Source: Bacteriovoracia bacterium (GTDB taxonomy: Bacteria; Bdellovibrionota; UBA1018; JBFWNL01). From it: a stretch of 64,000 nucleotides of DNA. The notes below the pieces were generated by a model. The model saw only the letters and a program-made list of their open reading frames with translations. It was not told the origin of the DNA and did not search any database. Where the stretch lies: NCBI GenBank assembly GCA_050251055.1, contig JBFWNL010000002.1, positions 64,001 through 128,000 on the forward strand, in the 5' to 3' direction. Position 1 is the stretch's first letter, and every line of letters starts with the position of its first letter. This document shows positions 1 through 64,000 of this stretch, piece by piece. A program made the translations under genes and the position numbers.

Positions 1-475
1 CTTCGATCGCCAAGCCCGTCAGGTCATCGGCGTGCAGGATGCGGTGCTTGCCATGACCGCCTTCCCGGTGCAGGTCGAATCCGACCTCGGAGTCCGCGCG
101 CTTGGCTTGCGGATTCGCCTTCGTGAAGGGCACGCCCCAGTCGATGAGTTCACGCACCCGCGCCGGCCCCTCGCGCACGCACAAATCCACAATATCCTCG
201 TGACAAAGTCCGGCGCCGGCCACGAGCGTATCCTGCTTGTGCTCCTCGAAGCTATCTTGCTTGGAAAGCACGGTGGCAATACCGCCCTGGGCGTAGCGCG
301 TGGCTCCCTCATCCGCCCGGTCTTTGGCCACGAGAGTCACTTGCTTCACCTGGGGAAGCGCGGCGAAGCGCAGAGCCGCGCTGAGGCCGGCGATGCCGGT
401 GCCGAGGATCAAGACTTTGGCGGTGCCAGGGCCGGCGACGGTATCGGGCTGTCGATTTTTTGTCGCTTTATCCAT
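1..475 (-). CDS. nadB: L-aspartate oxidase, 5' part (runs off window start)
   Basis: Manual reverse-strand translation from ATG at 475: VLILGTGIAGLSAA (FAD-binding), TRYAQGGIA, HKQDTLVAGAGLC, LHREGGHGKHRILH. Not in the ORF track because its stop lies outside the window. Confidence 0.9.
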   Translation of the reverse strand, partial: MDKATKNRQPDTVAGPGTAKVLILGTGIAGLSAALRFAALPQVKQVTLVAKDRADEGATRYAQGGIATVLSKQDSFEEHKQDTLVAGAGLCHEDIVDLCVREGPARVRELIDWGVPFTKANPQAKRADSEVGFDLHREGGHGKHRILHADDLTGLAIE

Positions 476-542
476 TTCAAAATCCGCGTGCTACAATGGT
501 GAAACGGGGGCCGGATGCCCCCGGAGTGAGTCGGTACATACC

Positions 543-2390
543 ATGGATTGGCGTCAGGCGGCATCTCGAATCTATTCCCTTACTTTACGCAAAGTCGGCG
601 TGGCAGCGTTGCTGCTCACCTGCGCGGCCGTCGGTATCTTCCTCGTCGGCAAGCTCCTAATGAACGCCAAGCGCGAGGAAATCCTGGAGATTCGCCTAGG
701 TTCGCTCGAAGTCCAGAACTCACTTGTGGAAGAGGAATTCTGGCGCGCCATCGAAAAGATCCGCGGCACCACGGTGAGCGTGCTGAACTACCTGGACCAG
801 CGCCCGCGCGCGGAAGCTCAGGGTCCGGGCGCCACCCAACCCCAGCTCACTGGCGAACTGCTGCTCCACTGGGCCGAGCTTTCCATTAGCGCGAGCGAAG
901 GCTTGGAAATCGGCCGAACTGCGCGCAACCCCCTACTTGCCACGCGCTTGCCCCAAACCCCGAAACTATCGCTCACCTCGCCCGCTCCGGCGGCGGACGT
1001 GTCCTTCGAGGAGTTCTACCTTTTTTCGCTCAAGAAAAAGCTCAGCTTGGAAATGGCGAGACGAAGCGGCGTTTCGCTCGTGCGCATCAAGCCCGACTTG
1101 GACGGCCATGTCGAATGGCTGGCGATCGGCTTTCTCGTGCCCGTCTCCCAGAGCAACATGGATTTGAAGTTCGTCGTCGCGCTCGTGGACCCAGCTCAAG
1201 GTTTTCCGTTTCTGGCTGATTACCAAAAGCGTAATCCCGGCATCCGCGCGTCGCTGGTCTCGAGCGACGGCGTCGTGCTCGCCCACTCCGAGGCCGAACG
1301 CAACGGCGCCGATGTAGGCACTCACCCTCTCTACTCGGACGGCATCCGCAAGCTCTTTGAGACCAACCAGGAAAAGGGACGCGGGGTTTTCGGCCGCGCG
1401 TTCACCGCGTTTGTACGTCCCAAGCGGCTACCCCTCTCAGTCGTACTCGAGGATTCCAACGGCCAAGATCTTTCCGAATTGGAACACCTCTCCACGCATG
1501 CCTGGCTGAAACTATTGCTGGGCACGCTCTTCGGCGTAGGCGCCTTCGCGGTCATAGGCGCCATCTGGCTGGCCTACCGTACTTCCAAAGCAAATCAAAC
1601 CATCCACCCGGCTCCATCTAGCGCGTCTTCTGCCACGCCTGGCGTCTCCTCAGAAATTCCGGTTTCCGAGCTGCCCGAGATGCCCGTGCGGCCCGAAGGA
1701 ATGGCTCGCCCCGCGGAAATCGAAGCGCTTCGGCGCGAACAGGCACGCCCCCAAGTTCGCCCCACGGCCAAGGCTCAGTCCAAGGCCGTCACGCCGCCCG
1801 TCCTGACCGACGAGCTGCCCGTGCTCACCCGCCGCGAGGCTCTGGAAGTGGTCGCGCGCTTCGAGCTCAACGCCCAGCATTTTTCCGATCCCCGGCTCAT
1901 CGCCGCGATGCTCGCGCAGTCGGCGTCCAGCCTAGCGAGTAGCCCCGTCCTCTACTTCCGCTTCAACGAACGCACGAAGCTGGCGATTCTCGAAAACGAC
2001 GCCGGATTTCCGGCCGGTGACGCGCCGGCGGCCATCGCTTTTCAAGTGGATCCCGAATCGGTCTCCCAGATCCAAAACTGCGTCGTACGCCGCAAGCTCG
2101 CCTCGCTTGCCCACTACGAGCCCGTCACGCGCATGCTGATGGAGCGTTTAGGGGTGGCCGTCTTCGAAGCTTGGGCGGTAACGACGCCCGGTCCCACGCC
2201 AGACGTGACCACGCCCGACGGCGCGACGATTCGCCTTCACGGAATATTGATCATTCTCCAGTCCGGCGTGCAGAGCTCGATCCATCGTGACGCGCTCGTG
2301 CACATGATGAGATCCGCCGGCGCGGCGTACGAACGAACCGCCGTCCCCCAAATCAAGGTAGCCTCCTCACGCACCATCCATGCTTCCTAA
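543..2390 (+). CDS. Membrane protein with periplasmic Cache-like domain, Pro-rich linker and possible GAF-like C-terminus
   Basis: Start taken at ATG 543 (MDWRQ). Two hydrophobic helices flank a segment with ASLVSSDGVVLAHS (Cache-like). No kinase, GGDEF or MCP motif seen. Overlaps alr start. Confidence 0.55.
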   Translation: MDWRQAASRIYSLTLRKVGVAALLLTCAAVGIFLVGKLLMNAKREEILEIRLGSLEVQNSLVEEEFWRAIEKIRGTTVSVLNYLDQRPRAEAQGPGATQPQLTGELLLHWAELSISASEGLEIGRTARNPLLATRLPQTPKLSLTSPAPAADVSFEEFYLFSLKKKLSLEMARRSGVSLVRIKPDLDGHVEWLAIGFLVPVSQSNMDLKFVVALVDPAQGFPFLADYQKRNPGIRASLVSSDGVVLAHSEAERNGADVGTHPLYSDGIRKLFETNQEKGRGVFGRAFTAFVRPKRLPLSVVLEDSNGQDLSELEHLSTHAWLKLLLGTLFGVGAFAVIGAIWLAYRTSKANQTIHPAPSSASSATPGVSSEIPVSELPEMPVRPEGMARPAEIEALRREQARPQVRPTAKAQSKAVTPPVLTDELPVLTRREALEVVARFELNAQHFSDPRLIAAMLAQSASSLASSPVLYFRFNERTKLAILENDAGFPAGDAPAAIAFQVDPESVSQIQNCVVRRKLASLAHYEPVTRMLMERLGVAVFEAWAVTTPGPTPDVTTPDGATIRLHGILIILQSGVQSSIHRDALVHMMRSAGAAYERTAVPQIKVASSRTIHAS

Positions 2391-3531
2391 CGACATCGCT
2401 CACCCCCGGGTAGTGGCCAAGCTTAGCTCGCGGGGACTGCTGCGCAATTACCGTACGATTCTCCAGAGAGCACCGGGCCACGAGATCATCGCCATGGTAA
2501 AAGCCAACGGCTACGGACACGGTGATCAGTGGGTCGCCACCGAGCTGTTGCAGATGCCCAAGCTGCGCGGCTTTGGGGTAGCGACGTTAGAGGAAGGCGC
2601 GCAGATTCGCCGCGACCTCGGCGCCAAGGGGCAATCCACTGAAATCATCGTGTTCTCGGGCGCCACGCCTTGGACGGATGAAAAAGGCGCGTTTTGCCAA
2701 CGTTACGGTCTAACCCCCGTCATCGCCTCCGACGCGGATTGGGCGGCCTTCTACCGGCGCGGTTGGCCGACAAAAATTTCATACGAGCTGAAATTCAATA
2801 CCGGCATGAACCGCTTAGGCATCTCGCACGAGCTGGCACGTACGGTAGCCGCTCAGTTGGCGAAACAGTCTTCGAGCTGGCTACCCGCAGGCGTGCTCAC
2901 GCACTTGGCCGAGGGCGAAGCGCCGAACACTCGGCTGAGCCGCCGACAACGCGCGCTTTTTCAAGAGATCCGCGGCGACTTCCACGCTCGCTTCGGATCC
3001 GTGCGCTACCACATGGCCAACAGCGCGGCGATCTGGAACTTCAAGGCGTGGGGGCTCGAAGGGCTTACGCATTCCGTGCGGCCGGGACTGGCGCTGTACG
3101 GAATCGAACCGTGGGAAGGCGCCTCGCGGGCTGGCCTCGACCACGTCATGACCATCCACGCGCGAGTCGTGCACGTGCTCACCCTCCAGCCCGGGGACTA
3201 CATCGGCTACGGCGGCATCTACCAGGTGCCTAAAAAATCCAAACCCGTGCGCGCGGCCATCATCGCCGCCGGCTACGCCGACGGAATGCACCGGGAACTC
3301 GGCAACGCGGGTGAAGTCTGGGTCGGCGGCAAGCTCGAGCACTACCTCGGGCGCATCAGCATGGATCTGAGCGCGATCAGCTGCGGCCCGAAGGTCAAGG
3401 CCGGGGACTGGGTAGAAGTGCTCGGCCCCCACATTCTTCCCTGGAAACAGGCAAAAAAAGCCGGTACCGTGCCCTATGAGCTGCTGACGTCGGTATCGAA
3501 CCGGGTCGAGCGGCGCAACCATAGCGTTTAA
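2380..3531 (+). CDS. alr: Alanine racemase
   Basis: AMVKANGYGHG PLP-lysine motif, NTGMNRLG, RPGLALYG, GYADG, GRISMD, YELLT. Confidence 0.95.
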   Translation: MLPNDIAHPRVVAKLSSRGLLRNYRTILQRAPGHEIIAMVKANGYGHGDQWVATELLQMPKLRGFGVATLEEGAQIRRDLGAKGQSTEIIVFSGATPWTDEKGAFCQRYGLTPVIASDADWAAFYRRGWPTKISYELKFNTGMNRLGISHELARTVAAQLAKQSSSWLPAGVLTHLAEGEAPNTRLSRRQRALFQEIRGDFHARFGSVRYHMANSAAIWNFKAWGLEGLTHSVRPGLALYGIEPWEGASRAGLDHVMTIHARVVHVLTLQPGDYIGYGGIYQVPKKSKPVRAAIIAAGYADGMHRELGNAGEVWVGGKLEHYLGRISMDLSAISCGPKVKAGDWVEVLGPHILPWKQAKKAGTVPYELLTSVSNRVERRNHSV

Positions 3532-3543
3532 AAGCGGTTCACC

Positions 3544-4320
3544 ATGCCGGAAACCCAAAAGCCGCCCGCGATTCGGGTGGAAAATTTGCACAAAAGCTTC
3601 CGCCAAGGACGCGATAAAGTCCTCCAAGGCGTGACCCTTGATTTTCCCGAAGGTGAACTCACCTATATTTTGGGCCCCTCCGGCACGGGAAAGTCAGTGC
3701 TCATCAAGCACGTGTTAGGTTTGCTCAATCCCGACCAGGGCCGCGTTTTCGTCCACGGCAAGGACATGCGCCAACTCAAGGGCCGCGCGCTTGCCCACCA
3801 TCGCATGAAATTCGGCATGCTTTTTCAAAATTCCGCCCTCTTCGATGACATGACGGTGTACGAGAACGTCTCTTTCCCGTTACGCGAACACACGACGCTT
3901 CCCGAAGCGGAGATGAAAAAACGCGTGGAGAAGTCGCTCACTCTCCTGGGCATGCCTTCGGGTTACGACAAGTATCCGAACGAGCTCTCGGGCGGCATGC
4001 GCAAACGCGTCGGCCTCGCGCGAGCCATCATTCGCGAACCGTCGATCCTGCTTTATGATGAACCCACGACCGGCTTGGACCCGGTGACCCGGCTCACCGT
4101 CGACGAGCTGATCGAAAAATTAAAGCGCGAGCTCCACCTCACGTCGATCGTCATCAGCCACGACATCGCTTCCGCGCTCTTGCTCGCCGATAACATCGCT
4201 TTCTTGTTCCAAGGCAAGGTCGTTTTCTTCGGCAAGCCGTCCGAGTTCAAGCGTAGCACTCACGCCGCGATCCGCGAGTTCCTAGATGCGGAGCGTCGCA
4301 CCGTGACGGCTTTCTCCTAA
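3544..4320 (+). CDS. mlaF: MlaF/Ttg2A-family ABC transporter ATP-binding subunit
   Basis: GPSGTGKS, GMLFQNSALFDDMTVYENV, ELSGGMRKRVGLARA, LYDEPTTGLDP, SHD. Confidence 0.85.
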   Translation: MPETQKPPAIRVENLHKSFRQGRDKVLQGVTLDFPEGELTYILGPSGTGKSVLIKHVLGLLNPDQGRVFVHGKDMRQLKGRALAHHRMKFGMLFQNSALFDDMTVYENVSFPLREHTTLPEAEMKKRVEKSLTLLGMPSGYDKYPNELSGGMRKRVGLARAIIREPSILLYDEPTTGLDPVTRLTVDELIEKLKRELHLTSIVISHDIASALLLADNIAFLFQGKVVFFGKPSEFKRSTHAAIREFLDAERRTVTAFS

Positions 4321-4361
4321 GCCTATCCTAAAGGTAATAAGCTTGTTACACTTTCCCCAAT

Positions 4362-4994
4362 ATGGATCAGTGGTTGGTTCGTACGGCCAAAAATAAGGTG
4401 ACCGGCCCCTTTACCGGGGATCAGGTGCGCCAGTTCATCCGAGAGAAAGCGCTCGGCCCATGGGACGAGGTTTGCTGCGCAAACCGCTACTGGTTTTTCG
4501 TGCGCGAAGCGGCTGAAGTGCGCGAACAGCTCGGCATTCTTCCACCCGTGTTTTCCTCGGCCGACGAGGAGATTACCCAGACGGAGACGATTACCCGCAC
4601 CGACGCCTCGAGTGCCCGCGCCGCGCCCGCCGTGGAGAAATCTTCCCTGCTAAAAGAAAAAGAGTCTGCCGCGACCGGAACCCCCGGCGGCCCGACTAGC
4701 GACGACCAACCCATCCCGGATCTACCGGCCGAAGCGCTCACCGACGGGGACACGGCGATGATTCAAAATCAGGCTTTGCGAAGGTTCCAACCCAAAGCCC
4801 CCACCAGCGCGGATGTCGGCAATCCCACGCTAGAGCCCGTCCAAACGCCACGACCGAAGGCTTTCAAAATCCACGTGCCGCTGACCGTGGGTCAGATCGA
4901 ACGCCAGTCCATCTGGCGCGGGATCGCTTGGGCATTGGTGATCCTCACGGTTTTTTTGGGAATCGTGCTTTTCCAGGTCCTGCAGACGCATTAG
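4362..4994 (+). CDS. Hypothetical protein: N-terminal GYF_2-like domain, disordered linker, C-terminal membrane anchor
   Basis: WLVRT...TGPF...IREKAL...DEV...W pattern; hydrophobic C-terminal helix. Confidence 0.55.
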   Translation: MDQWLVRTAKNKVTGPFTGDQVRQFIREKALGPWDEVCCANRYWFFVREAAEVREQLGILPPVFSSADEEITQTETITRTDASSARAAPAVEKSSLLKEKESAATGTPGGPTSDDQPIPDLPAEALTDGDTAMIQNQALRRFQPKAPTSADVGNPTLEPVQTPRPKAFKIHVPLTVGQIERQSIWRGIAWALVILTVFLGIVLFQVLQTH

Positions 4995-5403
4995 GCGAGC
5001 GCGGGTCAACCCACCAAATGTCGGTGAAAATGGGCGGGGTTTCCGTCGGAGATTTGGGCGCCGTCGGCAGTAGGGCCTTGGATTTTTTTTTCTGACCCCG
5101 GCGGGGAGGTTCATCGCCGATTTTTTCCTCGGGGACTTCCTCGGTCGGCTCGACGGGTAAGCGATTCAACATTTCCAGGATCTGCGCCTTGCGATGGTGT
5201 AGCTCCGACCGCCAGATCGGATGGTCCACCTCAACCCAAAGCACCCCATTCTTCACGCTCACCGCGCGCGAATGCTTGGCGATCTGGGGTCCCACCGCCT
5301 CCTCCCAACGCGCTAGGGCTTTCGCCTCATCCATGCGCTGGGAAAACTGCGGGTGCTTCCGACGCGCAAGCTCCAGAATGTCTTTTAAACGGTCAAATCC
5401 CAT
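4945..5403 (-). CDS. dciA: DUF721/DciA family protein
   Basis: WEEAVGPQIAKHSRAVSVKNGVLWVEVDHPIWRSEL...ILEMLN pattern, Lys-rich tail. Confidence 0.8.
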   Translation of the reverse strand: MGFDRLKDILELARRKHPQFSQRMDEAKALARWEEAVGPQIAKHSRAVSVKNGVLWVEVDHPIWRSELHHRKAQILEMLNRLPVEPTEEVPEEKIGDEPPRRGQKKKSKALLPTAPKSPTETPPIFTDIWWVDPRSPNASAGPGKARFPKKP

Positions 5404-5550
5404 GTTCTATCTCACCGACCCCCACTCTTTCTCACGCCCCCTAGAAACGCGCAAATAGAAGGCCTATGGTTTAGCGCATCGCGTTAGACACTGGATCTTC
5501 CTCAGGTTGGAAACTCATCGGGTTCTCTGTTATGCCTCTGAAAGACCCCT

Positions 5551-8124
5551 ATGAGCGAAAATACGAACGACCGCAGCGACCAAACAGCCCCCTCCGCCCA
5601 CCCCACGAATGCCTACGATTCCGAGCGGATCGAAACGAAATGGCAGGACCGCTGGGAACTGGAGCACGTCTGGAACGCGGACGAGAAACCGGGCCAGAAA
5701 AAATACTACGTCCTCTCCATGTTTCCCTACCCGTCGGGAAGGCTGCACATGGGACACGTCCGCAACTACACTATCGGCGACGTGATCGTGCGCTTTCGTA
5801 AAGCCCAGGGCTACAACGTGCTCTCGCCCATGGGCTGGGACGCGTTCGGCTTGCCCGCCGAAAACGCGGCGATCAAGCACAAGCTCCACCCCCAGAAGTG
5901 GACGCTCGACAACGTCGAGACGATGAAAAAACAACTGAAACGCGTGGGCTTCGGCTACGACTGGCGCCGAGAAGTCACGACCTGCCTCCCTGAATACTAC
6001 CGCTGGGAGCAGTTGATCTTCACCGAGATGTTCAATCGCGGCTTGGCTTATAAGAAAGCCTCGACCGTGAACTGGTGCCCGAGCTGCGCCACCGTGCTCG
6101 CGAACGAGCAGGTGGAAGACGGCCGCTGCTGGCGCTGCGAATCGGAAACGACGACGAAAGAGCTGGAACAGTGGTTTTTGAAGACCACCCAATATGCCCA
6201 GGAGCTTTTAGACGATCTCGATCGCCTGCCGGGTTGGCCCGATCGCATCCGCTCTATGCAGCGCCATTGGATCGGACGCAGCGAAGGGGCGGAGATCCGT
6301 TTTCAGCTCGAAAACGGCAAGCATTTGGACGTGTTCACCACTCGCCCCGACACCCTCTTTGGCGTGACGTACATGGCGATTGCGCCCGAGCATCCGTTAA
6401 CGCTGGAGCTGTGCCGAGGGAAGCCCACGGAAAAGGACGTGCGTGCGTTCGTCGACAAGTGCCGCAAGCAGGATAAGGTCGCCCGAACCGCCGAAGACGC
6501 CGAAAAAGAAGGCGTCTTTACGGGAGGCTATGCCCTCCACCCGCTCACCGGGGCCAAGGTTCCCGTTTTCGTCGCCAACTTCGTACTCATGGACTACGGA
6601 ACGGGAGCCCTGATGGCCGTGCCCGCGCACGACGCCCGCGACCACGCGTTCGCAAAAAAATACCGGCTCGAGATCAAGGAAGTGGTCAAGCCTTCCGCCG
6701 CCCAAGGCGGCCCGCTAAAAGACGTTAAACCCGTGTCCGAAGCTCCATTTACCGAGCCCGGAGTGATGATAAATAGCGGTGCGTTCGACGGGATGGACTC
6801 CGAAAGGGGCAAGACCGCCGTCATCGCCGAGCTCACGAAAAAGAATGCCGGCAAGCAAGCCGTCAACTTCAAGATGCGCGACTGGGGCCTTTCCCGCCAG
6901 CGCTACTGGGGCGCGCCCATCCCCATCATTTACTGCGCCCAGTGCGGTACCCTGCCCGTGCCGAAGGAGCAGCTGCCGGTCGTGTTGCCGGTGGACGTCG
7001 ACTTCACGGGCGAAGGCGTCTCTCCGCTCGCCAAGCACCCCGACTTCCTGAAAACCAAATGCCCGAAGTGCGGCTCCGGCGACGCCCGCCGCGAGACCGA
7101 CACCATGGACACGTTCATGGAGTCTTCTTGGTACTATCTGCGCTACACCTCACCGGGCTACGATGCGGGCCCATTCAAGCCGGAGAATGCGGCGTACTGG
7201 CTGCAGGTCGATCAATACATCGGCGGCGTGGAGCACGCGACCATGCACCTGCTCTATTTTCGCTTCTTCCACAAAGTGTTGCGCGACATGGGCTACCTGC
7301 CCAAGAACATGCCGAAGGACGCGCTGGATGAACCGGTGGCGAACCTCTTCAATCAGGGCATCGTGTATAAAGATGGCGCCAAGATGTCCAAATCCAAAGG
7401 CAACGTAGTCGAACCCGACGCCATCATTAAAGAGTACGGTGCCGACACCGCGCGCCTGTTTTCCATGTTCGCCGCCCCCCCGGAAAAAGTGCTCGAGTGG
7501 TCGGAAGCCGGCGTGGAGGGTTCCTTCCGTTTTCTAAACCGTATCTGGCGCCTGGTGGAAAAGCATGAGTCCATCCTAAAGATTGCGCCCTACGCGAGTA
7601 AGCACGCCGAGCTCAAGATCGACGCTTCGAAAGCCCTGCGCGCGAAAACGCACCAAACCATCCAGAAGGTCACCCAGGACTTCGATCACGGCTATCACTT
7701 CAATACCGCCATCGCCGCGATCATGGAGCTGGTGAACGAGATCTATCTGTACCCCGTCCAATTCGGCGTCGACGAGAGCCGCGCCGTCCTCCGGGAGTCG
7801 ATCGAAACCGTGCTGCGGCTCTTGCACCCGTTCGCCCCGCACGTGACCGAAGAACTATGGGAACGCTTGGGCGGCGCCCAGATGCTTGCGGGCATGCCCT
7901 TGCCGACGGAAGACCCCGAAGCCATCAAGAAGGACGTGGTCACCGTCGTAGTTCAGGTCAACGGCAAACTACGGGGAGATGTCGCCGTGGGCGTTCAGCT
8001 TGAGCAGGAAAAAGTCGTGGCGCTGGCCAAGGAACACCCGAAGGTCTCGGGACATCTCGAGGGCAAGGCGATCGTGAAGACCATCTTCGTGCCGGGCAAA
8101 CTAGTGAACTTCGTCGTCAAATGA
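5551..8124 (+). CDS. leuS: Leucine--tRNA ligase
   Basis: MFPYPSGRLHMGH (HIGH), KMSKSKGN, editing domain FTTRPDT; precedes lptE-holA. Confidence 0.98.
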   Translation: MSENTNDRSDQTAPSAHPTNAYDSERIETKWQDRWELEHVWNADEKPGQKKYYVLSMFPYPSGRLHMGHVRNYTIGDVIVRFRKAQGYNVLSPMGWDAFGLPAENAAIKHKLHPQKWTLDNVETMKKQLKRVGFGYDWRREVTTCLPEYYRWEQLIFTEMFNRGLAYKKASTVNWCPSCATVLANEQVEDGRCWRCESETTTKELEQWFLKTTQYAQELLDDLDRLPGWPDRIRSMQRHWIGRSEGAEIRFQLENGKHLDVFTTRPDTLFGVTYMAIAPEHPLTLELCRGKPTEKDVRAFVDKCRKQDKVARTAEDAEKEGVFTGGYALHPLTGAKVPVFVANFVLMDYGTGALMAVPAHDARDHAFAKKYRLEIKEVVKPSAAQGGPLKDVKPVSEAPFTEPGVMINSGAFDGMDSERGKTAVIAELTKKNAGKQAVNFKMRDWGLSRQRYWGAPIPIIYCAQCGTLPVPKEQLPVVLPVDVDFTGEGVSPLAKHPDFLKTKCPKCGSGDARRETDTMDTFMESSWYYLRYTSPGYDAGPFKPENAAYWLQVDQYIGGVEHATMHLLYFRFFHKVLRDMGYLPKNMPKDALDEPVANLFNQGIVYKDGAKMSKSKGNVVEPDAIIKEYGADTARLFSMFAAPPEKVLEWSEAGVEGSFRFLNRIWRLVEKHESILKIAPYASKHAELKIDASKALRAKTHQTIQKVTQDFDHGYHFNTAIAAIMELVNEIYLYPVQFGVDESRAVLRESIETVLRLLHPFAPHVTEELWERLGGAQMLAGMPLPTEDPEAIKKDVVTVVVQVNGKLRGDVAVGVQLEQEKVVALAKEHPKVSGHLEGKAIVKTIFVPGKLVNFVVK

Positions 8125-8735
8125 CCCGCTTACGCATACCCCACTCCTTCGCATTCAGCGTGCTGGTCGCGGCACTGGGCATAACCACGGCGTGTGGTTA
8201 CACCATGCAAACTTCTTCAAACCCGGTGCTGGCCTCGCGTGGGGTAAAAAAGGTCTACATCCAACCGATCCGTAACGAAACCTACAAAGCGGGCGTCGAG
8301 AACGTGCTTTACAACGCCGTTCTGAAGCGTATTTCCACGCATGCCCAAGTAAAGATCGTGCATAACCGTGAGGATGCCGACGCAATCCTAACCGGCATCG
8401 TCGAAGCGGCGGCTTACAACGCGGCCGCCGGTACGAACGTTCGTAACCTTCCCGGCGCGAGTCCGACCTTCCAAGCCCAGCCCGTGCCCATCGACGTGGC
8501 CAGCGTGTACGGCGCCAACCTGGCCTGCACCTTCGCACTTTCGCGCACGAAGAACGACGAACGCCTCTGGGGATCTGGTTTTTCCCGAAGCCGTACCTTT
8601 CCCGCCAACAACCAGCTCGGCGTGTTGGGAACGACGTCCGCCCTGATCAACGACAGCGAGTTCGATCGTGCCATCAGCGAGCTGGCCGACGAGATCGCGG
8701 GCGACGTGCACGAATCCATGTTTTCGATGTTTTAA
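8121..8735 (+). CDS. lptE: LPS assembly lipoprotein LptE
   Basis: Lipobox TTAC-GY; canonical position between leuS and holA. Confidence 0.8.
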   Translation: MTRLRIPHSFAFSVLVAALGITTACGYTMQTSSNPVLASRGVKKVYIQPIRNETYKAGVENVLYNAVLKRISTHAQVKIVHNREDADAILTGIVEAAAYNAAAGTNVRNLPGASPTFQAQPVPIDVASVYGANLACTFALSRTKNDERLWGSGFSRSRTFPANNQLGVLGTTSALINDSEFDRAISELADEIAGDVHESMFSMF

Positions 8736-8747
8736 AGGAGTAGGGCC

Positions 8748-9779
8748 GTGCCGAAATTAGAACCCAAAGTCATCCAGAAGGAACTTGAGTCCGGGCAATT
8801 TTGGCCAGTGTACTGGCTCTACGGGCCCGAGCGCATGAAATCGGGCGAACTCCTCAAACGGATCCGTAAATCCGTATACCCCGACGAGACCGACGGCCGC
8901 CAATCCCTCTCGGTCGACTTAATCGACGGCGCGGAAACGGACGGCGTTTCGATCGTTGATTCGGCGAACACCTTGACCCTAGGCGGGAGCACCCGCTTGA
9001 TCATTGTCCGTGACGCCCAGGCCATCGACGAGCCGGAGGCGCTCGGCTCCTTGCTGGGACCCCGCGCCCCCCTGGATCAGCTTCCCAGCATCTGCGTTTT
9101 TCTGGCCAATAACCTGGACATGCGCACGAAGTTTTCCAAGGTACTTTTAGAGAAGGCAGCCGTCGTCTCTTGCGAAGAAGTGGCCGACGCCGATCGCGAA
9201 GCCTGGGTGCAGTACCTGATGAAGCGACGCAATCTCCAACTCGCGCCCGCCGTGGCGGGCGAACTCGTGGCCCGGCTACGCGCGCTCGACCCCTGGTCGC
9301 TTGAACTCATCGATCAGGAACTGGAAAAAGCTTCGCTCTGGCTAATGAACGAAGCGGGCGACGGCGATGCCGAGCAAGTCGGCGCGGCCTTGCAGCAGAA
9401 CCTCAAGGCCGAGAGCGGCGACGCCGAACACTTCTTGGCTTACTTTTTTTCACGCCAGTACGAAGGCGCGATGAAGGCCATCCAGAACTTCGCCAACCAG
9501 CCCGAGGAATCGCTCCCCCTGCTGGGCCTGCTTGCTTGGAATGTACGCCAGCTCGCGCTGCTCGTGGAAGACCGCCGCCGCGGCACGCGCAACGCCAAGC
9601 TCAACCCCTACGTGGCTGATCGCTTCAATGCCTGGGTCCGCCACTGGCCGATCGAAGATGTGCTGGAGCTGCAAACCCGTTTGGCCGATCTCGATTTTTC
9701 CTTCAAGCAAACCCCGCGCTTGCCGCTAGGACTATGGGGCGACCTCGTGGTCCGCTTCTGCCACGCCCCACGCGGCTAA
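8748..9779 (+). CDS. holA: DNA polymerase III delta subunit
   Basis: PVYWLYGPE start, RLIIVRDA, ELEK; GTG start with AAGGAG RBS; synteny with leuS-lptE. Confidence 0.85.
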   Translation: MPKLEPKVIQKELESGQFWPVYWLYGPERMKSGELLKRIRKSVYPDETDGRQSLSVDLIDGAETDGVSIVDSANTLTLGGSTRLIIVRDAQAIDEPEALGSLLGPRAPLDQLPSICVFLANNLDMRTKFSKVLLEKAAVVSCEEVADADREAWVQYLMKRRNLQLAPAVAGELVARLRALDPWSLELIDQELEKASLWLMNEAGDGDAEQVGAALQQNLKAESGDAEHFLAYFFSRQYEGAMKAIQNFANQPEESLPLLGLLAWNVRQLALLVEDRRRGTRNAKLNPYVADRFNAWVRHWPIEDVLELQTRLADLDFSFKQTPRLPLGLWGDLVVRFCHAPRG

Positions 9780-9783
9780 GCGT

Positions 9784-11859
9784 TCACTCCTGCCCTAAGG
9801 CTTCCACGCGCGTGACGGGCGGCAAACAGGCCTTGCCTTGGCAAAGATAAAAACTCGTTTCGCCCCGAACCGCCTTCCAGGCGCCGTCGGGCTTGCGCCA
9901 GAGCTTCACCACGTGTGGCAAGAAGCGCCGCCCGAGCCCCCGCGCCGCCGCCGCTTCCCCTTCGCCACGAACGATGACGAGCTGACGGGCGCCCGCCTGG
10001 CTAAAATCGACGGCCACCATGAGTTGGGCAACCGCGGGCGAGCTTCGCTCGACCCGCTCTCGCCAGGCGGAAAAAATACGGCGCGCCCGAGCCTCTAGGC
10101 GCGCGGCTTCGTCTAGCTCGCTGAACTGAGCGAGGCGCTGGAGGTTCAATGCCATGAGCGACGTGGGGGTCGGCGTCACGCCATCATAATCCTCCACGGA
10201 ACGAAGCAGTAGCGTCGGATCGCTCCCGTCGTCTTGAAAATAAGTGCCGTCCGGTGCGGTGAAGGACTCGTCGAACTTCGCCTGTAGCCGTGCGGCACGC
10301 TCCCGCCACGGTCCTCCCTCTCGGTCCGCCTCGGCGAGCGCCAGCATTCCGTGAATCAAGTAGGCGTAGTCGTCGGCCAACGCGGAAAACCGCGCTTCGC
10401 CGTCCGCCCAGCGCCGAAGGAGCCGTCCGCTCCCGGCTTCGGATCGCCAGAGTTCACGCCAGATGAACTCCGCGGCCCGCCGGGCGGCCTGCAGGTACTT
10501 CTCCTCGCCTAGGACTTCATAGCCGCGCGCAAAAGCCGCGATCATCAGGCCGTTCCATCCGGCGATGATCTTCGTGTCCAGATGGGGCCGGGGACGCCGG
10601 TTCCGGTGCGCGAGCAGCTTCGTCGCCGCGGAACGCCAAGCTGGGTCGTCGCCTCCCGCCCAAGCCATGGCTGGTTGTAAGCACAGGATGTTACGGCCCT
10701 CGAAATTTCCCTCCCGACAAACACCGAAGAGGCGTTTCGCCGCGTTCAGCTCCTCGGCCTCCAGTAGCCCGGTCACCTCGTCCCAGCTGAAAGTATAAAA
10801 ATAACCTTCATACTTACTCCCCACGCGGGCATGGCCCGAGGTGGGGGCGTGCTCACCGGCGGGCACCTCGCTATCGGCGTCCTCTGCCGCAAAAAAACCT
10901 CCATCGGGATGCGTAAGGTCCCGTAGCACGTACTCGAAAGTGGCGCGCGCCACCTCGGCGTATTCGTCCTTCCCGAAGAGCTGAAACGCTTCGAGGTAAA
11001 CGGGCGGCAACAGGGCGTTGTCGTAAAGCATTTTCTCAAAATGCGGCACGACCCAGGCCTCGTCGACGGAGTAGCGGTGGAACCCTCCTCCCAGGTGATC
11101 GAACATTCCCCCGCGAGCCATGCCGTCGAGCGTGCGCGTGACCCATTCAGCAATCTGGGGTCGACGATCGCGAAACCTTGGCTGCTCGTGAGCGCGCAGA
11201 AGCGCCTGGAGATTCATGGTTTGGGGAAACTTGGGGCGGTGATTGAAGCCGCCATTACGGGGATCAAAAGCGGTTTCGTAATAGGAAACGAAACGAGGCC
11301 AAACGGATTCGGAAAATGCCCCCGCCGCGCTACCGTCCGGATCACCAGGGCCGAGCGAAGGGGTGACCTGCGCGTTTTCCTCGAGCAACTTCGTAAGCTC
11401 GCCCGCGCCGTGCTTCAACTTCTCCGGATCTTCCCGCCACACGCGGGAGATTTCGCCTAAAAGGTGCAGAAAATGCGCCTTCGGGAAATAGGTCCCGCCG
11501 TAAAACGGCTTACCGTCCGGCAGTAACCACACCGACATCGGCCAACCGCCCGAGCCCCGCATCGCTTGCACGGCCGCCATGTAGATGGAATCGACATCCG
11601 GCCGTTCTTCACGATCCACCTTCACGGAAACGAAAGATTCATTCAGGGCGCGCGCAACCTCCGCGTCCTCGAAAGACTCGTGCTCCATCACGTGGCACCA
11701 GTGGCAAGTGGAGTAACCCACCGACAGGAAAATGGGTTTGTTCTCCTGTCTCGCCCGCGCGAGCGCCGCCTCCCCCCAAGGCTGCCACCACACCGGATTC
11801 TGGGCATGCTGACGAAGATAAGGGCTTTTTTCCAGGTGTAGTAGATTCGTGGGGTTCAC
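9784..11859 (-). CDS. Thioredoxin-domain protein, DUF255/YyaL/SSP411 family
   Basis: [51 protein letters not shown]. Confidence 0.92.
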
Positions 11860-11919
11860 CCCCGGAAACCTAGCCGGTTTTATCGCCCCTGAAAAGCCGG
11901 AAACCGGCCCGAGCGCGAC

Positions 11920-12960
11920 CTAATCCTGCGGTTTGAAGTACTTCTGGTACGCGTCCTCGCCGTCCTTGAGCTGGCGAGTGGACGGTTTGATTCGTGACGG
12001 GCCTTCCGGCGCCGTTTTAAGCAGCCTTCCCGTAACCTGGGCATTCACGGCGTCCGTCGTGGTCGCGGGGTTCTGCTCCATCTGCGCGTAAAGCTCCGGA
12101 TCGTGGCGCTTGATGTCGGTTACCGTCATCGTGAGCGCCTGTTTTTCCAAGCCCTGTACCTTCGCGGCGAGCTCCGATTTTTCGTTCAACTTCGCTAAGT
12201 CCTGCTTCACCATCGACTCGGCTTGAATATCCGTAAGCTCCGTCTTCGTCGTCGCGCGCAGCTCGACCTTCGGCGCGACCGCCCCCGGAGCCGCATCCAC
12301 CGTTTTGGCTGTAACGGGCACCTCGGCCGTAAAGCCTTTTTTTACACTGATCGTCTGCTGCGGAGTGGCCTGTGGAGTCACCGCGACCTCGCCCCGCAGG
12401 ACCGAGACTTCCGTCACTGCTTGCTCGTGCGATTCCGAGACGAAAAAATCCGTGCCGCGTACCCCCATGGTCGCGGACCGGGTTTTAAGCTTGAGGCCGG
12501 AGCGCGGTCCGCCTTTCTCCACCAGCGCGCGGAGTTTCCCGTACACGAGCTCAAGCTGCGCCGAGGTTTTGGTGGCGTCCGGTTTCGCCTTCTCCGCCGC
12601 GTAAAGCCGGCCCTTCTTTCCTCGCTGCCAAGACACCCGATAGGCCGTGCCCTGGCCGAGGTTCAATTGATCGCCGTTCTCATAGACCACGCGCGCGCGG
12701 CCGTCGGTTGCCGTCTGCACGATGTTTCCGTTTTCCACCACGTCCCCCACCTTGGCAGACCGCACGGAATAATATTCGTTTTGATATTTCACGTGCGGAG
12801 CCGGGCCCTTCATCTCCTGCCCGGGATGATCGAATATCTGCACGCCGCCCTCTACCGCCGTCAAAACTCCGACTTGACTATCAGCGTATACGGGAGCAGC
12901 CACGAAGCCTGGCGCGAGGCAAATCAGGAATAAAACGGCGCGATCATTTTGGTTTTTCAT
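11920..12960 (-). CDS. Exported FecR-domain protein
   Basis: Signal peptide from ATG 12960; KTRSATMGVRGTDFFV and VSVLRGEVAV FecR-domain motifs. Confidence 0.75.
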   Translation of the reverse strand: MKNQNDRAVLFLICLAPGFVAAPVYADSQVGVLTAVEGGVQIFDHPGQEMKGPAPHVKYQNEYYSVRSAKVGDVVENGNIVQTATDGRARVVYENGDQLNLGQGTAYRVSWQRGKKGRLYAAEKAKPDATKTSAQLELVYGKLRALVEKGGPRSGLKLKTRSATMGVRGTDFFVSESHEQAVTEVSVLRGEVAVTPQATPQQTISVKKGFTAEVPVTAKTVDAAPGAVAPKVELRATTKTELTDIQAESMVKQDLAKLNEKSELAAKVQGLEKQALTMTVTDIKRHDPELYAQMEQNPATTTDAVNAQVTGRLLKTAPEGPSRIKPSTRQLKDGEDAYQKYFKPQD

Positions 12961-13025
12961 GGGGATCTTCTCTTTGTTATGATGGTTGAAACGACAGTAT
13001 AGCGGGCATTGAGGAGATTCCAAGC

Positions 13026-13733
13026 ATGAAACTCGGAAGTAGAATGGGAGCGTTTGTCGCGTTGATCGCATTTTTTTCCACCCACGTGGTCGGTGCCGCG
13101 GAGACCTACGATTACCCTGAATTGATGGTAACGCCGCTCGCCTCGGATCGACTGGGTATGCTAGCCAAGGATGAGCCCGGCACCCAATGGACGATGCACC
13201 TGCCGATCCAAATTTCTGCCTTAGCCACGACGTTGGCTGGCATCACCTACACGCCCAAGGCCTCGGTCGTAAGTCCCGACCCGACTCAAGCCATCGCGAT
13301 CGGGGTGGGCGCGGGATGGCTTGCGGTATCAACCTTCTTGGCCGCGACCTATAAACCCTACCAATCCGGCTTGGACTCGATCAAGGATCTCCCGACCAAG
13401 ACTAAGCGCGACCAGCTAACGAAGGAGCGCCTGGCCGAAGAAGCCCTCGAAAAGCCGGCTTCCCTGGCCCGGCGATTAATGTGGGTTTCGATCGCGACGA
13501 ACGCCAGCGCCTCCGCCTACCTCCTGTCCAAGGCCGACACCGGCACCTTCGGCGCGATCGCAATGGCCGCGGCCTTCGCTCCCCTGCTTTTCCAATACAA
13601 GTGGCAGGATGTGGCGCGCTCGCAGCGTGAGTATAAGAAGCGCATCTACGCACCGGTGGCCGGCGCCACCCTTCTGCCCGAACCCGTTACGGGCAAGCTG
13701 CGCCCGGGTGTAAGCCTAGCGTTTTTCTTTTAG
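13026..13733 (+). CDS. Hypothetical exported/membrane protein
   Basis: GAGGAG RBS, signal peptide, several hydrophobic helices, aromatic C-terminus. Confidence 0.6.
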   Translation: MKLGSRMGAFVALIAFFSTHVVGAAETYDYPELMVTPLASDRLGMLAKDEPGTQWTMHLPIQISALATTLAGITYTPKASVVSPDPTQAIAIGVGAGWLAVSTFLAATYKPYQSGLDSIKDLPTKTKRDQLTKERLAEEALEKPASLARRLMWVSIATNASASAYLLSKADTGTFGAIAMAAAFAPLLFQYKWQDVARSQREYKKRIYAPVAGATLLPEPVTGKLRPGVSLAFFF

Positions 13734-14573
13734 CCCCGGGGTTGCGGGCGCGCCCCGCTTTTCGGGCGCCAACGATGACCGTAAGGCCATCTGCTTGGCA
13801 AAGGCCAGGGCTTCATTCACCGGCATCTGCAAACCCCCGCTCGCCACCGCGTACTTGTAAGCTTGCGCGAAATTCTCCGCCGATTGCGGGCCACTGCCCA
13901 CGATCTCCTCGGCGAGCCTGAGCGCTTCCCCCGTTGAGCGGCCCGGCAAACCCGTCGTGATGAATTGAAAAAGCTCGCGGAACGCGGGTGATAGTGGCCG
14001 ATCGAAGCCTTCGTTTTGAATCGCCACCTTCTTCGCCAGCTCCGCGCACCGATATTTAGGGAGCGCCAACTCGCGCTCCTTCATGCAGAAGTGAACAATC
14101 GCCTCGAAGTCCTGTCGCGCGTACTCCGAGCTACCCGCGAAACTCACCGAAAGATCCCGGGCCGTCTCCAGGGCTGCCCGCACATCTAGATCCAGGCCAT
14201 CGCTGGCGTAGGCGGCGGAAAAGATATCCGTGAACGCCGTGAACTTCTCGTCGCCCATTTGCGCGAGCTGCACGGAAGTTTTCAGTGCATCCGCAACGGG
14301 CACGCCCGCTTTGATCAGGAGCTCATTTCCCCGGACGAACCGTCGAGCGGCCTCGCTGCACCCGAGGGACACGTCGTCGGCGAGTTTCCGCGCCGCCGCC
14401 TCGGTTAGCGCGAAGTCCTTGTGGTCCCGCAAATACTCGAGCGCCGTGACGTATTCACGGGCGGAGGTGCAGTGTTCCTTCAAGGCGATGGGCGGCGAAA
14501 CTTCTCCCCGGGCCATGCTTCCCACTAATGAAATACCAACCAGTCCCCCAACCAATCCGATGAAGATGCGCAT
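13716..14573 (-). CDS. Hypothetical exported helical protein
   Basis: Signal peptide; internally repeated helical units ending in GL-x-(L/M)-x-V-x-x-AL. Confidence 0.6.
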   Translation of the reverse strand: MRIFIGLVGGLVGISLVGSMARGEVSPPIALKEHCTSAREYVTALEYLRDHKDFALTEAAARKLADDVSLGCSEAARRFVRGNELLIKAGVPVADALKTSVQLAQMGDEKFTAFTDIFSAAYASDGLDLDVRAALETARDLSVSFAGSSEYARQDFEAIVHFCMKERELALPKYRCAELAKKVAIQNEGFDRPLSPAFRELFQFITTGLPGRSTGEALRLAEEIVGSGPQSAENFAQAYKYAVASGGLQMPVNEALAFAKQMALRSSLAPEKRGAPATPGLKEKR

Positions 14574-14727
14574 AGTTTTAATAGTAAATCCGAACGGATT
14601 TTACATAGAGCGTTATCCTACTTAGGTGATCTTATAGGGTCTCAACTGCAATGATCGCACTTTTGTAAAAAGAGCCAAAATCAGCGAAAAACTCAGTCTC
14701 CACGCGGACCTAACGCAACCCTAACAA

Positions 14728-14774
14728 ACGCTACTTATAGTGTCATAAACTTATCAACCCCCCATATATTGTGG
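14728..14774 (+). promoter_or_regulatory. Tandem NrdR boxes upstream of nrdA
   Basis: acgctacttatagtgt (14728-14743) and cccccatatattgtgg (14759-14774) match acaCwAtATaTwGtgt and start 31 bp apart; TTGACA at 14783 follows. Confidence 0.85.
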
Positions 14775-14881
14775 TACCCCCTTTGACAAAACCCCACACA
14801 CCCCTCAGTCTGGACTCAACAGCAAGCATTTTGAGTACGGGCGCACCAGGCCACATCAGACGAAGATTCACGGAGGAAACG

Positions 14882-17479
14882 ATGGCAGATTTGATCCTAA
14901 ACCCTCAGCCCCTAGCCGGCAAAACCAATGGCTCCCCGCAAAAAGGCTCCAGCGAAGGTGATTCGGGCAAGCTTGTCCTGAATACGCGCCCAATGGGTGA
15001 AAATACCCGTCCGGTTGGCACCACTACTTCGTCCCAAAACACGGTCTGGGGCGGCACTTCCATGAAAGTCTGCAAGCGCGACGGCACGTGCGAACCCGTC
15101 GACCTCAACAAGATCGTCGCCCGTGTCGGCACCTGCGCGATCGGCCTGCACTCGGTGGACACGATGCGGATCGCGACCAAGGCCATCAGCGGACTGTATG
15201 ACGGCGCCAGCACGCAGGAACTCGACCAGCTCTGTATCCAAACCGCGGCACTACTCATCGGCGAAGAGCCGGAGTACTCTCGGCTTGCCGCCCGCCTGCT
15301 CGCCGTTTACGTCGACGAGGAAGTCGCCAGCCAAGGCATTAAATGTTTCTCCGAATCCATCGAGCTCGGTTTCCGAGTGGGGTTGATCGCGAAGGAAACG
15401 CATCAGTTCGTGATGCAGAACAAGGCGATCCTAGATGCCGCGACCGACCGCTCGCGCACGGATCTCTTCGAGTACTTCGGCCTGCGCATCGTCTATGACC
15501 GCTATCTTTTGAAGAATCCCTCCAGCCGCTTCGTGCTCGAAACCCCGCAGTACTTCTTCCTGCGCGTCGCCTGCGGCCTTTCGAAGAATGTCGACGAAGC
15601 CATCGAATTCTACCGGTTGATCTCGGCCCTGGATTACATGCCGAGCACGCCGACCCTGTTTAACTCCGCCACACGCCACCAACAGCTCTCGTCCTGCTAC
15701 CTCTTGGACTCGCCCGAGGATGACCTCGTGTCGATCTACAAGAAGTACATGGACGTGGCTATGCTTTCAAAGTTCGCCGGCGGGATCGGGCTTGCCTACC
15801 ACAAGGTCCGGTCCCGCGGCTCGCACATCGTCGGCACGAACGGCCAGAGCAACGGGATCGTCCCGTGGCTCAAGACGCTCGATTCGTCGGTGGCGGCCGT
15901 GAACCAAGGTGGCAAGCGCAAGGGCGCCTGCTGCGTTTACTTGGAAACCTGGCACGCGGACATCGATCAGTTCCTGGAGTTACGCGACAACACCGGCGAC
16001 GAATCCCAACGCACCCACAACCTCAACCTCGCCAACTGGGTTCCGGATCTCTTCATGGAACGGGTCGAAGCCGACGCCGACTGGTCGCTGTTCGATCCGA
16101 AGATCGTGCCGGAGCTCGTCGATCTCTACGGCGAGGAGTTCGAAAAGGCTTATATGGCGGCCGAACAGCGCGGGGTTTACGTGAAGCAGGTGAAGGCACG
16201 CGATCTGTATGCCCGCATGATGAAGACCCTGGCGCAAACCGGCAACGGCTGGATGACCTTTAAAGATGCCGCCAACCTCAAGTCCAATCAAACGGGTGAG
16301 AAGGGCAACGTCATTCACCTCTCGAATCTATGCACCGAGATCCTCGAGATTTCTTCCAAGAACGAAACCGCGGTTTGCAATCTCGGCTCGATCAATTTGG
16401 CAAAACACCTCAAGCACACCGATAAAGGCCTGGCTTTCGATTTCGAAAAGCTCGGTCGCAGCGCCCGCACGGCCGTGAAGTATCTGGACCGCGTGATCGA
16501 CATCAACTACTACCCGATCGCCACCGCCTCTTCGTCCAACCTGAAGTGGCGTCCGATCGGCCTGGGCGTCTTAGGCCTGCAAGACGTGTTTTTCCAGCTG
16601 GGGCTGCCGTTTGATAGCGCGGAGGCCCGCGAGCTTTCCCGCCAGATCCAGGAAGAAGTTTACTTCCATGCGGTGTCCACCTCCTGCGACCTGGCCCATC
16701 AGTTCGGACCCCATCCCGCTTTCTCTCAGACCCGCGCGGCCCGTGGCCTGCTTCAATTCGATCTTTGGAGCGCCCCCCATCCCCAAGGTCGTACCCCCGA
16801 CCGGTGGAACAAGCTCAAGGACCGAGTGAAGACCACGGGCCTGCGGAATTCCCTGATGATCGCGATCGCGCCGACGGCCACGATCGCGGCCATTATGGGA
16901 TCTTACGAAAGCATCGAGCCGATGGTTTCGAACCTCTTCAAACGCGAGACGCTCTCCGGCGAGTTCCTCCAGGTGAATCGCTACTTGGTCGCCGAGCTCA
17001 AAAAAGCCGGCCTCTGGGACGAAAACATGCGGGCGCGCATCAAGGCGGCCGAAGGCTCGGTTCAAGACATCGCCGAGATTCCGGAAAATCTCCGTCAAGT
17101 CTACCGTACGGTCTGGGAGATTCCGATGAAGTCGCTGATTGACATGGCGGCGGACCGGGGCGCGTTCATCGACCAAAGTCAGTCGCTGAATCTGTTCATG
17201 GAAAGCCCCTCGATCGGCAAGCTCTCCTCCATGTATATGTACGCCTGGAAGCGCGGTTTGAAGACCACGTATTACCTCCGCTCGCGCCCGGCGACGCGAA
17301 TCGCGAAGACGACGCTGTCGGCTTCCAGCGTGGCGACCGCGCCAACCGCGACGGTCTCCGTAGCGACGGCATCGGCAGCTGCGGAAACCGCTCTGCCGGC
17401 AACGAAGCCGACGTACTCGGACGCCGAAGCGGTCACCTGCTCGCTCGAAAACCCGAGCGCCTGCGAGGCCTGTCAGTAA
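14882..17479 (+). CDS. nrdA: Class Ia ribonucleotide reductase alpha subunit with ATP cone
   Basis: GGAGG RBS before ATG 14882; ATP cone VCKRDG; TPTLFN, SSCYL, SNLCTEI, APTAT, KTTYYLR, C-terminal CEAC. Confidence 0.96.
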   Translation: MADLILNPQPLAGKTNGSPQKGSSEGDSGKLVLNTRPMGENTRPVGTTTSSQNTVWGGTSMKVCKRDGTCEPVDLNKIVARVGTCAIGLHSVDTMRIATKAISGLYDGASTQELDQLCIQTAALLIGEEPEYSRLAARLLAVYVDEEVASQGIKCFSESIELGFRVGLIAKETHQFVMQNKAILDAATDRSRTDLFEYFGLRIVYDRYLLKNPSSRFVLETPQYFFLRVACGLSKNVDEAIEFYRLISALDYMPSTPTLFNSATRHQQLSSCYLLDSPEDDLVSIYKKYMDVAMLSKFAGGIGLAYHKVRSRGSHIVGTNGQSNGIVPWLKTLDSSVAAVNQGGKRKGACCVYLETWHADIDQFLELRDNTGDESQRTHNLNLANWVPDLFMERVEADADWSLFDPKIVPELVDLYGEEFEKAYMAAEQRGVYVKQVKARDLYARMMKTLAQTGNGWMTFKDAANLKSNQTGEKGNVIHLSNLCTEILEISSKNETAVCNLGSINLAKHLKHTDKGLAFDFEKLGRSARTAVKYLDRVIDINYYPIATASSSNLKWRPIGLGVLGLQDVFFQLGLPFDSAEARELSRQIQEEVYFHAVSTSCDLAHQFGPHPAFSQTRAARGLLQFDLWSAPHPQGRTPDRWNKLKDRVKTTGLRNSLMIAIAPTATIAAIMGSYESIEPMVSNLFKRETLSGEFLQVNRYLVAELKKAGLWDENMRARIKAAEGSVQDIAEIPENLRQVYRTVWEIPMKSLIDMAADRGAFIDQSQSLNLFMESPSIGKLSSMYMYAWKRGLKTTYYLRSRPATRIAKTTLSASSVATAPTATVSVATASAAAETALPATKPTYSDAEAVTCSLENPSACEACQ

Positions 17480-17517
17480 CCCGCGTACATAAATCGAATT
17501 AGAACTTTAATGCAGTA

Positions 17518-17544
17518 CGGCGTCCGGAGGGAATTCGGGCGTCG
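17518..17544 (+). other. GC-rich hairpin between nrdA and nrdB
   Basis: cggcgtccgga-gggaa-ttcgggcgtcg can pair over 11 bp including G-U pairs; no U-tract, so more likely an mRNA stability element than a terminator. Confidence 0.4.
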
Positions 17545-17579
17545 AAGGGAATCTTTTCCCGAAAAAAGAGGAGCTTAAA

Positions 17580-18578
17580 ATGATCTTGAACCCCGGACTC
17601 AATCTAACCTTACGGCCCATGAAATATCCCGTGTTCTACGAGATGTACCGGAACTCGATCAAAAATACCTGGACGGTCGAGGAAGTGGATCTTTCGCACG
17701 ACCTAGCCGACCTGCATGGGAAACTCAGCCCGGCCGAAAAGCACTTAATCAGCCGCTTGGTCGCGTTCTTCGCCACCGGCGACTCCATCGTGGCCAATAA
17801 TCTCGTGCTCAACCTCTATAAGCACATTAACTCGCCGGAGGCCCGCCTATTCCTCTCGCGCCAGCTTTACGAAGAAGCCCTGCACGTGCAGTTCTACCTC
17901 ACGTTGCTCGACACCTATATCCCCCACCCCGATGATCGGGCCAAGGCGTTCTCGGCCATCGACAATATCCCCTCGATTCGCCAGAAGGCACAATTTTGTT
18001 TCAAGTGGATGGACTCGATCAATACGCTCGACGCGTTGAATACACCGGCGGATCGCCGCAAGTTCCTGCTCAACCTCATTTGCTTCGCTGCGTGCATCGA
18101 AGGGCTCTTCTTCTTCGCCGCGTTCGCCTACGTCTATTTTCTGCGCTCCAAAGGCCTGCTTAATGGCCTGGCCACCGGAACGAACTGGGTATTCCGCGAC
18201 GAGAGCGCGCACATGGCTTTCGCATTCAAGACGATCGAAACCATCCGCGCGGAAGAGCCCACGCTCTTTGACGAAGACCTCAACCGCCAAATCGTACAGA
18301 TGATGATCGAAGCGGTGGACTGCGAGACCGCGTTCGCCGAAGACATTTTGGGCCACGGCGTGGCCGGACTCTCGATCACGGACATGCGCAAATATCTCGA
18401 ATTCGTTGCCGATCAGCGCCTCATGAACTTGGGTATTCAGCCCGTCTTCCATTCCCGTAACCCCTTCGGGTTCATGGAGCTGCAAGACGTGCAAGAACTC
18501 GCCAACTTTTTCGAACGCCGCGTATCCGCGTACCAGGTCGGCGTCACCGGTCAGGTGAGCTTCGAAGAGGCATTTTAA
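17580..18578 (+). CDS. nrdB: Class Ia ribonucleotide reductase beta subunit
   Basis: FFATGD, EEALHVQFY (radical Tyr present), IEGLFF, RDESAH, NFFERRVSAY. Confidence 0.96.
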   Translation: MILNPGLNLTLRPMKYPVFYEMYRNSIKNTWTVEEVDLSHDLADLHGKLSPAEKHLISRLVAFFATGDSIVANNLVLNLYKHINSPEARLFLSRQLYEEALHVQFYLTLLDTYIPHPDDRAKAFSAIDNIPSIRQKAQFCFKWMDSINTLDALNTPADRRKFLLNLICFAACIEGLFFFAAFAYVYFLRSKGLLNGLATGTNWVFRDESAHMAFAFKTIETIRAEEPTLFDEDLNRQIVQMMIEAVDCETAFAEDILGHGVAGLSITDMRKYLEFVADQRLMNLGIQPVFHSRNPFGFMELQDVQELANFFERRVSAYQVGVTGQVSFEEAF

Positions 18579-18629
18579 TTTGGCGCATCCCCCCTTGCGC
18601 TTCCGGGGAGAACCCGTAAAATCGCGGGC

Positions 18630-19490
18630 ATGAATCGTACCCCTGCTCGAGTTTTTTTCGGCATAGTCGGCGCCCTCCTCCTGTTCCCGCGGGCGGAAGC
18701 CTATATCTCGGGATCCGTCTCCGCCGGTCCGGGTAAAAGTGACGTGGAGCTCACCGCTAGCTTCGAACGCGGACGACTCGGGGCTCAGAACATCCCCGAG
18801 TCTCAGATCACCCAAAACTCCTCGATCACGACGTATGATCTCAAGGTGGGGCACAACTTCGGCGCCTGGGGCGGGCTCGAAGACGTCACCCTTCGCCTCT
18901 CCGGACGGTATTTCGGTAGCGCGCCCGAAGCCATGGGCGCCACGCCGACGTACGGCGAAGATTCCGGCGGCGTATTCGGTTTGGAAACGAGCGCAAACTT
19001 CCTACACGAGCCCGAACGGGTGGTCGGTGCGTTCGCTCGCTTCTCGCTGCCTTCGGGCATGAATCGGGCAAAGTTCGCCAATCCCAAGGTGGATACTTTT
19101 GCCTTAGGACTACAGGGCGGATTTGAAATCTCTTCCACCTTCGGCTTCGAAACCCTTTGGTATTACGGCACGGGTCTGCTTGACTCCGGCATCCGCATGC
19201 AGAACGCCTCGCTGGTGGGATCGTCCCTTCTCTCGGCGCGCTGGCCCTCGGCCTGGCCTCAGGGCCTCACTCTCAAGTTTGGTCCCTTCTTCGAGTCGGA
19301 GCTCACGGAACGAAACGACACGGTATACGGGACCACGGGCATTCGCGGCTTTCGGGTCGGCCTCACCGCCATCGGATCGGTTGCCTTCACTTCCGCGCTG
19401 GGGATGGATCTCGGATACGTGCAAAAGCTTTCGGGCGCTTATTTCCGCGCAACTAAGGATGTATTCGTTTCTCTGAAAGCGACTTGGTGA
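18630..19490 (+). CDS. Putative outer-membrane beta-barrel protein
   Basis: Signal peptide, alternating amphipathic strands, C-terminal VFVSLKATW. Confidence 0.6.
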   Translation: MNRTPARVFFGIVGALLLFPRAEAYISGSVSAGPGKSDVELTASFERGRLGAQNIPESQITQNSSITTYDLKVGHNFGAWGGLEDVTLRLSGRYFGSAPEAMGATPTYGEDSGGVFGLETSANFLHEPERVVGAFARFSLPSGMNRAKFANPKVDTFALGLQGGFEISSTFGFETLWYYGTGLLDSGIRMQNASLVGSSLLSARWPSAWPQGLTLKFGPFFESELTERNDTVYGTTGIRGFRVGLTAIGSVAFTSALGMDLGYVQKLSGAYFRATKDVFVSLKATW

Positions 19491-19561
19491 CGGCGTCCGC
19501 TGCAGAGTCCGCTACAGACTAAAAATTGACATCTAGCATCTTCTGGTCGAGAAACGGGCAC

Positions 19562-20392
19562 ATGCAACTTCTGCGATTAAGCTTAGTCCTAGCCTTAACG
19601 ATTGGACTCGGTAGCGTAAGCCTCGGCCACGCGCAAGAGTCGTCCTCCGATTCGCTTTCGGGCTCTAATACGGCCAAGCTGAGCGGCATCGACTATTCGG
19701 CGGCGTTACGGGCTCGCAGCTACCCCTTCGGGGCCAACCTCGGCATCACCGGCGGGTTCGCGCGCAAGCATGAATGGACGCCCGGCTCCAACTGGAAATT
19801 CGGTTACGTGCGCGCATCCGCAAGCTACGAAACCAGCGTCGTGCTCAACCGTCTTATCGCGCAGATCGACGTCTACCCGATCTCCATCCTGGGCGTGAGC
19901 TTCGGCCAAAGCTACGGTTGGCGGGCGTTCGACAATTCCGCATTCGATTGCACCGTTTTCGTCTGTCGGGGCTTACTGCGTCGCACTTACCTAGAAGCAC
20001 GCTCCATTCTCCAGGCTTGGCGACTCACCCTCGTGAACAGCGCCCGTTTCGAGTACCTGGTACCAAGCGACGATTCGCGTCCGGGCGCCCAGTTCTCCGA
20101 CGAATCAAGCGTGCTCCCGGGTGCCTCCGGTGGAGACCACCTCTTCCGCTACGAAGGCGCCCTGGTCTACGAAATCCGCGAGCACCTTCATGCCGGCGGG
20201 TTATTTACCTGGAGCCGCATGTCGGGAACGGACACCACCCAGGACGCCGAATACGCGATCGTGAAATGGGATAACGGGCCTTGGAGCTGGGTGGGCGGCG
20301 TGGGGATGTTCTACTCCGATCGGAAACCCCGCGCCTTAAGCTTCGTGCTCTCTTTGCGCTGGACCGGCGCGAACGAATTGGGTTTATTCTAA
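19562..20392 (+). CDS. Putative outer-membrane beta-barrel protein
   Basis: Signal peptide from ATG 19562 (AHA), aromatic-rich amphipathic strands, ends in F. Confidence 0.55.
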   Translation: MQLLRLSLVLALTIGLGSVSLGHAQESSSDSLSGSNTAKLSGIDYSAALRARSYPFGANLGITGGFARKHEWTPGSNWKFGYVRASASYETSVVLNRLIAQIDVYPISILGVSFGQSYGWRAFDNSAFDCTVFVCRGLLRRTYLEARSILQAWRLTLVNSARFEYLVPSDDSRPGAQFSDESSVLPGASGGDHLFRYEGALVYEIREHLHAGGLFTWSRMSGTDTTQDAEYAIVKWDNGPWSWVGGVGMFYSDRKPRALSFVLSLRWTGANELGLF

Positions 20393-20394
20393 GG

Positions 20395-21012
20395 ATGATG
20401 CCAAACGCCTATCGTTTAGTAATGACCCAACGATCGCCCTTCGCGCGCCGCGTGCGTATGGCGATGCTCCGCAACCAAATCGCCCACGAGTTAACCAACG
20501 TCGAGCCCTTCAAGCCGTCGGAAGAATTTCTTCAGGCCAATCCCTTGGGGCTGGTGCCGGTTCTGATTCTACCCAACGGTGATCAAATTGCCGATTCCGC
20601 GGCTATCCTCGAATTTCTAAATGAAACCCATGGCGGGATCTGGCCGGTGGATCCGCAGGCGCGCTACCGCTCCCGCCAGCTCTCCACCCTCGCCGAGGGC
20701 CTCACGCTTTGCGCGGTCCTGCACTTTCAGGAAACCATGAAAGAAAGCACGTCCCGCACGTGGCAGGATCGCCAACGGGAAAAGATCGAACGTACATTGC
20801 GAGTGCTGGAGCGGGAACACGCGAACCCGCTTTTCTATCAGGCCAATGGCGCCGAGCTCGCGCAACCCGGGCTAGATCTGGGCGCGGCCTTGGAATACCT
20901 AGAGTTCCGCTTGCCGGACTTCAAATGGCGCGAACACGCGCCCAAGCTCACGTCGCTCTACGATAAATTCACCCGCACCCCGGGCTACTCCGAAACTCGC
21001 CCCAGCGTTTGA
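20395..21012 (+). CDS. Glutathione S-transferase family protein
   Basis: SPFARRVR, NPLGLVPVL, DSAAILEFL; start ATG 20395. Confidence 0.88.
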   Translation: MMPNAYRLVMTQRSPFARRVRMAMLRNQIAHELTNVEPFKPSEEFLQANPLGLVPVLILPNGDQIADSAAILEFLNETHGGIWPVDPQARYRSRQLSTLAEGLTLCAVLHFQETMKESTSRTWQDRQREKIERTLRVLEREHANPLFYQANGAELAQPGLDLGAALEYLEFRLPDFKWREHAPKLTSLYDKFTRTPGYSETRPSV

Positions 21013-21425
21013 GAGAGCGCGGACATCACGTCGGCGTCGAGCGGCCGAGGCTTACCCTCGCGGTCGATGCATCCTAACGTCGTTGAAGCCGTACCCAAAA
21101 GCTCATCCCCGCGCCAGATCTCGTAATCGAAACGAATCTTGAGCCGTTTAAGCTCCGAGATCCAGCTCACGATGGTAAGTTCGTCGTCGTAGCGGGCGGG
21201 ACGCCGGAAACGGCACCCGAGTTCGATTACGGACATCAAGATGCCCCTCGCCTCTAGGTCCCGATAGCGGAATCCTTGTTCACGCAGGAAATCCGTGCGC
21301 GCGACCTCCAGCCACAGCAGGTACTGCGAATGATGCGCAACGGCCATCTGATCGGTCTCGGCGTAACGGACGCGGATCGCGGAGCGACAAATCTTTGCCG
21401 GTTTCATACCCTTTTCCCGATGCAT
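20985..21425 (-). CDS. YbgC/FadM-family acyl-CoA thioesterase
   Basis: VRYAETDQMAVAHHSQYLLWLEVAR, PARYDD; start 21425 or 21407. Confidence 0.9.
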   Translation of the reverse strand: MHREKGMKPAKICRSAIRVRYAETDQMAVAHHSQYLLWLEVARTDFLREQGFRYRDLEARGILMSVIELGCRFRRPARYDDELTIVSWISELKRLKIRFDYEIWRGDELLGTASTTLGCIDREGKPRPLDADVMSALSQTLGRVSE

Positions 21426-21505
21426 TGCCGCGATGCTACCGCACGCCTAGCTCGGGGCGCAAAAGAAAATTGCCTGTCCCACGTTCCTTGCTTAAACTAA
21501 TCAGG

Positions 21506-22150
21506 ATGACTCGCCCGGCGATTTTCGGCTTCATTTTCACAATCATGACTGTCTGGATGTCCGGGTGTATGGTCGTTAGCAAGGCTGAGCGCAATGGCGA
21601 TTCACTAGCCCGGGCCATCGCGGCCGCGGGCGATCCCGACGCAATCTATACCTACGACGCCGAGAGCGGCACCTGCCGGAACGCCAAACAGGAAGTCGGC
21701 CTGAATATCGTGACCCAGATCGAAGAAGTCGGCCCGTGCGCCCAACTCTCAGACACCAATTTAGTCGACGAAAACTTCGCGCTACGGGAACTCGACGGCT
21801 CCAACCTGTCTCGCTCCTACCTGACGGAGGCCCAGCTCACGGAAGCAAGCCTGGTCGGAGCCAACCTCGAGGGCGCTGACCTTACCGGCGCCGACCTTGC
21901 GAAAGCCGACCTGACCGACGCCAACCTCGCCGCCGCGATCCTCGATGAAGCCGATCTCACGGGAGCACGCCTGGATGGGGCCAATCTCTCGGGTGCCTCC
22001 CTCTTCAAAACCAAGTTCAAAGACGTGTCGCTCGTGCAAGCAAAGCTCGACCAGCTGGATCTCACGCAACTCCTGGATGACGAAGACGTGAACTGGGAAG
22101 CGGTGAAAAAACACGCGGCCAGCCGCGAAAAAACCCTCTTCCCGAAATAA
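21506..22150 (+). CDS. Pentapeptide-repeat lipoprotein
   Basis: Lipobox MSGC; A(D/N)LxG pentapeptide repeats; TTGCCT-17-TAAACT promoter 7 nt before ATG 21506. Confidence 0.8.
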   Translation: MTRPAIFGFIFTIMTVWMSGCMVVSKAERNGDSLARAIAAAGDPDAIYTYDAESGTCRNAKQEVGLNIVTQIEEVGPCAQLSDTNLVDENFALRELDGSNLSRSYLTEAQLTEASLVGANLEGADLTGADLAKADLTDANLAAAILDEADLTGARLDGANLSGASLFKTKFKDVSLVQAKLDQLDLTQLLDDEDVNWEAVKKHAASREKTLFPK

Positions 22151-22152
22151 GC

Positions 22153-23523
22153 CTAGGGCGCTGTCACCTCGAAAACCGCCCGGCAACCGCCGGACACCCA
22201 AATCGAGCGCGCATCAAATCCCCAGCTCACGCCTTGCCGACAAGGCGAGTTCGATTTTTGCTCCAGCAACCGGGCGCTGCCGATGGGCGTAGGAGACGGG
22301 CAGGTCGAGCGGCCATTATTGACGCTCGCGCACTCCAGGCGTCCTGGTGCCGGTCCCACATGTGGGCCGCTCGTCACCCCGACCGGCACGTAGCCAATCA
22401 GCTCTTCCTGCATTCCCGGCACGCGGCCCGGGATTCCACCCCCGCCCGGCGCCCCGGCCGACGGAGTCGACGTCATCAGATAGAGGCGGCCGTTGACCCC
22501 GTTCGGGGAATTTTTCCAATAACGACGAAGCGGCATCATTCCCGTCATATTCCCGCGGGCTGGCGCAGCGAGCACGTAGCCCAATACTCCTTCGTTCTTC
22601 GCTACCCGGCTGCCGTCATCACAATTCGGCAGGATCGATTCATAGCGGATGGGAGGCTGATTGCGGGCGATCACGCCGCCGTTGCGCACGCGCGAGCATT
22701 GGTACAGAGGTGTACGACCTGGCGCGTTCACGGCGAAAACCTTGTAAGCCGGCCCCATCGGACGGTAGGAATTCTCCAAACCCCCGCCTGACTTCGGGTG
22801 AACCGGCTGATGCGACTGATCGGCGCTCAAGTAGCGATGCAAAAGAACCGTATCGTTTGGCTCCCCGCATTTTCGCCAGCGGATCGCATAATGATTTTCC
22901 AGGCTCCCGTCGAGCGAATCGACCGTGATAGAGGCGCGAGCATTGGGTCCCCCGACCGCGCGGATTTTCGTGCGGACACGCAGCTCCTTCGAGCCCTCTC
23001 CGCAGGGGGACCACATCGCGCGATCGAGTGGGATGAGATTGCGGAACAAAAAGTCGTCCGAGTAAGCCCCTTTCAACGTCTGCTCGTCGAAGGTCGCCAT
23101 GCGCACGGTGTTGTCGGTACCGAAGAAGTAACCCGATTGCAGAGTGGCGAAGGTGCCCGCGTCCAGATCCGCGTATCCTCGGTAATCTACCGAAAAAATG
23201 GTGTAAGACCAGTTCGGCGGCACGTTCAACTGCAAATTGACGATGCAGGACTTCCCGCTGTCGAGGACGGATCCGCCTCCGGCTTCCACGCTGTATTGAT
23301 CAAAAATCACGCTGATCTGCTGGGCATCCGGCGAGAGTACGGAGGATGCCGTGCCCTGAGGACAACCCTCTCCACCATAGGTAGCACCCCGAATGAAAAC
23401 TTCCGCCGGATTCGGGCCTCCCTCCTCGGCGTGAGCCACGCTCGCCAGGAAGCACCCCACCCACACCAGGCCGACCAACCCCGCCCAGATCCCACCGCGA
23501 TTCTTGCTTTTAAGCGTAATCAT
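22153..23523 (-). CDS. Secreted multidomain protein: DUF4360 plus repeat region plus DUF3011-like C-terminus
   Basis: Signal peptide; YGGEGCPQGT...VIFDQY...VDYRGYADL...WSPC (DUF4360-like); ECAS...C...EQKSNSPC...SWGFD...IWVSGGCRAVF (DUF3011-like). Confidence 0.7.
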   Translation of the reverse strand: MITLKSKNRGGIWAGLVGLVWVGCFLASVAHAEEGGPNPAEVFIRGATYGGEGCPQGTASSVLSPDAQQISVIFDQYSVEAGGGSVLDSGKSCIVNLQLNVPPNWSYTIFSVDYRGYADLDAGTFATLQSGYFFGTDNTVRMATFDEQTLKGAYSDDFLFRNLIPLDRAMWSPCGEGSKELRVRTKIRAVGGPNARASITVDSLDGSLENHYAIRWRKCGEPNDTVLLHRYLSADQSHQPVHPKSGGGLENSYRPMGPAYKVFAVNAPGRTPLYQCSRVRNGGVIARNQPPIRYESILPNCDDGSRVAKNEGVLGYVLAAPARGNMTGMMPLRRYWKNSPNGVNGRLYLMTSTPSAGAPGGGGIPGRVPGMQEELIGYVPVGVTSGPHVGPAPGRLECASVNNGRSTCPSPTPIGSARLLEQKSNSPCRQGVSWGFDARSIWVSGGCRAVFEVTAP

Positions 23524-23550
23524 TTGCCCCCCTCCCTCGGCCCCCACCTG

Positions 23551-23566
23551 AGCAAGCCATATGCCC
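23551..23566 (-). promoter_or_regulatory. Putative sigma-54 promoter
   Basis: Minus strand GGGCATATGGCTTGCT with GG and GC at -24/-12 spacing, 27 nt before the start at 23523. Confidence 0.6.
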
Positions 23567-23670
23567 GACCCCCGAAATGGGAATTCCACGTCATTCCAGC
23601 CAGTTATCGGAACACTCGACCATAAAGAGCGGTGACAAAAAGATCCCCAACGTTATATGATGGGCGCACT

Positions 23671-24993
23671 ATGAAAAAGATCCTCCTGGCGATCGTCGTG
23701 ATCATCTTCCTTCTCGCCGGCGCCGCGTTCTACTCCATCATTTATACTCCGCTGCCGCTGAAATTAATCGAATCCGCGCTCAAGGCGAACGGAGTGCAGA
23801 TTTCCGGGATGACCGGAAGCCTCAATAGCGGCATGTCCATTGAAACGCTCGAGTTCAAGAATGCGGATCTCGAGCTCAACCTCAAGAACGCGCGTTTTCA
23901 GTATGCCGGTCTCTCGCGCCTAATGGCGGGCGAGCTGCTCATCGAAGACGTGAATCTGGATCAAGGTACGGTCAAGATCCTCAAGACCATGCAGGGTCGG
24001 GCACAAGGCTCCGGGTCGTCGGGGGCCACGAGCGGTGGACGAGGCCCCATCTTCTTTAAAACCTTGCGCGTGAAAATGGTGAACATCTCCAATGTGTCCG
24101 TCTACTCGTCGGCCGTGCCTTCGCGGCCGTTCGTACTGGACCGCATGATGCTGCAAGAACTGGTAGTGAACCAGAAAGGCGTCAAGGCGGAGCGCTTCAT
24201 GGTCAACAGCGGCAGCTACGACCTAGACGTACCCGCGCTCGAGGGCAAAGCCGGATCGTTCCACTTAAGCGCGCCGATCCAAGGCAAACTGAAAGCGGCC
24301 GCGTTGACCTGGTTGAAGCAGGACGTACCGTTTACCGTCGTGACCGCGTATTCACCGGCGGGGCTTGACCTTCAGTTCCAAACTTTCGATGGAAAACTCA
24401 CGATCACGCATAAACCTACGGTGATGCTGCTCGCGGAACTCAAGGACTTCAATCCCCAGGATCACCTGGTAACGGATTTGCCTTTTAGCGCCATGAACGT
24501 GAAGCTGGAGATCCAGCAGTTCGAAGCCATCCTCTTCGGCACCGTGCCAGTGTCGGGCTCCTTCAAAGCGTACGACGCTCTTTTCCAGATCACGCAGATC
24601 ACTCCTCCCGCACCTGGCCAACCCAATTTGAAGCTGGGGGTAATGGCGACGAGTTCTTTCACGCGCCCCCACGGCACGCAAAATGAGCGCTTCGAGATCG
24701 ATTTCAAACCTAATCTGATGGGTATCGCCACCGGCGCCGTAAGCCACGACCCGTGGCTGCGCCTGGACTCGAATTTCGGCCTACCACCCGCGCCGACGTT
24801 GGCCCGACTGCACTACCAGAAGGCGTACGAGGAGCTCGATGATTTGCAAAAAGCGCAGCTCGACAAGGAAGCCGCGCTTTTCGCCGCCGGCCCGGGCATC
24901 CAGCCCCTCCTGAAACTCAAAGCCGACAAGCCTAAAAAAGGGGCTAAAGGCGTAAAATCTTCGGCGAAACCTCACGCGAAAAAGAAGAAGTAA
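23671..24993 (+). CDS. Hypothetical membrane-anchored beta-rich protein (AsmA/TamB-like N-terminus)
   Basis: N-terminal TM, GVQISGMTGSLNSGMSIE, beta-rich body, Lys-rich tail. Confidence 0.5.
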   Translation: MKKILLAIVVIIFLLAGAAFYSIIYTPLPLKLIESALKANGVQISGMTGSLNSGMSIETLEFKNADLELNLKNARFQYAGLSRLMAGELLIEDVNLDQGTVKILKTMQGRAQGSGSSGATSGGRGPIFFKTLRVKMVNISNVSVYSSAVPSRPFVLDRMMLQELVVNQKGVKAERFMVNSGSYDLDVPALEGKAGSFHLSAPIQGKLKAAALTWLKQDVPFTVVTAYSPAGLDLQFQTFDGKLTITHKPTVMLLAELKDFNPQDHLVTDLPFSAMNVKLEIQQFEAILFGTVPVSGSFKAYDALFQITQITPPAPGQPNLKLGVMATSSFTRPHGTQNERFEIDFKPNLMGIATGAVSHDPWLRLDSNFGLPPAPTLARLHYQKAYEELDDLQKAQLDKEAALFAAGPGIQPLLKLKADKPKKGAKGVKSSAKPHAKKKK

Positions 24994-25036
24994 CCGGCTT
25001 CGGCCACCAGGTACGGCGTGACACACGCGCGGCCAC

Positions 25037-25119
25037 CTGTCTAATGATTGGACAGCGGGGCGGCGCAAACTCCGTTTTATCCACGAGATAGCCCCTCGTC
25101 CATTGGTATGCGCCTTGAA
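25037..25119 (+). promoter_or_regulatory. Putative sigma-54 promoter with upstream palindrome
   Basis: TGGTATGCGCCTTGAA (25104-25119; GG-N10-GA) and palindrome ctgtctaat-g-attggacag (25037-25055). Confidence 0.5.
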
Positions 25120-25159
25120 ATGAACTGAGCCTGAGAGTTCGTTGAGAGGAAGTTTATCT

Positions 25160-25552
25160 ATGTTGTTTTTGAAGAGAGCCTTACTCACCATCATGTTGGT
25201 CCTGCCTTGTCACGTTACGATGAACGCCCTAGAGGCGGAAGCCATGGGCGCCGGATACGGTTACGGTTATGGCCCGCCCATGATGAACTACGGCGGATAC
25301 CGGCAGATGTTGCAACCCTTCCAAAATATGCCCTTTTATCCCAACGGCCCCACCAGTAACGCGATCGCGATGCAAGCGCGCATGGGTGAGATCTATCCCT
25401 ACGGCACCGGCAACCCCTACGCCGACATGCAGCTGGCCATGATGAACGATAGCTTCAACTGGACGGGCGCGCCCACCATCGGCGCCGGTATTGGCGCTCC
25501 GGTCGGAGGGGCCGCTATTGGCAACTGGCAGCGTTACAACGCCGCCTGGTAA
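25160..25552 (+). CDS. Small secreted Gly/Met/Tyr/Pro-rich protein
   Basis: GAGAGGA RBS, signal peptide, low-complexity body, glycine-zipper-like C-terminus. Confidence 0.6.
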   Translation: MLFLKRALLTIMLVLPCHVTMNALEAEAMGAGYGYGYGPPMMNYGGYRQMLQPFQNMPFYPNGPTSNAIAMQARMGEIYPYGTGNPYADMQLAMMNDSFNWTGAPTIGAGIGAPVGGAAIGNWQRYNAAW

Positions 25553-25553
25553 C

Positions 25554-25584
25554 AAAAAAAGGCCCCGGAATTTCTTCCGGAGCC
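25554..25584 (-). terminator. Rho-independent terminator of the 25617-26360 gene
   Basis: Minus strand ggctccggaa-gaaa-ttccggggcc followed by TTTTTTT. Confidence 0.8.
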
Positions 25585-25616
25585 CTTCCCAAAAACCCTA
25601 AGCTTTTGTGTCGACG

Positions 25617-26360
25617 TTATTCGGCCAAGTAGAGCATCGCTTCTTCGCTCAGCACGAGCTTGCCGTCCGTCTTGCCTTTCGTAGCTAGGTCGTAAACCCA
25701 ATTCGAAAGCGGTGGTGCGATCCACGTCTTCATCACGAAGCGCGGGATCTCGGAGGCTAGGCCGCAAACCGAGCCGATGGCTCCGGCGCCGAACGTGATA
25801 CCCGTGCAGCTCCCGCGGCAAGCCCAATAAATCACGATCGCCGCGAAAGGCACGAAATGCTTTTGGTATTCCACCTTGTCCCAGGTATCGCCATTGCGCT
25901 GGTCGCCCTTGGGTTGGAACACCACCGGCAGGACGTAATTGATGGTGTTGATGTCGTCGAGCTTCATGGCCTTGAGCACGAGATCGCCGAAGGTCATTTC
26001 GAGCTTTTTGTAGAAATCCGCTAGCCACTGATTAAGCGGCGCGTGGTCACCCACATCCAGCACGGAGAGATTCAAGAAATAGCTGGCATACTGCCGCTTC
26101 CATTCCTTCTCGAAACGGTCCGCGAGCTCCGTATAGCCCTCAAGGCGGAATTTACTGACGCCGGTACCGACGATCGCGTTAAGCGCTAACTGCGTCTTGC
26201 GGTTCAACTCCGCTTTTCTGAATTCCTTGATCACCGAACGCGACTCCTTGAGCGTGACGTCCACGCCCGTGGCGGCGGAAGCCGAATCAATCGCGAATGA
26301 CGCGCCGAAAATTCCAAAAAACCCAAAAACCACCGCGGTGGCGAATATCCATTTCTTCAC
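25617..26360 (-). CDS. Hypothetical secreted protein
   Basis: GTG start at 26360 with AGGAGG RBS, signal peptide, Cys/Gly-rich hydrophobic C-terminal hairpin. Confidence 0.6.
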   Translation of the reverse strand: MKKWIFATAVVFGFFGIFGASFAIDSASAATGVDVTLKESRSVIKEFRKAELNRKTQLALNAIVGTGVSKFRLEGYTELADRFEKEWKRQYASYFLNLSVLDVGDHAPLNQWLADFYKKLEMTFGDLVLKAMKLDDINTINYVLPVVFQPKGDQRNGDTWDKVEYQKHFVPFAAIVIYWACRGSCTGITFGAGAIGSVCGLASEIPRFVMKTWIAPPLSNWVYDLATKGKTDGKLVLSEEAMLYLAE

Positions 26361-26469
26361 AGCAAGCCCTCCTATGGCTCCCCATTTAAAAATCCAACTG
26401 CTTTTAGGATCGCCTAATTCTATCCAAGAATTGGTTTTATGTAATGGATTTGTTAAGTTGAAATCTCTC

Positions 26470-27831
26470 ATGCGCATTCACTTCTTTCCGGCATTACTTC
26501 CCTTGACCGCCGTACTGCCGTGGCTACTAAGCGCCGTCGGGGTTGTCGCAAGTTTCTTCGTCCGTCGGGGACGTTTCCGAACCGCCGTCAAGGTGTTGGC
26601 GGTTACTTGTCTCGTCGGCGCGGCGGCGCTTTTCGCGCGCCACTGGCAGAAGCAAAAATCACTTCAAGGAAGCCGCCTCACTCCCGTGGATGCGCTTCCC
26701 GTGTCAACGCCCGCGGAGGTTCCGACACCCAGCGCGGGGGGAGTCTCGCCCACGCGACTAAAAGGCTGGGAGCGGCTGAGTCCCCGGCACAACCTCTCCA
26801 CTCCCGCCATCGGCGACGGCCTGGTTCTAGTCGGCACCACGGAAGGAACCTTGGATGCCTATCGGCTTGGGGACGGAGCCCCGCTCTGGAGCCTACGCAA
26901 GAGCGAGCCTATTTACGTCCGCCCCGCTATCGTTGGTGTTCGCGCCTACGTGGGAGAAGGCTTGCATACTGCGATGAGCTCAAAACTCACGGCGGTTTCC
27001 CTTCCCGACGGGAAGCCCATCTGGGAGCGTCAGTTCTTAGGGCACCTGGAGGCGACTCCGCTGGTGGATGCCACGACAAATACGCTCTGGTTCGGCGCTG
27101 GGCCCCAGGGGGCCTGGGCTCTCGACACGGAATCGGGTGAAGTACGCTGGCGAGCGGAGATCGGCCACGTCGACGCCACCCCGCTACTCACCGCCGACCG
27201 CAAGCTCCTAGTAATCCCCGCCCACGTGGAAACCGATCCTTCTCAAACCATACTCTATGCGCTGGAACCCGAAAGTGGCCGCGAGATCTGGCGTCTGCCT
27301 CTGCCCGGCCAACCCTGGGTCGCACCGCTGGAGGATCGCGCCACCGGGAATATTCTGGCGACCACCTCGGTCGGTCGACTAGGCCCGCGCACCCCTGACG
27401 AAAGAGGCTGGGCGTTCGCCATCCGTCGGACGGGGAGCGCCCCTATGATCGAATGGCAACAGCCCTTCCCAGGCATGCCCCTCTTCAACGGCGCCCAGGA
27501 TCCCGAGCTTCGCATCACGTTCCATAGCTTGAAGGCGGGGCAGATTCTCGCGTTAGAGAATCGCACGGGGAAAATCCAGTGGTCGATCCATCTCGGAGCG
27601 GATCTGCACGCGCCCGCCACCTGGTTGGGCGGCAAGCCCGCGCGGCTTGGCGCGCTCACGGTAGACGGTTTTTTACACTTGATCGATCCCAGAACGGGCA
27701 AGCGCGTCCGCAAACTTCCCTTCAGTGTCGGCAGCAGTTCTTCGCCCGCCGCCGCCGAAATCGGCGGAGAAAGCGCGATCATCGTCGTGACTCCGGAGGC
27801 GGTAGCCATGCTACCGGCAGCGGAAAAATGA
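26470..27831 (+). CDS. Membrane-anchored PQQ-like (BamB/AfsK-type) beta-propeller protein
   Basis: Two N-terminal TM helices; repeated A-x-D/E-x-x-(T/S/D)G-x-x-x-W tryptophan-docking motifs. Confidence 0.8.
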   Translation: MRIHFFPALLPLTAVLPWLLSAVGVVASFFVRRGRFRTAVKVLAVTCLVGAAALFARHWQKQKSLQGSRLTPVDALPVSTPAEVPTPSAGGVSPTRLKGWERLSPRHNLSTPAIGDGLVLVGTTEGTLDAYRLGDGAPLWSLRKSEPIYVRPAIVGVRAYVGEGLHTAMSSKLTAVSLPDGKPIWERQFLGHLEATPLVDATTNTLWFGAGPQGAWALDTESGEVRWRAEIGHVDATPLLTADRKLLVIPAHVETDPSQTILYALEPESGREIWRLPLPGQPWVAPLEDRATGNILATTSVGRLGPRTPDERGWAFAIRRTGSAPMIEWQQPFPGMPLFNGAQDPELRITFHSLKAGQILALENRTGKIQWSIHLGADLHAPATWLGGKPARLGALTVDGFLHLIDPRTGKRVRKLPFSVGSSSSPAAAEIGGESAIIVVTPEAVAMLPAAEK

Positions 27832-28943
27832 GCTCGCTCTGGTTACGCTTTCAAGACGACACCAGCCTTCCGGAAAACGTGGGCCCCGTCGGTCGGCGCA
27901 AGCTCGCGGAAATTTTCGACCCGCGCGACGCCGGCTCTCCCTGGTCGCGCGCCTGCGCGACGTTCGGCGCTCCCACCGCCCGCCCGAGTCCGGCGGGAAC
28001 CGGGCCGGGAAACAGCTTGGTAAACTGGTTGGCAGGAGAACCCCCTTACGTCAATTGGAGCGCAATGATCCACGCCGCGAGCCACGGATCGCTCCAAGTG
28101 GTTCCCGATCCAAAGCTTTTCTTCACCGTGCAGTCAGCGCCTGGCCTCGGAAAGTACATCTCCCTCGTTAAGCTGCAATGGCGACTGGAAAAAACGATCG
28201 AAGATTGTCTGCGATGGACACCCCCTACCGGGGAATCCTCTCCCGTTGCTTCCGGTGACGGCATCCACCAAAGCCTGCTGCTGGGGCTCGCGATTCTCAG
28301 TCTCACGCTGCGGCTCCCCACCCATACCGAGGTCGAGCTCGCTCATTGGCTCATGGAACCTCAGCAAGCGCCGCTGGCCGCCCGACGCACGTTGGAGCTT
28401 TTGCAAAAGCTGCAGATGAAGCGCACCGATCTTTCGCACTACTGGTTGGAGATATTTCCGGATGAAGCCGGAGAAACCGCCACTCCCCCAGGCCCCCTCT
28501 GCTATTGGCTAGACGAAACGGGCACACGGCGGTTTCCCACGGAAGCTGCCGGGCATTCGGAGCACCCGATGGACCACTCAAGGGGCACACCCACATCCGA
28601 GTCTCCCCCGGCAACGGCTTGGCAGGGTTCACCCGTCTGCGCGGGCCAGGTACACGGGGAAGCACGCTTCATCGATCCCATGCGCCACCCTCCCTCAGAC
28701 GTAGAAGAAGGCGCGATTCTAATCTTCGCCAAAGCTCGCCCTGACTCGGTGGAATACTTTACGAAGGCACGTGCCGTGCTCTTTTGCACGGGGGGCTTGA
28801 TGTCCCATGCCTGCACCGTCGCGCGGGAGCGTCACCTCCCATGCGTGACGGCCTTGGGGCGGGAGTTCGAGGCCCTGGCAAGGCGCCGCGAGAAGCTTAC
28901 GCTCGAACTCGATGGAACACGGGGTTCAGTGAAGCTGGTTTGA
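27828..28943 (+). CDS. Protein with C-terminal PEP-utilising enzyme mobile (phospho-His swivel) domain
   Basis: GSPVCAGQVHGEAR, TGGLMSHACTVARE, LDGTRGSV; ATGA overlap with the upstream gene. Confidence 0.75.
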   Translation: MSSLWLRFQDDTSLPENVGPVGRRKLAEIFDPRDAGSPWSRACATFGAPTARPSPAGTGPGNSLVNWLAGEPPYVNWSAMIHAASHGSLQVVPDPKLFFTVQSAPGLGKYISLVKLQWRLEKTIEDCLRWTPPTGESSPVASGDGIHQSLLLGLAILSLTLRLPTHTEVELAHWLMEPQQAPLAARRTLELLQKLQMKRTDLSHYWLEIFPDEAGETATPPGPLCYWLDETGTRRFPTEAAGHSEHPMDHSRGTPTSESPPATAWQGSPVCAGQVHGEARFIDPMRHPPSDVEEGAILIFAKARPDSVEYFTKARAVLFCTGGLMSHACTVARERHLPCVTALGREFEALARRREKLTLELDGTRGSVKLV

Positions 28944-28947
28944 TCAC

Positions 28948-29092
28948 AAAAAAAATAATTTATTATAAATTTAAATAGTTTATATAATCATATAACTAGT
29001 TAAATTAATTAATTTTTTTTATAATTTATAGTTAATTTTGTTCACAGATATTAGAAAATAAATTTGACTATTAACGCAATGCAATGTAATCT
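28948..29092 (+). promoter_or_regulatory. Extremely AT-rich tract followed by sigma-70 promoter
   Basis: 6 G/C in 93 nt (28948-29040); TTGACT (29064) -17 nt- TAATCT (29087). Confidence 0.65.
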
Positions 29093-29122
29093 GGATTCAC
29101 TAGGTAGTTCAGACTCAAAGTA

Positions 29123-29183
29123 ATGGTGAGTGAATCTAGTTAGAAATACCTCAGGCCCCAAACAAACTAGATTCACTCACCAT
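29123..29183. repeat. Perfect 19-bp inverted repeat with 23-nt spacer
   Basis: atggtgagtgaatctagtt (29123-29141) and aactagattcactcaccat (29165-29183). Confidence 0.9.
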
Positions 29184-29213
29184 GCCCCAACGGTTTGCGT
29201 TATAGTCGGGGCC

Positions 29214-32200
29214 ATGCAAGCCGCCAAATTCGAAATCCTCAAAGAATGTTTCCATCGCCTGCCCGTTCGGTTCTCCCAAGACGGCAACCAGGGGAAAATC
29301 CACCTCGAGGATCTAAAGGACCTTCAGTGGAAGGGCGGCGGACTACTTGACCAGGTTCCTGCGGGACCGCTCACCCAATCCAAGGCGCTACGCCTAGAAG
29401 GACAGGGCGCCTCCGCGACCATCCAGATCGATCTCTCCGTCAACGGCCCCGAGATCCTCACCGCATATCACGCGCTGGCCGACTGGGCGGAGATGGTGAT
29501 GAATGAAAATCCCCTAGCCCCCACGATCTGGGGCGAACCGCACGGCACCTCACCCACCGGTTTCAACGAAAAGAAAGAATCCCTCAGCCACGAGCTGCTT
29601 AAAAAAATCTACGCCGACAAGTTCAACGTCCCGGAAAAGAAAGCCTTCATCATCGATCTCGCGGAATCGCATGGCGCGTATATGGTCTCGGTTTCGCCCG
29701 AGCGGCACTCCATCGTCGACGGCGCCGCCCAGATCGCGAGCCTTACCCTTGGCTTCAACCACCCCGCGAAGCAAGCCATGGCCCTACGACCCGAGGTGAT
29801 CGACCCGGCCCTTGACCTGAAGCAGTGGGACGTCTACCAGGCCTTTACCTTTTTAATGAAGAAGGAGAGTGGCTTTCCTCATTGCTACCTCGTCAATTCG
29901 GGCGCTGAAGCCAACGAGACCGCGCTAAAGAGCTGCCAAATGCGCTATCCCAGCCGCCGCCGCGTGATCGCGTTTGAAGGCTCTTTCCACGGCCGCTCGG
30001 TGCTGACTCTGCACGCCACCTACAACCCCTCCAAGCGCGCGCCTTTCGAATTTTGCCAGGAATACATCGAATTCATGCCGTTCCCAGAGTGGAAAACGGT
30101 TTGGGAGCCCGTGAGCGAACCCGCAGAATGGATTTCACTGTGGGCTTCGGCCAAGTCGCCCGATCTGCCCACGCAGGTGCAAAAGCTCGTGAACGCGACC
30201 AACGATCCGTTACTGCGCGCCGAATGCGAGAGCTTGCTCAAGATTCGCGAATCGATCCTCCGGGATCCACCGCTCGCCGTCCTCATCGAGCCCATGCTCT
30301 GCGAAGGCGGCGACCGCTACGGCACGAAGCGCTATTTCCGCGGTCTACGCCTGCTCACGCGGGCGCTAGACACCGCGTTGGTGATCGACGAGGTGCAGAC
30401 GGGGCTGGGCCTGGGCGGTGAATTCTTGTGGTTCAAGAAATTTGACTTGGTCGACGCCCAAGGGCGGTCGGATCTTCCCGACGCGCTCGTGCTCGCCAAA
30501 AAGGCCCAGGTGGGCGTTTGCCTGACGCATTTTGAAATGGACGTACCCCTGGAAACCTCGGCCGCATCTATTTATCGCGGCTACCTGCAGGCCGTCTACG
30601 CTCGGGACTTTAATTCAGATCGCCTCGCCGCCTCGGTGAAAGAATATTTGATCGCATTGCAGAAAACCCTGGGCCGGGAGCTGATCGAAAACCCGCGCGG
30701 CTACGCGCTGGCATTTGCATTCGACGTCCCCTCGGCGGACATCATGAACAAGCTCGTGGAGGCGCGCTTCGGCAACGGAACCCTCTTTTACCCAGCCGGG
30801 GATCAAACCCTGCGCTTCCGCCTCATGAGCAGCACGACGGAGGAAGAGCTGGGGCAGATTTTCCTTTCGCTCTATAAATGTTTTCTTACGCTGGCGGACC
30901 ATGGGGTACTCCCCAAGCAACCCGCCGTAAGCGATTGGGTCCAGAACCTGCCCCCGGCCCAGCGCCGCGTCGTCGAGGAACTGGTTAAGCGTGCGCCCGG
31001 TGAGCAACGCCGCATTCCCTGGGGCGATCACTACTCTTTCCGCGACTTCGCCGGCTACATGAAGGTCACCTCCACCCAATGGCAGCGCCTTTTCGTCGTC
31101 ATGGCCAAACACCACCCCGGCCTCCTGCGTTCGCGCTGGAATCGCGAGTTTCCGCTCGACCGCCTGAACGCGATGTCGGCGCAAGATTTATGGAAGTTCT
31201 ACGAAGCGACGCCAGAGTTCACCCGATTTGATCTTTGGTGGCAGTCCGCGCGGCGTTTTGGCTTCAAACTCGAACGCTTGTCACGCGACCGGATCGGGGA
31301 GATCCGCCCCCAAATCGGGCGCCTGGAGAAACTCGTATACGAGCCCGTGCGCCAGGACGACCCCGAGATGTTTTACGAAGTCGCGAAAGACCCGAAGAAC
31401 ATTTTCCTCGCCTCTTTCATGCCGAATGGCGAAATTGCCGGCTTCTCGGCGGCGGCTCCGCTCTCCCACTTCCCCGAGATCCAGCTCGTGAAGCATGATC
31501 CGCTCATCCGGGATGCGAACGCGCTCTACTCGATCGATCTTTCATGCCGGCCCGAATTCCAAGGAACGGGCTTGGGCTTTCGCCTGAAGTGCGAACAGTA
31601 CATGGAAGCCTGGCGTAGCGGCGTGACTCACATCCGCAGCCGCAACCGCTTCCCGGAGGCCGCGAAGATGGCCGCGCTCAACCGGCGCATCTCGACCGTG
31701 ATCGTCGACGAAAACCCAAAGGACTACGAAGGTGACGGGTTATCGCTCTACCAAAGCGTGCACATTCCGACGGGGACGGCGAACATTCGGCTCCACGATC
31801 CGCGTTTTGCGGGGATGAAGAATAAGGTTTCCCTCGCCAACTTCGTGAGCGAAAACTACGTGCGCACGATGCTCCTGATGAAGGAGGTCCTGCCCGACGG
31901 GCTCAAACACATTTATCTCGCCAGCGGACGCTGCGAGGCCATCGATAAGTCCATCAAGCTCATGCGATATTTCCGCCCGAAGGCGAAGTACGCCTTGAGC
32001 TTCGAAGGCGATTACTTTGGCGCCACGACCGCCGCCGCTCGCTCGCTCGGTGGCAAGGGGGGCGACGCATTCTTTCCCTGGCCAAAGCTCAAGTGGGGTG
32101 ACCTCGCCACGATCGAAAAGCAACTGGATGGCTTTAAGTCCGAAGAAGTCTTCGGACTGATGGTCGAGCCGCTGCGCGAAAAAACGGGCGAACGCAAGTC

Positions 32201-32486
32201 CGAACGCGAGCTAGCCGCGCTCATCGCTGCCTGCCGTAAGCGGGATATCCCGATCTTTTTCCAAGAAACCGGGAGCCACTTCCGCAAGTATGACCCTTCC
32301 CGGCTGTTCTGCGCGGGCGCGGACCTGCAACCCGATGGCATCGTCTTTTACCCGGGCCACCAGCTGGGCGTGCTCGCGGTGAACGACAAGTATTTCCTGG
32401 AGAAAGGTCTGATGATGATCTCGACCTGGGACGGCGACGAGCATAGCTTCCAAATGCTACGCGAGAAGGTGTTGAAAAATGCATAA
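29214..32486 (+). CDS. Fusion: Lat/GABA-T-like class III aminotransferase + GNAT + degenerate class III aminotransferase domain
   Basis: NSGAEANETALK, FEGSFHGRS, IEPMLCEGGD, IDEVQTG, LAKKAQV; GNAT motif PEFQGTGLG; second domain ASGRCEAIDK, FEGDYFG, ISTWDG. Start ATG 29214, 7 nt after TATAGT. Confidence 0.8.
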   Translation: MQAAKFEILKECFHRLPVRFSQDGNQGKIHLEDLKDLQWKGGGLLDQVPAGPLTQSKALRLEGQGASATIQIDLSVNGPEILTAYHALADWAEMVMNENPLAPTIWGEPHGTSPTGFNEKKESLSHELLKKIYADKFNVPEKKAFIIDLAESHGAYMVSVSPERHSIVDGAAQIASLTLGFNHPAKQAMALRPEVIDPALDLKQWDVYQAFTFLMKKESGFPHCYLVNSGAEANETALKSCQMRYPSRRRVIAFEGSFHGRSVLTLHATYNPSKRAPFEFCQEYIEFMPFPEWKTVWEPVSEPAEWISLWASAKSPDLPTQVQKLVNATNDPLLRAECESLLKIRESILRDPPLAVLIEPMLCEGGDRYGTKRYFRGLRLLTRALDTALVIDEVQTGLGLGGEFLWFKKFDLVDAQGRSDLPDALVLAKKAQVGVCLTHFEMDVPLETSAASIYRGYLQAVYARDFNSDRLAASVKEYLIALQKTLGRELIENPRGYALAFAFDVPSADIMNKLVEARFGNGTLFYPAGDQTLRFRLMSSTTEEELGQIFLSLYKCFLTLADHGVLPKQPAVSDWVQNLPPAQRRVVEELVKRAPGEQRRIPWGDHYSFRDFAGYMKVTSTQWQRLFVVMAKHHPGLLRSRWNREFPLDRLNAMSAQDLWKFYEATPEFTRFDLWWQSARRFGFKLERLSRDRIGEIRPQIGRLEKLVYEPVRQDDPEMFYEVAKDPKNIFLASFMPNGEIAGFSAAAPLSHFPEIQLVKHDPLIRDANALYSIDLSCRPEFQGTGLGFRLKCEQYMEAWRSGVTHIRSRNRFPEAAKMAALNRRISTVIVDENPKDYEGDGLSLYQSVHIPTGTANIRLHDPRFAGMKNKVSLANFVSENYVRTMLLMKEVLPDGLKHIYLASGRCEAIDKSIKLMRYFRPKAKYALSFEGDYFGATTAAARSLGGKGGDAFFPWPKLKWGDLATIEKQLDGFKSEEVFGLMVEPLREKTGERKSERELAALIAACRKRDIPIFFQETGSHFRKYDPSRLFCAGADLQPDGIVFYPGHQLGVLAVNDKYFLEKGLMMISTWDGDEHSFQMLREKVLKNA

Positions 32487-33516
32487 ACTCGCATTATCGG
32501 GCGGTCCCCGCGAAAGAGGGCAACAACACGGCGAAACCTATCGCGAAAGCATTCGCGAGCTCGCCGATATCCGCCGGGGGCTCGCGGAAGGCTATTTCAA
32601 AACCCAACCGCCCGCCAAGCTGCGGGAGCTGATTGACGGCCAATACCAGACGTTGCAGCGCTACCCGGATCTCTGCGCCGAGTTCGATGCGATTGGCGCC
32701 GCGGCCAATGTTTCGCGCGAAGACCTCATCATTTTGAACAACTATACCGACATGCGCGATTTCGCGACGGCGGGAGGTTGCAGCACCATCAGCGTGCGCT
32801 CGCGGCAAGGCGCGTTCTGCGGGCAAACCTGGGACATGCATACGAGCGCGCACCGCTTCATGGTGCATCTCTCGATTCCGGGACCGGAAGCGCGTGAACG
32901 CGCGGAAGTGCTCACGGTCATGGGGTGTCTCGCGCTCGCCGGCGTGAACCACGCGGGCGTTTCGGTCATGATCAACAATATGCATTGCACCGAGAATAGC
33001 TTGGGCCTCATCTGGCCAGCCCTGGTGCGCGGCATGATCTTACAACCGACGGCGGCGGGGGCTTTTGATTACATTTCGCGCCACCTGCCCTGCTCTGGAC
33101 ACAATTATATGATCAGCGATCCGAACGAGATCATCAACGTCGAGGCCTCGGGTAAGCGCGTGGAAGCGACTTACCAATCACGCGCTAACGGCGTCGTTTT
33201 TCACACCAACCACTACGTGGGGAAGCTGAAAGAGACCGAAAATCTGCGTATGCAGAGCAAAACCACCCACGAGCGCTTTGCCAGCCTCGATCGCTATTTC
33301 AAATCCTTGGATGCATCCAACTACGGGTACGAGCAGCTCGTGCGCGAGGTGTTTTTGGAAGAGCGAGTGCCCAATGTTTGCATTCCGATCCCTAAACCAG
33401 GTGCCGACGACACCTACACCTGCGGCGGAATCCTGATCGATACCTCGAATCGCCGCGGCGAGATGTTCCATGGCCTCTACAAAGACGGCGACAAGCATGA
33501 GTTTCGCTGGGGTTAG
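32479..33516 (+). CDS. C45-family autoproteolytic acyltransferase/hydrolase (isopenicillin-N acyltransferase-like Ntn enzyme)
   Basis: SGGPRERGQQHGE, GG-CST cleavage site (Cys101), GQTWD, GVNHAGV, HTNHY; overlaps upstream gene by 8 nt. Confidence 0.85.
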   Translation: MHKLALSGGPRERGQQHGETYRESIRELADIRRGLAEGYFKTQPPAKLRELIDGQYQTLQRYPDLCAEFDAIGAAANVSREDLIILNNYTDMRDFATAGGCSTISVRSRQGAFCGQTWDMHTSAHRFMVHLSIPGPEARERAEVLTVMGCLALAGVNHAGVSVMINNMHCTENSLGLIWPALVRGMILQPTAAGAFDYISRHLPCSGHNYMISDPNEIINVEASGKRVEATYQSRANGVVFHTNHYVGKLKETENLRMQSKTTHERFASLDRYFKSLDASNYGYEQLVREVFLEERVPNVCIPIPKPGADDTYTCGGILIDTSNRRGEMFHGLYKDGDKHEFRWG

Positions 33517-36500
33517 CTCGTCAAGGTCAGGAAGCCGTCTTCATCGACGTAGCCTTTAGCGCCCGTATTGAACCAGCCCGTGCCGATGGCCGCGGACGTC
33601 CCACGAGGATCATTTAGGTACTCCTTCATCACGTTCGGCCCTTTTACCCACAAAAACCCTTCCTCGTTCGGCGGAAGCGCCCGTCCGTCCGTTCCACCCA
33701 CGATTTTTACGCAGACGCCAGGAAGCGGATGACCGAGGGTACCGGGACGACTACCGGCCTGGTGAGTTCGCTCGCTTTTATAATCCGGAATATTCAAGGA
33801 TATGATCGGCGAGCATTCGGCACAGCCAAAACCCTCGAGCGGGCTCTTACCGAAACGCGCTTGGAACCTAGTGAGGAAATCGGGCGAAAGCCGGCCGCCG
33901 CCGACTACCCATTTCCCGACCGTTCCGAATGCTTCAGGATCGAGCGCAAGCCCGTACTTCTCGAAAGAAGGCCCCATCCAAGCCATAATGGTGGGCCGGA
34001 AACGGCGGGCCAAATCCGCCAGGATCGCGGTATTCTCGGAATTCGGGTGAAAAATCGAAGCGCACCCATAGATCGCCGGCAATAAAATCCCGCCCGTGAA
34101 AGACATCGAATAGGAAGACGGGATCGTACTGAACACCCGGTCCTCCCCGTCGATCTGAAAGACCTGACGCAGGCCACTCAGGTTAGACAAGAGATTGAGA
34201 TGACTGAGTACGATTCCCTTTGGCCGGCGCGCCCCATCGAACTTAAAAAGAATTGCCGCCGGCGCGCGAAGATCCGGCGACACGCGGTCTCTTACTTGCC
34301 GAAGCATCGCCGAAAACGAGTACGCCGGCGCCAGCTTGGGCGTGACCTCGTCGATCAGCACCCGCTTCTCGCCGGGGATCTTAGCCAAGCCCGGGTATTT
34401 TTGCAGCATCGCGCTCGAGGTGAGCCAAGTCCGAATTTCCGCGGCCTTCGCCTCCGCCTCCACGAACTCTCCGCTCTCGAAGTAATCGAAATTCACCGGT
34501 ACCCGACCGGCGAGCATCACGGATAGATTCGCCACGACGTTATCCACGCCAGGCTCGAGCGCGATTCCGATCGGCGGTCCCGCGTGCACGTCGTGTTCGG
34601 GTAGGAAATAACGACTGAGCCAGAAGGCCCGATTCGCCGCCTGCCGAAAAGTCAATTCCTGCTGGCTATCCGCCACAAAGAGTCGCGCGGAATTCCTGCG
34701 AGCAGTCTCTAAAAATTGAAGAGGAATCGGCGCCTGGCTAGCGACCTGCTCGACAAAGCTCTCTGCGAGCAGCTCCTGCATCGCGTGCCGCACTTCGTGG
34801 GCCTTGGCGGTTGGGACCAGGGGCTTTCCGTAGATCACGTCCACTGGGTAAGGGATACGTTTTGGCCACTTGAAAAGAAGCTTACCGCCCTCAAAGCTGA
34901 AGATGCTGCCCCACAATCCAGAAAGCACCACCGGCACGATCGGTTTGTTCGCCTCGGTCGCGATGGCTTCCAAGCCGCGGCGAAAGCGAAGCAGATTACC
35001 GGTGCGGGTAATCGCCCCTTCCGCGAAGATGCAGACCAGATCTCCATCCAAAATCTTGTCCCGCGCCATCGCTAAGGACTCCTGCTTCTTTTCTCGCGGA
35101 TCCTTCGACGACACAGGAATCACGCCCATCTTTCTAAAAAACCAGTGGAGGCCGGGAGTTTCATAGAAAGGGCGATACATCATGAAGCGGACTGGTCGAT
35201 CACAGGAAGCCCCAATGAGCAGGGCGTCCACCCACGACACGTGATTAGCTACGAGCAGAGCTCCCGAGGCAGGAATGTTCTCCGCGCCCCGGACGCGGAC
35301 GCGGTATATAGTATTGCTCAGGATCCAAAGCACTAACCGTACGAACGCTTCCGGCAGCAGGCTCAAGATGTAGATCGTAGCCGCGAAGGTCAGCAGCGAA
35401 ACCGTGATCACGACCTGCTGGATCTGTAGATGCAGAAAGTCGGTGAGAAACCACGACAAGCCGGCGGCGATGAGTACGCCGACGAAACTCAACACATTGG
35501 AGAAGGCGATAAATCGCCCCTTCATTCCGGCCGGGCTGCGCTGCTGCAAAAGGGCCTGTAAGGGCACGATGAAGAATCCCGCGCCAATGCCCAAAACTCC
35601 CAAATCCAAGATCGTCCGCAGGGGCAGGCCCAAGAAAAGCCTGATGCCGCCGTTTCCAAAGAGCGCCAAATCCATCGAAACCAGGGAAAGGACGATGCTG
35701 CCCAAGGGGACGAGCCCGAGCTCGACCCTTCCCCGCGAAAGCTTACCCGCCAATATGGATCCGCCGGCGATGCCGACCGAGAGTACCGCGAGCAAAAGTC
35801 CGGCACTTTCCTCCGCCAGGCCCAAGACGTTCTTGCCAAAGATCGGAATGACATTGAGGAAGATCGCCCCCAGAAAATAGAAATAACCGATGCCAAGCAA
35901 CGTCTGTAGCAAGACGTTCGTTTTGCGCACCTCCTGCAAGTCATCCCAAGCCGAACTCAAGATGTTCCATACAAAGCGGGCCTGGGGATTGAACTGCTCG
36001 GATCGCGGAACGAAAAGTACCGCGACCGTACCGAGGGCGGCCACCGCCGTGAGCGTCCATCCGATGTACTGGGGCTCGGTCTTGAACTTGGAATACACTA
36101 GCACTCCCCCGATGGAGCCAACAAGAATCGCTACGTTCGTAGTCATCTGAAGGATGCCGTTGGCTAGCGATAAATCCCTTTCGGCGAAAACCTCGGGAAA
36201 CAGCCCGTACTTGGCGGGGCTGAAGAAGGCGCTGTGCACGCAAAGAAAAAAGAAAACCGCAATCAAAAGCGGAAGGCTTCCCGCGCCCAGCACCCAGGTG
36301 GCCAGCAGCATCGCCAGCACTTCGGGGAGCTTTGTCCAAAACAAGACGTGAAGCTTGCGGTAACGATCGGCGACGTAACCCGCGAGCGGCGAAAAAAGCA
36401 AAAAAGCCGCCGGCATCACGGCGGTGGCGAGGCTCGAAAAACGCACTTGTTCGGCAGGCTCGGCGACCGTGGCGAGCACGAGGAGCACGATCGTCGTCTT

Positions 36501-36587
36501 AAAGGCATTGTCGTTGGCCGCGCCTAGAAACTGCGCGAGCAGGAAGGCGTAAAACCGAGGCGACTTCAGCGTGATCTTGGCCGACAT
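33513..36587 (-). CDS. aas: Aas-like fusion: LplT-type MFS + PlsC acyltransferase + degenerate AMP-binding domain
   Basis: QFLGAANDNAFK, FSPAKYG (MFS); ANHVSWVD, IFAEGAITRTG (acyltransferase); EGFGCAECSP, KGPNVMKEY (ligase remnant). Confidence 0.8.
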   Translation of the reverse strand: MSAKITLKSPRFYAFLLAQFLGAANDNAFKTTIVLLVLATVAEPAEQVRFSSLATAVMPAAFLLFSPLAGYVADRYRKLHVLFWTKLPEVLAMLLATWVLGAGSLPLLIAVFFFLCVHSAFFSPAKYGLFPEVFAERDLSLANGILQMTTNVAILVGSIGGVLVYSKFKTEPQYIGWTLTAVAALGTVAVLFVPRSEQFNPQARFVWNILSSAWDDLQEVRKTNVLLQTLLGIGYFYFLGAIFLNVIPIFGKNVLGLAEESAGLLLAVLSVGIAGGSILAGKLSRGRVELGLVPLGSIVLSLVSMDLALFGNGGIRLFLGLPLRTILDLGVLGIGAGFFIVPLQALLQQRSPAGMKGRFIAFSNVLSFVGVLIAAGLSWFLTDFLHLQIQQVVITVSLLTFAATIYILSLLPEAFVRLVLWILSNTIYRVRVRGAENIPASGALLVANHVSWVDALLIGASCDRPVRFMMYRPFYETPGLHWFFRKMGVIPVSSKDPREKKQESLAMARDKILDGDLVCIFAEGAITRTGNLLRFRRGLEAIATEANKPIVPVVLSGLWGSIFSFEGGKLLFKWPKRIPYPVDVIYGKPLVPTAKAHEVRHAMQELLAESFVEQVASQAPIPLQFLETARRNSARLFVADSQQELTFRQAANRAFWLSRYFLPEHDVHAGPPIGIALEPGVDNVVANLSVMLAGRVPVNFDYFESGEFVEAEAKAAEIRTWLTSSAMLQKYPGLAKIPGEKRVLIDEVTPKLAPAYSFSAMLRQVRDRVSPDLRAPAAILFKFDGARRPKGIVLSHLNLLSNLSGLRQVFQIDGEDRVFSTIPSSYSMSFTGGILLPAIYGCASIFHPNSENTAILADLARRFRPTIMAWMGPSFEKYGLALDPEAFGTVGKWVVGGGRLSPDFLTRFQARFGKSPLEGFGCAECSPIISLNIPDYKSERTHQAGSRPGTLGHPLPGVCVKIVGGTDGRALPPNEEGFLWVKGPNVMKEYLNDPRGTSAAIGTGWFNTGAKGYVDEDGFLTLTS

Positions 36588-36602
36588 GGGTTCCCCTCCG
36601 GG

Positions 36603-37979
36603 CTACTTCTTAAAGAAAGACGCGATGACTTTCGCCAGCGTATCCACGAGCTCGTCAATCTCGGCGGCGGAGCTGTTAAGCGGCGGTCCCAACATGACCA
36701 GGTCCCCATTTACCCCGTCCGCCTGCCCGATGTTGGGCCAAACGATTAGTCCACGATCAAACGCGTGAGCGACGAAATTCTCGGCCACCTTCTTCGCCCG
36801 CTCGAACGGACGCTTGGTCGCCTTGTCCTCTACGAACTCCACGCCGGCAAAAGGCCCTCGGCCGGTGACGAAGCCGACGTTCGGATGACTGGCGACCTGA
36901 GTGGCCAAAAGCTCATGCAGGCGCGCTCCGATCTGCCGACCATTGGCGAGCACTTGATGACGATCGTAGTAGGCGAGCGTAGCGACGCCGGCGGCCGCGA
37001 TCGACGGCGACTGTAAAAAAGTCTGGGCGTGCATGAAATAGCCCGATCCACGTTTCATTTCGTCCAAGTGAGAAGACTTCACCATCACGGCGCTGAGCGG
37101 AATGTACCCCCCACTGACCCCTTTTCCCAACAACAGGATGTCGGGTTGGAAGCCGAAGTGCTCGCTCGCGAAAAAAGGGCCACTGCGGCCGGATCCGCAC
37201 ATGACCTCGTCGGCGATCATGAGCACGTCGTATTTGCGGCAGATCGTCATTACGCGATCGAAATAACCGGGCGGCGGCACGCTCGCCCCGGCGGACGATC
37301 CGATGATAGGCTCGACGAAGAACGCGGCCACGGTCTCCGGCCCCTCCTCCAAAATCGCTTGCTCCAGCAAATTCGCATAATGCTCACCACCGTCGCGCGC
37401 GTAGTCGGTGACCGCGGATCGATATTCATAAGTAGAGGGGATCAACCGCACAGCCGTAAGCAATGGACCGTAGTATTTTTGATAGTGGGGCCGGCCCGAA
37501 GCCGAGAGCGCGAACAAGGTATTGCCGTGGTAACCAGGCGTGCGTGCGATGACCTTGGCACGTCCGGGCTTTCCACGTTCAACCCAAAGTTGTCGTGCGA
37601 ACTTGACCGCGGCTTCCACCGCCTCGGAACCCGAACCTAAGAAAGCCGCGCGATTCAACGCGCCCGCGGAACCGCCGGTCAACGGCTTCGCATACTCGAC
37701 CAACCGCGCGGCCAGCTGCTCAGCCGGCTCATTTGTGAATTGAGTCCCGTTGACGTAGGCGACCTTGGTCATCTGCTGGGAAATCGCTTCGACGACCTCG
37801 CGACAGCCATGACCGAGGCTAGTCACCAGAGCGCCGCCGGAGGCATCGATGTACCGCTTGCCGGAGTGATCAAAGAGGAACATGCGTTCCCCATGAGAAA
37901 CCACGGGAAGACGCTTTTGCAGATTCCGGAGCAGGACGTTTCCCTCCGGGTATTGCACGCCTTTCTTAAGATCGACCAT
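36603..37979 (-). CDS. Class III PLP aminotransferase (YodT/BioA-like)
   Basis: YIDASGGA, GSGSEAVE, YHGNT, EPIIG, IADEVMCGSGRSG, LGKGVSGGY; start ATG 37979. Confidence 0.88.
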   Translation of the reverse strand: MVDLKKGVQYPEGNVLLRNLQKRLPVVSHGERMFLFDHSGKRYIDASGGALVTSLGHGCREVVEAISQQMTKVAYVNGTQFTNEPAEQLAARLVEYAKPLTGGSAGALNRAAFLGSGSEAVEAAVKFARQLWVERGKPGRAKVIARTPGYHGNTLFALSASGRPHYQKYYGPLLTAVRLIPSTYEYRSAVTDYARDGGEHYANLLEQAILEEGPETVAAFFVEPIIGSSAGASVPPPGYFDRVMTICRKYDVLMIADEVMCGSGRSGPFFASEHFGFQPDILLLGKGVSGGYIPLSAVMVKSSHLDEMKRGSGYFMHAQTFLQSPSIAAAGVATLAYYDRHQVLANGRQIGARLHELLATQVASHPNVGFVTGRGPFAGVEFVEDKATKRPFERAKKVAENFVAHAFDRGLIVWPNIGQADGVNGDLVMLGPPLNSSAAEIDELVDTLAKVIASFFKK

Positions 37980-38014
37980 ATGTTTCAAGCATACTCGATG
38001 GAGATGTGTTAGGA

Positions 38015-39223
38015 ATGTTTTTTGTGAAAACCAACGCCCTTTCCAGCCCCTTTTCTCGACCCATTTACTTGGGTGCCGCGACGCGCACCCCGATTGGAAA
38101 ATTTGGGGGCAGCTTGAGCCGCATTCCCGCGCCAAAGCTCGCCGCGCTCTGTTTGCAAGCGGCGTTATCACGCGCTCCCGATGTCCCGGCCGCCGACTTT
38201 GTCTTGCTCGGGCACGCCCGCCAAGCCGGCGCCGGCCCGAATCCTGCTCGCCAGGCGGCAGTTTTTGCCGGCCTTCCGGAATCCACTCCCGCCTTCACGA
38301 TCAATCAAGCCTGCGCCTCTGGGATGACGGCTATCATTTCGGCCGTGGAAAAAATCGCCATTGGCCGCGCTCATTCTATTTGGGCCGGCGGCGTGGAGAG
38401 CATGTCGAATACCCCTTACCTCCTGATGAACGCGCGCTTCGGCATGCGCCTGGGCCACGGCGAAGCGGTGGACGGCATGCACAAGGACGGGTTTCACTGC
38501 GCGCTCGCGGACATGGTCATGGGGAAGACGGTCGAAGAATTCATCGCGAAAGAACGCGGGATCTCCCGGCGGGCCCAAGACGAATATGCCTTGCTCTCGC
38601 AGCAACGCGCGGAAGCCGCCTGGCAATCAGGAGCGTTCCGCCCCGAAACCTTCGCGATCGCGCCCGATCCCAAAGATCGCGGGCAACCGGGCCTGGCCCA
38701 AGACGAACACCGGCGGCCCCAGACCTCGCTCGAGGAGCTGGCGAAACTTCCGGCGGTCTTCGATCCTAAGCAGGGCAGCGTGACCGCCGGGAATTCCAGC
38801 GGCATCACGGATGGCGCCGCTTTTCTGCACGTGAGCGATCGGAAAGACGTCCACGCGCAGGCCGAGATCCTCGACTACGAAACCGTGGCTCTGGATCCCA
38901 AGCGCATGGGACTAGGTCCCATCGGGGCCATCGGCAAAATCCTCGCGCGCCAGCGCGTGCAAATCGACGACCTGCACGCGATTGAAATTAACGAAGCTTT
39001 CGCCGCCCAGATCCTCGCGTGCCAAACCGAGCTAAAAATTCCCACCGAGAAGCTCAACCCACGCGGCGGCGCCATCGCCCTGGGTCACCCCATCGGTGCC
39101 AGCGGCGCGCGCGTCACCACGACTCTAATCCATCAACTCGCAGGCAACTCGGGATCCCTGGGGATCGCCTCGCTTTGCGTGAGTGGTGGCCAAGGGATCG
39201 CGCTGCTACTGCGCGGACTCTAA
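38015..39223 (+). CDS. Acetyl-CoA C-acyltransferase (thiolase)
   Basis: RTPIGKFGG, NQACASG, TAGNSSGITDGAA, NEAFA, GHPIGASG, LCVSGGQG; start could be 38015 or 38024. Confidence 0.95.
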   Translation: MFFVKTNALSSPFSRPIYLGAATRTPIGKFGGSLSRIPAPKLAALCLQAALSRAPDVPAADFVLLGHARQAGAGPNPARQAAVFAGLPESTPAFTINQACASGMTAIISAVEKIAIGRAHSIWAGGVESMSNTPYLLMNARFGMRLGHGEAVDGMHKDGFHCALADMVMGKTVEEFIAKERGISRRAQDEYALLSQQRAEAAWQSGAFRPETFAIAPDPKDRGQPGLAQDEHRRPQTSLEELAKLPAVFDPKQGSVTAGNSSGITDGAAFLHVSDRKDVHAQAEILDYETVALDPKRMGLGPIGAIGKILARQRVQIDDLHAIEINEAFAAQILACQTELKIPTEKLNPRGGAIALGHPIGASGARVTTTLIHQLAGNSGSLGIASLCVSGGQGIALLLRGL

Positions 39224-39565
39224 GCTACGAATAATCGCCGATTTGATTTTGTCCGGCACGCGCACGGCTTTGCAATCGGACACCGTGCCCGTATCATTTC
39301 CGCAGCGATGCTTGCCGTCGTTATAAGAATCACAGGTGAAGTATTCTTTTTCAGGATCCGTAGGATCCGGCAGGATTTCTCGTTTGATGGGATATCCGGT
39401 TTCTCGCCCGTCCGTTGTGCAAGTACAGGAACAATACCACCCACCATGCAACGGAACATCGGCGGCGATGATCGCAAAGGTAGAATCCTCTGCGGTCACG
39501 GCACCGGCGTTAAAAACAATTAGAGTAGAAAATAAGAAAAAGAGACTCCGCGAAAAGCGAATCAT
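39206..39565 (-). CDS. Small secreted six-cysteine protein
   Basis: Signal peptide, CSCTC plus three more Cys; lower GC than flanks. Confidence 0.55.
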   Translation of the reverse strand: MIRFSRSLFFLFSTLIVFNAGAVTAEDSTFAIIAADVPLHGGWYCSCTCTTDGRETGYPIKREILPDPTDPEKEYFTCDSYNDGKHRCGNDTGTVSDCKAVRVPDKIKSAIIRSLESAQ

Positions 39566-39730
39566 GTGGCGATACCCCCAAAAAAACCCATTTTCCCCAA
39601 AGCTATCTAGACCAATATAATACAGAGCGTTAAGTATTTGAAATGTGTCTGATTTGATTCACTCAAAAAAACGCCTGGGACCGCGCCAAACGGTTTTCAT
39701 CCCCTCGTTATCCCGGTAAAGACAACTAGA

Positions 39731-41626
39731 ATGCAAAGGATTCAACTCCTCCCCCCCACGGTAGCCGAGCGCATCGCCGCCGGCGAAGTGATCGAAAGAC
39801 CCGCGAGCGTCGTCAAGGAGCTCGTAGAAAATGCCCTCGATGCCGGGGCGACGGAGATCGCCGTCATCCTGAAAGACGGCGGGCGGGAGCTCATCGAGAT
39901 CATCGATAACGGGTCGGGGATGGGCAGGGAAGACCTTGCCATCAGCGTGCTCCGGCACGCCACGAGCAAAATCCGATCGCTCGACGACCTAGAGCAAATC
40001 CGCACGCTCGGTTTCCGAGGCGAGGCATTGCCGAGCGTGGCCGCGGTTTCCCAGATGAAGATCGTTTCCCGCGCAAAGGGCTCGGATACCGCATACGAAC
40101 TCGATGCTTCGGCGCCGACTTCGTCCCAAAATCCCGTCGCGGTCACCTTCGGTCACTTCCTGGGATCCGAGCACGGTAGCGCGATCAAGGTCGAGTCGAT
40201 TTTTTCGCAAATCCCGGCCCGGCTGAAATTCCTCAAGGCGCCCGGCGCCGAAGTCTCCTTCGTGCGCGACTGGCTGGAACGCTTGGCCCTCACGCGCCCA
40301 GACGTGGGCTTTCATTTTTCCCATAACGACAAGAGCCTATTCCGCCTGCGCCCCCAGACCCCCGAAGAACGCATCCAACAAACGCTTTCGGAAGGCGACG
40401 ACTTGCCCGTGGTTTCCGCAGATTCCGCGAGCTTGGGCTCGGCGGTAGACATCCAGATCCGCGTGCGCGCCTACTGGCTGCACGGGTTCAGCGCGCCCCA
40501 CACGCGGCGACTGTACCAAGTCGTGAACGGACGCGTGCTAAAAGACCGCATGCTCCAACACGCGATGCTCACGCCGTTCCGCCAGGCGTTACTCCCCGGG
40601 CAGTTTCCCGCGCTTTATCTCAACATCGAGATCGACCCGAGCGAGCTCGATGTGAACGTGCACCCCACCAAGACGGAAGTGCGCTTTCTCCACAATTCCA
40701 AGGTTTATCACCTCGTCCAATCGACGCTGCAATCGTTGGTCATGAATCATGGGGCGCCCTCGATCGTCGCGGGGCCGCGCGCCTGGGTAAATGCGCCGGC
40801 GCCAAACCCCGCTCTCTCCGGACCTTCACCGCGCGTCCCGACGGGCTTCGCCGGTAAGGCTTCTAACTTTGGTGACGCCGGATATTCCGGGGCGCTTAGC
40901 CCAGTGCTTCGCGCGAGTGAATGGCGGCCCGCCTCGATGGAAAGCGCCCAGGAAACGATTTCATTTACTGCGGAGCCGCCCGCTACCGCCCTCGGCGCGC
41001 CCCCGAATCCGCTGCGAGAATTCTTCCGCCATGCCCACTACCAAGGCGTGATTTTTCGCACTTACCTGCTTTTTGAAAACGAAGCAGAACTGGGAATCAT
41101 TGATCAGCACGCGGCGCACGAGCGGATCCGCTTTGAACGCCTAAAGCGCGGCGCGTTCGGCAATACAGGAGAAGGCGTGGAACGCCAGGCCCTGCTCATG
41201 CCGGAGACCGTGAGTTTACGTACGGAGGACCGGGAAAAGCTGGAAACCCGCCTTCCCTGGCTGGAAAGCCTTGGGTTCGAGGCGGAAATTTTCGGCGAAG
41301 GCGCCGTACTTTTCCGTTCGGTACCCGCCGCTTGGGGCGCCGACGCCCTCAAGGCTCGCTTAAAGGCGCTGGTAGAGCGCGTGCTGGAAACCGAAACCAC
41401 CGAAGCGGGACCGCTGGCACTCGACGAGCGGCTGTTCGAAAAACTGGCGAGCGAAGCCTGTCATTCAGCCATTCGCGCGGGCGACCGGGTAGAGCCCGTG
41501 CAAGCCCGCGCGCTCGTTGACGAACTTTTCGCTTGCGAGCATCCCTGGAATTGCCCGCACGGTCGCCCTACGATCGTGAAAATCTCCGAAGCTCGGATCG
41601 AGGAATGGTTTCACCGCCGCGTCTAG
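39731..41626 (+). CDS. mutL: DNA mismatch repair endonuclease MutL
   Basis: IAAGEVIERP, GFRGEAL, DQHAAHERIRFE, ACH, CPHGRP. Confidence 0.97.
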   Translation: MQRIQLLPPTVAERIAAGEVIERPASVVKELVENALDAGATEIAVILKDGGRELIEIIDNGSGMGREDLAISVLRHATSKIRSLDDLEQIRTLGFRGEALPSVAAVSQMKIVSRAKGSDTAYELDASAPTSSQNPVAVTFGHFLGSEHGSAIKVESIFSQIPARLKFLKAPGAEVSFVRDWLERLALTRPDVGFHFSHNDKSLFRLRPQTPEERIQQTLSEGDDLPVVSADSASLGSAVDIQIRVRAYWLHGFSAPHTRRLYQVVNGRVLKDRMLQHAMLTPFRQALLPGQFPALYLNIEIDPSELDVNVHPTKTEVRFLHNSKVYHLVQSTLQSLVMNHGAPSIVAGPRAWVNAPAPNPALSGPSPRVPTGFAGKASNFGDAGYSGALSPVLRASEWRPASMESAQETISFTAEPPATALGAPPNPLREFFRHAHYQGVIFRTYLLFENEAELGIIDQHAAHERIRFERLKRGAFGNTGEGVERQALLMPETVSLRTEDREKLETRLPWLESLGFEAEIFGEGAVLFRSVPAAWGADALKARLKALVERVLETETTEAGPLALDERLFEKLASEACHSAIRAGDRVEPVQARALVDELFACEHPWNCPHGRPTIVKISEARIEEWFHRRV

Positions 41627-42579
41627 AACAGCGGGAAACGCTAGGGCCCGTCCCGTCCGCTCCCATCGTCATCCTTACCGGCCCCACTGCCGCGGGCAAG
41701 TCTCAGCTGGCGGCCGACTTGGCCGCCGAACACGGCCAAATCGAGATCGTGAATGCGGACAGCATCTTGGTCTACCGCGGCTTCAACATCGGGTCGGCTA
41801 AACCGGACGCGACCGAGCGCCGAGGGGTCCCTCACCATCTCATCGACGTGCGTGATCCGAGCGAAGCGTTCACGGCCGGAGATTTCGTTCGCGACTGCGA
41901 GCGTCTGTTGAGCGAGATCGCGACGCGTGGGAAACGAGTTCTCATCGTAGGCGGCACGGGATTTTACCTGAAGGCGCTGTTATTCGGCCTCTGGGAAGTG
42001 GCGAAGGCCGATCCGGAGCTCCGCAAACGCGTGGAAGCGCGCACCACCCGCGAGCTATACGATCAGCTTTACGCCGTCGACCAGGAGGCGGCGCTCCGCA
42101 TCTCCCTCGGCGACCGCTATCGGTTGGTACGGGCGGTGGAGATTTGGGAGTCTACGGGCAAGACGCCCTCCTCGCTCGAAGCCGAAGCGGAGCGACGAGG
42201 TCCCGACCCACGTTACCAAATCTGGCTGGTCGACCGGCCAGCGGCCGAGCTCAAAAACCGCATTCGGACGCGCACTCGCCAGATGCTTCAAAACGGATTT
42301 ATCGAAGAAGTTCGCTCCCTCAGCCAAAACTTTCCCGGCGCGCGCTCGTTGGGAGCAGTCGGCTACGCGCAGGTACTCGAGCACCTCGCCGGTCGAACGC
42401 CCGCCGGGCGGAAGGTCCAGCCGGGCCTACCAGGACTGGAGGACGAAATCGTGCTCGCCACCCAGCAGCTCATCAAGCGCCAGCGTACCTGGTTCCGCTC
42501 CCAGACCCAGGCACGTCGATACGAACTACCGGCCGACGAAGCCCGCTTGCGCGAAGACTTCTGGAAGGTCTACAAATGA
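41605..42579 (+). CDS. miaA: tRNA dimethylallyltransferase
   Basis: GPTAAGKS, NADS, IGSAKP, VGGTGFY, KRQRTWF; follows mutL. Confidence 0.95.
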   Translation: MVSPPRLEQRETLGPVPSAPIVILTGPTAAGKSQLAADLAAEHGQIEIVNADSILVYRGFNIGSAKPDATERRGVPHHLIDVRDPSEAFTAGDFVRDCERLLSEIATRGKRVLIVGGTGFYLKALLFGLWEVAKADPELRKRVEARTTRELYDQLYAVDQEAALRISLGDRYRLVRAVEIWESTGKTPSSLEAEAERRGPDPRYQIWLVDRPAAELKNRIRTRTRQMLQNGFIEEVRSLSQNFPGARSLGAVGYAQVLEHLAGRTPAGRKVQPGLPGLEDEIVLATQQLIKRQRTWFRSQTQARRYELPADEARLREDFWKVYK

Positions 42580-43505
42580 AAAAAACGGTCCGCCGTTATC
42601 GTGTCGCCCTTACCTATCCCCTCCCCCGAAGGGTGATCGACGATGTGGTTAAGCCGTGGGCGGACGTGACGCTCGTCCGTACCCGCGCGGAACTGATACG
42701 AGCGCTCCCTCGGATGGACGGCGTGCTCACATTGTTGACCGATCGCGTGGATGAACCTCTTCTCCAACGTGCGGCCCGCCTGCGGGCCGTGGGTAACGTC
42801 GCCGTCGGCTACGACAATATCGATCTCAACGCGTGCCAAAGGCGCGGGATAGCGGTGCTGAATACCCCGGATGTCCTTACCCGCGCCACCGCCGAACTCA
42901 CGCTTGCCCTGCTATTCGCGACGGCGCGGAGGATATCCGAAGGAAATGCCCTCTGCCGATCCGGCCGCTGGCGCGGCTGGGATCCCGGCCAGCTTATTGG
43001 CCAACAGCTACAAGGGCGCCGGGCGGTGATCTTGGGACGCGGACGCATCGGTCGTGAGACCGCCAAACTTCTCCGCGCGCTGGGCATTCGCGCGGAGTTC
43101 ATCACGCGCACCGATCGTCCCTCCGCGATCGCGAACAAGCTGAACCGCGCCCAGATCCTTTCCATCCACGCGCCGCTCACTCCCAAAACCCGCCATTGGC
43201 TCAACGCCTATCGACTTGGCCTACTTCCGCCGGACGCCATCGTGCTAAATACTTCGCGAGGGCCCCTCATTGACGAAGCCGCGCTCGCGGCGGCGCTCGC
43301 GCGAAAACAGATTTTCGCGGCGGGACTCGATGTCTATGAGCATGAGCCGAGAATCAATCCTCGGCTCCGAAAGCTACCGAATGTTGTGTTGCTACCGCAT
43401 ATAGGAAGCGCCACCGCGCAGACGCGCGAGGCGATGGCCAGGCTAGCCGCCCAAGGAGTAATCAACGTGCTGCGCGGAAAACGCGCGAAGAACCGAGTCG
43501 TTTAG
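42576..43505 (+). CDS. D-2-hydroxyacid dehydrogenase (glyoxylate reductase/D-glycerate dehydrogenase)
   Basis: AVGYDNID, NTPDVLT, GRGRIG, NTSRG, GLDVYEHEP, PHIGSAT. Confidence 0.92.
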   Translation: MKKTVRRYRVALTYPLPRRVIDDVVKPWADVTLVRTRAELIRALPRMDGVLTLLTDRVDEPLLQRAARLRAVGNVAVGYDNIDLNACQRRGIAVLNTPDVLTRATAELTLALLFATARRISEGNALCRSGRWRGWDPGQLIGQQLQGRRAVILGRGRIGRETAKLLRALGIRAEFITRTDRPSAIANKLNRAQILSIHAPLTPKTRHWLNAYRLGLLPPDAIVLNTSRGPLIDEAALAAALARKQIFAAGLDVYEHEPRINPRLRKLPNVVLLPHIGSATAQTREAMARLAAQGVINVLRGKRAKNRVV

Positions 43506-43723
43506 AGCTCGTCTTCTTCTAAGCATTCACACCCGACGGGAAGCCACGCCTCCATCTCACATCGGTCGTCTTCAAGCGTATAACGTGCCCAGGGCGTATG
43601 GAGAACATGCCGACACAGAAGCACGCATTCGCCTGGACTGCGCTCACAATAAAAGTGACCTGCCAGGGCCGGAAACGCGCTGAAACCCACGATCAGGGCC
43701 ACTAAACTAAGAAATTTCTTCAT
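43502..43723 (-). CDS. Small secreted six-cysteine peptide
   Basis: GGAGG RBS, MKKFL...ALA signal peptide, 52-aa mature part with 6 Cys. Confidence 0.6.
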   Translation of the reverse strand: MKKFLSLVALIVGFSAFPALAGHFYCERSPGECVLLCRHVLHTPWARYTLEDDRCEMEAWLPVGCECLEEDEL

Positions 43724-43917
43724 GCTATCCCTCCGCACTATTTACAAACCGGCTAACCCAACCAGTTCAATCACCTTTAGACCCCTCTAAAGGATTAATT
43801 TTATAGACATTTTCGATACCAACCGGAAGTGTCCGAAAGGTTATCCAAAGACGCCTTCAATCGGTGAGAGATTAGCAAATTCCGTGCTGCATCGCAGCGG
43901 CAATGCCCGCACTTGCC

Positions 43918-45027
43918 TTAAATAGCCATCTGGGCGGTCAAAATAATGAGGCGGCCAGGTTCCGCCAGGGCCGTCGTCGCCATCCGCGGCGTGCCGCTCG
44001 AGGTCGTCATATCGTAGAGGTGGGCGTACGCCAGCTGCAGCTTCACATTGTGTTTGCTCAAGAAGCAATTCACCCCGAACCATAGCGCGGTTCCGGAAAG
44101 CCCGCCGTCGGCGTTCGGCGTATAGCGCTCATAGCGAAACACCGGTTGCATGAGACCCGACACCGTGTATCCAGCCTCGCCGGCGTACCCGTAGGAAGAT
44201 ACCTTCACGTCATTGGTCGTGTCGTCAGCCGCGGAAAACTCGAAACGGATCATCTCGGCATCTCCATTCCAGCGAACGTTGGCCCCATACCGCGCGTCTT
44301 GGCCGAAACGAAAATCCTTCGCCGCCAGAAAACCGCCCACATTCAACTTATCTAAGAAGGTGACGTCGGCGCGAAAGCTCACATCCTTCGCCGTATTGGT
44401 GTCTTCGGTATTGGGACGGCCACCGTTGGAGAGCATCCAGCCAAACCGCCACGGCTTAGGCTTATAAAAAACCTGCAATCCCATTTGTCGTTGGTCTCCC
44501 AACGTGCGCGAAATCAGCGATCGTTCGGGCAGCGTCAGTTCGGAAGAGGAATCGAGGGATTCTTGCACCGTCAGGATCTTCATCTGGCCGATTACGAGCT
44601 CGACTTCGTCGGACAGAAGAAAGCCCAAGTTTAGATCCTGCAAGACTTTGTTGTCGTTCGTCGACGAAACGGGCCCCGACGACAAGGACTTCGCCGGGTC
44701 GATCATTACCGTCCACCGCGTGCTCTCGGTGATCGCACCGCTCAGTTTGAGTTCCGCGCGGCGTATCCGAAAGTTATTGCTAACGGCCGGTGTCGTGGAG
44801 TCACTATAAAACCAGCTCTGTAACAGTCCATTGAACTTCATCTTTCCCTTCCCCACCTCGACAAATGCGGGGGAAGCGGGAGCGGCCGCCGAAACGGATG
44901 TCGCCGTAGGCGAAGGGGTAGCCGCAGGAGCCGGTTCTGCCGCCCGGGCCGCCCCGGAGTAAACCAGCAAGGCCATACTCATTTTGATGAGGGTAAACGT
45001 CTTGAAGGAAGTGAGCGTCCGTTTCAT
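43918..45027 (-). CDS. OprO/OprP-like (phosphate-selective) porin
   Basis: Signal peptide; FRIRRAELKLSG, GQMK, LPERS motifs; beta-barrel pattern. Confidence 0.75.
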   Translation of the reverse strand: MKRTLTSFKTFTLIKMSMALLVYSGAARAAEPAPAATPSPTATSVSAAAPASPAFVEVGKGKMKFNGLLQSWFYSDSTTPAVSNNFRIRRAELKLSGAITESTRWTVMIDPAKSLSSGPVSSTNDNKVLQDLNLGFLLSDEVELVIGQMKILTVQESLDSSSELTLPERSLISRTLGDQRQMGLQVFYKPKPWRFGWMLSNGGRPNTEDTNTAKDVSFRADVTFLDKLNVGGFLAAKDFRFGQDARYGANVRWNGDAEMIRFEFSAADDTTNDVKVSSYGYAGEAGYTVSGLMQPVFRYERYTPNADGGLSGTALWFGVNCFLSKHNVKLQLAYAHLYDMTTSSGTPRMATTALAEPGRLIILTAQMAI

Positions 45028-45039
45028 GCGTCAGGTCTC

Positions 45040-46272
45040 CTAGAGGTAATAGTGCAAAGTGAACCATAGGACGTTGGCGAAGTCAGCCGAAACGGCATGA
45101 CTTCTTTCGCGACGACCGATAGCCGAAAATTCCCAGTGGGGCCGCGGAAAGTATTGCAGACCCAACCCGTAGTTGTCGCGAGAATAGCTGCGGGGCGAGC
45201 CCGCCACCCTCGCGTACTCTTGGGTGACGAATGCTTGTACGCCGCGCGAAAACTCCCACCCGGTCTTCGTCATTTGCGTACCACCGCTGCCTAACGCATC
45301 CGCATACGTCGCATTCAACTCAAATAGCGTGTAAACCGTGCGGCTCCAGCTAAAAATCGCGTAAGGTCCGACGAGCCAGCGCCGCGTGTTGCTCGCGGCA
45401 TTAGTCGCCTTCCCAGTATAGATGTTCCCCCCAAGCTTGACTCGGTCACTCACCGCATGACCGGCTTGCAAGGAAAATCCTTGCTCCACGCCTAACTGCG
45501 GATTGTCCGGCCGCCCCATCACCACGGTCGCGTGCACTTGGGTGTCGGTCGTAAAATAAGTGAACTCAACGTTATAGGTTTCTTGTTCCTCAGCGAAGCC
45601 CATCAAACCACGCGTGAGCATCGTCGGTTCGTCGATCTGCAATCCGTAAGCATAATAGAATCGGCCGACCCGCAGCTGGTATCGATCGAGTTCTCCCTGG
45701 CCGCCCTCGGGCCCCATCTTCACCGAAAGCCAGTGACGACGGCTGATCAAATAGCTCAAAGGACTATCTGCGGCGGCGTTGCCGTTGGGCTCGGAGCGGC
45801 CCAAGGTGCCCACCAAGGTAAAGCGCTTCCCATCCGTAATGGCGGCCTCCAGATCCAATCGCATCACCAGGAAACGTCCCGTCACCGCGGAAGGCGTGTC
45901 TTCGATCAACTGCCGGAAGCGCAGATTTCCTCCCAGTTGCAGCCAAGCGGGGGTCGAAACTGCTCCGTAAAGAAAACTTTCCTCGCGGGACTCCTCCGAA
46001 GCGACAAGGGGGGCCGGAGAACCTCCCGTATCAAGGGTCTCGGGCCCTTTTTCGAAGAAGAAACGTCCGTGAGAGATGATCTCCTTAGAGAGCACACGGC
46101 CATGCTCGGACAAAAGGCCGCCTCCCGTGACGCTGACGTGGCAGCTCGAACAGTTTCCGTACCCGTACCGGGTCATTTCCGGATAGGCTCTCGCCTCGCG
46201 AGACACGCCTAAAAGGGCGAGCCCCACCGCGGCACCCACAAACCAGCGTAGGGAAAAGCGCGTCGATCCCAC
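45040..46272 (-). CDS. Monoheme cytochrome c-beta-barrel fusion (Cyc2-like architecture)
   Basis: Signal peptide then YPEMTRYGYGNCSSCH...LSEHGR; barrel motifs RVGRFYYAYG, GLQYFPRPHWEF, LHYYL. GTG start at 46272 overlaps the upstream TAG (ORF track start 46296). Confidence 0.7.
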   Translation of the reverse strand: MGSTRFSLRWFVGAAVGLALLGVSREARAYPEMTRYGYGNCSSCHVSVTGGGLLSEHGRVLSKEIISHGRFFFEKGPETLDTGGSPAPLVASEESREESFLYGAVSTPAWLQLGGNLRFRQLIEDTPSAVTGRFLVMRLDLEAAITDGKRFTLVGTLGRSEPNGNAAADSPLSYLISRRHWLSVKMGPEGGQGELDRYQLRVGRFYYAYGLQIDEPTMLTRGLMGFAEEQETYNVEFTYFTTDTQVHATVVMGRPDNPQLGVEQGFSLQAGHAVSDRVKLGGNIYTGKATNAASNTRRWLVGPYAIFSWSRTVYTLFELNATYADALGSGGTQMTKTGWEFSRGVQAFVTQEYARVAGSPRSYSRDNYGLGLQYFPRPHWEFSAIGRRERSHAVSADFANVLWFTLHYYL

Positions 46273-46913
46273 TATTTCATCCCTTGGAGAATCCACTCCG
46301 AGAGCGCACGGCGTTCGTCATCCAATAGCCGCGGCAGCGGTAACGCCGGCATGTCCGCGCGGACCACGGTACGGTCGAAAATCAGCGCGGCCTTCGCGCG
46401 AACTTCATCGACGTTACCGAGATCCAATTTCGCCTCTGGATTGGGTTGAGAATGACATTCAAGACAACGCCTTTCGATGATCTGGGTACGCACCAGCTCC
46501 CAGGTATAAGGCCCCGTCTTCAAGACCGGGTCAAGCGGCGTGGTCGTACCCGCCGAGGCCTCGCGGGGAGCGCCTTGGGCGATCCACGCCACCAGCACTT
46601 GGGCTTCCTCCGTCGAAAGCGGTCCCAGGGGTGAGGGCCCGGCAGGCGGCATCGTCCTTTGCTCCAATGCCCGGGTCTCGATGCGGCCCAGGTTTTTTAA
46701 CACGGAGGGGTAGGTTTCTAGGTTCAACGAGCCTTGATCGCCACCGGCTCCACTATGACAGCTCAGGCATTTCGGAACCAGGACTCGCTCCCACACCTGG
46801 TTAAATCCCACGGGCGTGGTCTGCGCCGCTCCTCCGGAAACCCTCGGTGTCTTGTCATAGTGAAATCCACATCCACAAAACAAAGCCACGGCTATCAAAA
46901 TAAAATTTTTCAT
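46272..46913 (-). CDS. Diheme c-type cytochrome lipoprotein
   Basis: Lipobox FCGC; CLSCH and CLECH, each followed by an MP distal-ligand motif and W-I-x-QG. Confidence 0.8.
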   Translation of the reverse strand: MKNFILIAVALFCGCGFHYDKTPRVSGGAAQTTPVGFNQVWERVLVPKCLSCHSGAGGDQGSLNLETYPSVLKNLGRIETRALEQRTMPPAGPSPLGPLSTEEAQVLVAWIAQGAPREASAGTTTPLDPVLKTGPYTWELVRTQIIERRCLECHSQPNPEAKLDLGNVDEVRAKAALIFDRTVVRADMPALPLPRLLDDERRALSEWILQGMK

Positions 46914-47491
46914 GGCTTTAACACCGTTTCCACTTCGACATCAACTTGCTTGGCCACCGTAATCCCGGCAAAGCTCGGCACGCCGATTTCGAAATCATCT
47001 AATTGAACCGAAAACCTCGCCTGCACTCGCCAGGAAGGCGCGGTAGCGCTCACCTTCAGTTTTCCACTCACCGGCTTAGTCACTCCATGCAGCTGCATGA
47101 ATCCCTTGAAATCGCCTTCGGTGCCTAGCTTCAGCTCGCTCTTCATGATCCAAACTTCCGCGGTGGGATACTTCGCTAAAAGCAGGTACTTCTCTTGTAA
47201 ATGCCGATTGCGTAACGCCAGCCCCGTATCGAGACTCGCCAGCATGAACTTAAAGCCGCCTTGCACGGTCAGCTGATCGCTCCCCTGAGGGCCAGACGGC
47301 TCAATGCCTAGCTGACCTTCGGGGCCCTTGCCGCGGCCAACGATCTTCATGGCGCTCGGATTACCAATCGCGAGAAATCGCACTTCTCCTTGTTCTGAAT
47401 TCGCTACGAATTGGGGGACGGCCGAGTAACCCGCCGGTCCGAAGCACGCAGCGAAGAGCGTCCCCACTAACCAAGAAAAACCAATTCTCAT
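46910..47491 (-). CDS. YceI-family protein
   Basis: LDTGLALRNRHL, KYPTA, LHGVTKPV; signal peptide. Confidence 0.88.
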   Translation of the reverse strand: MRIGFSWLVGTLFAACFGPAGYSAVPQFVANSEQGEVRFLAIGNPSAMKIVGRGKGPEGQLGIEPSGPQGSDQLTVQGGFKFMLASLDTGLALRNRHLQEKYLLLAKYPTAEVWIMKSELKLGTEGDFKGFMQLHGVTKPVSGKLKVSATAPSWRVQARFSVQLDDFEIGVPSFAGITVAKQVDVEVETVLKP

Positions 47492-50193
47492 GCCGCACCT
47501 TCCTTCGGAGTCTCGGCGGAATTTTCCGGAGGCACCGACGGCTGGGGTTCGTTAGGAAAGATGCGCTCACATTCGTCGTTACCGGGCTGCCATCGCCCTT
47601 CGCCGGCCTCCCGCAGATACTGGAAGATCGCCCAGCCCGCATTGTAAGCTGCCCGGTCGGCCCACTCTTCCACGATTTCGGGATAAAGCGGCTGGAGCGT
47701 TTCGGGGTCGAACTTTAACTTCGGGTCATCCACGCTGCGGTTATCGATGAAGCAAACATCCCGGAAAATTTCGTGATCCGGAAAATTCGTCGACGAGGCT
47801 TTCTCCGGGGAAATCTGGCGCAGGCACTTCTCCCGAACCTGGTTCAACATCTGGGCACCATGCTTGCCGACGAAGTTCGAGGCTTCCGCCGGGAACTGCA
47901 CACGTGTCCCTTCCATCGCCATCCAAATGAGATAATTACCACCGAGGTTACGCACGGCACCGCCCGCACCCCGCGAGTCAAAAGTCTTGAGATTCCGACC
48001 TTGGTTGCCGAACAACCCATCGATGAAGTTAGCCACGCGTACGCTGCCCCCCGACCAGTTCAACAGCCCCCGCGCGAGCGCCGTGTTCCCGTCCGCCCCA
48101 CTCCCGTGGCACTTCACGCAAGTGGTGCGATAATACCAGGATCCGGGCGTGGTCGAATAAACCTCCCCAAAGGGACGCTTCGGTCGGCCCTGGGCATTGA
48201 TCATCCAGGGACGCTGCTGCTCCTTCGGCAGATCGACCGTAGGAAATCGGCAGTCTTTTTTCTTGTTCCAATAACCCACGGGATAGGTCTTGGTGACCGC
48301 CTTTTGCAGGGTAGGCGTGAATTCCAGCTTACGATACTTCGGGGTCATGCCTTCGTCGCGATCTTTCCAATCCGCGCGCCGGGGCACGTAACGATCGCTC
48401 TTGGGCCAAGTGAAATCCTGGTCTACCCAGTCGAAGTCATCGTTCGACTTACATTCCGGCGCGAACCCTTCGGCCGCCGCGATGCTGCCGTACGAAAGCA
48501 CCCATTGACCGATGATCTTGAGCACCTTGCAATCGGGCGAGCCCGGCGTGTGCATCGGCATGCGGCTGGTGAGCCCCTGCGCCGACGGTGGGTCCGAAAC
48601 CTTGAGGTAAACGTGGCTCTGCGTGAGGTCGCCTTCGTGGTGTACGAACCGGCGCGTGGGGATCTGGGTCGAGCGGGTGTGAGTATTGAACTCGTAAATT
48701 TCTCCCGCACGCAGATCCAACGTCACCCCGTTTTCCTTCGTGAACGCGAATCCATTGGGGTTGTGGCAGTGGGCGCAGTTTCCCGTCATATAGGCCTGCG
48801 CCTTCACTTCGTAGATATTACGCGGATTCTTGGTCCCGACCCACTCTAGGCGCGGAAGCTCTTCGGCTCGCTGGTATCCCGAGATCAATCCGTACGCAAC
48901 GAAGCGCTCCGCCTGGCTCAACTCGGATTTTCCAACCGGATCTTCGCGACCCGCCTCGCCTTTTTGCCGACGATTCAGCTGCAGGGGCGTGAAGCCCAAC
49001 ACGAAGTTCTGGGTTTCCGATCCCATGTGACACTCCACGCAGCGGTGGCGTCCGGGCAGGGCATACTTGCGTTGTTTTCCGGATTTTTCATCGACCGTGA
49101 GTTTAAAAATCGTGTCTTTGAAGGAGGTGCCGTCCCGATACGGAATTTCCACCAGGGTCGCGAACTGCTCTGATTCATCCCAGCGGTAGCTACCGAATAA
49201 GCTCTTGGACCAATCCTTGCGCGCAACGATGATTCGGGTCTCGACCCGACGGTAGCGTGGCTTGCCGTTTTTCATCTTCACCAGCTTGTAAAACGTCTTA
49301 TAGAAGCGGGTGAAGTCGGGAATATCGAACTGCTTTTTAAGGGGATCGTAAGTAATGGTTTGGCGGACGAGCTGGCCGTCTTCGATCTTCATCGGGACGT
49401 GAATCCAACGGCCCTTCTCCGCGTTGTCCGCCCAGAGCGGATACTCGACGTTATAAGCGAGCGTGCCTTTCTTCGCGAGTTCGTATGCATCCAGTGTGAA
49501 CATATCCGTGTCGGTCAAATTCGGTGGAAGCTTCTCGGCCTGCGCGAAGAATCGGTCTTTTCGATAGTCGAAACCTACGCTTTCAGGCGCAGGAATGCAG
49601 TCACCGAGCTCGCTCGTCTGCAGCAGCTGGCTGGGATCCGGTAGTGGGGGCGCCCCCGCGGAGCCGGGCATCGGAAACGAGCCGTCGGGCCTACCGGCGG
49701 CTACCCAGGCTTTTAGGTTTTCCGCAATCCGCAAAAAAGCTTCCGAGTTTCCGCCTCGCCGATCTTCCGGTGGCATCCGGTTGTCGGAGTTTTCATCCAC
49801 CATGGCGGCGATGATCTGCTCGACCGTTTCGGAAAGCCCTGGATAAAACTGGGTCGTGCCCCCCACCGTCAGCTCCTGGCCGACGTGGGAGTCGGTGTAG
49901 GTAAAACCGCCGGTTTTGCTGGGCACGCGGTGACAGCTCGCGCAGGCTGAATTGACCGCGTCGCGGACGTCATTAAATGACATCATTCCGCCTTGCTTCA
50001 AACCCAAGTAGGGTGTCTCGGGAATGCGCCCCGCGGTCTCCACGGGGGCGCAGAAACGTTGCTTCTCGGTCGCGCCAACGATCAGCTTGGGTTTATTCGT
50101 GCAACCCGTGGAAATGCCGAGGGCGGCGGCCAGCCCAAAGCTGACCACCGCCCCGCTATCCATAAATTTATGGAATAAGCCTCGGCGTTTCAT
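47488..50193 (-). CDS. Large tetraheme c-type cytochrome lipoprotein with SO2930/HNE_0200-like core
   Basis: ATG 50193, lipobox STGC; CASCH, CVECH, CAHCH, CVKCH; YPLWADNAEKGRWI and AYMTGNCAHCHNP motifs. Confidence 0.75.
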   Translation of the reverse strand: MKRRGLFHKFMDSGAVVSFGLAAALGISTGCTNKPKLIVGATEKQRFCAPVETAGRIPETPYLGLKQGGMMSFNDVRDAVNSACASCHRVPSKTGGFTYTDSHVGQELTVGGTTQFYPGLSETVEQIIAAMVDENSDNRMPPEDRRGGNSEAFLRIAENLKAWVAAGRPDGSFPMPGSAGAPPLPDPSQLLQTSELGDCIPAPESVGFDYRKDRFFAQAEKLPPNLTDTDMFTLDAYELAKKGTLAYNVEYPLWADNAEKGRWIHVPMKIEDGQLVRQTITYDPLKKQFDIPDFTRFYKTFYKLVKMKNGKPRYRRVETRIIVARKDWSKSLFGSYRWDESEQFATLVEIPYRDGTSFKDTIFKLTVDEKSGKQRKYALPGRHRCVECHMGSETQNFVLGFTPLQLNRRQKGEAGREDPVGKSELSQAERFVAYGLISGYQRAEELPRLEWVGTKNPRNIYEVKAQAYMTGNCAHCHNPNGFAFTKENGVTLDLRAGEIYEFNTHTRSTQIPTRRFVHHEGDLTQSHVYLKVSDPPSAQGLTSRMPMHTPGSPDCKVLKIIGQWVLSYGSIAAAEGFAPECKSNDDFDWVDQDFTWPKSDRYVPRRADWKDRDEGMTPKYRKLEFTPTLQKAVTKTYPVGYWNKKKDCRFPTVDLPKEQQRPWMINAQGRPKRPFGEVYSTTPGSWYYRTTCVKCHGSGADGNTALARGLLNWSGGSVRVANFIDGLFGNQGRNLKTFDSRGAGGAVRNLGGNYLIWMAMEGTRVQFPAEASNFVGKHGAQMLNQVREKCLRQISPEKASSTNFPDHEIFRDVCFIDNRSVDDPKLKFDPETLQPLYPEIVEEWADRAAYNAGWAIFQYLREAGEGRWQPGNDECERIFPNEPQPSVPPENSAETPKEGAA

Positions 50194-50203
50194 ATCGGCG
50201 ACC

Positions 50204-51049
50204 TTAGTCGATCGTGTAGAACTCGTGGTCTTGCACGATCGGATCCAAGAAGGAGCGATCCAGCAGGTTCTGCAGGAGCTTTTCTTCCACTTCCTTGGTC
50301 TTGGTCTTGGTCTTGTCGGTCTTCGCGTCGACCGCTTCGTAAACGTAGAGCTTACGAGCCATCGGGTAGCTAAAGTCACGAACCGTCTTCACGTTCGCTT
50401 CCACGGCCTTGGCTTCGGCGGTGGCGGCCAAAGGCACGGCGCGATTGCCATCACGCTTACCGGAAGCGCCCGAGTAACCGATCGCATCGGCGTCCTTCGA
50501 GGTTTTTTCGGCGATGTCGGCGGTCTCCGCGAGCACGGTGACGCAGTTGCCGAACTTCTTGATGGCGGTGAAGTGCTTAAATGCGTCGGTCGTGCCGGAC
50601 GCGTCGTTACGGCGGTAAACCGTGATCGTACCCGCCTTGCCGGAACCGGCGACCTGCTCCCACTTCGTGATCGTGCACTCGAAGATGGCCTTCACCGTCG
50701 GCAGATCCATGCGGGCGATCTTATTGCTGCCGTTGACGAAGATCGAAAGCGCATCCAGGGCTACGACGTGACCCACGAGCTTGATGCCTTTCTTCGCGGC
50801 CTGATCGGCCACTTCGGGCTTCGCTTCGCGCGACATCGGGGCGATACCTTGTTCTTCGTTAGCGAGGGCAAGCTCGCCCTTGCCGCTGCCGCCGCCCAGG
50901 TAAACAATTTCTTTTTCCATACCGGCCGCGTTGATGGCGTCGGTCATGACGCCGGCCAGGGTGTCCGAGCCTTGGAACGGCACGGGAGCCGCTTGCGCCG
51001 TACCCACGGCGACCACGAGGCTTGCCACTAAGAGATTCAGTTGGTTCAT
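50204..51049 (-). CDS. PstS-family phosphate-binding protein
   Basis: GAGGAG RBS, signal peptide; QGSDT, GGGSGKG, MSRE, RNDASGT, DAIGY, YPMARKLYVY. Confidence 0.85.
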   Translation of the reverse strand: MNQLNLLVASLVVAVGTAQAAPVPFQGSDTLAGVMTDAINAAGMEKEIVYLGGGSGKGELALANEEQGIAPMSREAKPEVADQAAKKGIKLVGHVVALDALSIFVNGSNKIARMDLPTVKAIFECTITKWEQVAGSGKAGTITVYRRNDASGTTDAFKHFTAIKKFGNCVTVLAETADIAEKTSKDADAIGYSGASGKRDGNRAVPLAATAEAKAVEANVKTVRDFSYPMARKLYVYEAVDAKTDKTKTKTKEVEEKLLQNLLDRSFLDPIVQDHEFYTID

Positions 51050-51271
51050 TTTTCTTCTCCTCAAATCAAGATTGGTTTCTCACTACCGCGCCTTTGTACG
51101 GCGGATTCCCGCGACGTTGTTTTAGGTTTCCGTTATGCGCTCTTGTGGGTTTGGTGAGCTTGGTAAGCGACCGTAATGCATGGCATTATCCCTCGGCAAG
51201 GTCTTCACCGCCGCGAAAAATGGGCGCTATTCAGTGGAAAATCCCGGCCGCTCCCGCTACACCTGAACGAC

Positions 51272-52174
51272 ATGGCCGATACCTCCAAGATCGAAGAACC
51301 CCGCCGCGTCGTCATCGTTTCCGACGGCACCGGCGAAACCGCCACCCAGATGCTGAAAGCCGTGATGGTGCAGTTTCCCGATCGCAAGGTGACTTATACG
51401 CGGTACAAAAACGTCCGCACCGAAGCCCAGCTCGAGGCCATCTGCGATGCGGCCGCGAAAAGCGAAGACCTACTGCTCTTCACCATCGTTTCTCCCGAGT
51501 TAAAGAAATTTCTCACCGCTAAAGCGGCCGAACAAAAAGTCGATTGCATCGATCTCTTGGGTCCCCTGCTGATGGGTCTAGCCAAGCATTTCGGCTACGA
51601 GCCCAAGCTGGTCGCCGGTATCCTGCACGGGGTGAACGAAAGCTATTACCGCCGCATTGAAGCCATGGAATACACCATTGCCCACGACGATGGGCGCGAT
51701 CTCACGGGCCTCGAAAAAGCGGACCTTGTGATCCTCGGAATCTCGCGTACCTCGAAAACGCCGCTGTCGATGTACCTCTCGCACCAAGGTTGGCGCGTCG
51801 CGAACATCCCCCTCATTCGCGGATTTTCGCTTCCCGAAGAGTTAAAAGACGTCGACCAGCGCAAGATCGTGGCACTCACCATCGATCCCGACGAGCTCTC
51901 CCAAATCCGGCGCGCTCGTTTGGAGCGCCTGGGCCAAGACAAGGGCGGAGACTATGCCGATCTGGAGCGCGTGATCCAGGAAGTCGATTACGCCAACGAG
52001 CTCTTCAAAAAGAACCGGAAATGGCCAGTGTTCAATGTCACGGGCAAGGCCTTGGAAGAAACCGCCAGCGAAATCATAAAAACCATGTCATCTCGCAGGC
52101 TTGTACCGCCCCACACCTTAGAAAATATGATGCAAACGGGCTTGTCTTCTCCCGTCAGTGATGTAAAGACCTAA
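51272..52174 (+). CDS. ppsR: Pyruvate,water/phosphate dikinase regulatory protein (DUF299)
   Basis: VSDGTGETA, HDDG, GISRTSKTPLSMYL, KALEETA. Confidence 0.92.
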   Translation: MADTSKIEEPRRVVIVSDGTGETATQMLKAVMVQFPDRKVTYTRYKNVRTEAQLEAICDAAAKSEDLLLFTIVSPELKKFLTAKAAEQKVDCIDLLGPLLMGLAKHFGYEPKLVAGILHGVNESYYRRIEAMEYTIAHDDGRDLTGLEKADLVILGISRTSKTPLSMYLSHQGWRVANIPLIRGFSLPEELKDVDQRKIVALTIDPDELSQIRRARLERLGQDKGGDYADLERVIQEVDYANELFKKNRKWPVFNVTGKALEETASEIIKTMSSRRLVPPHTLENMMQTGLSSPVSDVKT

Positions 52175-52210
52175 AGTTCCAGGGGAAAAGCAGAGAGAAA
52201 GGACAGCTTC

Positions 52211-53146
52211 ATGGCACGCGGCTCTCAAGTATGGCTCAACGGAAAAATCCTTCCGGCGGAGAATGCAAAAATCAGTCTTTTCACTCACGGCCTGCATTAC
52301 GGCACGGGCGCCTTTGAAGGCATCCGCGCGTACAAGCAGGCGCGTGGCGGCGGAGCGATCTTCCGCTTGCACGAACACATGGTTCGTCTCTACGAATCGA
52401 TGAAAATCCTCGGGCTTGAGCTCCCCTACACGCCCGAAACGCTTTGCGATGCCGCCGTGGCCATCTGCAAAGCCAATAACTTCGAAGAATGTTACCTGCG
52501 TCCAATCACTTTCACCGGCGACGGCCCGCTGGGAGTAGACTGCGGTCCCACGCCGCCGATCGACGTCGCGATCGTTACCTGGGAGTGGGGAAAATACTTG
52601 GGTGACCAAGGCGTGCAGAAGGGCGCCAAGCTCATGATCTCGAGCTTCATCCGCCCGCATGTGAACTCCATCATGACCAAAGGCAAAATCACCGGCAGCT
52701 ACGTCACCGGCGTGATGGCCCGCCGCGAAGCCGTAGCTAAGGGCTACGATGAGGCGCTTCTGCTCGACCCGTCGGGTTTCCTTTCCGAGGGCAGCGGTGA
52801 GAACATTTTCATGATCAAGAATGGTGTAATCAAGACCACGCCGCTCACCTCGATCCTGGGCGGCATTACCCGCGCAACCGTGATCGACCACCTCAGTGAA
52901 CAGGGCCACACCGTGATCGAAGGTCGCTTCTCGCGCGACGAACTCTGGTGTGCCGACGAAGTGTTCCTGACCGGCACCGCCGCCGAGATCACGCCCGTAC
53001 GCGAGATCGACGACCGCCTGATCGGCCGCGGCCCCGACGCCGGCAAGCCGGGCCCGATCACGACGAAGCTCCAGCGTGACTACATGAGCATCGTGCGCGG
53101 CGACTTGCCCCCTTACGGCAAGAACTGGCTGACTCCCATTAGATAA
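52211..53146 (+). CDS. ilvE: Branched-chain amino acid aminotransferase
   Basis: HGLHYGTGAFEGIRAY, EGSGENIF, GITR, DEVFLTGTAAEITP. Confidence 0.95.
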   Translation: MARGSQVWLNGKILPAENAKISLFTHGLHYGTGAFEGIRAYKQARGGGAIFRLHEHMVRLYESMKILGLELPYTPETLCDAAVAICKANNFEECYLRPITFTGDGPLGVDCGPTPPIDVAIVTWEWGKYLGDQGVQKGAKLMISSFIRPHVNSIMTKGKITGSYVTGVMARREAVAKGYDEALLLDPSGFLSEGSGENIFMIKNGVIKTTPLTSILGGITRATVIDHLSEQGHTVIEGRFSRDELWCADEVFLTGTAAEITPVREIDDRLIGRGPDAGKPGPITTKLQRDYMSIVRGDLPPYGKNWLTPIR

Positions 53147-53149
53147 CCC

Positions 53150-53452
53150 GTGTGGGTCGGCGTCGGACGGATCGTCCTCGACTTCTACAATAACGATAAC
53201 GTCGCGCTCAAGCGTCGCAAGCTCGAGGAGCTTTGCAAGGACTTACGCCGCGAGTTCAATCTCTCCGCCATGGAAGTCGACGAGCTCGATGATCCCGAAA
53301 AGTGCGTCTTTGGATTTGCCGCCGTCATGCCCGCGGGATGGAAAGAACAAAGCGCCCGTAGCTTCGTACAGAAAATTTGCGAGAAAATCGATCAGACTGC
53401 GTTCGGTCGCGTGATGGTGGACGACTGGGATGTTTGGAGCTACGGGGAATAG
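53150..53452 (+). CDS. DUF503/YlxP family protein
   Basis: VGVGRIVL...LKRRK...LRREFNLSAMEVD pattern, 100 aa. Confidence 0.7.
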   Translation: MWVGVGRIVLDFYNNDNVALKRRKLEELCKDLRREFNLSAMEVDELDDPEKCVFGFAAVMPAGWKEQSARSFVQKICEKIDQTAFGRVMVDDWDVWSYGE

Positions 53453-53467
53453 AGACCCTAAATGGGA

Positions 53468-54487
53468 CTAAAACTGCTCCATCGCCTGCAGGATCTCGGC
53501 CGGGGTAACGGTCGCGGTTCCGCGCTTGCTCACCTCGACGCCCGCCGCGAGATTTGCCAGCACCGCCGCATCTTCCAGTGACGCCTTCGTGGCCAGGGCC
53601 AGCGCCAGCACCGAAACCACCGTGTCGCCCGCCCCCGATACGTCGAAGACTTCCCGCGCGTAGGTAGGAATCTTGGTCATCGCACCCAAGGCTCCCGCCG
53701 AAAAAACCGCCATCCCGTCTTTGCCGAGCGTAATGAACACGTGTTGCCCGCCGGTCGCCCCCAAAATTTTTTCGCCGGCGTTCAGCAGGGTCTTTTCATC
53801 TTCAATGCGTACGCCCGCCAGGGCTTCCGCCTCGCGCCGGTTCGGCGTGAGCACGTTCGCGCCGCGGTACCGCGAAAGGGGCGTACTCTCATGTGGATCC
53901 ACGAGGACCAGACGTTGGGACTTCTTTGCCTCCGTAAATACGTGCGCCGCCAAGCGCTCCGAGATCAAACCTTTCGCGTAGTCCTGCAAGATCACCACGT
54001 CCACGCGGGCGAGCAACTCCGAGATCTTCCGCAATAGCTTTTCTTCCGTCGCCGCATCCGTCGGCGTCGTGTTCTCGTAGTCCACCCGCAGGAGCTGCTG
54101 ACGTTCGCTGACCACGCGCTCCTTGAGGATCGTGCGGCGTTTGGCATCGACGACCAGGTCGGAGGCGTCAATCCCCGTTGCCGTCAACACCGCCCGGAAG
54201 TCGTCGGCCACACGATCGGTCCCCACTAGGCCCGTCAAGCGCGGCTTACCCGCGAGCGCCGCGACATTGTCGGCGACGTTTGCAGCTAGGCCGAGCTTGT
54301 GTTGCTCTTCGGTCACGCGCACGATCGGCACGGGGGCCTCCGGCGAAATGCGCTCAACCGCGCCCACGGTATAGCGATCCAGGCCTACGTCACCGATCAC
54401 GAGCACCGAAGTGCCTTGAAATGCCTTGAGCGCCGTCGTCAGATGGGCGCGGTTCCAGTCAGCGGGGGGAAGGGTTTTCGTTTTCAT
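53468..54487 (-). CDS. hldA: D-glycero-beta-D-manno-heptose-7-phosphate kinase (RfaE domain I)
   Basis: RISPEAPVP, QDYAKG, TPNRRE, DVSGAGDT. Confidence 0.93.
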   Translation of the reverse strand: MKTKTLPPADWNRAHLTTALKAFQGTSVLVIGDVGLDRYTVGAVERISPEAPVPIVRVTEEQHKLGLAANVADNVAALAGKPRLTGLVGTDRVADDFRAVLTATGIDASDLVVDAKRRTILKERVVSERQQLLRVDYENTTPTDAATEEKLLRKISELLARVDVVILQDYAKGLISERLAAHVFTEAKKSQRLVLVDPHESTPLSRYRGANVLTPNRREAEALAGVRIEDEKTLLNAGEKILGATGGQHVFITLGKDGMAVFSAGALGAMTKIPTYAREVFDVSGAGDTVVSVLALALATKASLEDAAVLANLAAGVEVSKRGTATVTPAEILQAMEQF

Positions 54488-55520
54488 ATTTCATTTGCGC
54501 CATGACTTGATCCAGCACCGCGGGCACACCGAGGGTACTCATATCCCCGCCCCGCGCGCCCGGCGTGAGCACAGCCGCGCGTTCGCCCGCGACTCCGTAG
54601 GGTCCCCAACGCCGCGGACTCTCCTGGATCGGATTTTCCGGATAAAGGCCAACCACGCGTTTCCCTAAGGCCACCGCGATATGGAGCGGCCCCGTGCTCG
54701 GCGCGACTACCACTTTGGCAAAACACAAAAGGCCCACCAGATTTTGGATCGGATCATTCGGTCCGGCTAGATAGGCAAAATTCTTACCCAAGCCCAACTC
54801 GTCGGCCAGAGCATGCTCGGCCGGCCCAAACGTACCCAGCACAATATAGCCAGAACCAATCAAGCGATGCACGAGCTCGCGATAGCTTGCCATCGGCCAG
54901 TTTTGGGCGGAGCCCCCCATGCCCGGATGCACGGCCACGAGCTTACCCATCGCCGAAGCGTCCAAACCACGCTTCTCAAGCCAATCCCGGGCCCAGTCAC
55001 GCGCTTCCTCCTTCACCACGATGCGAGTGGGGAACTTCTCCGGAGAAAACTCACCGACCGGCAACCCCAGCGCAGAAAGCAGGTCCAAATTGTACTGGGC
55101 TTCGTGTTTCTCCACCTGGGAGCGGCGCTGCCGAATACCGGCGTTGAACAAAACAAAGGAATACGGCTTACTCAGAGGCCCTACCCGCACGGGAATGCCC
55201 GCTAGACGCGCGGCCAACGCAAGCTTCGGGTGGGGGTGCAAGAAGACCACGGCATCGAAACGCCGCTCTTGAAACAGGCTCACCCAGCCCATGAAACCGC
55301 GGCGCCGATCCAAAGGCAGCACTTCAGAAACCCCGGGTAACCCCTCGATCAACGGCGCCACCTCCCACGCCACGAGCGCGGTCACGCGCGCGCGCGGTAA
55401 GCGCTCCGAAAGGGCCTGGAAAACCGGTGTGGAAAGAATCACATCGCCGATCCGATCGGGTCGTATCACGAGGATGTTCTTGAATTTCGCGCCGAGCGCG
55501 GCCGTTCTTCCGCTTTCCAT
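54459..55520 (-). CDS. GT9 glycosyltransferase (LPS heptosyltransferase-like)
   Basis: IRPDRIGDVILSTP, HPG...W, STGPLHIAVALG. Confidence 0.9.
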   Translation of the reverse strand: MESGRTAALGAKFKNILVIRPDRIGDVILSTPVFQALSERLPRARVTALVAWEVAPLIEGLPGVSEVLPLDRRRGFMGWVSLFQERRFDAVVFLHPHPKLALAARLAGIPVRVGPLSKPYSFVLFNAGIRQRRSQVEKHEAQYNLDLLSALGLPVGEFSPEKFPTRIVVKEEARDWARDWLEKRGLDASAMGKLVAVHPGMGGSAQNWPMASYRELVHRLIGSGYIVLGTFGPAEHALADELGLGKNFAYLAGPNDPIQNLVGLLCFAKVVVAPSTGPLHIAVALGKRVVGLYPENPIQESPRRWGPYGVAGERAAVLTPGARGGDMSTLGVPAVLDQVMAQMKYENENPSPR

Positions 55521-55522
55521 CT

Positions 55523-56293
55523 TTAATTTCCTGTTCCGGTATACTTCTCGGTGATTCTCAAAAGCGCCCGGATGATCGAAACCATCAACTGGACGACCTC
55601 GTTTAAAGTCATGTGCGTGGTATCAAACTGAATGGCCTCGTCCGCCTTTTTTAATGGGGCCTGCTTGCGCGTGGAATCAGCGTGATCGCGCTTGGCGATC
55701 TGCTCCTTGAGCTCGTCGTAGCTTGGCGCGACTCCGCCGGAAGCCATGAGTTCGGCTAAGCGGCGATCGGCCCGCGCCTCGAGCGAGGCCGTAAGGAAAA
55801 ACTTCACGTCGGCGTCCGGAAAAATCACGGTACCGATATCCCGTCCCTCCAGCACGGCCTGCCCGGAAGACCCCAGGCGTCGCTGCAGATCCACGAGCGC
55901 GTTGCGCACGCCGGGGACGCCCGACACAAGCGAAGCGCCCATGCTCACTTCCGGCGTACGAATCCGGGCCGTTACGTCCTGACCATTCACCAAAATCCGA
56001 TTCGCCGGCTTCAACTTAGGGCTACGCTGAAACTCGAGCTTAGCGCTTTGCGCGACGCCCGTCACCGCCGCGGCGGCGGAGTCGTCTAGCTCCGTTTGTT
56101 CGCCGCCAATAATGCCTTTTTCCAAGCACACGAGCGCGATGGCGCGATAAAGCGCACCCGTATCCACGTGCACGAATCCAAGTGCATCGGAAATCATTTT
56201 AGTAGCCGAGCTCTTTCCCGTGCCCGCTGGGCCATCGATGGCTACGACGAAATTCCGCTTAGTCACGATTGAGTCCGAGGTGGTGGCCGTCAT
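55523..56293 (-). CDS. cmk: Cytidylate kinase
   Basis: AIDGPAGTGKS, DTGALYR, EGRDIGTVIFPDA, RDHADSTR. Confidence 0.96.
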   Translation of the reverse strand: MTATTSDSIVTKRNFVVAIDGPAGTGKSSATKMISDALGFVHVDTGALYRAIALVCLEKGIIGGEQTELDDSAAAAVTGVAQSAKLEFQRSPKLKPANRILVNGQDVTARIRTPEVSMGASLVSGVPGVRNALVDLQRRLGSSGQAVLEGRDIGTVIFPDADVKFFLTASLEARADRRLAELMASGGVAPSYDELKEQIAKRDHADSTRKQAPLKKADEAIQFDTTHMTLNEVVQLMVSIIRALLRITEKYTGTGN

Positions 56294-56298
56294 GATGC

Positions 56299-57501
56299 TT
56301 ACCCCTTGCCTCTCTTCGTGCGCCGAACGCCACCGCTCGACGTCCGCCCATTTGCTTTCGCCTTACGTGCCACCCGGCCCCCTGGCATCTCATCCCGCAA
56401 GGCTTCGATGGCCACGCGATTTTCATCCGGGGTGCCGACCGTGATTCTCAGCGCATTCATCAGGCCGTAATTCGCGACCGGGCGGAAAATCACGCCCTTA
56501 CGGAGGCAAGCCAGATAGACGTCTCCGCCCCGCTTGCCCAAGCCCTTGCCCACATCGGCCAAGAGAAAATTTCCCTGGCTGGGCCAGTATGGGATTCCCA
56601 TCTCGTCCAGGCTTTTTTCCCAGAGCCGCATACCCACTTGATTACTCTTCACCGAGCTGCGCACGAACGCCACGTCCTTGAGCGCGTGCTCCGCCGCGAG
56701 AAGCCCCGGCGCATTGCAGTTGAAGGGCTGGCGGATTTTTTCCAGGTCCGCGACGATTTCCGCAGAACTTACACCGTAACCCACGCGCAGGCCCGCCAGG
56801 CCATAGATCTTAGAAAAGGTGCGGAGGATAACCAGATTTGGAAACTCTTGCAAAAGTGGGAGCGCGTCCGGCAGATCGCTCGCCGTAACGTATTCCCAGT
56901 ACGCGTAGTCGAGTACCGTCAGCACCGATCCGCCCCGCACGCGGCTTACCTTGCGCAAAAAGTCCCGCAGCTCATCGCCATTCACGTAGGTACCCGTGGG
57001 ATTGTTGGGATTGGCGATGAAAACCACACGCGCGTTTTCATATTCCTCGGCGATCTTCAAAATTCCCGGCAGATCGAAACGCAAATCCTCCGTGTAGGGA
57101 ACCTCTAGCGTCGCAACTCCGTGAATCTGCGCGCAGATACGGTAGGCGACAAATGCCGCCTTCGAAGTCACAATCGCCGTCCCCGGCACGCAATAGGTGC
57201 GGATCACCATGTCGATCACTTCGTTCGAGCCGTTACCGATAAGCAATGACTCAGTCGGAACTTTTAAATGCGCGGAAAGCGCTTTTTTTAAATGGTAGGC
57301 GCTGGCATCTGGATAGCGATGAAGATCCCGTAAGCTTTCTTTCACGGCTTTCATCGCGCGCGGACTGGGACCCCAGGGATTTTCATTCGAGGCGAGCTTC
57401 ACCACGCGCTTGATCCCAAATTCGCGCTGGGTCTCCTCGATGGGTTTTCCCGGAACGTAGGGACTTAAGTTCCGAATGTACTCAGGTGCTTCAAGAGCCA
57501 T
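56299..57501 (-). CDS. hisC: Histidinol-phosphate aminotransferase
   Basis: KLASNENP, GNGSNE, NPNNPTG, RTFSKIYGLAGLRVGY. Confidence 0.93.
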   Translation of the reverse strand: MALEAPEYIRNLSPYVPGKPIEETQREFGIKRVVKLASNENPWGPSPRAMKAVKESLRDLHRYPDASAYHLKKALSAHLKVPTESLLIGNGSNEVIDMVIRTYCVPGTAIVTSKAAFVAYRICAQIHGVATLEVPYTEDLRFDLPGILKIAEEYENARVVFIANPNNPTGTYVNGDELRDFLRKVSRVRGGSVLTVLDYAYWEYVTASDLPDALPLLQEFPNLVILRTFSKIYGLAGLRVGYGVSSAEIVADLEKIRQPFNCNAPGLLAAEHALKDVAFVRSSVKSNQVGMRLWEKSLDEMGIPYWPSQGNFLLADVGKGLGKRGGDVYLACLRKGVIFRPVANYGLMNALRITVGTPDENRVAIEALRDEMPGGRVARKAKANGRTSSGGVRRTKRGKG

Positions 57502-57507
57502 GGTGTC

Positions 57508-58212
57508 TTACTTGAGTCGGGTAATGCGTTCAACGACTGCATCAATATAGACTCTGGCGGGCGTGGGCTCCAGCTTCTTTTGCGGAATATGCCGGGCCCG
57601 GCGAAATTTCGGGGCAGGCTTCTGCTTACTGAGACGATCAAACTTTCCTGGTCCCATCAGGTAGGCGGCAAAGACGGAAGAGGACTTCCCCTTATATCGG
57701 CCCCGAAGATAAGCCAGATAACCCACCCCCAGCGACAGGTTAATGAAGGGATCTCGTAGTTTTTCCCTAACTTCGGCTTCGCTGCCCAGGTCGATGCCCT
57801 TGCGGGCCGCAATGAAGAGGGCGGTCTTCGGCATGAGCTGCATCAGCCCAATGGCACCCTTGCTGGAAACCGCATCCGTCCGAAAACTGCTCTCGATATG
57901 GATCAGGGCCAAGATCACACCGGGATCTACGGAGTAGCGGACACAGAGTTTTTCGAGGTGTCTCGCCAGGTGAAGACGAGTGCGCGCGTTCATCCGCGGC
58001 AAGGCGGCTTCCAACGCCAAAGGCACCCGGTCAAATGGTACCGTGGGCTTTTCCAGGTAGGTCCATTGACGATTCGGTGCGGGGGCGTAGCCCCAATGTA
58101 TCGCTTCACGTCGGGGGCTGGGCGTGGAGTTCGCCAAAGACATTGCCACCAACTGAAAGCCCACCACCCACGGCAGTTTCGAGCCAAGGAGGCGTTGATT
58201 CAAAAGTTTCAA
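57508..58212 (-). CDS. Lytic transglycosylase (SLT domain)
   Basis: IHIESSF, AVSSKGAIGLMQLMP, DPFINL; start uncertain (TTG). Confidence 0.85.
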   Translation of the reverse strand: MKLLNQRLLGSKLPWVVGFQLVAMSLANSTPSPRREAIHWGYAPAPNRQWTYLEKPTVPFDRVPLALEAALPRMNARTRLHLARHLEKLCVRYSVDPGVILALIHIESSFRTDAVSSKGAIGLMQLMPKTALFIAARKGIDLGSEAEVREKLRDPFINLSLGVGYLAYLRGRYKGKSSSVFAAYLMGPGKFDRLSKQKPAPKFRRARHIPQKKLEPTPARVYIDAVVERITRLK

Positions 58213-58266
58213 GCCCTGGCCGTGTACCCAAGCGTCCCATCCCTGTAAAGAAATAGGCCTACTGCG

Positions 58267-58752
58267 TCAGAAAGAATCCCGCGCACCCGAAAGCGGGAGC
58301 GTCATAACGTAAGCGTCTTCTCCGTCCGAGTAAAACGCTTTGCGGACGTGAGTAACTGTAAACTGGGACTTTTGATACAGCTGCAAAGCGGCTGCGTTAG
58401 ACTTCCTCACCTCGAGTTGGATCTGCTTTAAATCCGCTCGGAGTGCTTCATTTATGACGCTTCGTATTAGTTTAATGCCGTACCCGAGCCCCCGATGCGC
58501 TAGATCCACGGCCACGGTAAGAATTTCGGCTCCCTCCGGAAGCAGCCAAAAAACGACATAACCCAATATCCGGGAGTCGGTTTCATCATCCGTAAGCACC
58601 CAAGCCCTCGCATAGGGCTTGGAGAGTTCCCCTCGAAACCCTTCCACCGTCCATGGCGCCTTTTGCACGCGCGCGTCGATCTCGGCCATCTGCGTGAGAT
58701 CGTCGTCCGTCGCGGGACGAATGCTTTGGGAGTCGTTTTGGGTTTCGGACAT
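58267..58752 (-). CDS. rimI: Ribosomal protein S18 alanine N-acetyltransferase
   Basis: PW, AV...HRGLGYG, LEVRKSNAAALQLY, RKAFYSDGEDAYVM. Confidence 0.9.
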   Translation of the reverse strand: MSETQNDSQSIRPATDDDLTQMAEIDARVQKAPWTVEGFRGELSKPYARAWVLTDDETDSRILGYVVFWLLPEGAEILTVAVDLAHRGLGYGIKLIRSVINEALRADLKQIQLEVRKSNAAALQLYQKSQFTVTHVRKAFYSDGEDAYVMTLPLSGARDSF

Positions 58753-58787
58753 ACCGGGTCTGTACCCTCAATCCGACCCCACGGCAA

Positions 58788-60173
58788 TCAGGGTAAAAAG
58801 CCGTCGCAGGTAGATTCGTCGTACTTCGTGGGCTGGGTACCCATATCCTTTCGAAACCGATAGGTGCCTCGCGCATACTCCTGGACTCTCTCGGTGGGAT
58901 AATCCGCCTGGGTAGCGATTTCAAAGGGCGTGAAAGAATCCGTCACCCGCAACGACTCTTGTACGGAACCGGCGACCGTGAGGCCGCTAAATTCGTACCA
59001 GTGACGATAGGCGCGCGATACCATGACCGGCTGATCGTCGCCCTCCCCGCCCCGGCCTACGCGGCGGTATTCAATCCAACTGTGAGTGACGTCCATAGGG
59101 GGAGAAATATTGCACATCCCAGTGCCGCGCGGTCCTTTTAAGATCCATTGGATTCTGGCCGTGGCCCCCATCGGCAGTTCAAACCGAAGCCATCCCTGCC
59201 CGACGTCCCGCAAGGGAATCGCCTCCCCGGTTGGCTCCTGACGAACTGCCAGCTGGAATCGGGACGTACGATAGGCCCGCCGATGATACAGGGTTTCCGG
59301 GTCCGGCGGAGCGTGCGTATGACCCCGATACGAATGAATGGTGGTCACATAGCCGAGTTCAAAATCGGCGGAACTCCTTACCCAAACCGCCGCCGGTGAA
59401 TACGAGCGGTTTGAAATAGTCTGTTCAGCGCCGACGCCGGCCTGGTCCGCGAGAGCCGACCGGAAAGCATCGAGCGAACCATATTGCACCCATTCACGGG
59501 GCGCGGTCAGGGAGACATAGGGCGCCGATCGCACGGCTTGAAACTGGAGGCGCACCCTCACTTTTCTCTCCCCAGGCAAAGAGAGATCCAAACCGACAAA
59601 ATACTTTGCCGTAGGGTCCACTTGGGCGGGATTCAAGGCGCCGCCCATGCCAACAATATCGAGCAAATTCAGGTAGAACCGATCTCCTTCCCGGCTGGCC
59701 ACGTGAGTCCAATCACTACGAACCAACTGCCGGCGCACATCTTCCCTCTCGGCAAAGTAAGTTGCCGACGAGATTGTTTGTCCGTCGATCACATCCGGCC
59801 AAGCCAAGAAAATGGGGACGGCCGTCTCCTTCCCCGTCGGCGCCACTCCCTTCAAGACGATCGGCACGTAAACTGGCCGCTTGAAGTGGATTTCATCCCG
59901 CTGCACCACGAAGTTTTCTTCTTCGGGTTCAACCAAGATTTTCCCGAAGTCCGGCTGAGCTTGATCTTTCTGACTTGCCGCCACGACCATCGGCCGCAAA
60001 GTCAAGGCGATCTGCTCCGCCCCCGCCGGAGGAGGTGCTGGCGCCAGCGCCTCGGCCTGTCGGCGGGGGGTACCGCCGCACGCACTCAGGATTAAAAGAC
60101 CAATCCCAATCTCCAGCCCATACCCCAGCTGGCTTTGGTGAATTCTACGAAACGCGTTTTTGACTTTGTACAT
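58788..60173 (-). CDS. Hypothetical lipoprotein
   Basis: AGGAGG RBS, lipobox LSAC, beta-rich body; no family recognised. Confidence 0.6.
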   Translation of the reverse strand: MYKVKNAFRRIHQSQLGYGLEIGIGLLILSACGGTPRRQAEALAPAPPPAGAEQIALTLRPMVVAASQKDQAQPDFGKILVEPEEENFVVQRDEIHFKRPVYVPIVLKGVAPTGKETAVPIFLAWPDVIDGQTISSATYFAEREDVRRQLVRSDWTHVASREGDRFYLNLLDIVGMGGALNPAQVDPTAKYFVGLDLSLPGERKVRVRLQFQAVRSAPYVSLTAPREWVQYGSLDAFRSALADQAGVGAEQTISNRSYSPAAVWVRSSADFELGYVTTIHSYRGHTHAPPDPETLYHRRAYRTSRFQLAVRQEPTGEAIPLRDVGQGWLRFELPMGATARIQWILKGPRGTGMCNISPPMDVTHSWIEYRRVGRGGEGDDQPVMVSRAYRHWYEFSGLTVAGSVQESLRVTDSFTPFEIATQADYPTERVQEYARGTYRFRKDMGTQPTKYDESTCDGFLP

Positions 60174-60211
60174 TTTGAGTGATTCCTCCTACGCATTGAA
60201 TCCTCAGCTTG

Positions 60212-60227
60212 AGCAAATCCGGGACCA
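60212..60227 (-). promoter_or_regulatory. Putative sigma-54 promoter
   Basis: Minus strand TGGTCCCGGATTTGCT with exact -24/-12 spacing, upstream of the 60173 lipoprotein. Confidence 0.65.
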
Positions 60228-60335
60228 GGACGAAGCGGCGAAATCACCCATATTTTGGCCCTTTCTGGCGGGGTTTAGCGGCAAACTTGAAAAACTCGGT
60301 TCGAATTCGAACCCGGAGTGTGCTAGGTTCGCCAA

Positions 60336-62180
60336 ATGGCTGCCTCGAACCTAACCCCCGGTAAATCCGCTCCCACTTCGGTAAAAGACTTCGACGAACC
60401 GGAGATCCACTCCGACGTCGACCGTATGCGCCACTCCTGCGCGCATATCATGGCCCACGCGATTCAAAAGCTCTGGCCGAAGGCAAAGTTCGGCATCGGC
60501 CCCACCGTCGAAAATGGCTTCTATTATGATGTCGACTTCAGCGGCACGGCGGCCGGCGGGGGCCCCGACGGAGGAGTCAAGCTGACTCCGGAAGACCTGC
60601 CCAAAATTGAGGCTGAGATGAAAAAGATCATCAAGGCCAACCAGAAGTTTATCCGCCAGGAGCACGCGGTTGCCGACGCGATCACGATGTTCAAGAAGCT
60701 GGACCAACCGTTCAAGGTTGAAATCATCGAAAACCTGCGCGACCAAACCGGTGCGGCCAGTGTGAGCACTTACCAGGAAGGCGATTTCGTCGATCTTTGT
60801 CGCGGACCGCACGTGGACAAGACGGGCGACATGGGAGCGTACAAGCTCACATCGATCGCCGGCGCTTACTGGCGTGGCAACGAGAAAAATCCGCAGCTCC
60901 AGCGCATCTATGGAGTAGCGTTTGCGACGCAGGCAGAACTGGACGAATACCTACGCTTGCTCGAAGAAGCCAAGAAGCGCGACCACCGGAAGCTCGGCAA
61001 AGAGATGGATCTCTTTAGTTTCATCCCCGAGGCCCCTGCGAGCCCGTTTTTCCACCCGAAGGGAACGATCGTCTATAACGGTCTCACGAACTTGATGCGC
61101 ATGCAGTACGGGCCCTACGGCTACGACGAAGTTATCACGCCGCAGATCATGGATGTGAAGTTCTGGCACCAAAGCGGCCACTACGAGAATTATCGCGACG
61201 CCATGTACTTCACGGAAGTGGACGAACGCGAATTCGCGATGAAGCCGATGAACTGCCCGGGTCACACCTTTATTTTCGGATCCCAGAAACGCTCGTACCG
61301 CGATCTGCCGATTCGCTACGCTGATTTCGGCCGCTTGCACCGCTACGAGAAGTCAGGCGTAACGGCGGGCCTCACGCGCGTGCGCACGTTCTGTCAAGAC
61401 GACGCCCACATCTTTTGCACGGCGGACCAGATCGAGACCGAGATCGACAAGGTCGTGCAGATGATCCTGAAAACCTACGCGCTCTTTGACTTCAATGACG
61501 TAAAGATCTACCTCTCCACCCGACCAGAAAAGCGGGTCGGCGGCGATGCGCTTTGGGACACGGCCGAAGGCGCGCTGAAGAAAGTGCTCGACAAGCTTGG
61601 GCGCCCCTATGAAATCAACGCCGGCGACGGCGCCTTTTACGGCCCGAAAATCGACTTCAACGTGCGCGACGCGCTCAAGCGCTACCACCAGCTGGGCACC
61701 ATCCAGCTCGACTTCAACATGCCGGATCGTTTTGATCTCAACTATACGGGGCAAGACAACGCCCCCCATCGCCCCGTGATGGTTCATCGTGCGGTGCTGG
61801 GCTCGATCGAGCGCTTTATGGGAATTTTGATCGAGCACCTTGCCGGCGCATTCCCTTTCTGGCTCACGCCCGTGCAGGCACGCCTGATTCCGATCAAAGA
61901 CACCCACGTTGGCTACTGCAAGACCTTTCTCGAGCAGCTCAAGGCTGCGGGTTTCCGCGTCGAGAGCGATGAGCGCAACGAGTCCATGGGGCTGAAAACG
62001 CGTGAAGCGCAGATGGCGAAAATCCCTTATTCGCTCGTGGCTGGCGATCGCGAAGCGGCCGAGGGTAAGTTCTCCGTGCGCAAGTATGGCGAGAAGGAAT
62101 CGAAAGTCATGAGTCAGGATGAGCTCATGGCACTCTTCAAAGACCTCGCACGCGAGCCGCTTAAAGTTTTGCAAAACTAA
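60336..62180 (+). CDS. thrS: Threonine--tRNA ligase (no N-terminal TGS domain)
   Basis: HSCAH, DLCRGPH, RDHRKLG, KPMNCP, GAFYGPKID, HRAVLGSIERF. Confidence 0.97.
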   Translation: MAASNLTPGKSAPTSVKDFDEPEIHSDVDRMRHSCAHIMAHAIQKLWPKAKFGIGPTVENGFYYDVDFSGTAAGGGPDGGVKLTPEDLPKIEAEMKKIIKANQKFIRQEHAVADAITMFKKLDQPFKVEIIENLRDQTGAASVSTYQEGDFVDLCRGPHVDKTGDMGAYKLTSIAGAYWRGNEKNPQLQRIYGVAFATQAELDEYLRLLEEAKKRDHRKLGKEMDLFSFIPEAPASPFFHPKGTIVYNGLTNLMRMQYGPYGYDEVITPQIMDVKFWHQSGHYENYRDAMYFTEVDEREFAMKPMNCPGHTFIFGSQKRSYRDLPIRYADFGRLHRYEKSGVTAGLTRVRTFCQDDAHIFCTADQIETEIDKVVQMILKTYALFDFNDVKIYLSTRPEKRVGGDALWDTAEGALKKVLDKLGRPYEINAGDGAFYGPKIDFNVRDALKRYHQLGTIQLDFNMPDRFDLNYTGQDNAPHRPVMVHRAVLGSIERFMGILIEHLAGAFPFWLTPVQARLIPIKDTHVGYCKTFLEQLKAAGFRVESDERNESMGLKTREAQMAKIPYSLVAGDREAAEGKFSVRKYGEKESKVMSQDELMALFKDLAREPLKVLQN

Positions 62181-62353
62181 GCGGAATCAAACTTAGAGGA
62201 TCTCCTTACTGAGTAATTCACTCAGTGACTTTGCAAATTTCGCAACAATTATGGCCTTAGACAGCGTGATGCCATAACGCAGGCGGCCATTTTCGCGCAA
62301 TTACGCCGCTTGCTGCAACGCGAGGTTTAGCTTATGACTCGGCCCGGGGATTT

Positions 62354-63520
62354 ATGAAACGGGATTGGGGCTCCACTATCATCTTTAAAATCATCATTAA
62401 CAGCGTGCTCATGTCGCTGCTCTTGATCGTCGCGCTGGTGAACGGAGCGTTCAGCGGAAACGCACGCGATCTCGTGGCCCACGAAAACGAGTTTCTTCCC
62501 ACCGATCGCCGACTCGGTGAACCCACTACCGCCGAACTCGAGGCCCTCGGTCTCCACTACCCGCCCCTTCCCGAAGTCCTCGGTGAGTATCGGATGGGAG
62601 ATTCCGGTGAACGCGCCTGGCTACTGCGTCGAGGCGACGAGGTGACTTTGATCGACGAGCAGCGTATCGCCGATGAAACGGGATTCCTTACGGTTAGCCT
62701 GCCCAGCGGTTTTTCCCCGGATTGCGAAGTTAAAGTCGGGATCGCGCAGGCACGCCGTGGAATCTTCGATGATCGACTCTGCCGCTTCTTTCGGCAGCCC
62801 GAACGGGATCTCCCCGCACTCGTCGCCTATCGATTGGAAAATGCGACGCTTTGGCTGTCCGCAGGGGAGAAACTCCCCAGCGACGGAGCCTTGGCAATCG
62901 ACGGTGAACCCAGCGTAATGCTTCGACGTGCGGAAGACGCCACTTACCTGCGGGAAGTTCTCGAGGAAGCCGAGCCCATTGCGCCTTTGACTCTGCGTCG
63001 GCTCGAAGCCCTGCTTCGACAGGTCATCCAAGAGTCCTACCCAGAGCTCGTCCCGCTGCGAATCTCTCTGAAACCCATGAGGTCCAAGGAGGATTTTTTC
63101 AAGAGCGACGTGGAGGCCATCACCCTGGTTCGCTCCAAGGAAAACCGCCATTATCGCGTGTTCTTCAACGAAAAACTTTTCCAAGACTCGCCCAGCGAAG
63201 CCGCCATCCGCGCGATCCTAGCGCACGAGCTGAGCCATATCCAAGACTACTACCAGAAATACGCAGGCCGGATGATTCGGTTCGCGCTTTGGTACCTCAC
63301 TTCTGACGCATCTCAATACGAACACGCCACCGACCGCACGGCTATCGATCTGGGTTACGCCCGCGGACTCAAAGCCTATCGTGCGTGGCTTTACAAGCAG
63401 CTGACGCCAAAGATCGAAGCCAAAAAACGACGTGTTTACTATACTCCCGAAGAAATCGACGAGCTGATCGGAACCCGGCAGCGCTCACTCGACACAATCA
63501 ACGCACTGAATCAATACTAA
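62354..63520 (+). CDS. Hypothetical exported protein with HEXXH zinc-metallopeptidase (M48-like) C-terminal domain
   Basis: N-terminal hydrophobic helix; AILAHELSH followed by YEHATD. Confidence 0.55.
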   Translation: MKRDWGSTIIFKIIINSVLMSLLLIVALVNGAFSGNARDLVAHENEFLPTDRRLGEPTTAELEALGLHYPPLPEVLGEYRMGDSGERAWLLRRGDEVTLIDEQRIADETGFLTVSLPSGFSPDCEVKVGIAQARRGIFDDRLCRFFRQPERDLPALVAYRLENATLWLSAGEKLPSDGALAIDGEPSVMLRRAEDATYLREVLEEAEPIAPLTLRRLEALLRQVIQESYPELVPLRISLKPMRSKEDFFKSDVEAITLVRSKENRHYRVFFNEKLFQDSPSEAAIRAILAHELSHIQDYYQKYAGRMIRFALWYLTSDASQYEHATDRTAIDLGYARGLKAYRAWLYKQLTPKIEAKKRRVYYTPEEIDELIGTRQRSLDTINALNQY

Positions 63521-63612
63521 TCGCCCCTGCTTAATCCCCGAGGGTTGCGTAATCACGGGCTCTAGGGGTAGAACACGCGCAACTGAATACGGGGAAGCAA
63601 ATGGAGGGAAGA

Positions 63613-64000
63613 ATGAACCGATCGCTTTCGAAGCAGCTCGCACTGACCGCGTTGACCTTATTTTTGGGGAATGGCCTTACGCACGACATGCGCGCCCACG
63701 CGGATGACCCGGTGAATCCACCGGATTTTCGCACGCTGCAGGTTTCGGCCTATCTCATGGGCCCCGGAAACGCCAACAATCCGGTCTACCGCGGCTGGAA
63801 AGACACGACGGAGTTCATGAAGGACGTAACGATCTTCGACAAACTCGTAGATCGCGTCCAGAACGTGGTTTGCAGCTCCGAACAGAATAAAGGCGTGCTC
63901 CTCATCGGCGACCCTTCGGAAGCCTACCGTTATCTTTTCGCCCGGATGGCTTCGAACCCGCAAGTCGGCACGGCCTCCAAGAAATGCGCCAACATGTGGC
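63613..64000 (+). CDS. Secreted protein, 5' part (runs off window end)
   Basis: GGAGG RBS, ATG 63613, MNRSLSKQLALTALTLFLG...AHA signal peptide, open frame to window end. Confidence 0.65.
   Translation, partial: MNRSLSKQLALTALTLFLGNGLTHDMRAHADDPVNPPDFRTLQVSAYLMGPGNANNPVYRGWKDTTEFMKDVTIFDKLVDRVQNVVCSSEQNKGVLLIGDPSEAYRYLFARMASNPQVGTASKKCANMW

Follow-up and report, generated by a model that had tools for sequence, protein, structure and literature searches.

A recurrent six-gene operon of Bdellovibrio-like bacteria hints at a link between iron redox chemistry and phosphorus supply

Iron minerals lock up most of the phosphate in the environment, and the known microbial routes that free it rely on acids, chelators, or secreted redox shuttles. 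[quoted passage not shown] We know of no PstS partner in any porin-cytochrome conduit. Passages of PMC8406198 give a Cyc2 consensus, AxPxFAR[Q/K][T/Y], report Fe(II) oxidation for the Cyc2 proteins assayed so far, and describe Mtr/Mto/Pcc-type systems as a multihaem protein threaded through a 26-strand barrel. According to passages of PMC5877670, the Porin_O_P member ExtI belongs to a cytochrome cluster of Geobacter, is linked to the reduction of selenite/tellurite, and does not respond to phosphate. Here we describe an operon, present in many Bdellovibrio-like bacteria and seemingly induced by phosphate starvation, that hints at a so far undescribed coupling of iron redox chemistry to phosphorus supply. 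A literature search found no description of an operon of this composition, in agreement with an earlier note on this DNA, which knew of none.

The operon occupies positions 43918–51049 of the window (the whole 64-kb stretch of DNA analyzed) and consists of six tightly packed open reading frames on the minus strand; the genes on either side lie on the opposite strand, which makes the six a unit in themselves. In gene order, the products are a PstS-like periplasmic binding protein with a signal peptide and no ABC transporter genes alongside (50204–51049, 281 aa); a tetrahaem c-type cytochrome lipoprotein (47488–50193, 901 aa, CxxCH at residues 84, 385, 473, and 692); a YceI-like periplasmic lipid/polyisoprenoid-binding protein, an optional member (46910–47491, 193 aa); a dihaem c-type cytochrome lipoprotein (46272–46913, 213 aa, CxxCH at residues 49 and 150); a Cyc2-like fusion of a monohaem cytochrome to a predicted 16-strand outer-membrane barrel (45040–46296, 410–418 aa); and a companion outer-membrane porin, a remote Porin_O_P member (43918–45027, 369 aa). 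The start of the barrel fusion is ambiguous (GTG at 46296, GTG at 46272, or a 399-aa database call). The first two genes are separated by 10 nt, the next two junctions are 4-nt overlaps, the dihaem gene and the barrel fusion overlap by 1 or 25 nt according to the start taken for the latter, and 12 nt separate the barrel fusion from the porin gene. Export signals and lipoboxes are assignments made by eye. The co-oriented, closely packed arrangement given in the earlier note was thus recovered, as was its count of seven CxxCH motifs (four, two, and one in the tetrahaem, dihaem, and monohaem products); none of the six products contains CxxxCH. Chance is far from explaining the arrangement, since dozens of other genomes show the identical gene order. 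Both cytochrome lipoproteins match cytochrome c families, and the barrel fusion matches no Pfam or NCBIfam family. The window was also said to lack pstCAB and phoU, which holds for pstC and pstA: both are absent from its 64 kb and accompany a canonical pstS on contig C1 of this genome, which also has a gene for a cytochrome c assembly protein (PF01578). The cluster contains no inner-membrane quinol dehydrogenase.

The cluster is made of two conserved modules joined in one operon: module A, the PstS-like and tetrahaem genes, and module B, the dihaem gene, the optional YceI gene, and the barrel fusion. Within a set of 80 loci, the PstS-like gene adjoins the tetrahaem gene in 47 of the 48 Bdellovibrionota-type loci with flanking DNA (28/28 of the Bdellovibrio type and 19/20 of the Silvanigrella/Oligoflexia type), usually with gaps of a few bases and across lineages whose tetrahaem proteins share only 40–64% identity. 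The earlier reading was to fall if the PstS-like gene were not co-conserved with the cytochromes, and on that point the adjacency upholds it. Among the 24 Bdellovibrio-type loci with downstream DNA, the dihaem gene lies downstream of the tetrahaem gene in every one, the barrel fusion, and with it both modules together, in 21, and YceI in 13; YceI is also present in most stand-alone module-B loci. Module A occurs without the barrel fusion (present in 0 of 15 loci), and the barrel profile has no match in three of five whole genomes. Module B occurs without module A in the organism's own order, where 12 loci have the dihaem, YceI, and barrel trio on its own, away from any phosphate gene. Since each module is found separately, neither requires the other, and the cluster of the earlier note is refined to a fusion of two modules that also live apart.

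The PstS-like protein matches PBP_like_2 (PF12849; E-value 6.7e-25, 88.8 bits, Pfam cut-off 27) and falls below the NCBIfam PstS cut-offs (TIGR02136, 128 bits vs 206.6; TIGR00975, 27.9 vs 205). Its closest solved structure is Pseudomonas aeruginosa PstS (4pqj, 4omb; E about 6e-16), with which it shares the motifs GSDTL, PMSR, and RNxxSGT in an alignment that places these residues by sequence; the same motifs, together with the C-terminal tail, are invariant across 33 members of the PstS-like family. No pstCAB was found beside the PstS-like gene in the 80 loci, which were searched by tblastn with the six operon proteins as the only queries. To judge by its sequence, this is a PstS paralogue that appears to retain phosphate-binding motifs and has no ABC transporter of its own.

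The middle part of the tetrahaem lipoprotein is an SO2930-type dihaem domain: residues 223–494 match TIGR03806 at 112.3 bits, a domain match under the family cut-off of 313.3. In the literature, SO2930 was found only as a network entry that does not describe the function of the family. An AlphaFold2 model of the protein (pLDDT 83.5, pTM 0.78) has no PDB fold neighbors at E ≤ 0.001, and structural rows of the SO2930 family in the Atlas give TM 0.72–0.75 by row. There are 351 homologues at E ≤ 0.001, the best 120 of which, the window's own entry aside, share 46–64% identity; large non-haem regions of the protein are conserved and hold numerous invariant polar residues, and no relative has a solved structure. 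A complex model of PstS-like residues 21–281 with tetrahaem residues 200–885, which excluded residues 1–199 and all haems, scores 0.71 against 0.01 or below for controls, passing a mark that 58 out of 80 solved complexes attain, as do 2 out of 110 mismatched pairs; runs have at least 81% of contacts in common and partner pLDDT of at least 84. The predicted interface comprises, on the PstS-like side, the tail 264–276 with invariant D264, F267, D269, P270, and I271, and on the tetrahaem side the surroundings of CVKCH 692–696, including invariant W663, K672, and K694. The modelled contact lies at the side of PstS-like lobe I (residues 40–44 plus the tail), away from the ligand cleft. The model supports binding between the PstS-like protein and the tetrahaem cytochrome.

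In module B, the YceI-like protein matches PF04264 (4.9e-15, 56.6 bits, cut-off 23.7) and Escherichia coli YceI (1y0g, 2.5e-6), and the dihaem lipoprotein matches PF13442 over two stretches and has no PDB sequence relatives at E ≤ 1. The barrel fusion carries, as Cyc2 does, a lone CxxCH (residue 49) behind a signal peptide assigned by eye (ARA/YPEM), and its AlphaFold2 model (pLDDT 88, pTM 0.84) predicts 16 strands behind a small N-terminal domain, which, at 410–418 aa, agrees with the 16-strand barrel and length of at least 365 aa expected of Cyc2. Foldseek with this model returned 16-strand porins, including OprP (2o4v). Aligned to 55 motif-defined Cyc2 proteins, the haem domain reaches an hhalign probability of 95.1% (E 3.4e-8), or 96.1% with signal peptides removed, the signal being limited to about 32–49 N-terminal columns. 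An HMM of the barrel family matches 52 of the 55 Cyc2 proteins and a Cyc2 HMM matches 20 of 46 barrel-family members, with zero matches by either among 21 porins and 108 other secreted cytochromes. The strict consensus AxPxFAR[QK][TY] before CxxCH is absent (AYPEMTRYG in the window, AFPEMVRHG in the family), where only A, P, R, and the spacing agree. Also absent is the PxL motif after CxxCH (window CSSCHVSVTGGGLL, family CH.SP.GGG.L). By sequence comparison, the haem domain is homologous to that of the iron oxidase Cyc2, though it fails Cyc2's strict motif. The porin-cytochrome unit of the earlier note is better described as a fused cytochrome-porin resembling Cyc2, a kind already known. The fusion belongs to an Atlas cluster of 479 members, mostly Bdellovibrionota. 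Searches of the literature found no paper for Cyc2 together with YceI, and none that mentions Cyc2 among the 12 papers listed for Cyc2 with phosphate.

An OprO/P phosphate porin had been proposed as a defining bracket of the cluster, and we have dropped it. The companion porin matches Porin_O_P (PF07396) at 3.4e-17 over only 143 of 370 profile positions, falling short of full-length similarity to OprO/OprP; it has a weak NCBIfam match to ExtI (26 bits) and, by sequence, matches no PDB chain at E ≤ 10, including those of OprP and OprO. The sixth slot is kept, being a porin in 20 of 21 related loci, and its occupant is Porin_5 in 17 of the 21 proteins scanned, a set that takes in the window's own porin, so a phosphate porin is no conserved feature. 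ExtI, likewise a Porin_O_P member, already lies among Geobacter cytochromes and is unresponsive to phosphate, as described in part of PMC5877670. The sequence of the window porin carries no sign of phosphate selectivity.

Pho-box-like direct repeats precede the operon in Bdellovibrio-type relatives, where the dimer occurs 1.0 times per kb upstream of PstS-like genes and 0.003 times per kb elsewhere in the same loci. The motif was first spotted on these same promoters and formalized afterwards, as a matrix built from 12 of the relatives' sites. Among 7.53 million positions of the genome, the matrix ranks the canonical pstS promoter at the top (score 22.7), and it also scores four of five canonical pstS promoters from other genomes (22.6, 17.3, 14.8, and 14.8), with canonical sites at –69 to –88. 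Of held-out loci, 11 of 14 of the Bdellovibrio type and one of 20 of other types (L090) reach p ≤ 0.05; Silvanigrella/Oligoflexia-type promoters are not scored by the matrix. Because the direct repeats in front of the operon in Bdellovibrio-type relatives are those of the true pstS promoter, PhoB probably activates the operon there when phosphate is scarce. The best site in the window's own 250-nt upstream region, a candidate Pho box CATAACGGAAACCTAAA (51121–51137, minus strand, 88 nt ahead of the PstS-like start codon), is weak, with a score of 10.4 against 22.7 at the genome's own pstS promoter; 328 of the 7.53 million positions score at least as high, or 0.011 expected per 250 nt. The operon may be under Pho control in this genome as well. 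The phosphate-starvation link of the earlier note thus gains support from the repeats of the relatives, the window's site being weak.

From the computed gene order, co-conservation, family assignments, fold models, Pho-box-like sites, and control-passing complex model, we propose, tentatively and at somewhat less than an even chance, a phosphate-starvation-induced iron redox conduit that feeds a docked phosphate-binding protein; the haem loading, iron as the partner, which way the electrons flow, and the transfer of phosphate are what we infer. The PstS-like protein would dock on the C-terminal, haem-4 domain of the lipid-anchored tetrahaem cytochrome, and module B would form a short electron path to the cell surface through the dihaem lipoprotein and the Cyc2-like barrel fusion, with YceI perhaps serving as an optional lipid or quinone carrier and the plain porin standing beside. 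Electrons may pass between the haems and iron that lies at the outer membrane or immediately within it, the favored direction being reduction of phosphate-holding Fe(III). Freed phosphate would enter through the companion porin, be bound at that site by the docked PstS-like protein, and pass to the PstCAB encoded elsewhere. Counted in favor is the work of McRose and Newman, who in 2021 reportedly found that Pho-regulated phenazines free phosphate from iron oxides. Further points against the proposal are the weak Pho box of the window, the separability of the two modules, the lack of an inner-membrane quinol dehydrogenase in the cluster, and a porin with no hint of selectivity for phosphate. 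Characterized Cyc2 proteins, moreover, oxidize Fe(II) (PMC8406198) and so would produce phosphate-binding Fe(III), the opposite of the favored direction.

That direction is the one taken by a Cyc2-type iron oxidation pathway, which we consider unlikely here: Fe(II) would be oxidized at the barrel fusion, and electrons would run inward through the dihaem protein (in the role of Cyc1) and the tetrahaem protein to a terminal oxidase. The PstS-like protein would be joined to it since the Fe(III) formed removes phosphate from around the cell, so that iron oxidation and high-affinity phosphate capture are co-expressed. Homology of the haem domain to Cyc2, with its identical architecture of one haem and 16 strands, fits this account, as do the Fe(II) oxidation of assayed Cyc2 proteins, the trio found in 12 loci away from phosphate genes, and the dihaem gene directly ahead of the barrel fusion, for which the known cyc2-cyc1 pairing is the model. 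However, the strict Cyc2 and PxL motifs are lacking, an energy pathway would not be expected to have Pho-box-like promoters, lineages devoid of the barrel fusion still keep the PstS-like/tetrahaem pair, and the carriers are, per record titles, mostly predatory or heterotrophic Bdellovibrionota.

Improbable in our judgment is a periplasmic oxyanion redox enzyme, in which the PstS-like protein would be the substrate-binding subunit of the tetrahaem protein, phosphite, arsenite/arsenate, or selenite would be oxidized or reduced, and the outer-membrane parts would import the anion and drain or supply electrons, with product or electrons passed on. The 47/48 adjacency and predicted binding suit such an enzyme, as do the large conserved non-haem parts of the tetrahaem protein with their invariant polar residues, the weak match of the window porin to the selenite/tellurite-linked ExtI, and the frequent presence in Pho regulons of genes for reduced phosphorus compounds; yet the PstS-like motifs appear to fit a true phosphate binder, Pfam and NCBIfam reveal no cofactor domain besides haem c, and the modelled contact avoids the ligand cleft. 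The SO2930-type domain is also fused to PQQ dehydrogenases (Atlas rows, taken as a lead only), which fits an electron-carrier role. Improbable as well, finally, is regulatory or positional hitch-hiking, in which the PstS-like protein would simply serve PstCAB as a further phosphate binder, the cytochromes would do unrelated work, and the genes would keep company with no mechanism in common. Many bacteria do carry additional pstS copies distant from pstCAB, and the modules are separable, but against this stand the near-invariant, few-base adjacency across divergent tetrahaem lineages, the complex model that passes where controls do not, and the conserved, family-specific PstS-like tail that falls in the predicted interface.

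The reading of the operon as a phosphate-freeing conduit, if true, would make a Pho-controlled operon that wires a phosphate binder to outer-membrane-reaching haems a dedicated enzymatic route linking two major nutrient cycles. In its boldest form, which we hold to be doubtful, the PstS paralogue is a stoichiometric subunit of a multihaem cytochrome, within a phosphate-starvation-induced machine that alters the redox state of phosphate-holding iron with protein-borne electrons via a Cyc2-like outer-membrane haem and captures phosphate at the site of release. Such a machine would be a protein-based counterpart of phenazine-driven reductive phosphate mobilization and the first known docking of a solute-binding protein on a cytochrome, and a widespread one among predatory and freshwater Bdellovibrionota. 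A large unnamed Cyc2-like branch occurs in organisms not known as iron oxidizers, behind phosphate-type promoters, so a Cyc2-like match may not in every case indicate iron oxidation of a lithotrophic kind. Three of the carriers bear record titles that name Bdellovibrio strains whose chromosomes are complete (L043, L053, L074), which makes the idea look directly testable.

Compared with known systems, the barrel fusion is most like Cyc2/Cyt572 in its signal peptide, its mature N-terminus (A/[FY]P.[FM].R), the five residues from that Arg to a single CxxCH, the [FY]GR past the haem, the predicted 16-strand barrel, and the length of about 400 aa; it differs in three extra residues (GGG) past the haem, in lacking PxL, in a barrel not alignable by sequence, and in a context of PstS-like protein, tetrahaem cytochrome, YceI, and second porin not reported for Cyc2. 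With MtrCAB, MtoAB/PioAB, and the Geobacter Pcc and Ext conduits the operon shares exported c-type cytochromes and outer-membrane barrels, whereas its one haem is fused to a 16-strand barrel in place of a 26-strand barrel with a separate multihaem cytochrome. ExtHIJKL likewise sets a Porin_O_P-family porin amid cytochromes, as part of PMC5877670 describes, and the window porin, like OprO/OprP, matches Porin_O_P, in its case partially, with 20 Arg and 18 Lys (38 in all) against the 47 quoted for OprP/O in that source. The tetrahaem protein resembles SO2930-family dihaem cytochromes over residues 223–494 but embeds that domain in 901 aa with two further haem domains. The PstS-like protein, finally, shares with PstS of PstSCAB (P. 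aeruginosa type) the PBP_like_2 fold family and the GSDTL, GGSG, PMSR, and RNxxSGT motifs; in contrast to it, the window protein scores under the NCBIfam PstS cut-off, stands apart from the genome's canonical pstS-pstC-pstA, and is paired with the gene of a multihaem cytochrome on which it is predicted to dock.

The cluster consists of six tightly packed, co-oriented genes, as the earlier note had described, all on the minus strand of the window. It opens with a PstS-like gene (50204–51049; 281 aa; PBP_like_2 in Pfam/NCBIfam), followed by genes for a tetrahaem lipoprotein (47488–50193; 901 aa; CxxCH at residues 84, 385, 473, and 692), a YceI protein (46910–47491; 193 aa; YceI in Pfam/NCBIfam), a dihaem lipoprotein (46272–46913; 213 aa; CxxCH at 49 and 150), a monohaem-barrel fusion (45040–46296; CxxCH at 49; three possible starts), and a companion porin (43918–45027; 369 aa; Porin_O_P in Pfam/NCBIfam). 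The tetrahaem and dihaem proteins carry cytochrome c domains, and the barrel fusion is without any family match in Pfam and NCBIfam. From the first gene to the last, a 10-nt gap is followed by two overlaps of 4 nt, one of 1 or 25 nt, and a 12-nt gap; flanking genes on both sides lie on the opposite strand. The seven CxxCH motifs claimed previously were all counted in the three cytochromes (4 + 2 + 1), and the cluster has no CxxxCH. Export signals of the products were assigned by eye. A consensus scan of the cluster for promoters and terminators returned counts not above those of shuffled sequence. An 8-pair palindrome, CCTTTAGACCCCTCTAAAGG (43774–43793), sits where the porin and dehydrogenase genes converge and may be a two-way terminator, the whole scan being no richer than the shuffles. 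The host genome, 3.77 Mb in 21 contigs with 93.5% completeness, encodes a cytochrome c assembly protein and, on another contig, a canonical pstS-pstC-pstA.

Comparison across genomes divides the cluster into two conserved gene sets. A scan with an alignment of 30 tetrahaem homologues, covering each species by a single genome, yielded 244 loci, the best 80 of which were compared with the six proteins by tblastn and grouped roughly, by tetrahaem identity and record title; the denominators that follow cover only loci with sufficient flanking DNA. Among the 34 Bdellovibrio-type loci, the PstS-like gene adjoins the tetrahaem gene in 28/28, and downstream are the dihaem gene (24/24), the barrel fusion (21/24), and YceI (13/24). 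The 22 Silvanigrella/Oligoflexia-type loci also have an adjacent PstS-like gene (19/20; one downstream), and dihaem, barrel fusion, and YceI genes are each found in 0/15. The remaining 24 loci, Myxococcota-type and others, show a weaker PstS-like match somewhere in the locus (12/22), no dihaem or YceI gene, and a barrel fusion inside the locus in 5/20, four not directly downstream and several on the other strand. These counts identify the PstS-like and tetrahaem genes as one conserved pair, and the dihaem gene (with or without YceI) and barrel fusion as another; the window is a fusion of the two. The earlier note's grouping of PstS and an OprO/P-type porin with the cytochromes therefore holds across genomes for the PstS-like gene; a porin is conserved as well, usually not one of the OprO/P type.

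The two sets also differ in where they occur. The protein database holds 351 tetrahaem homologues (E <= 0.001), some labelled Bdellovibrio or Pseudobdellovibrionaceae, with 46–64% identity to the window's protein among the 120 matches listed, its own entry aside. Across 40 same-order genomes, only weak partial tetrahaem matches were found, in 5; the barrel fusion was matched in 21 of these 40 (22/41 with the window's own genome). When 14 same-order barrel-fusion loci were compared with the six proteins by tblastn, the barrel fusion adjoined a YceI and/or dihaem match in 12, and the PstS-like, tetrahaem, and Porin_O_P proteins had no match at E <= 1e-4 in any. Conversely, the barrel profile has no match in 3 of 5 whole genomes carrying PstS and tetrahaem genes only. 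The genes mutL and miaA adjoin the cluster in the window (39731–42579) and also adjoin a stand-alone dihaem-YceI-barrel trio in a same-order genome (locus L018, 8820–14000), so the dihaem-barrel set seems to have occupied this site first.

Other arrangements of these families were also seen. In five Polyangia/Myxococcales-type loci (L099, L101, L104, L109, and L111), the tetrahaem homologue has a barrel-fusion relative at a distance of 3–8 kb; the two are co-oriented in L111 and on opposite strands in the other four. The two families are linked here in a second way. Outside the window, genome G000 has a second monohaem-barrel paralogue that has diverged to 24% identity (contig C15:44582–45259), a dihaem-like match 1.3 kb from it (C15:46513–46755), and a further dihaem-like match at C13:15463–15843. 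Locus L025 (G031:C52; 1–2675 and 9708–12417) carries a tandem pair of barrel-fusion genes, with ORFs of 15 and 11 CxxCH motifs about 7 kb from them.

The sixth gene had been described as a phosphate porin, and this does not hold as a conserved part of the cluster. A co-oriented ORF of 336–420 aa with a signal peptide follows the barrel fusion in 20 of the 21 loci whose sequence extends that far; in a family scan of these 20 plus the window's porin, Porin_5 was found in 17/21 and Porin_O_P in 6/21. The window's porin, which contains 38 Arg + Lys, has a close relative in 3 of the best 80 of 244 loci (tblastn) and no match among PDB sequences at E <= 10. In one study (PMC5877670), ExtI, a porin of the Porin_O_P family encoded within a Geobacter cytochrome cluster, is reported to show no response to phosphate. 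Given the Porin_5 majority, the lack of a PDB match, and the ExtI precedent, the conserved feature is better called a second porin than a phosphate porin. The idea that the companion porin is a paralogue of the barrel fusion lacking the haem was rejected (hhalign 17%).

The nearest solved relative of the PstS-like protein is Pseudomonas aeruginosa PstS, with which it has GSDTL, PMSR, and RNxxSGT in common. These motifs are invariant across 33 family members, and the C-terminal tail LLDRSFxDPIVQxHDFxTLD, which the Pfam match does not cover, is equally invariant. The tetrahaem protein is modelled with a confident fold (pLDDT 83.5) that has no match to PDB folds at E <= 0.001; cytochrome c'-beta/P460 were set aside as fold relatives (weak rows, probability about 0.2). 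Its family profile finds nothing in PDB sequences beyond the generic CcoP haem motif. The middle part is an SO2930-type domain, on which (as SO2930/TIGR03806/HNE_0200) the literature yielded nothing beyond mention in a network listing. The dihaem protein has no match to PDB sequences at E <= 1.

A structural model supports, and does not show, binding of the PstS-like protein to the tetrahaem protein. The model, of tetrahaem residues 200–885 with PstS-like residues 21–281 (tetrahaem residues 1–199 and haems left out), scored 0.71, against 0.01 for the best control, and passed a mark reached by 58/80 solved complexes and 2/110 mismatched pairs. Runs had at least 81% of contacts in common, with partner pLDDT of at least 84. 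The predicted interface comprises residues 21–67 and the conserved tail (264–276) of the PstS-like protein, and 510–542, 640–698 (around haem 4), and 773–873 of the cytochrome. No such complex is known to us to have been solved, and the predictor therefore seems unlikely to have passed by reproducing a memorised structure.

Before the PstS-like gene, Bdellovibrio-type loci carry direct repeats of approximately TCCTAAC with an 11-bp period. A strict dimer, C[CT][CT][AG]AC-N5-C[CT][CT][AG]AC, noticed on these same promoters and formalised afterwards, occurs in 13/48 upstream regions, at 1.0 per kb upstream versus 0.003 per kb elsewhere in these loci, and has 24 matches in the whole host genome. 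A Pho-box-like matrix built from 12 of the upstream sites gives the host's canonical pstS promoter the top score (22.7) among 7.5 million positions. Of five canonical pstS promoters in other carriers, four score 22.6, 17.3, 14.8, and 14.8 at -69 to -88, and the fifth, of a second pst operon, scores 4.2. Held-out loci reach p <= 0.05 in 12/34 cases (11/14 Bdellovibrio-type, 1/20 other types). The window's best candidate, CATAACGGAAACCTAAA at -88 of the PstS-like gene, scores 10.4 (expected 0.011 per 250 nt) and appears to be a weak Pho box; an E. coli-type Pho box (CTGTCAT N4 CTGTCAT, <= 5 mismatches) was not found before the cluster. We infer PhoB binding to the repeats solely from their likeness to pstS promoters. 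Upstream of the candidate box (about 51141–51167, minus strand) are three units with a 9-bp period, CTTACCAAG CTCACCAAA CCCACAAGA. Elsewhere in the window, a Pho-box-like dimer, CCTAACGCAACCCTAAC (14709–14725, plus strand; score 16.7, eighth best in the genome), sits 62 nt before a 613-aa ORF. Six Silvanigrella-type loci (L067, L069, L070, L076, L083, and L088) have the elements TTCACAAnnTTGTCAT and TGTGAAACGATTGTGTCA in common, 60–130 nt before the PstS-like gene; the Bdellovibrio-type matrix gives no score on them, and they may represent another Pho-box flavour or close kinship alone.

The barrel fusion was compared with Cyc2. Its AlphaFold2 model, built from 46 sequences (pLDDT 88, pTM 0.84), has a small N-terminal domain and then 16 strands, and the 16-strand porins found by Foldseek include OprP, which ranks 19th and has the highest query TM among the matches listed. 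In the accessible text of Keffer et al. (PMC8406198), Cyc2 is defined by a signal peptide, one CxxCH, at least 365 aa, and a 16-strand OprO/P-like barrel, with AxPxFAR[Q/K][T/Y] upstream and PxL downstream; an excerpt on Cyt572 gives its mature N-terminus as YPGFARKYNF (PMC13741234). The window's protein has ARA followed by YPEMTRYGYGNCSSCH, and the family consensus is A[FY]PEMVRHGYxNCxxCHxSPxGGGxLxxYGR, so both the strict motif and PxL are absent. For reference, 80 of 120 metagenome stretches with the published motif gave 55 complete proteins of 400–540 aa. The family HMM matches 52/55 of these and the Cyc2 HMM matches 20/46 family members, with E-values that hold for these small sets and best scores of 20–31 bits; neither HMM has a match among 21 porins and 108 further secreted cytochromes. 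Aligned by hhalign, the families score 95.1%, or 96.1% without signal peptides. The nearest Atlas clusters of the barrel fusion are unnamed, the largest having 479 members, mostly Bdellovibrionota.

The evidence best fits an operon for phosphate starvation whose phosphate binder would dock on a lipoprotein with several haems. In the window and in lineages of the Bdellovibrio type, the PstS-like/tetrahaem pair would connect to a porin and to a Cyc2-like haem at the outer membrane. We favour iron-bound phosphate as the putative target; phosphate would be released in the direction of reduction, for which YceI may carry a quinol. The oxidation of Fe(II) by known Cyc2 proteins counts against this reading. 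An alternative, possible if doubtful, is that iron is oxidised as by Cyc2 and phosphate capture meets a secondary need. That the cluster is an oxyanion redox enzyme is improbable. The ability of each module to stand alone also counts against the phosphate-starvation reading, as does the weak score of the window's candidate Pho box. That the genes merely hitch-hike together is quite improbable; the PstS-like and tetrahaem genes stay adjacent across two groups of loci.

The earlier note knew of no described operon of this composition, and our literature search likewise found none, nor any PstS-cytochrome pair. Nothing was found on Cyc2 together with YceI, and the papers listed for Cyc2 combined with phosphate nowhere mention Cyc2; the excerpts available on Bdellovibrio and Cyc2 describe no such operon, and the accessible part of one preprint mentions electron-transfer genes in Bdellovibrionia without detail. 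We could not find a description of the gene combination, the predicted PstS-cytochrome docking, or the Pho-type promoters. The individual parts are of known kinds. In its haem domain the barrel fusion is a divergent relative of Cyc2, with the same architecture. Arg and the first Cys are equally spaced in both families, and the haem is followed by three additional residues in the barrel family, which falls outside the published motif definition of Cyc2.
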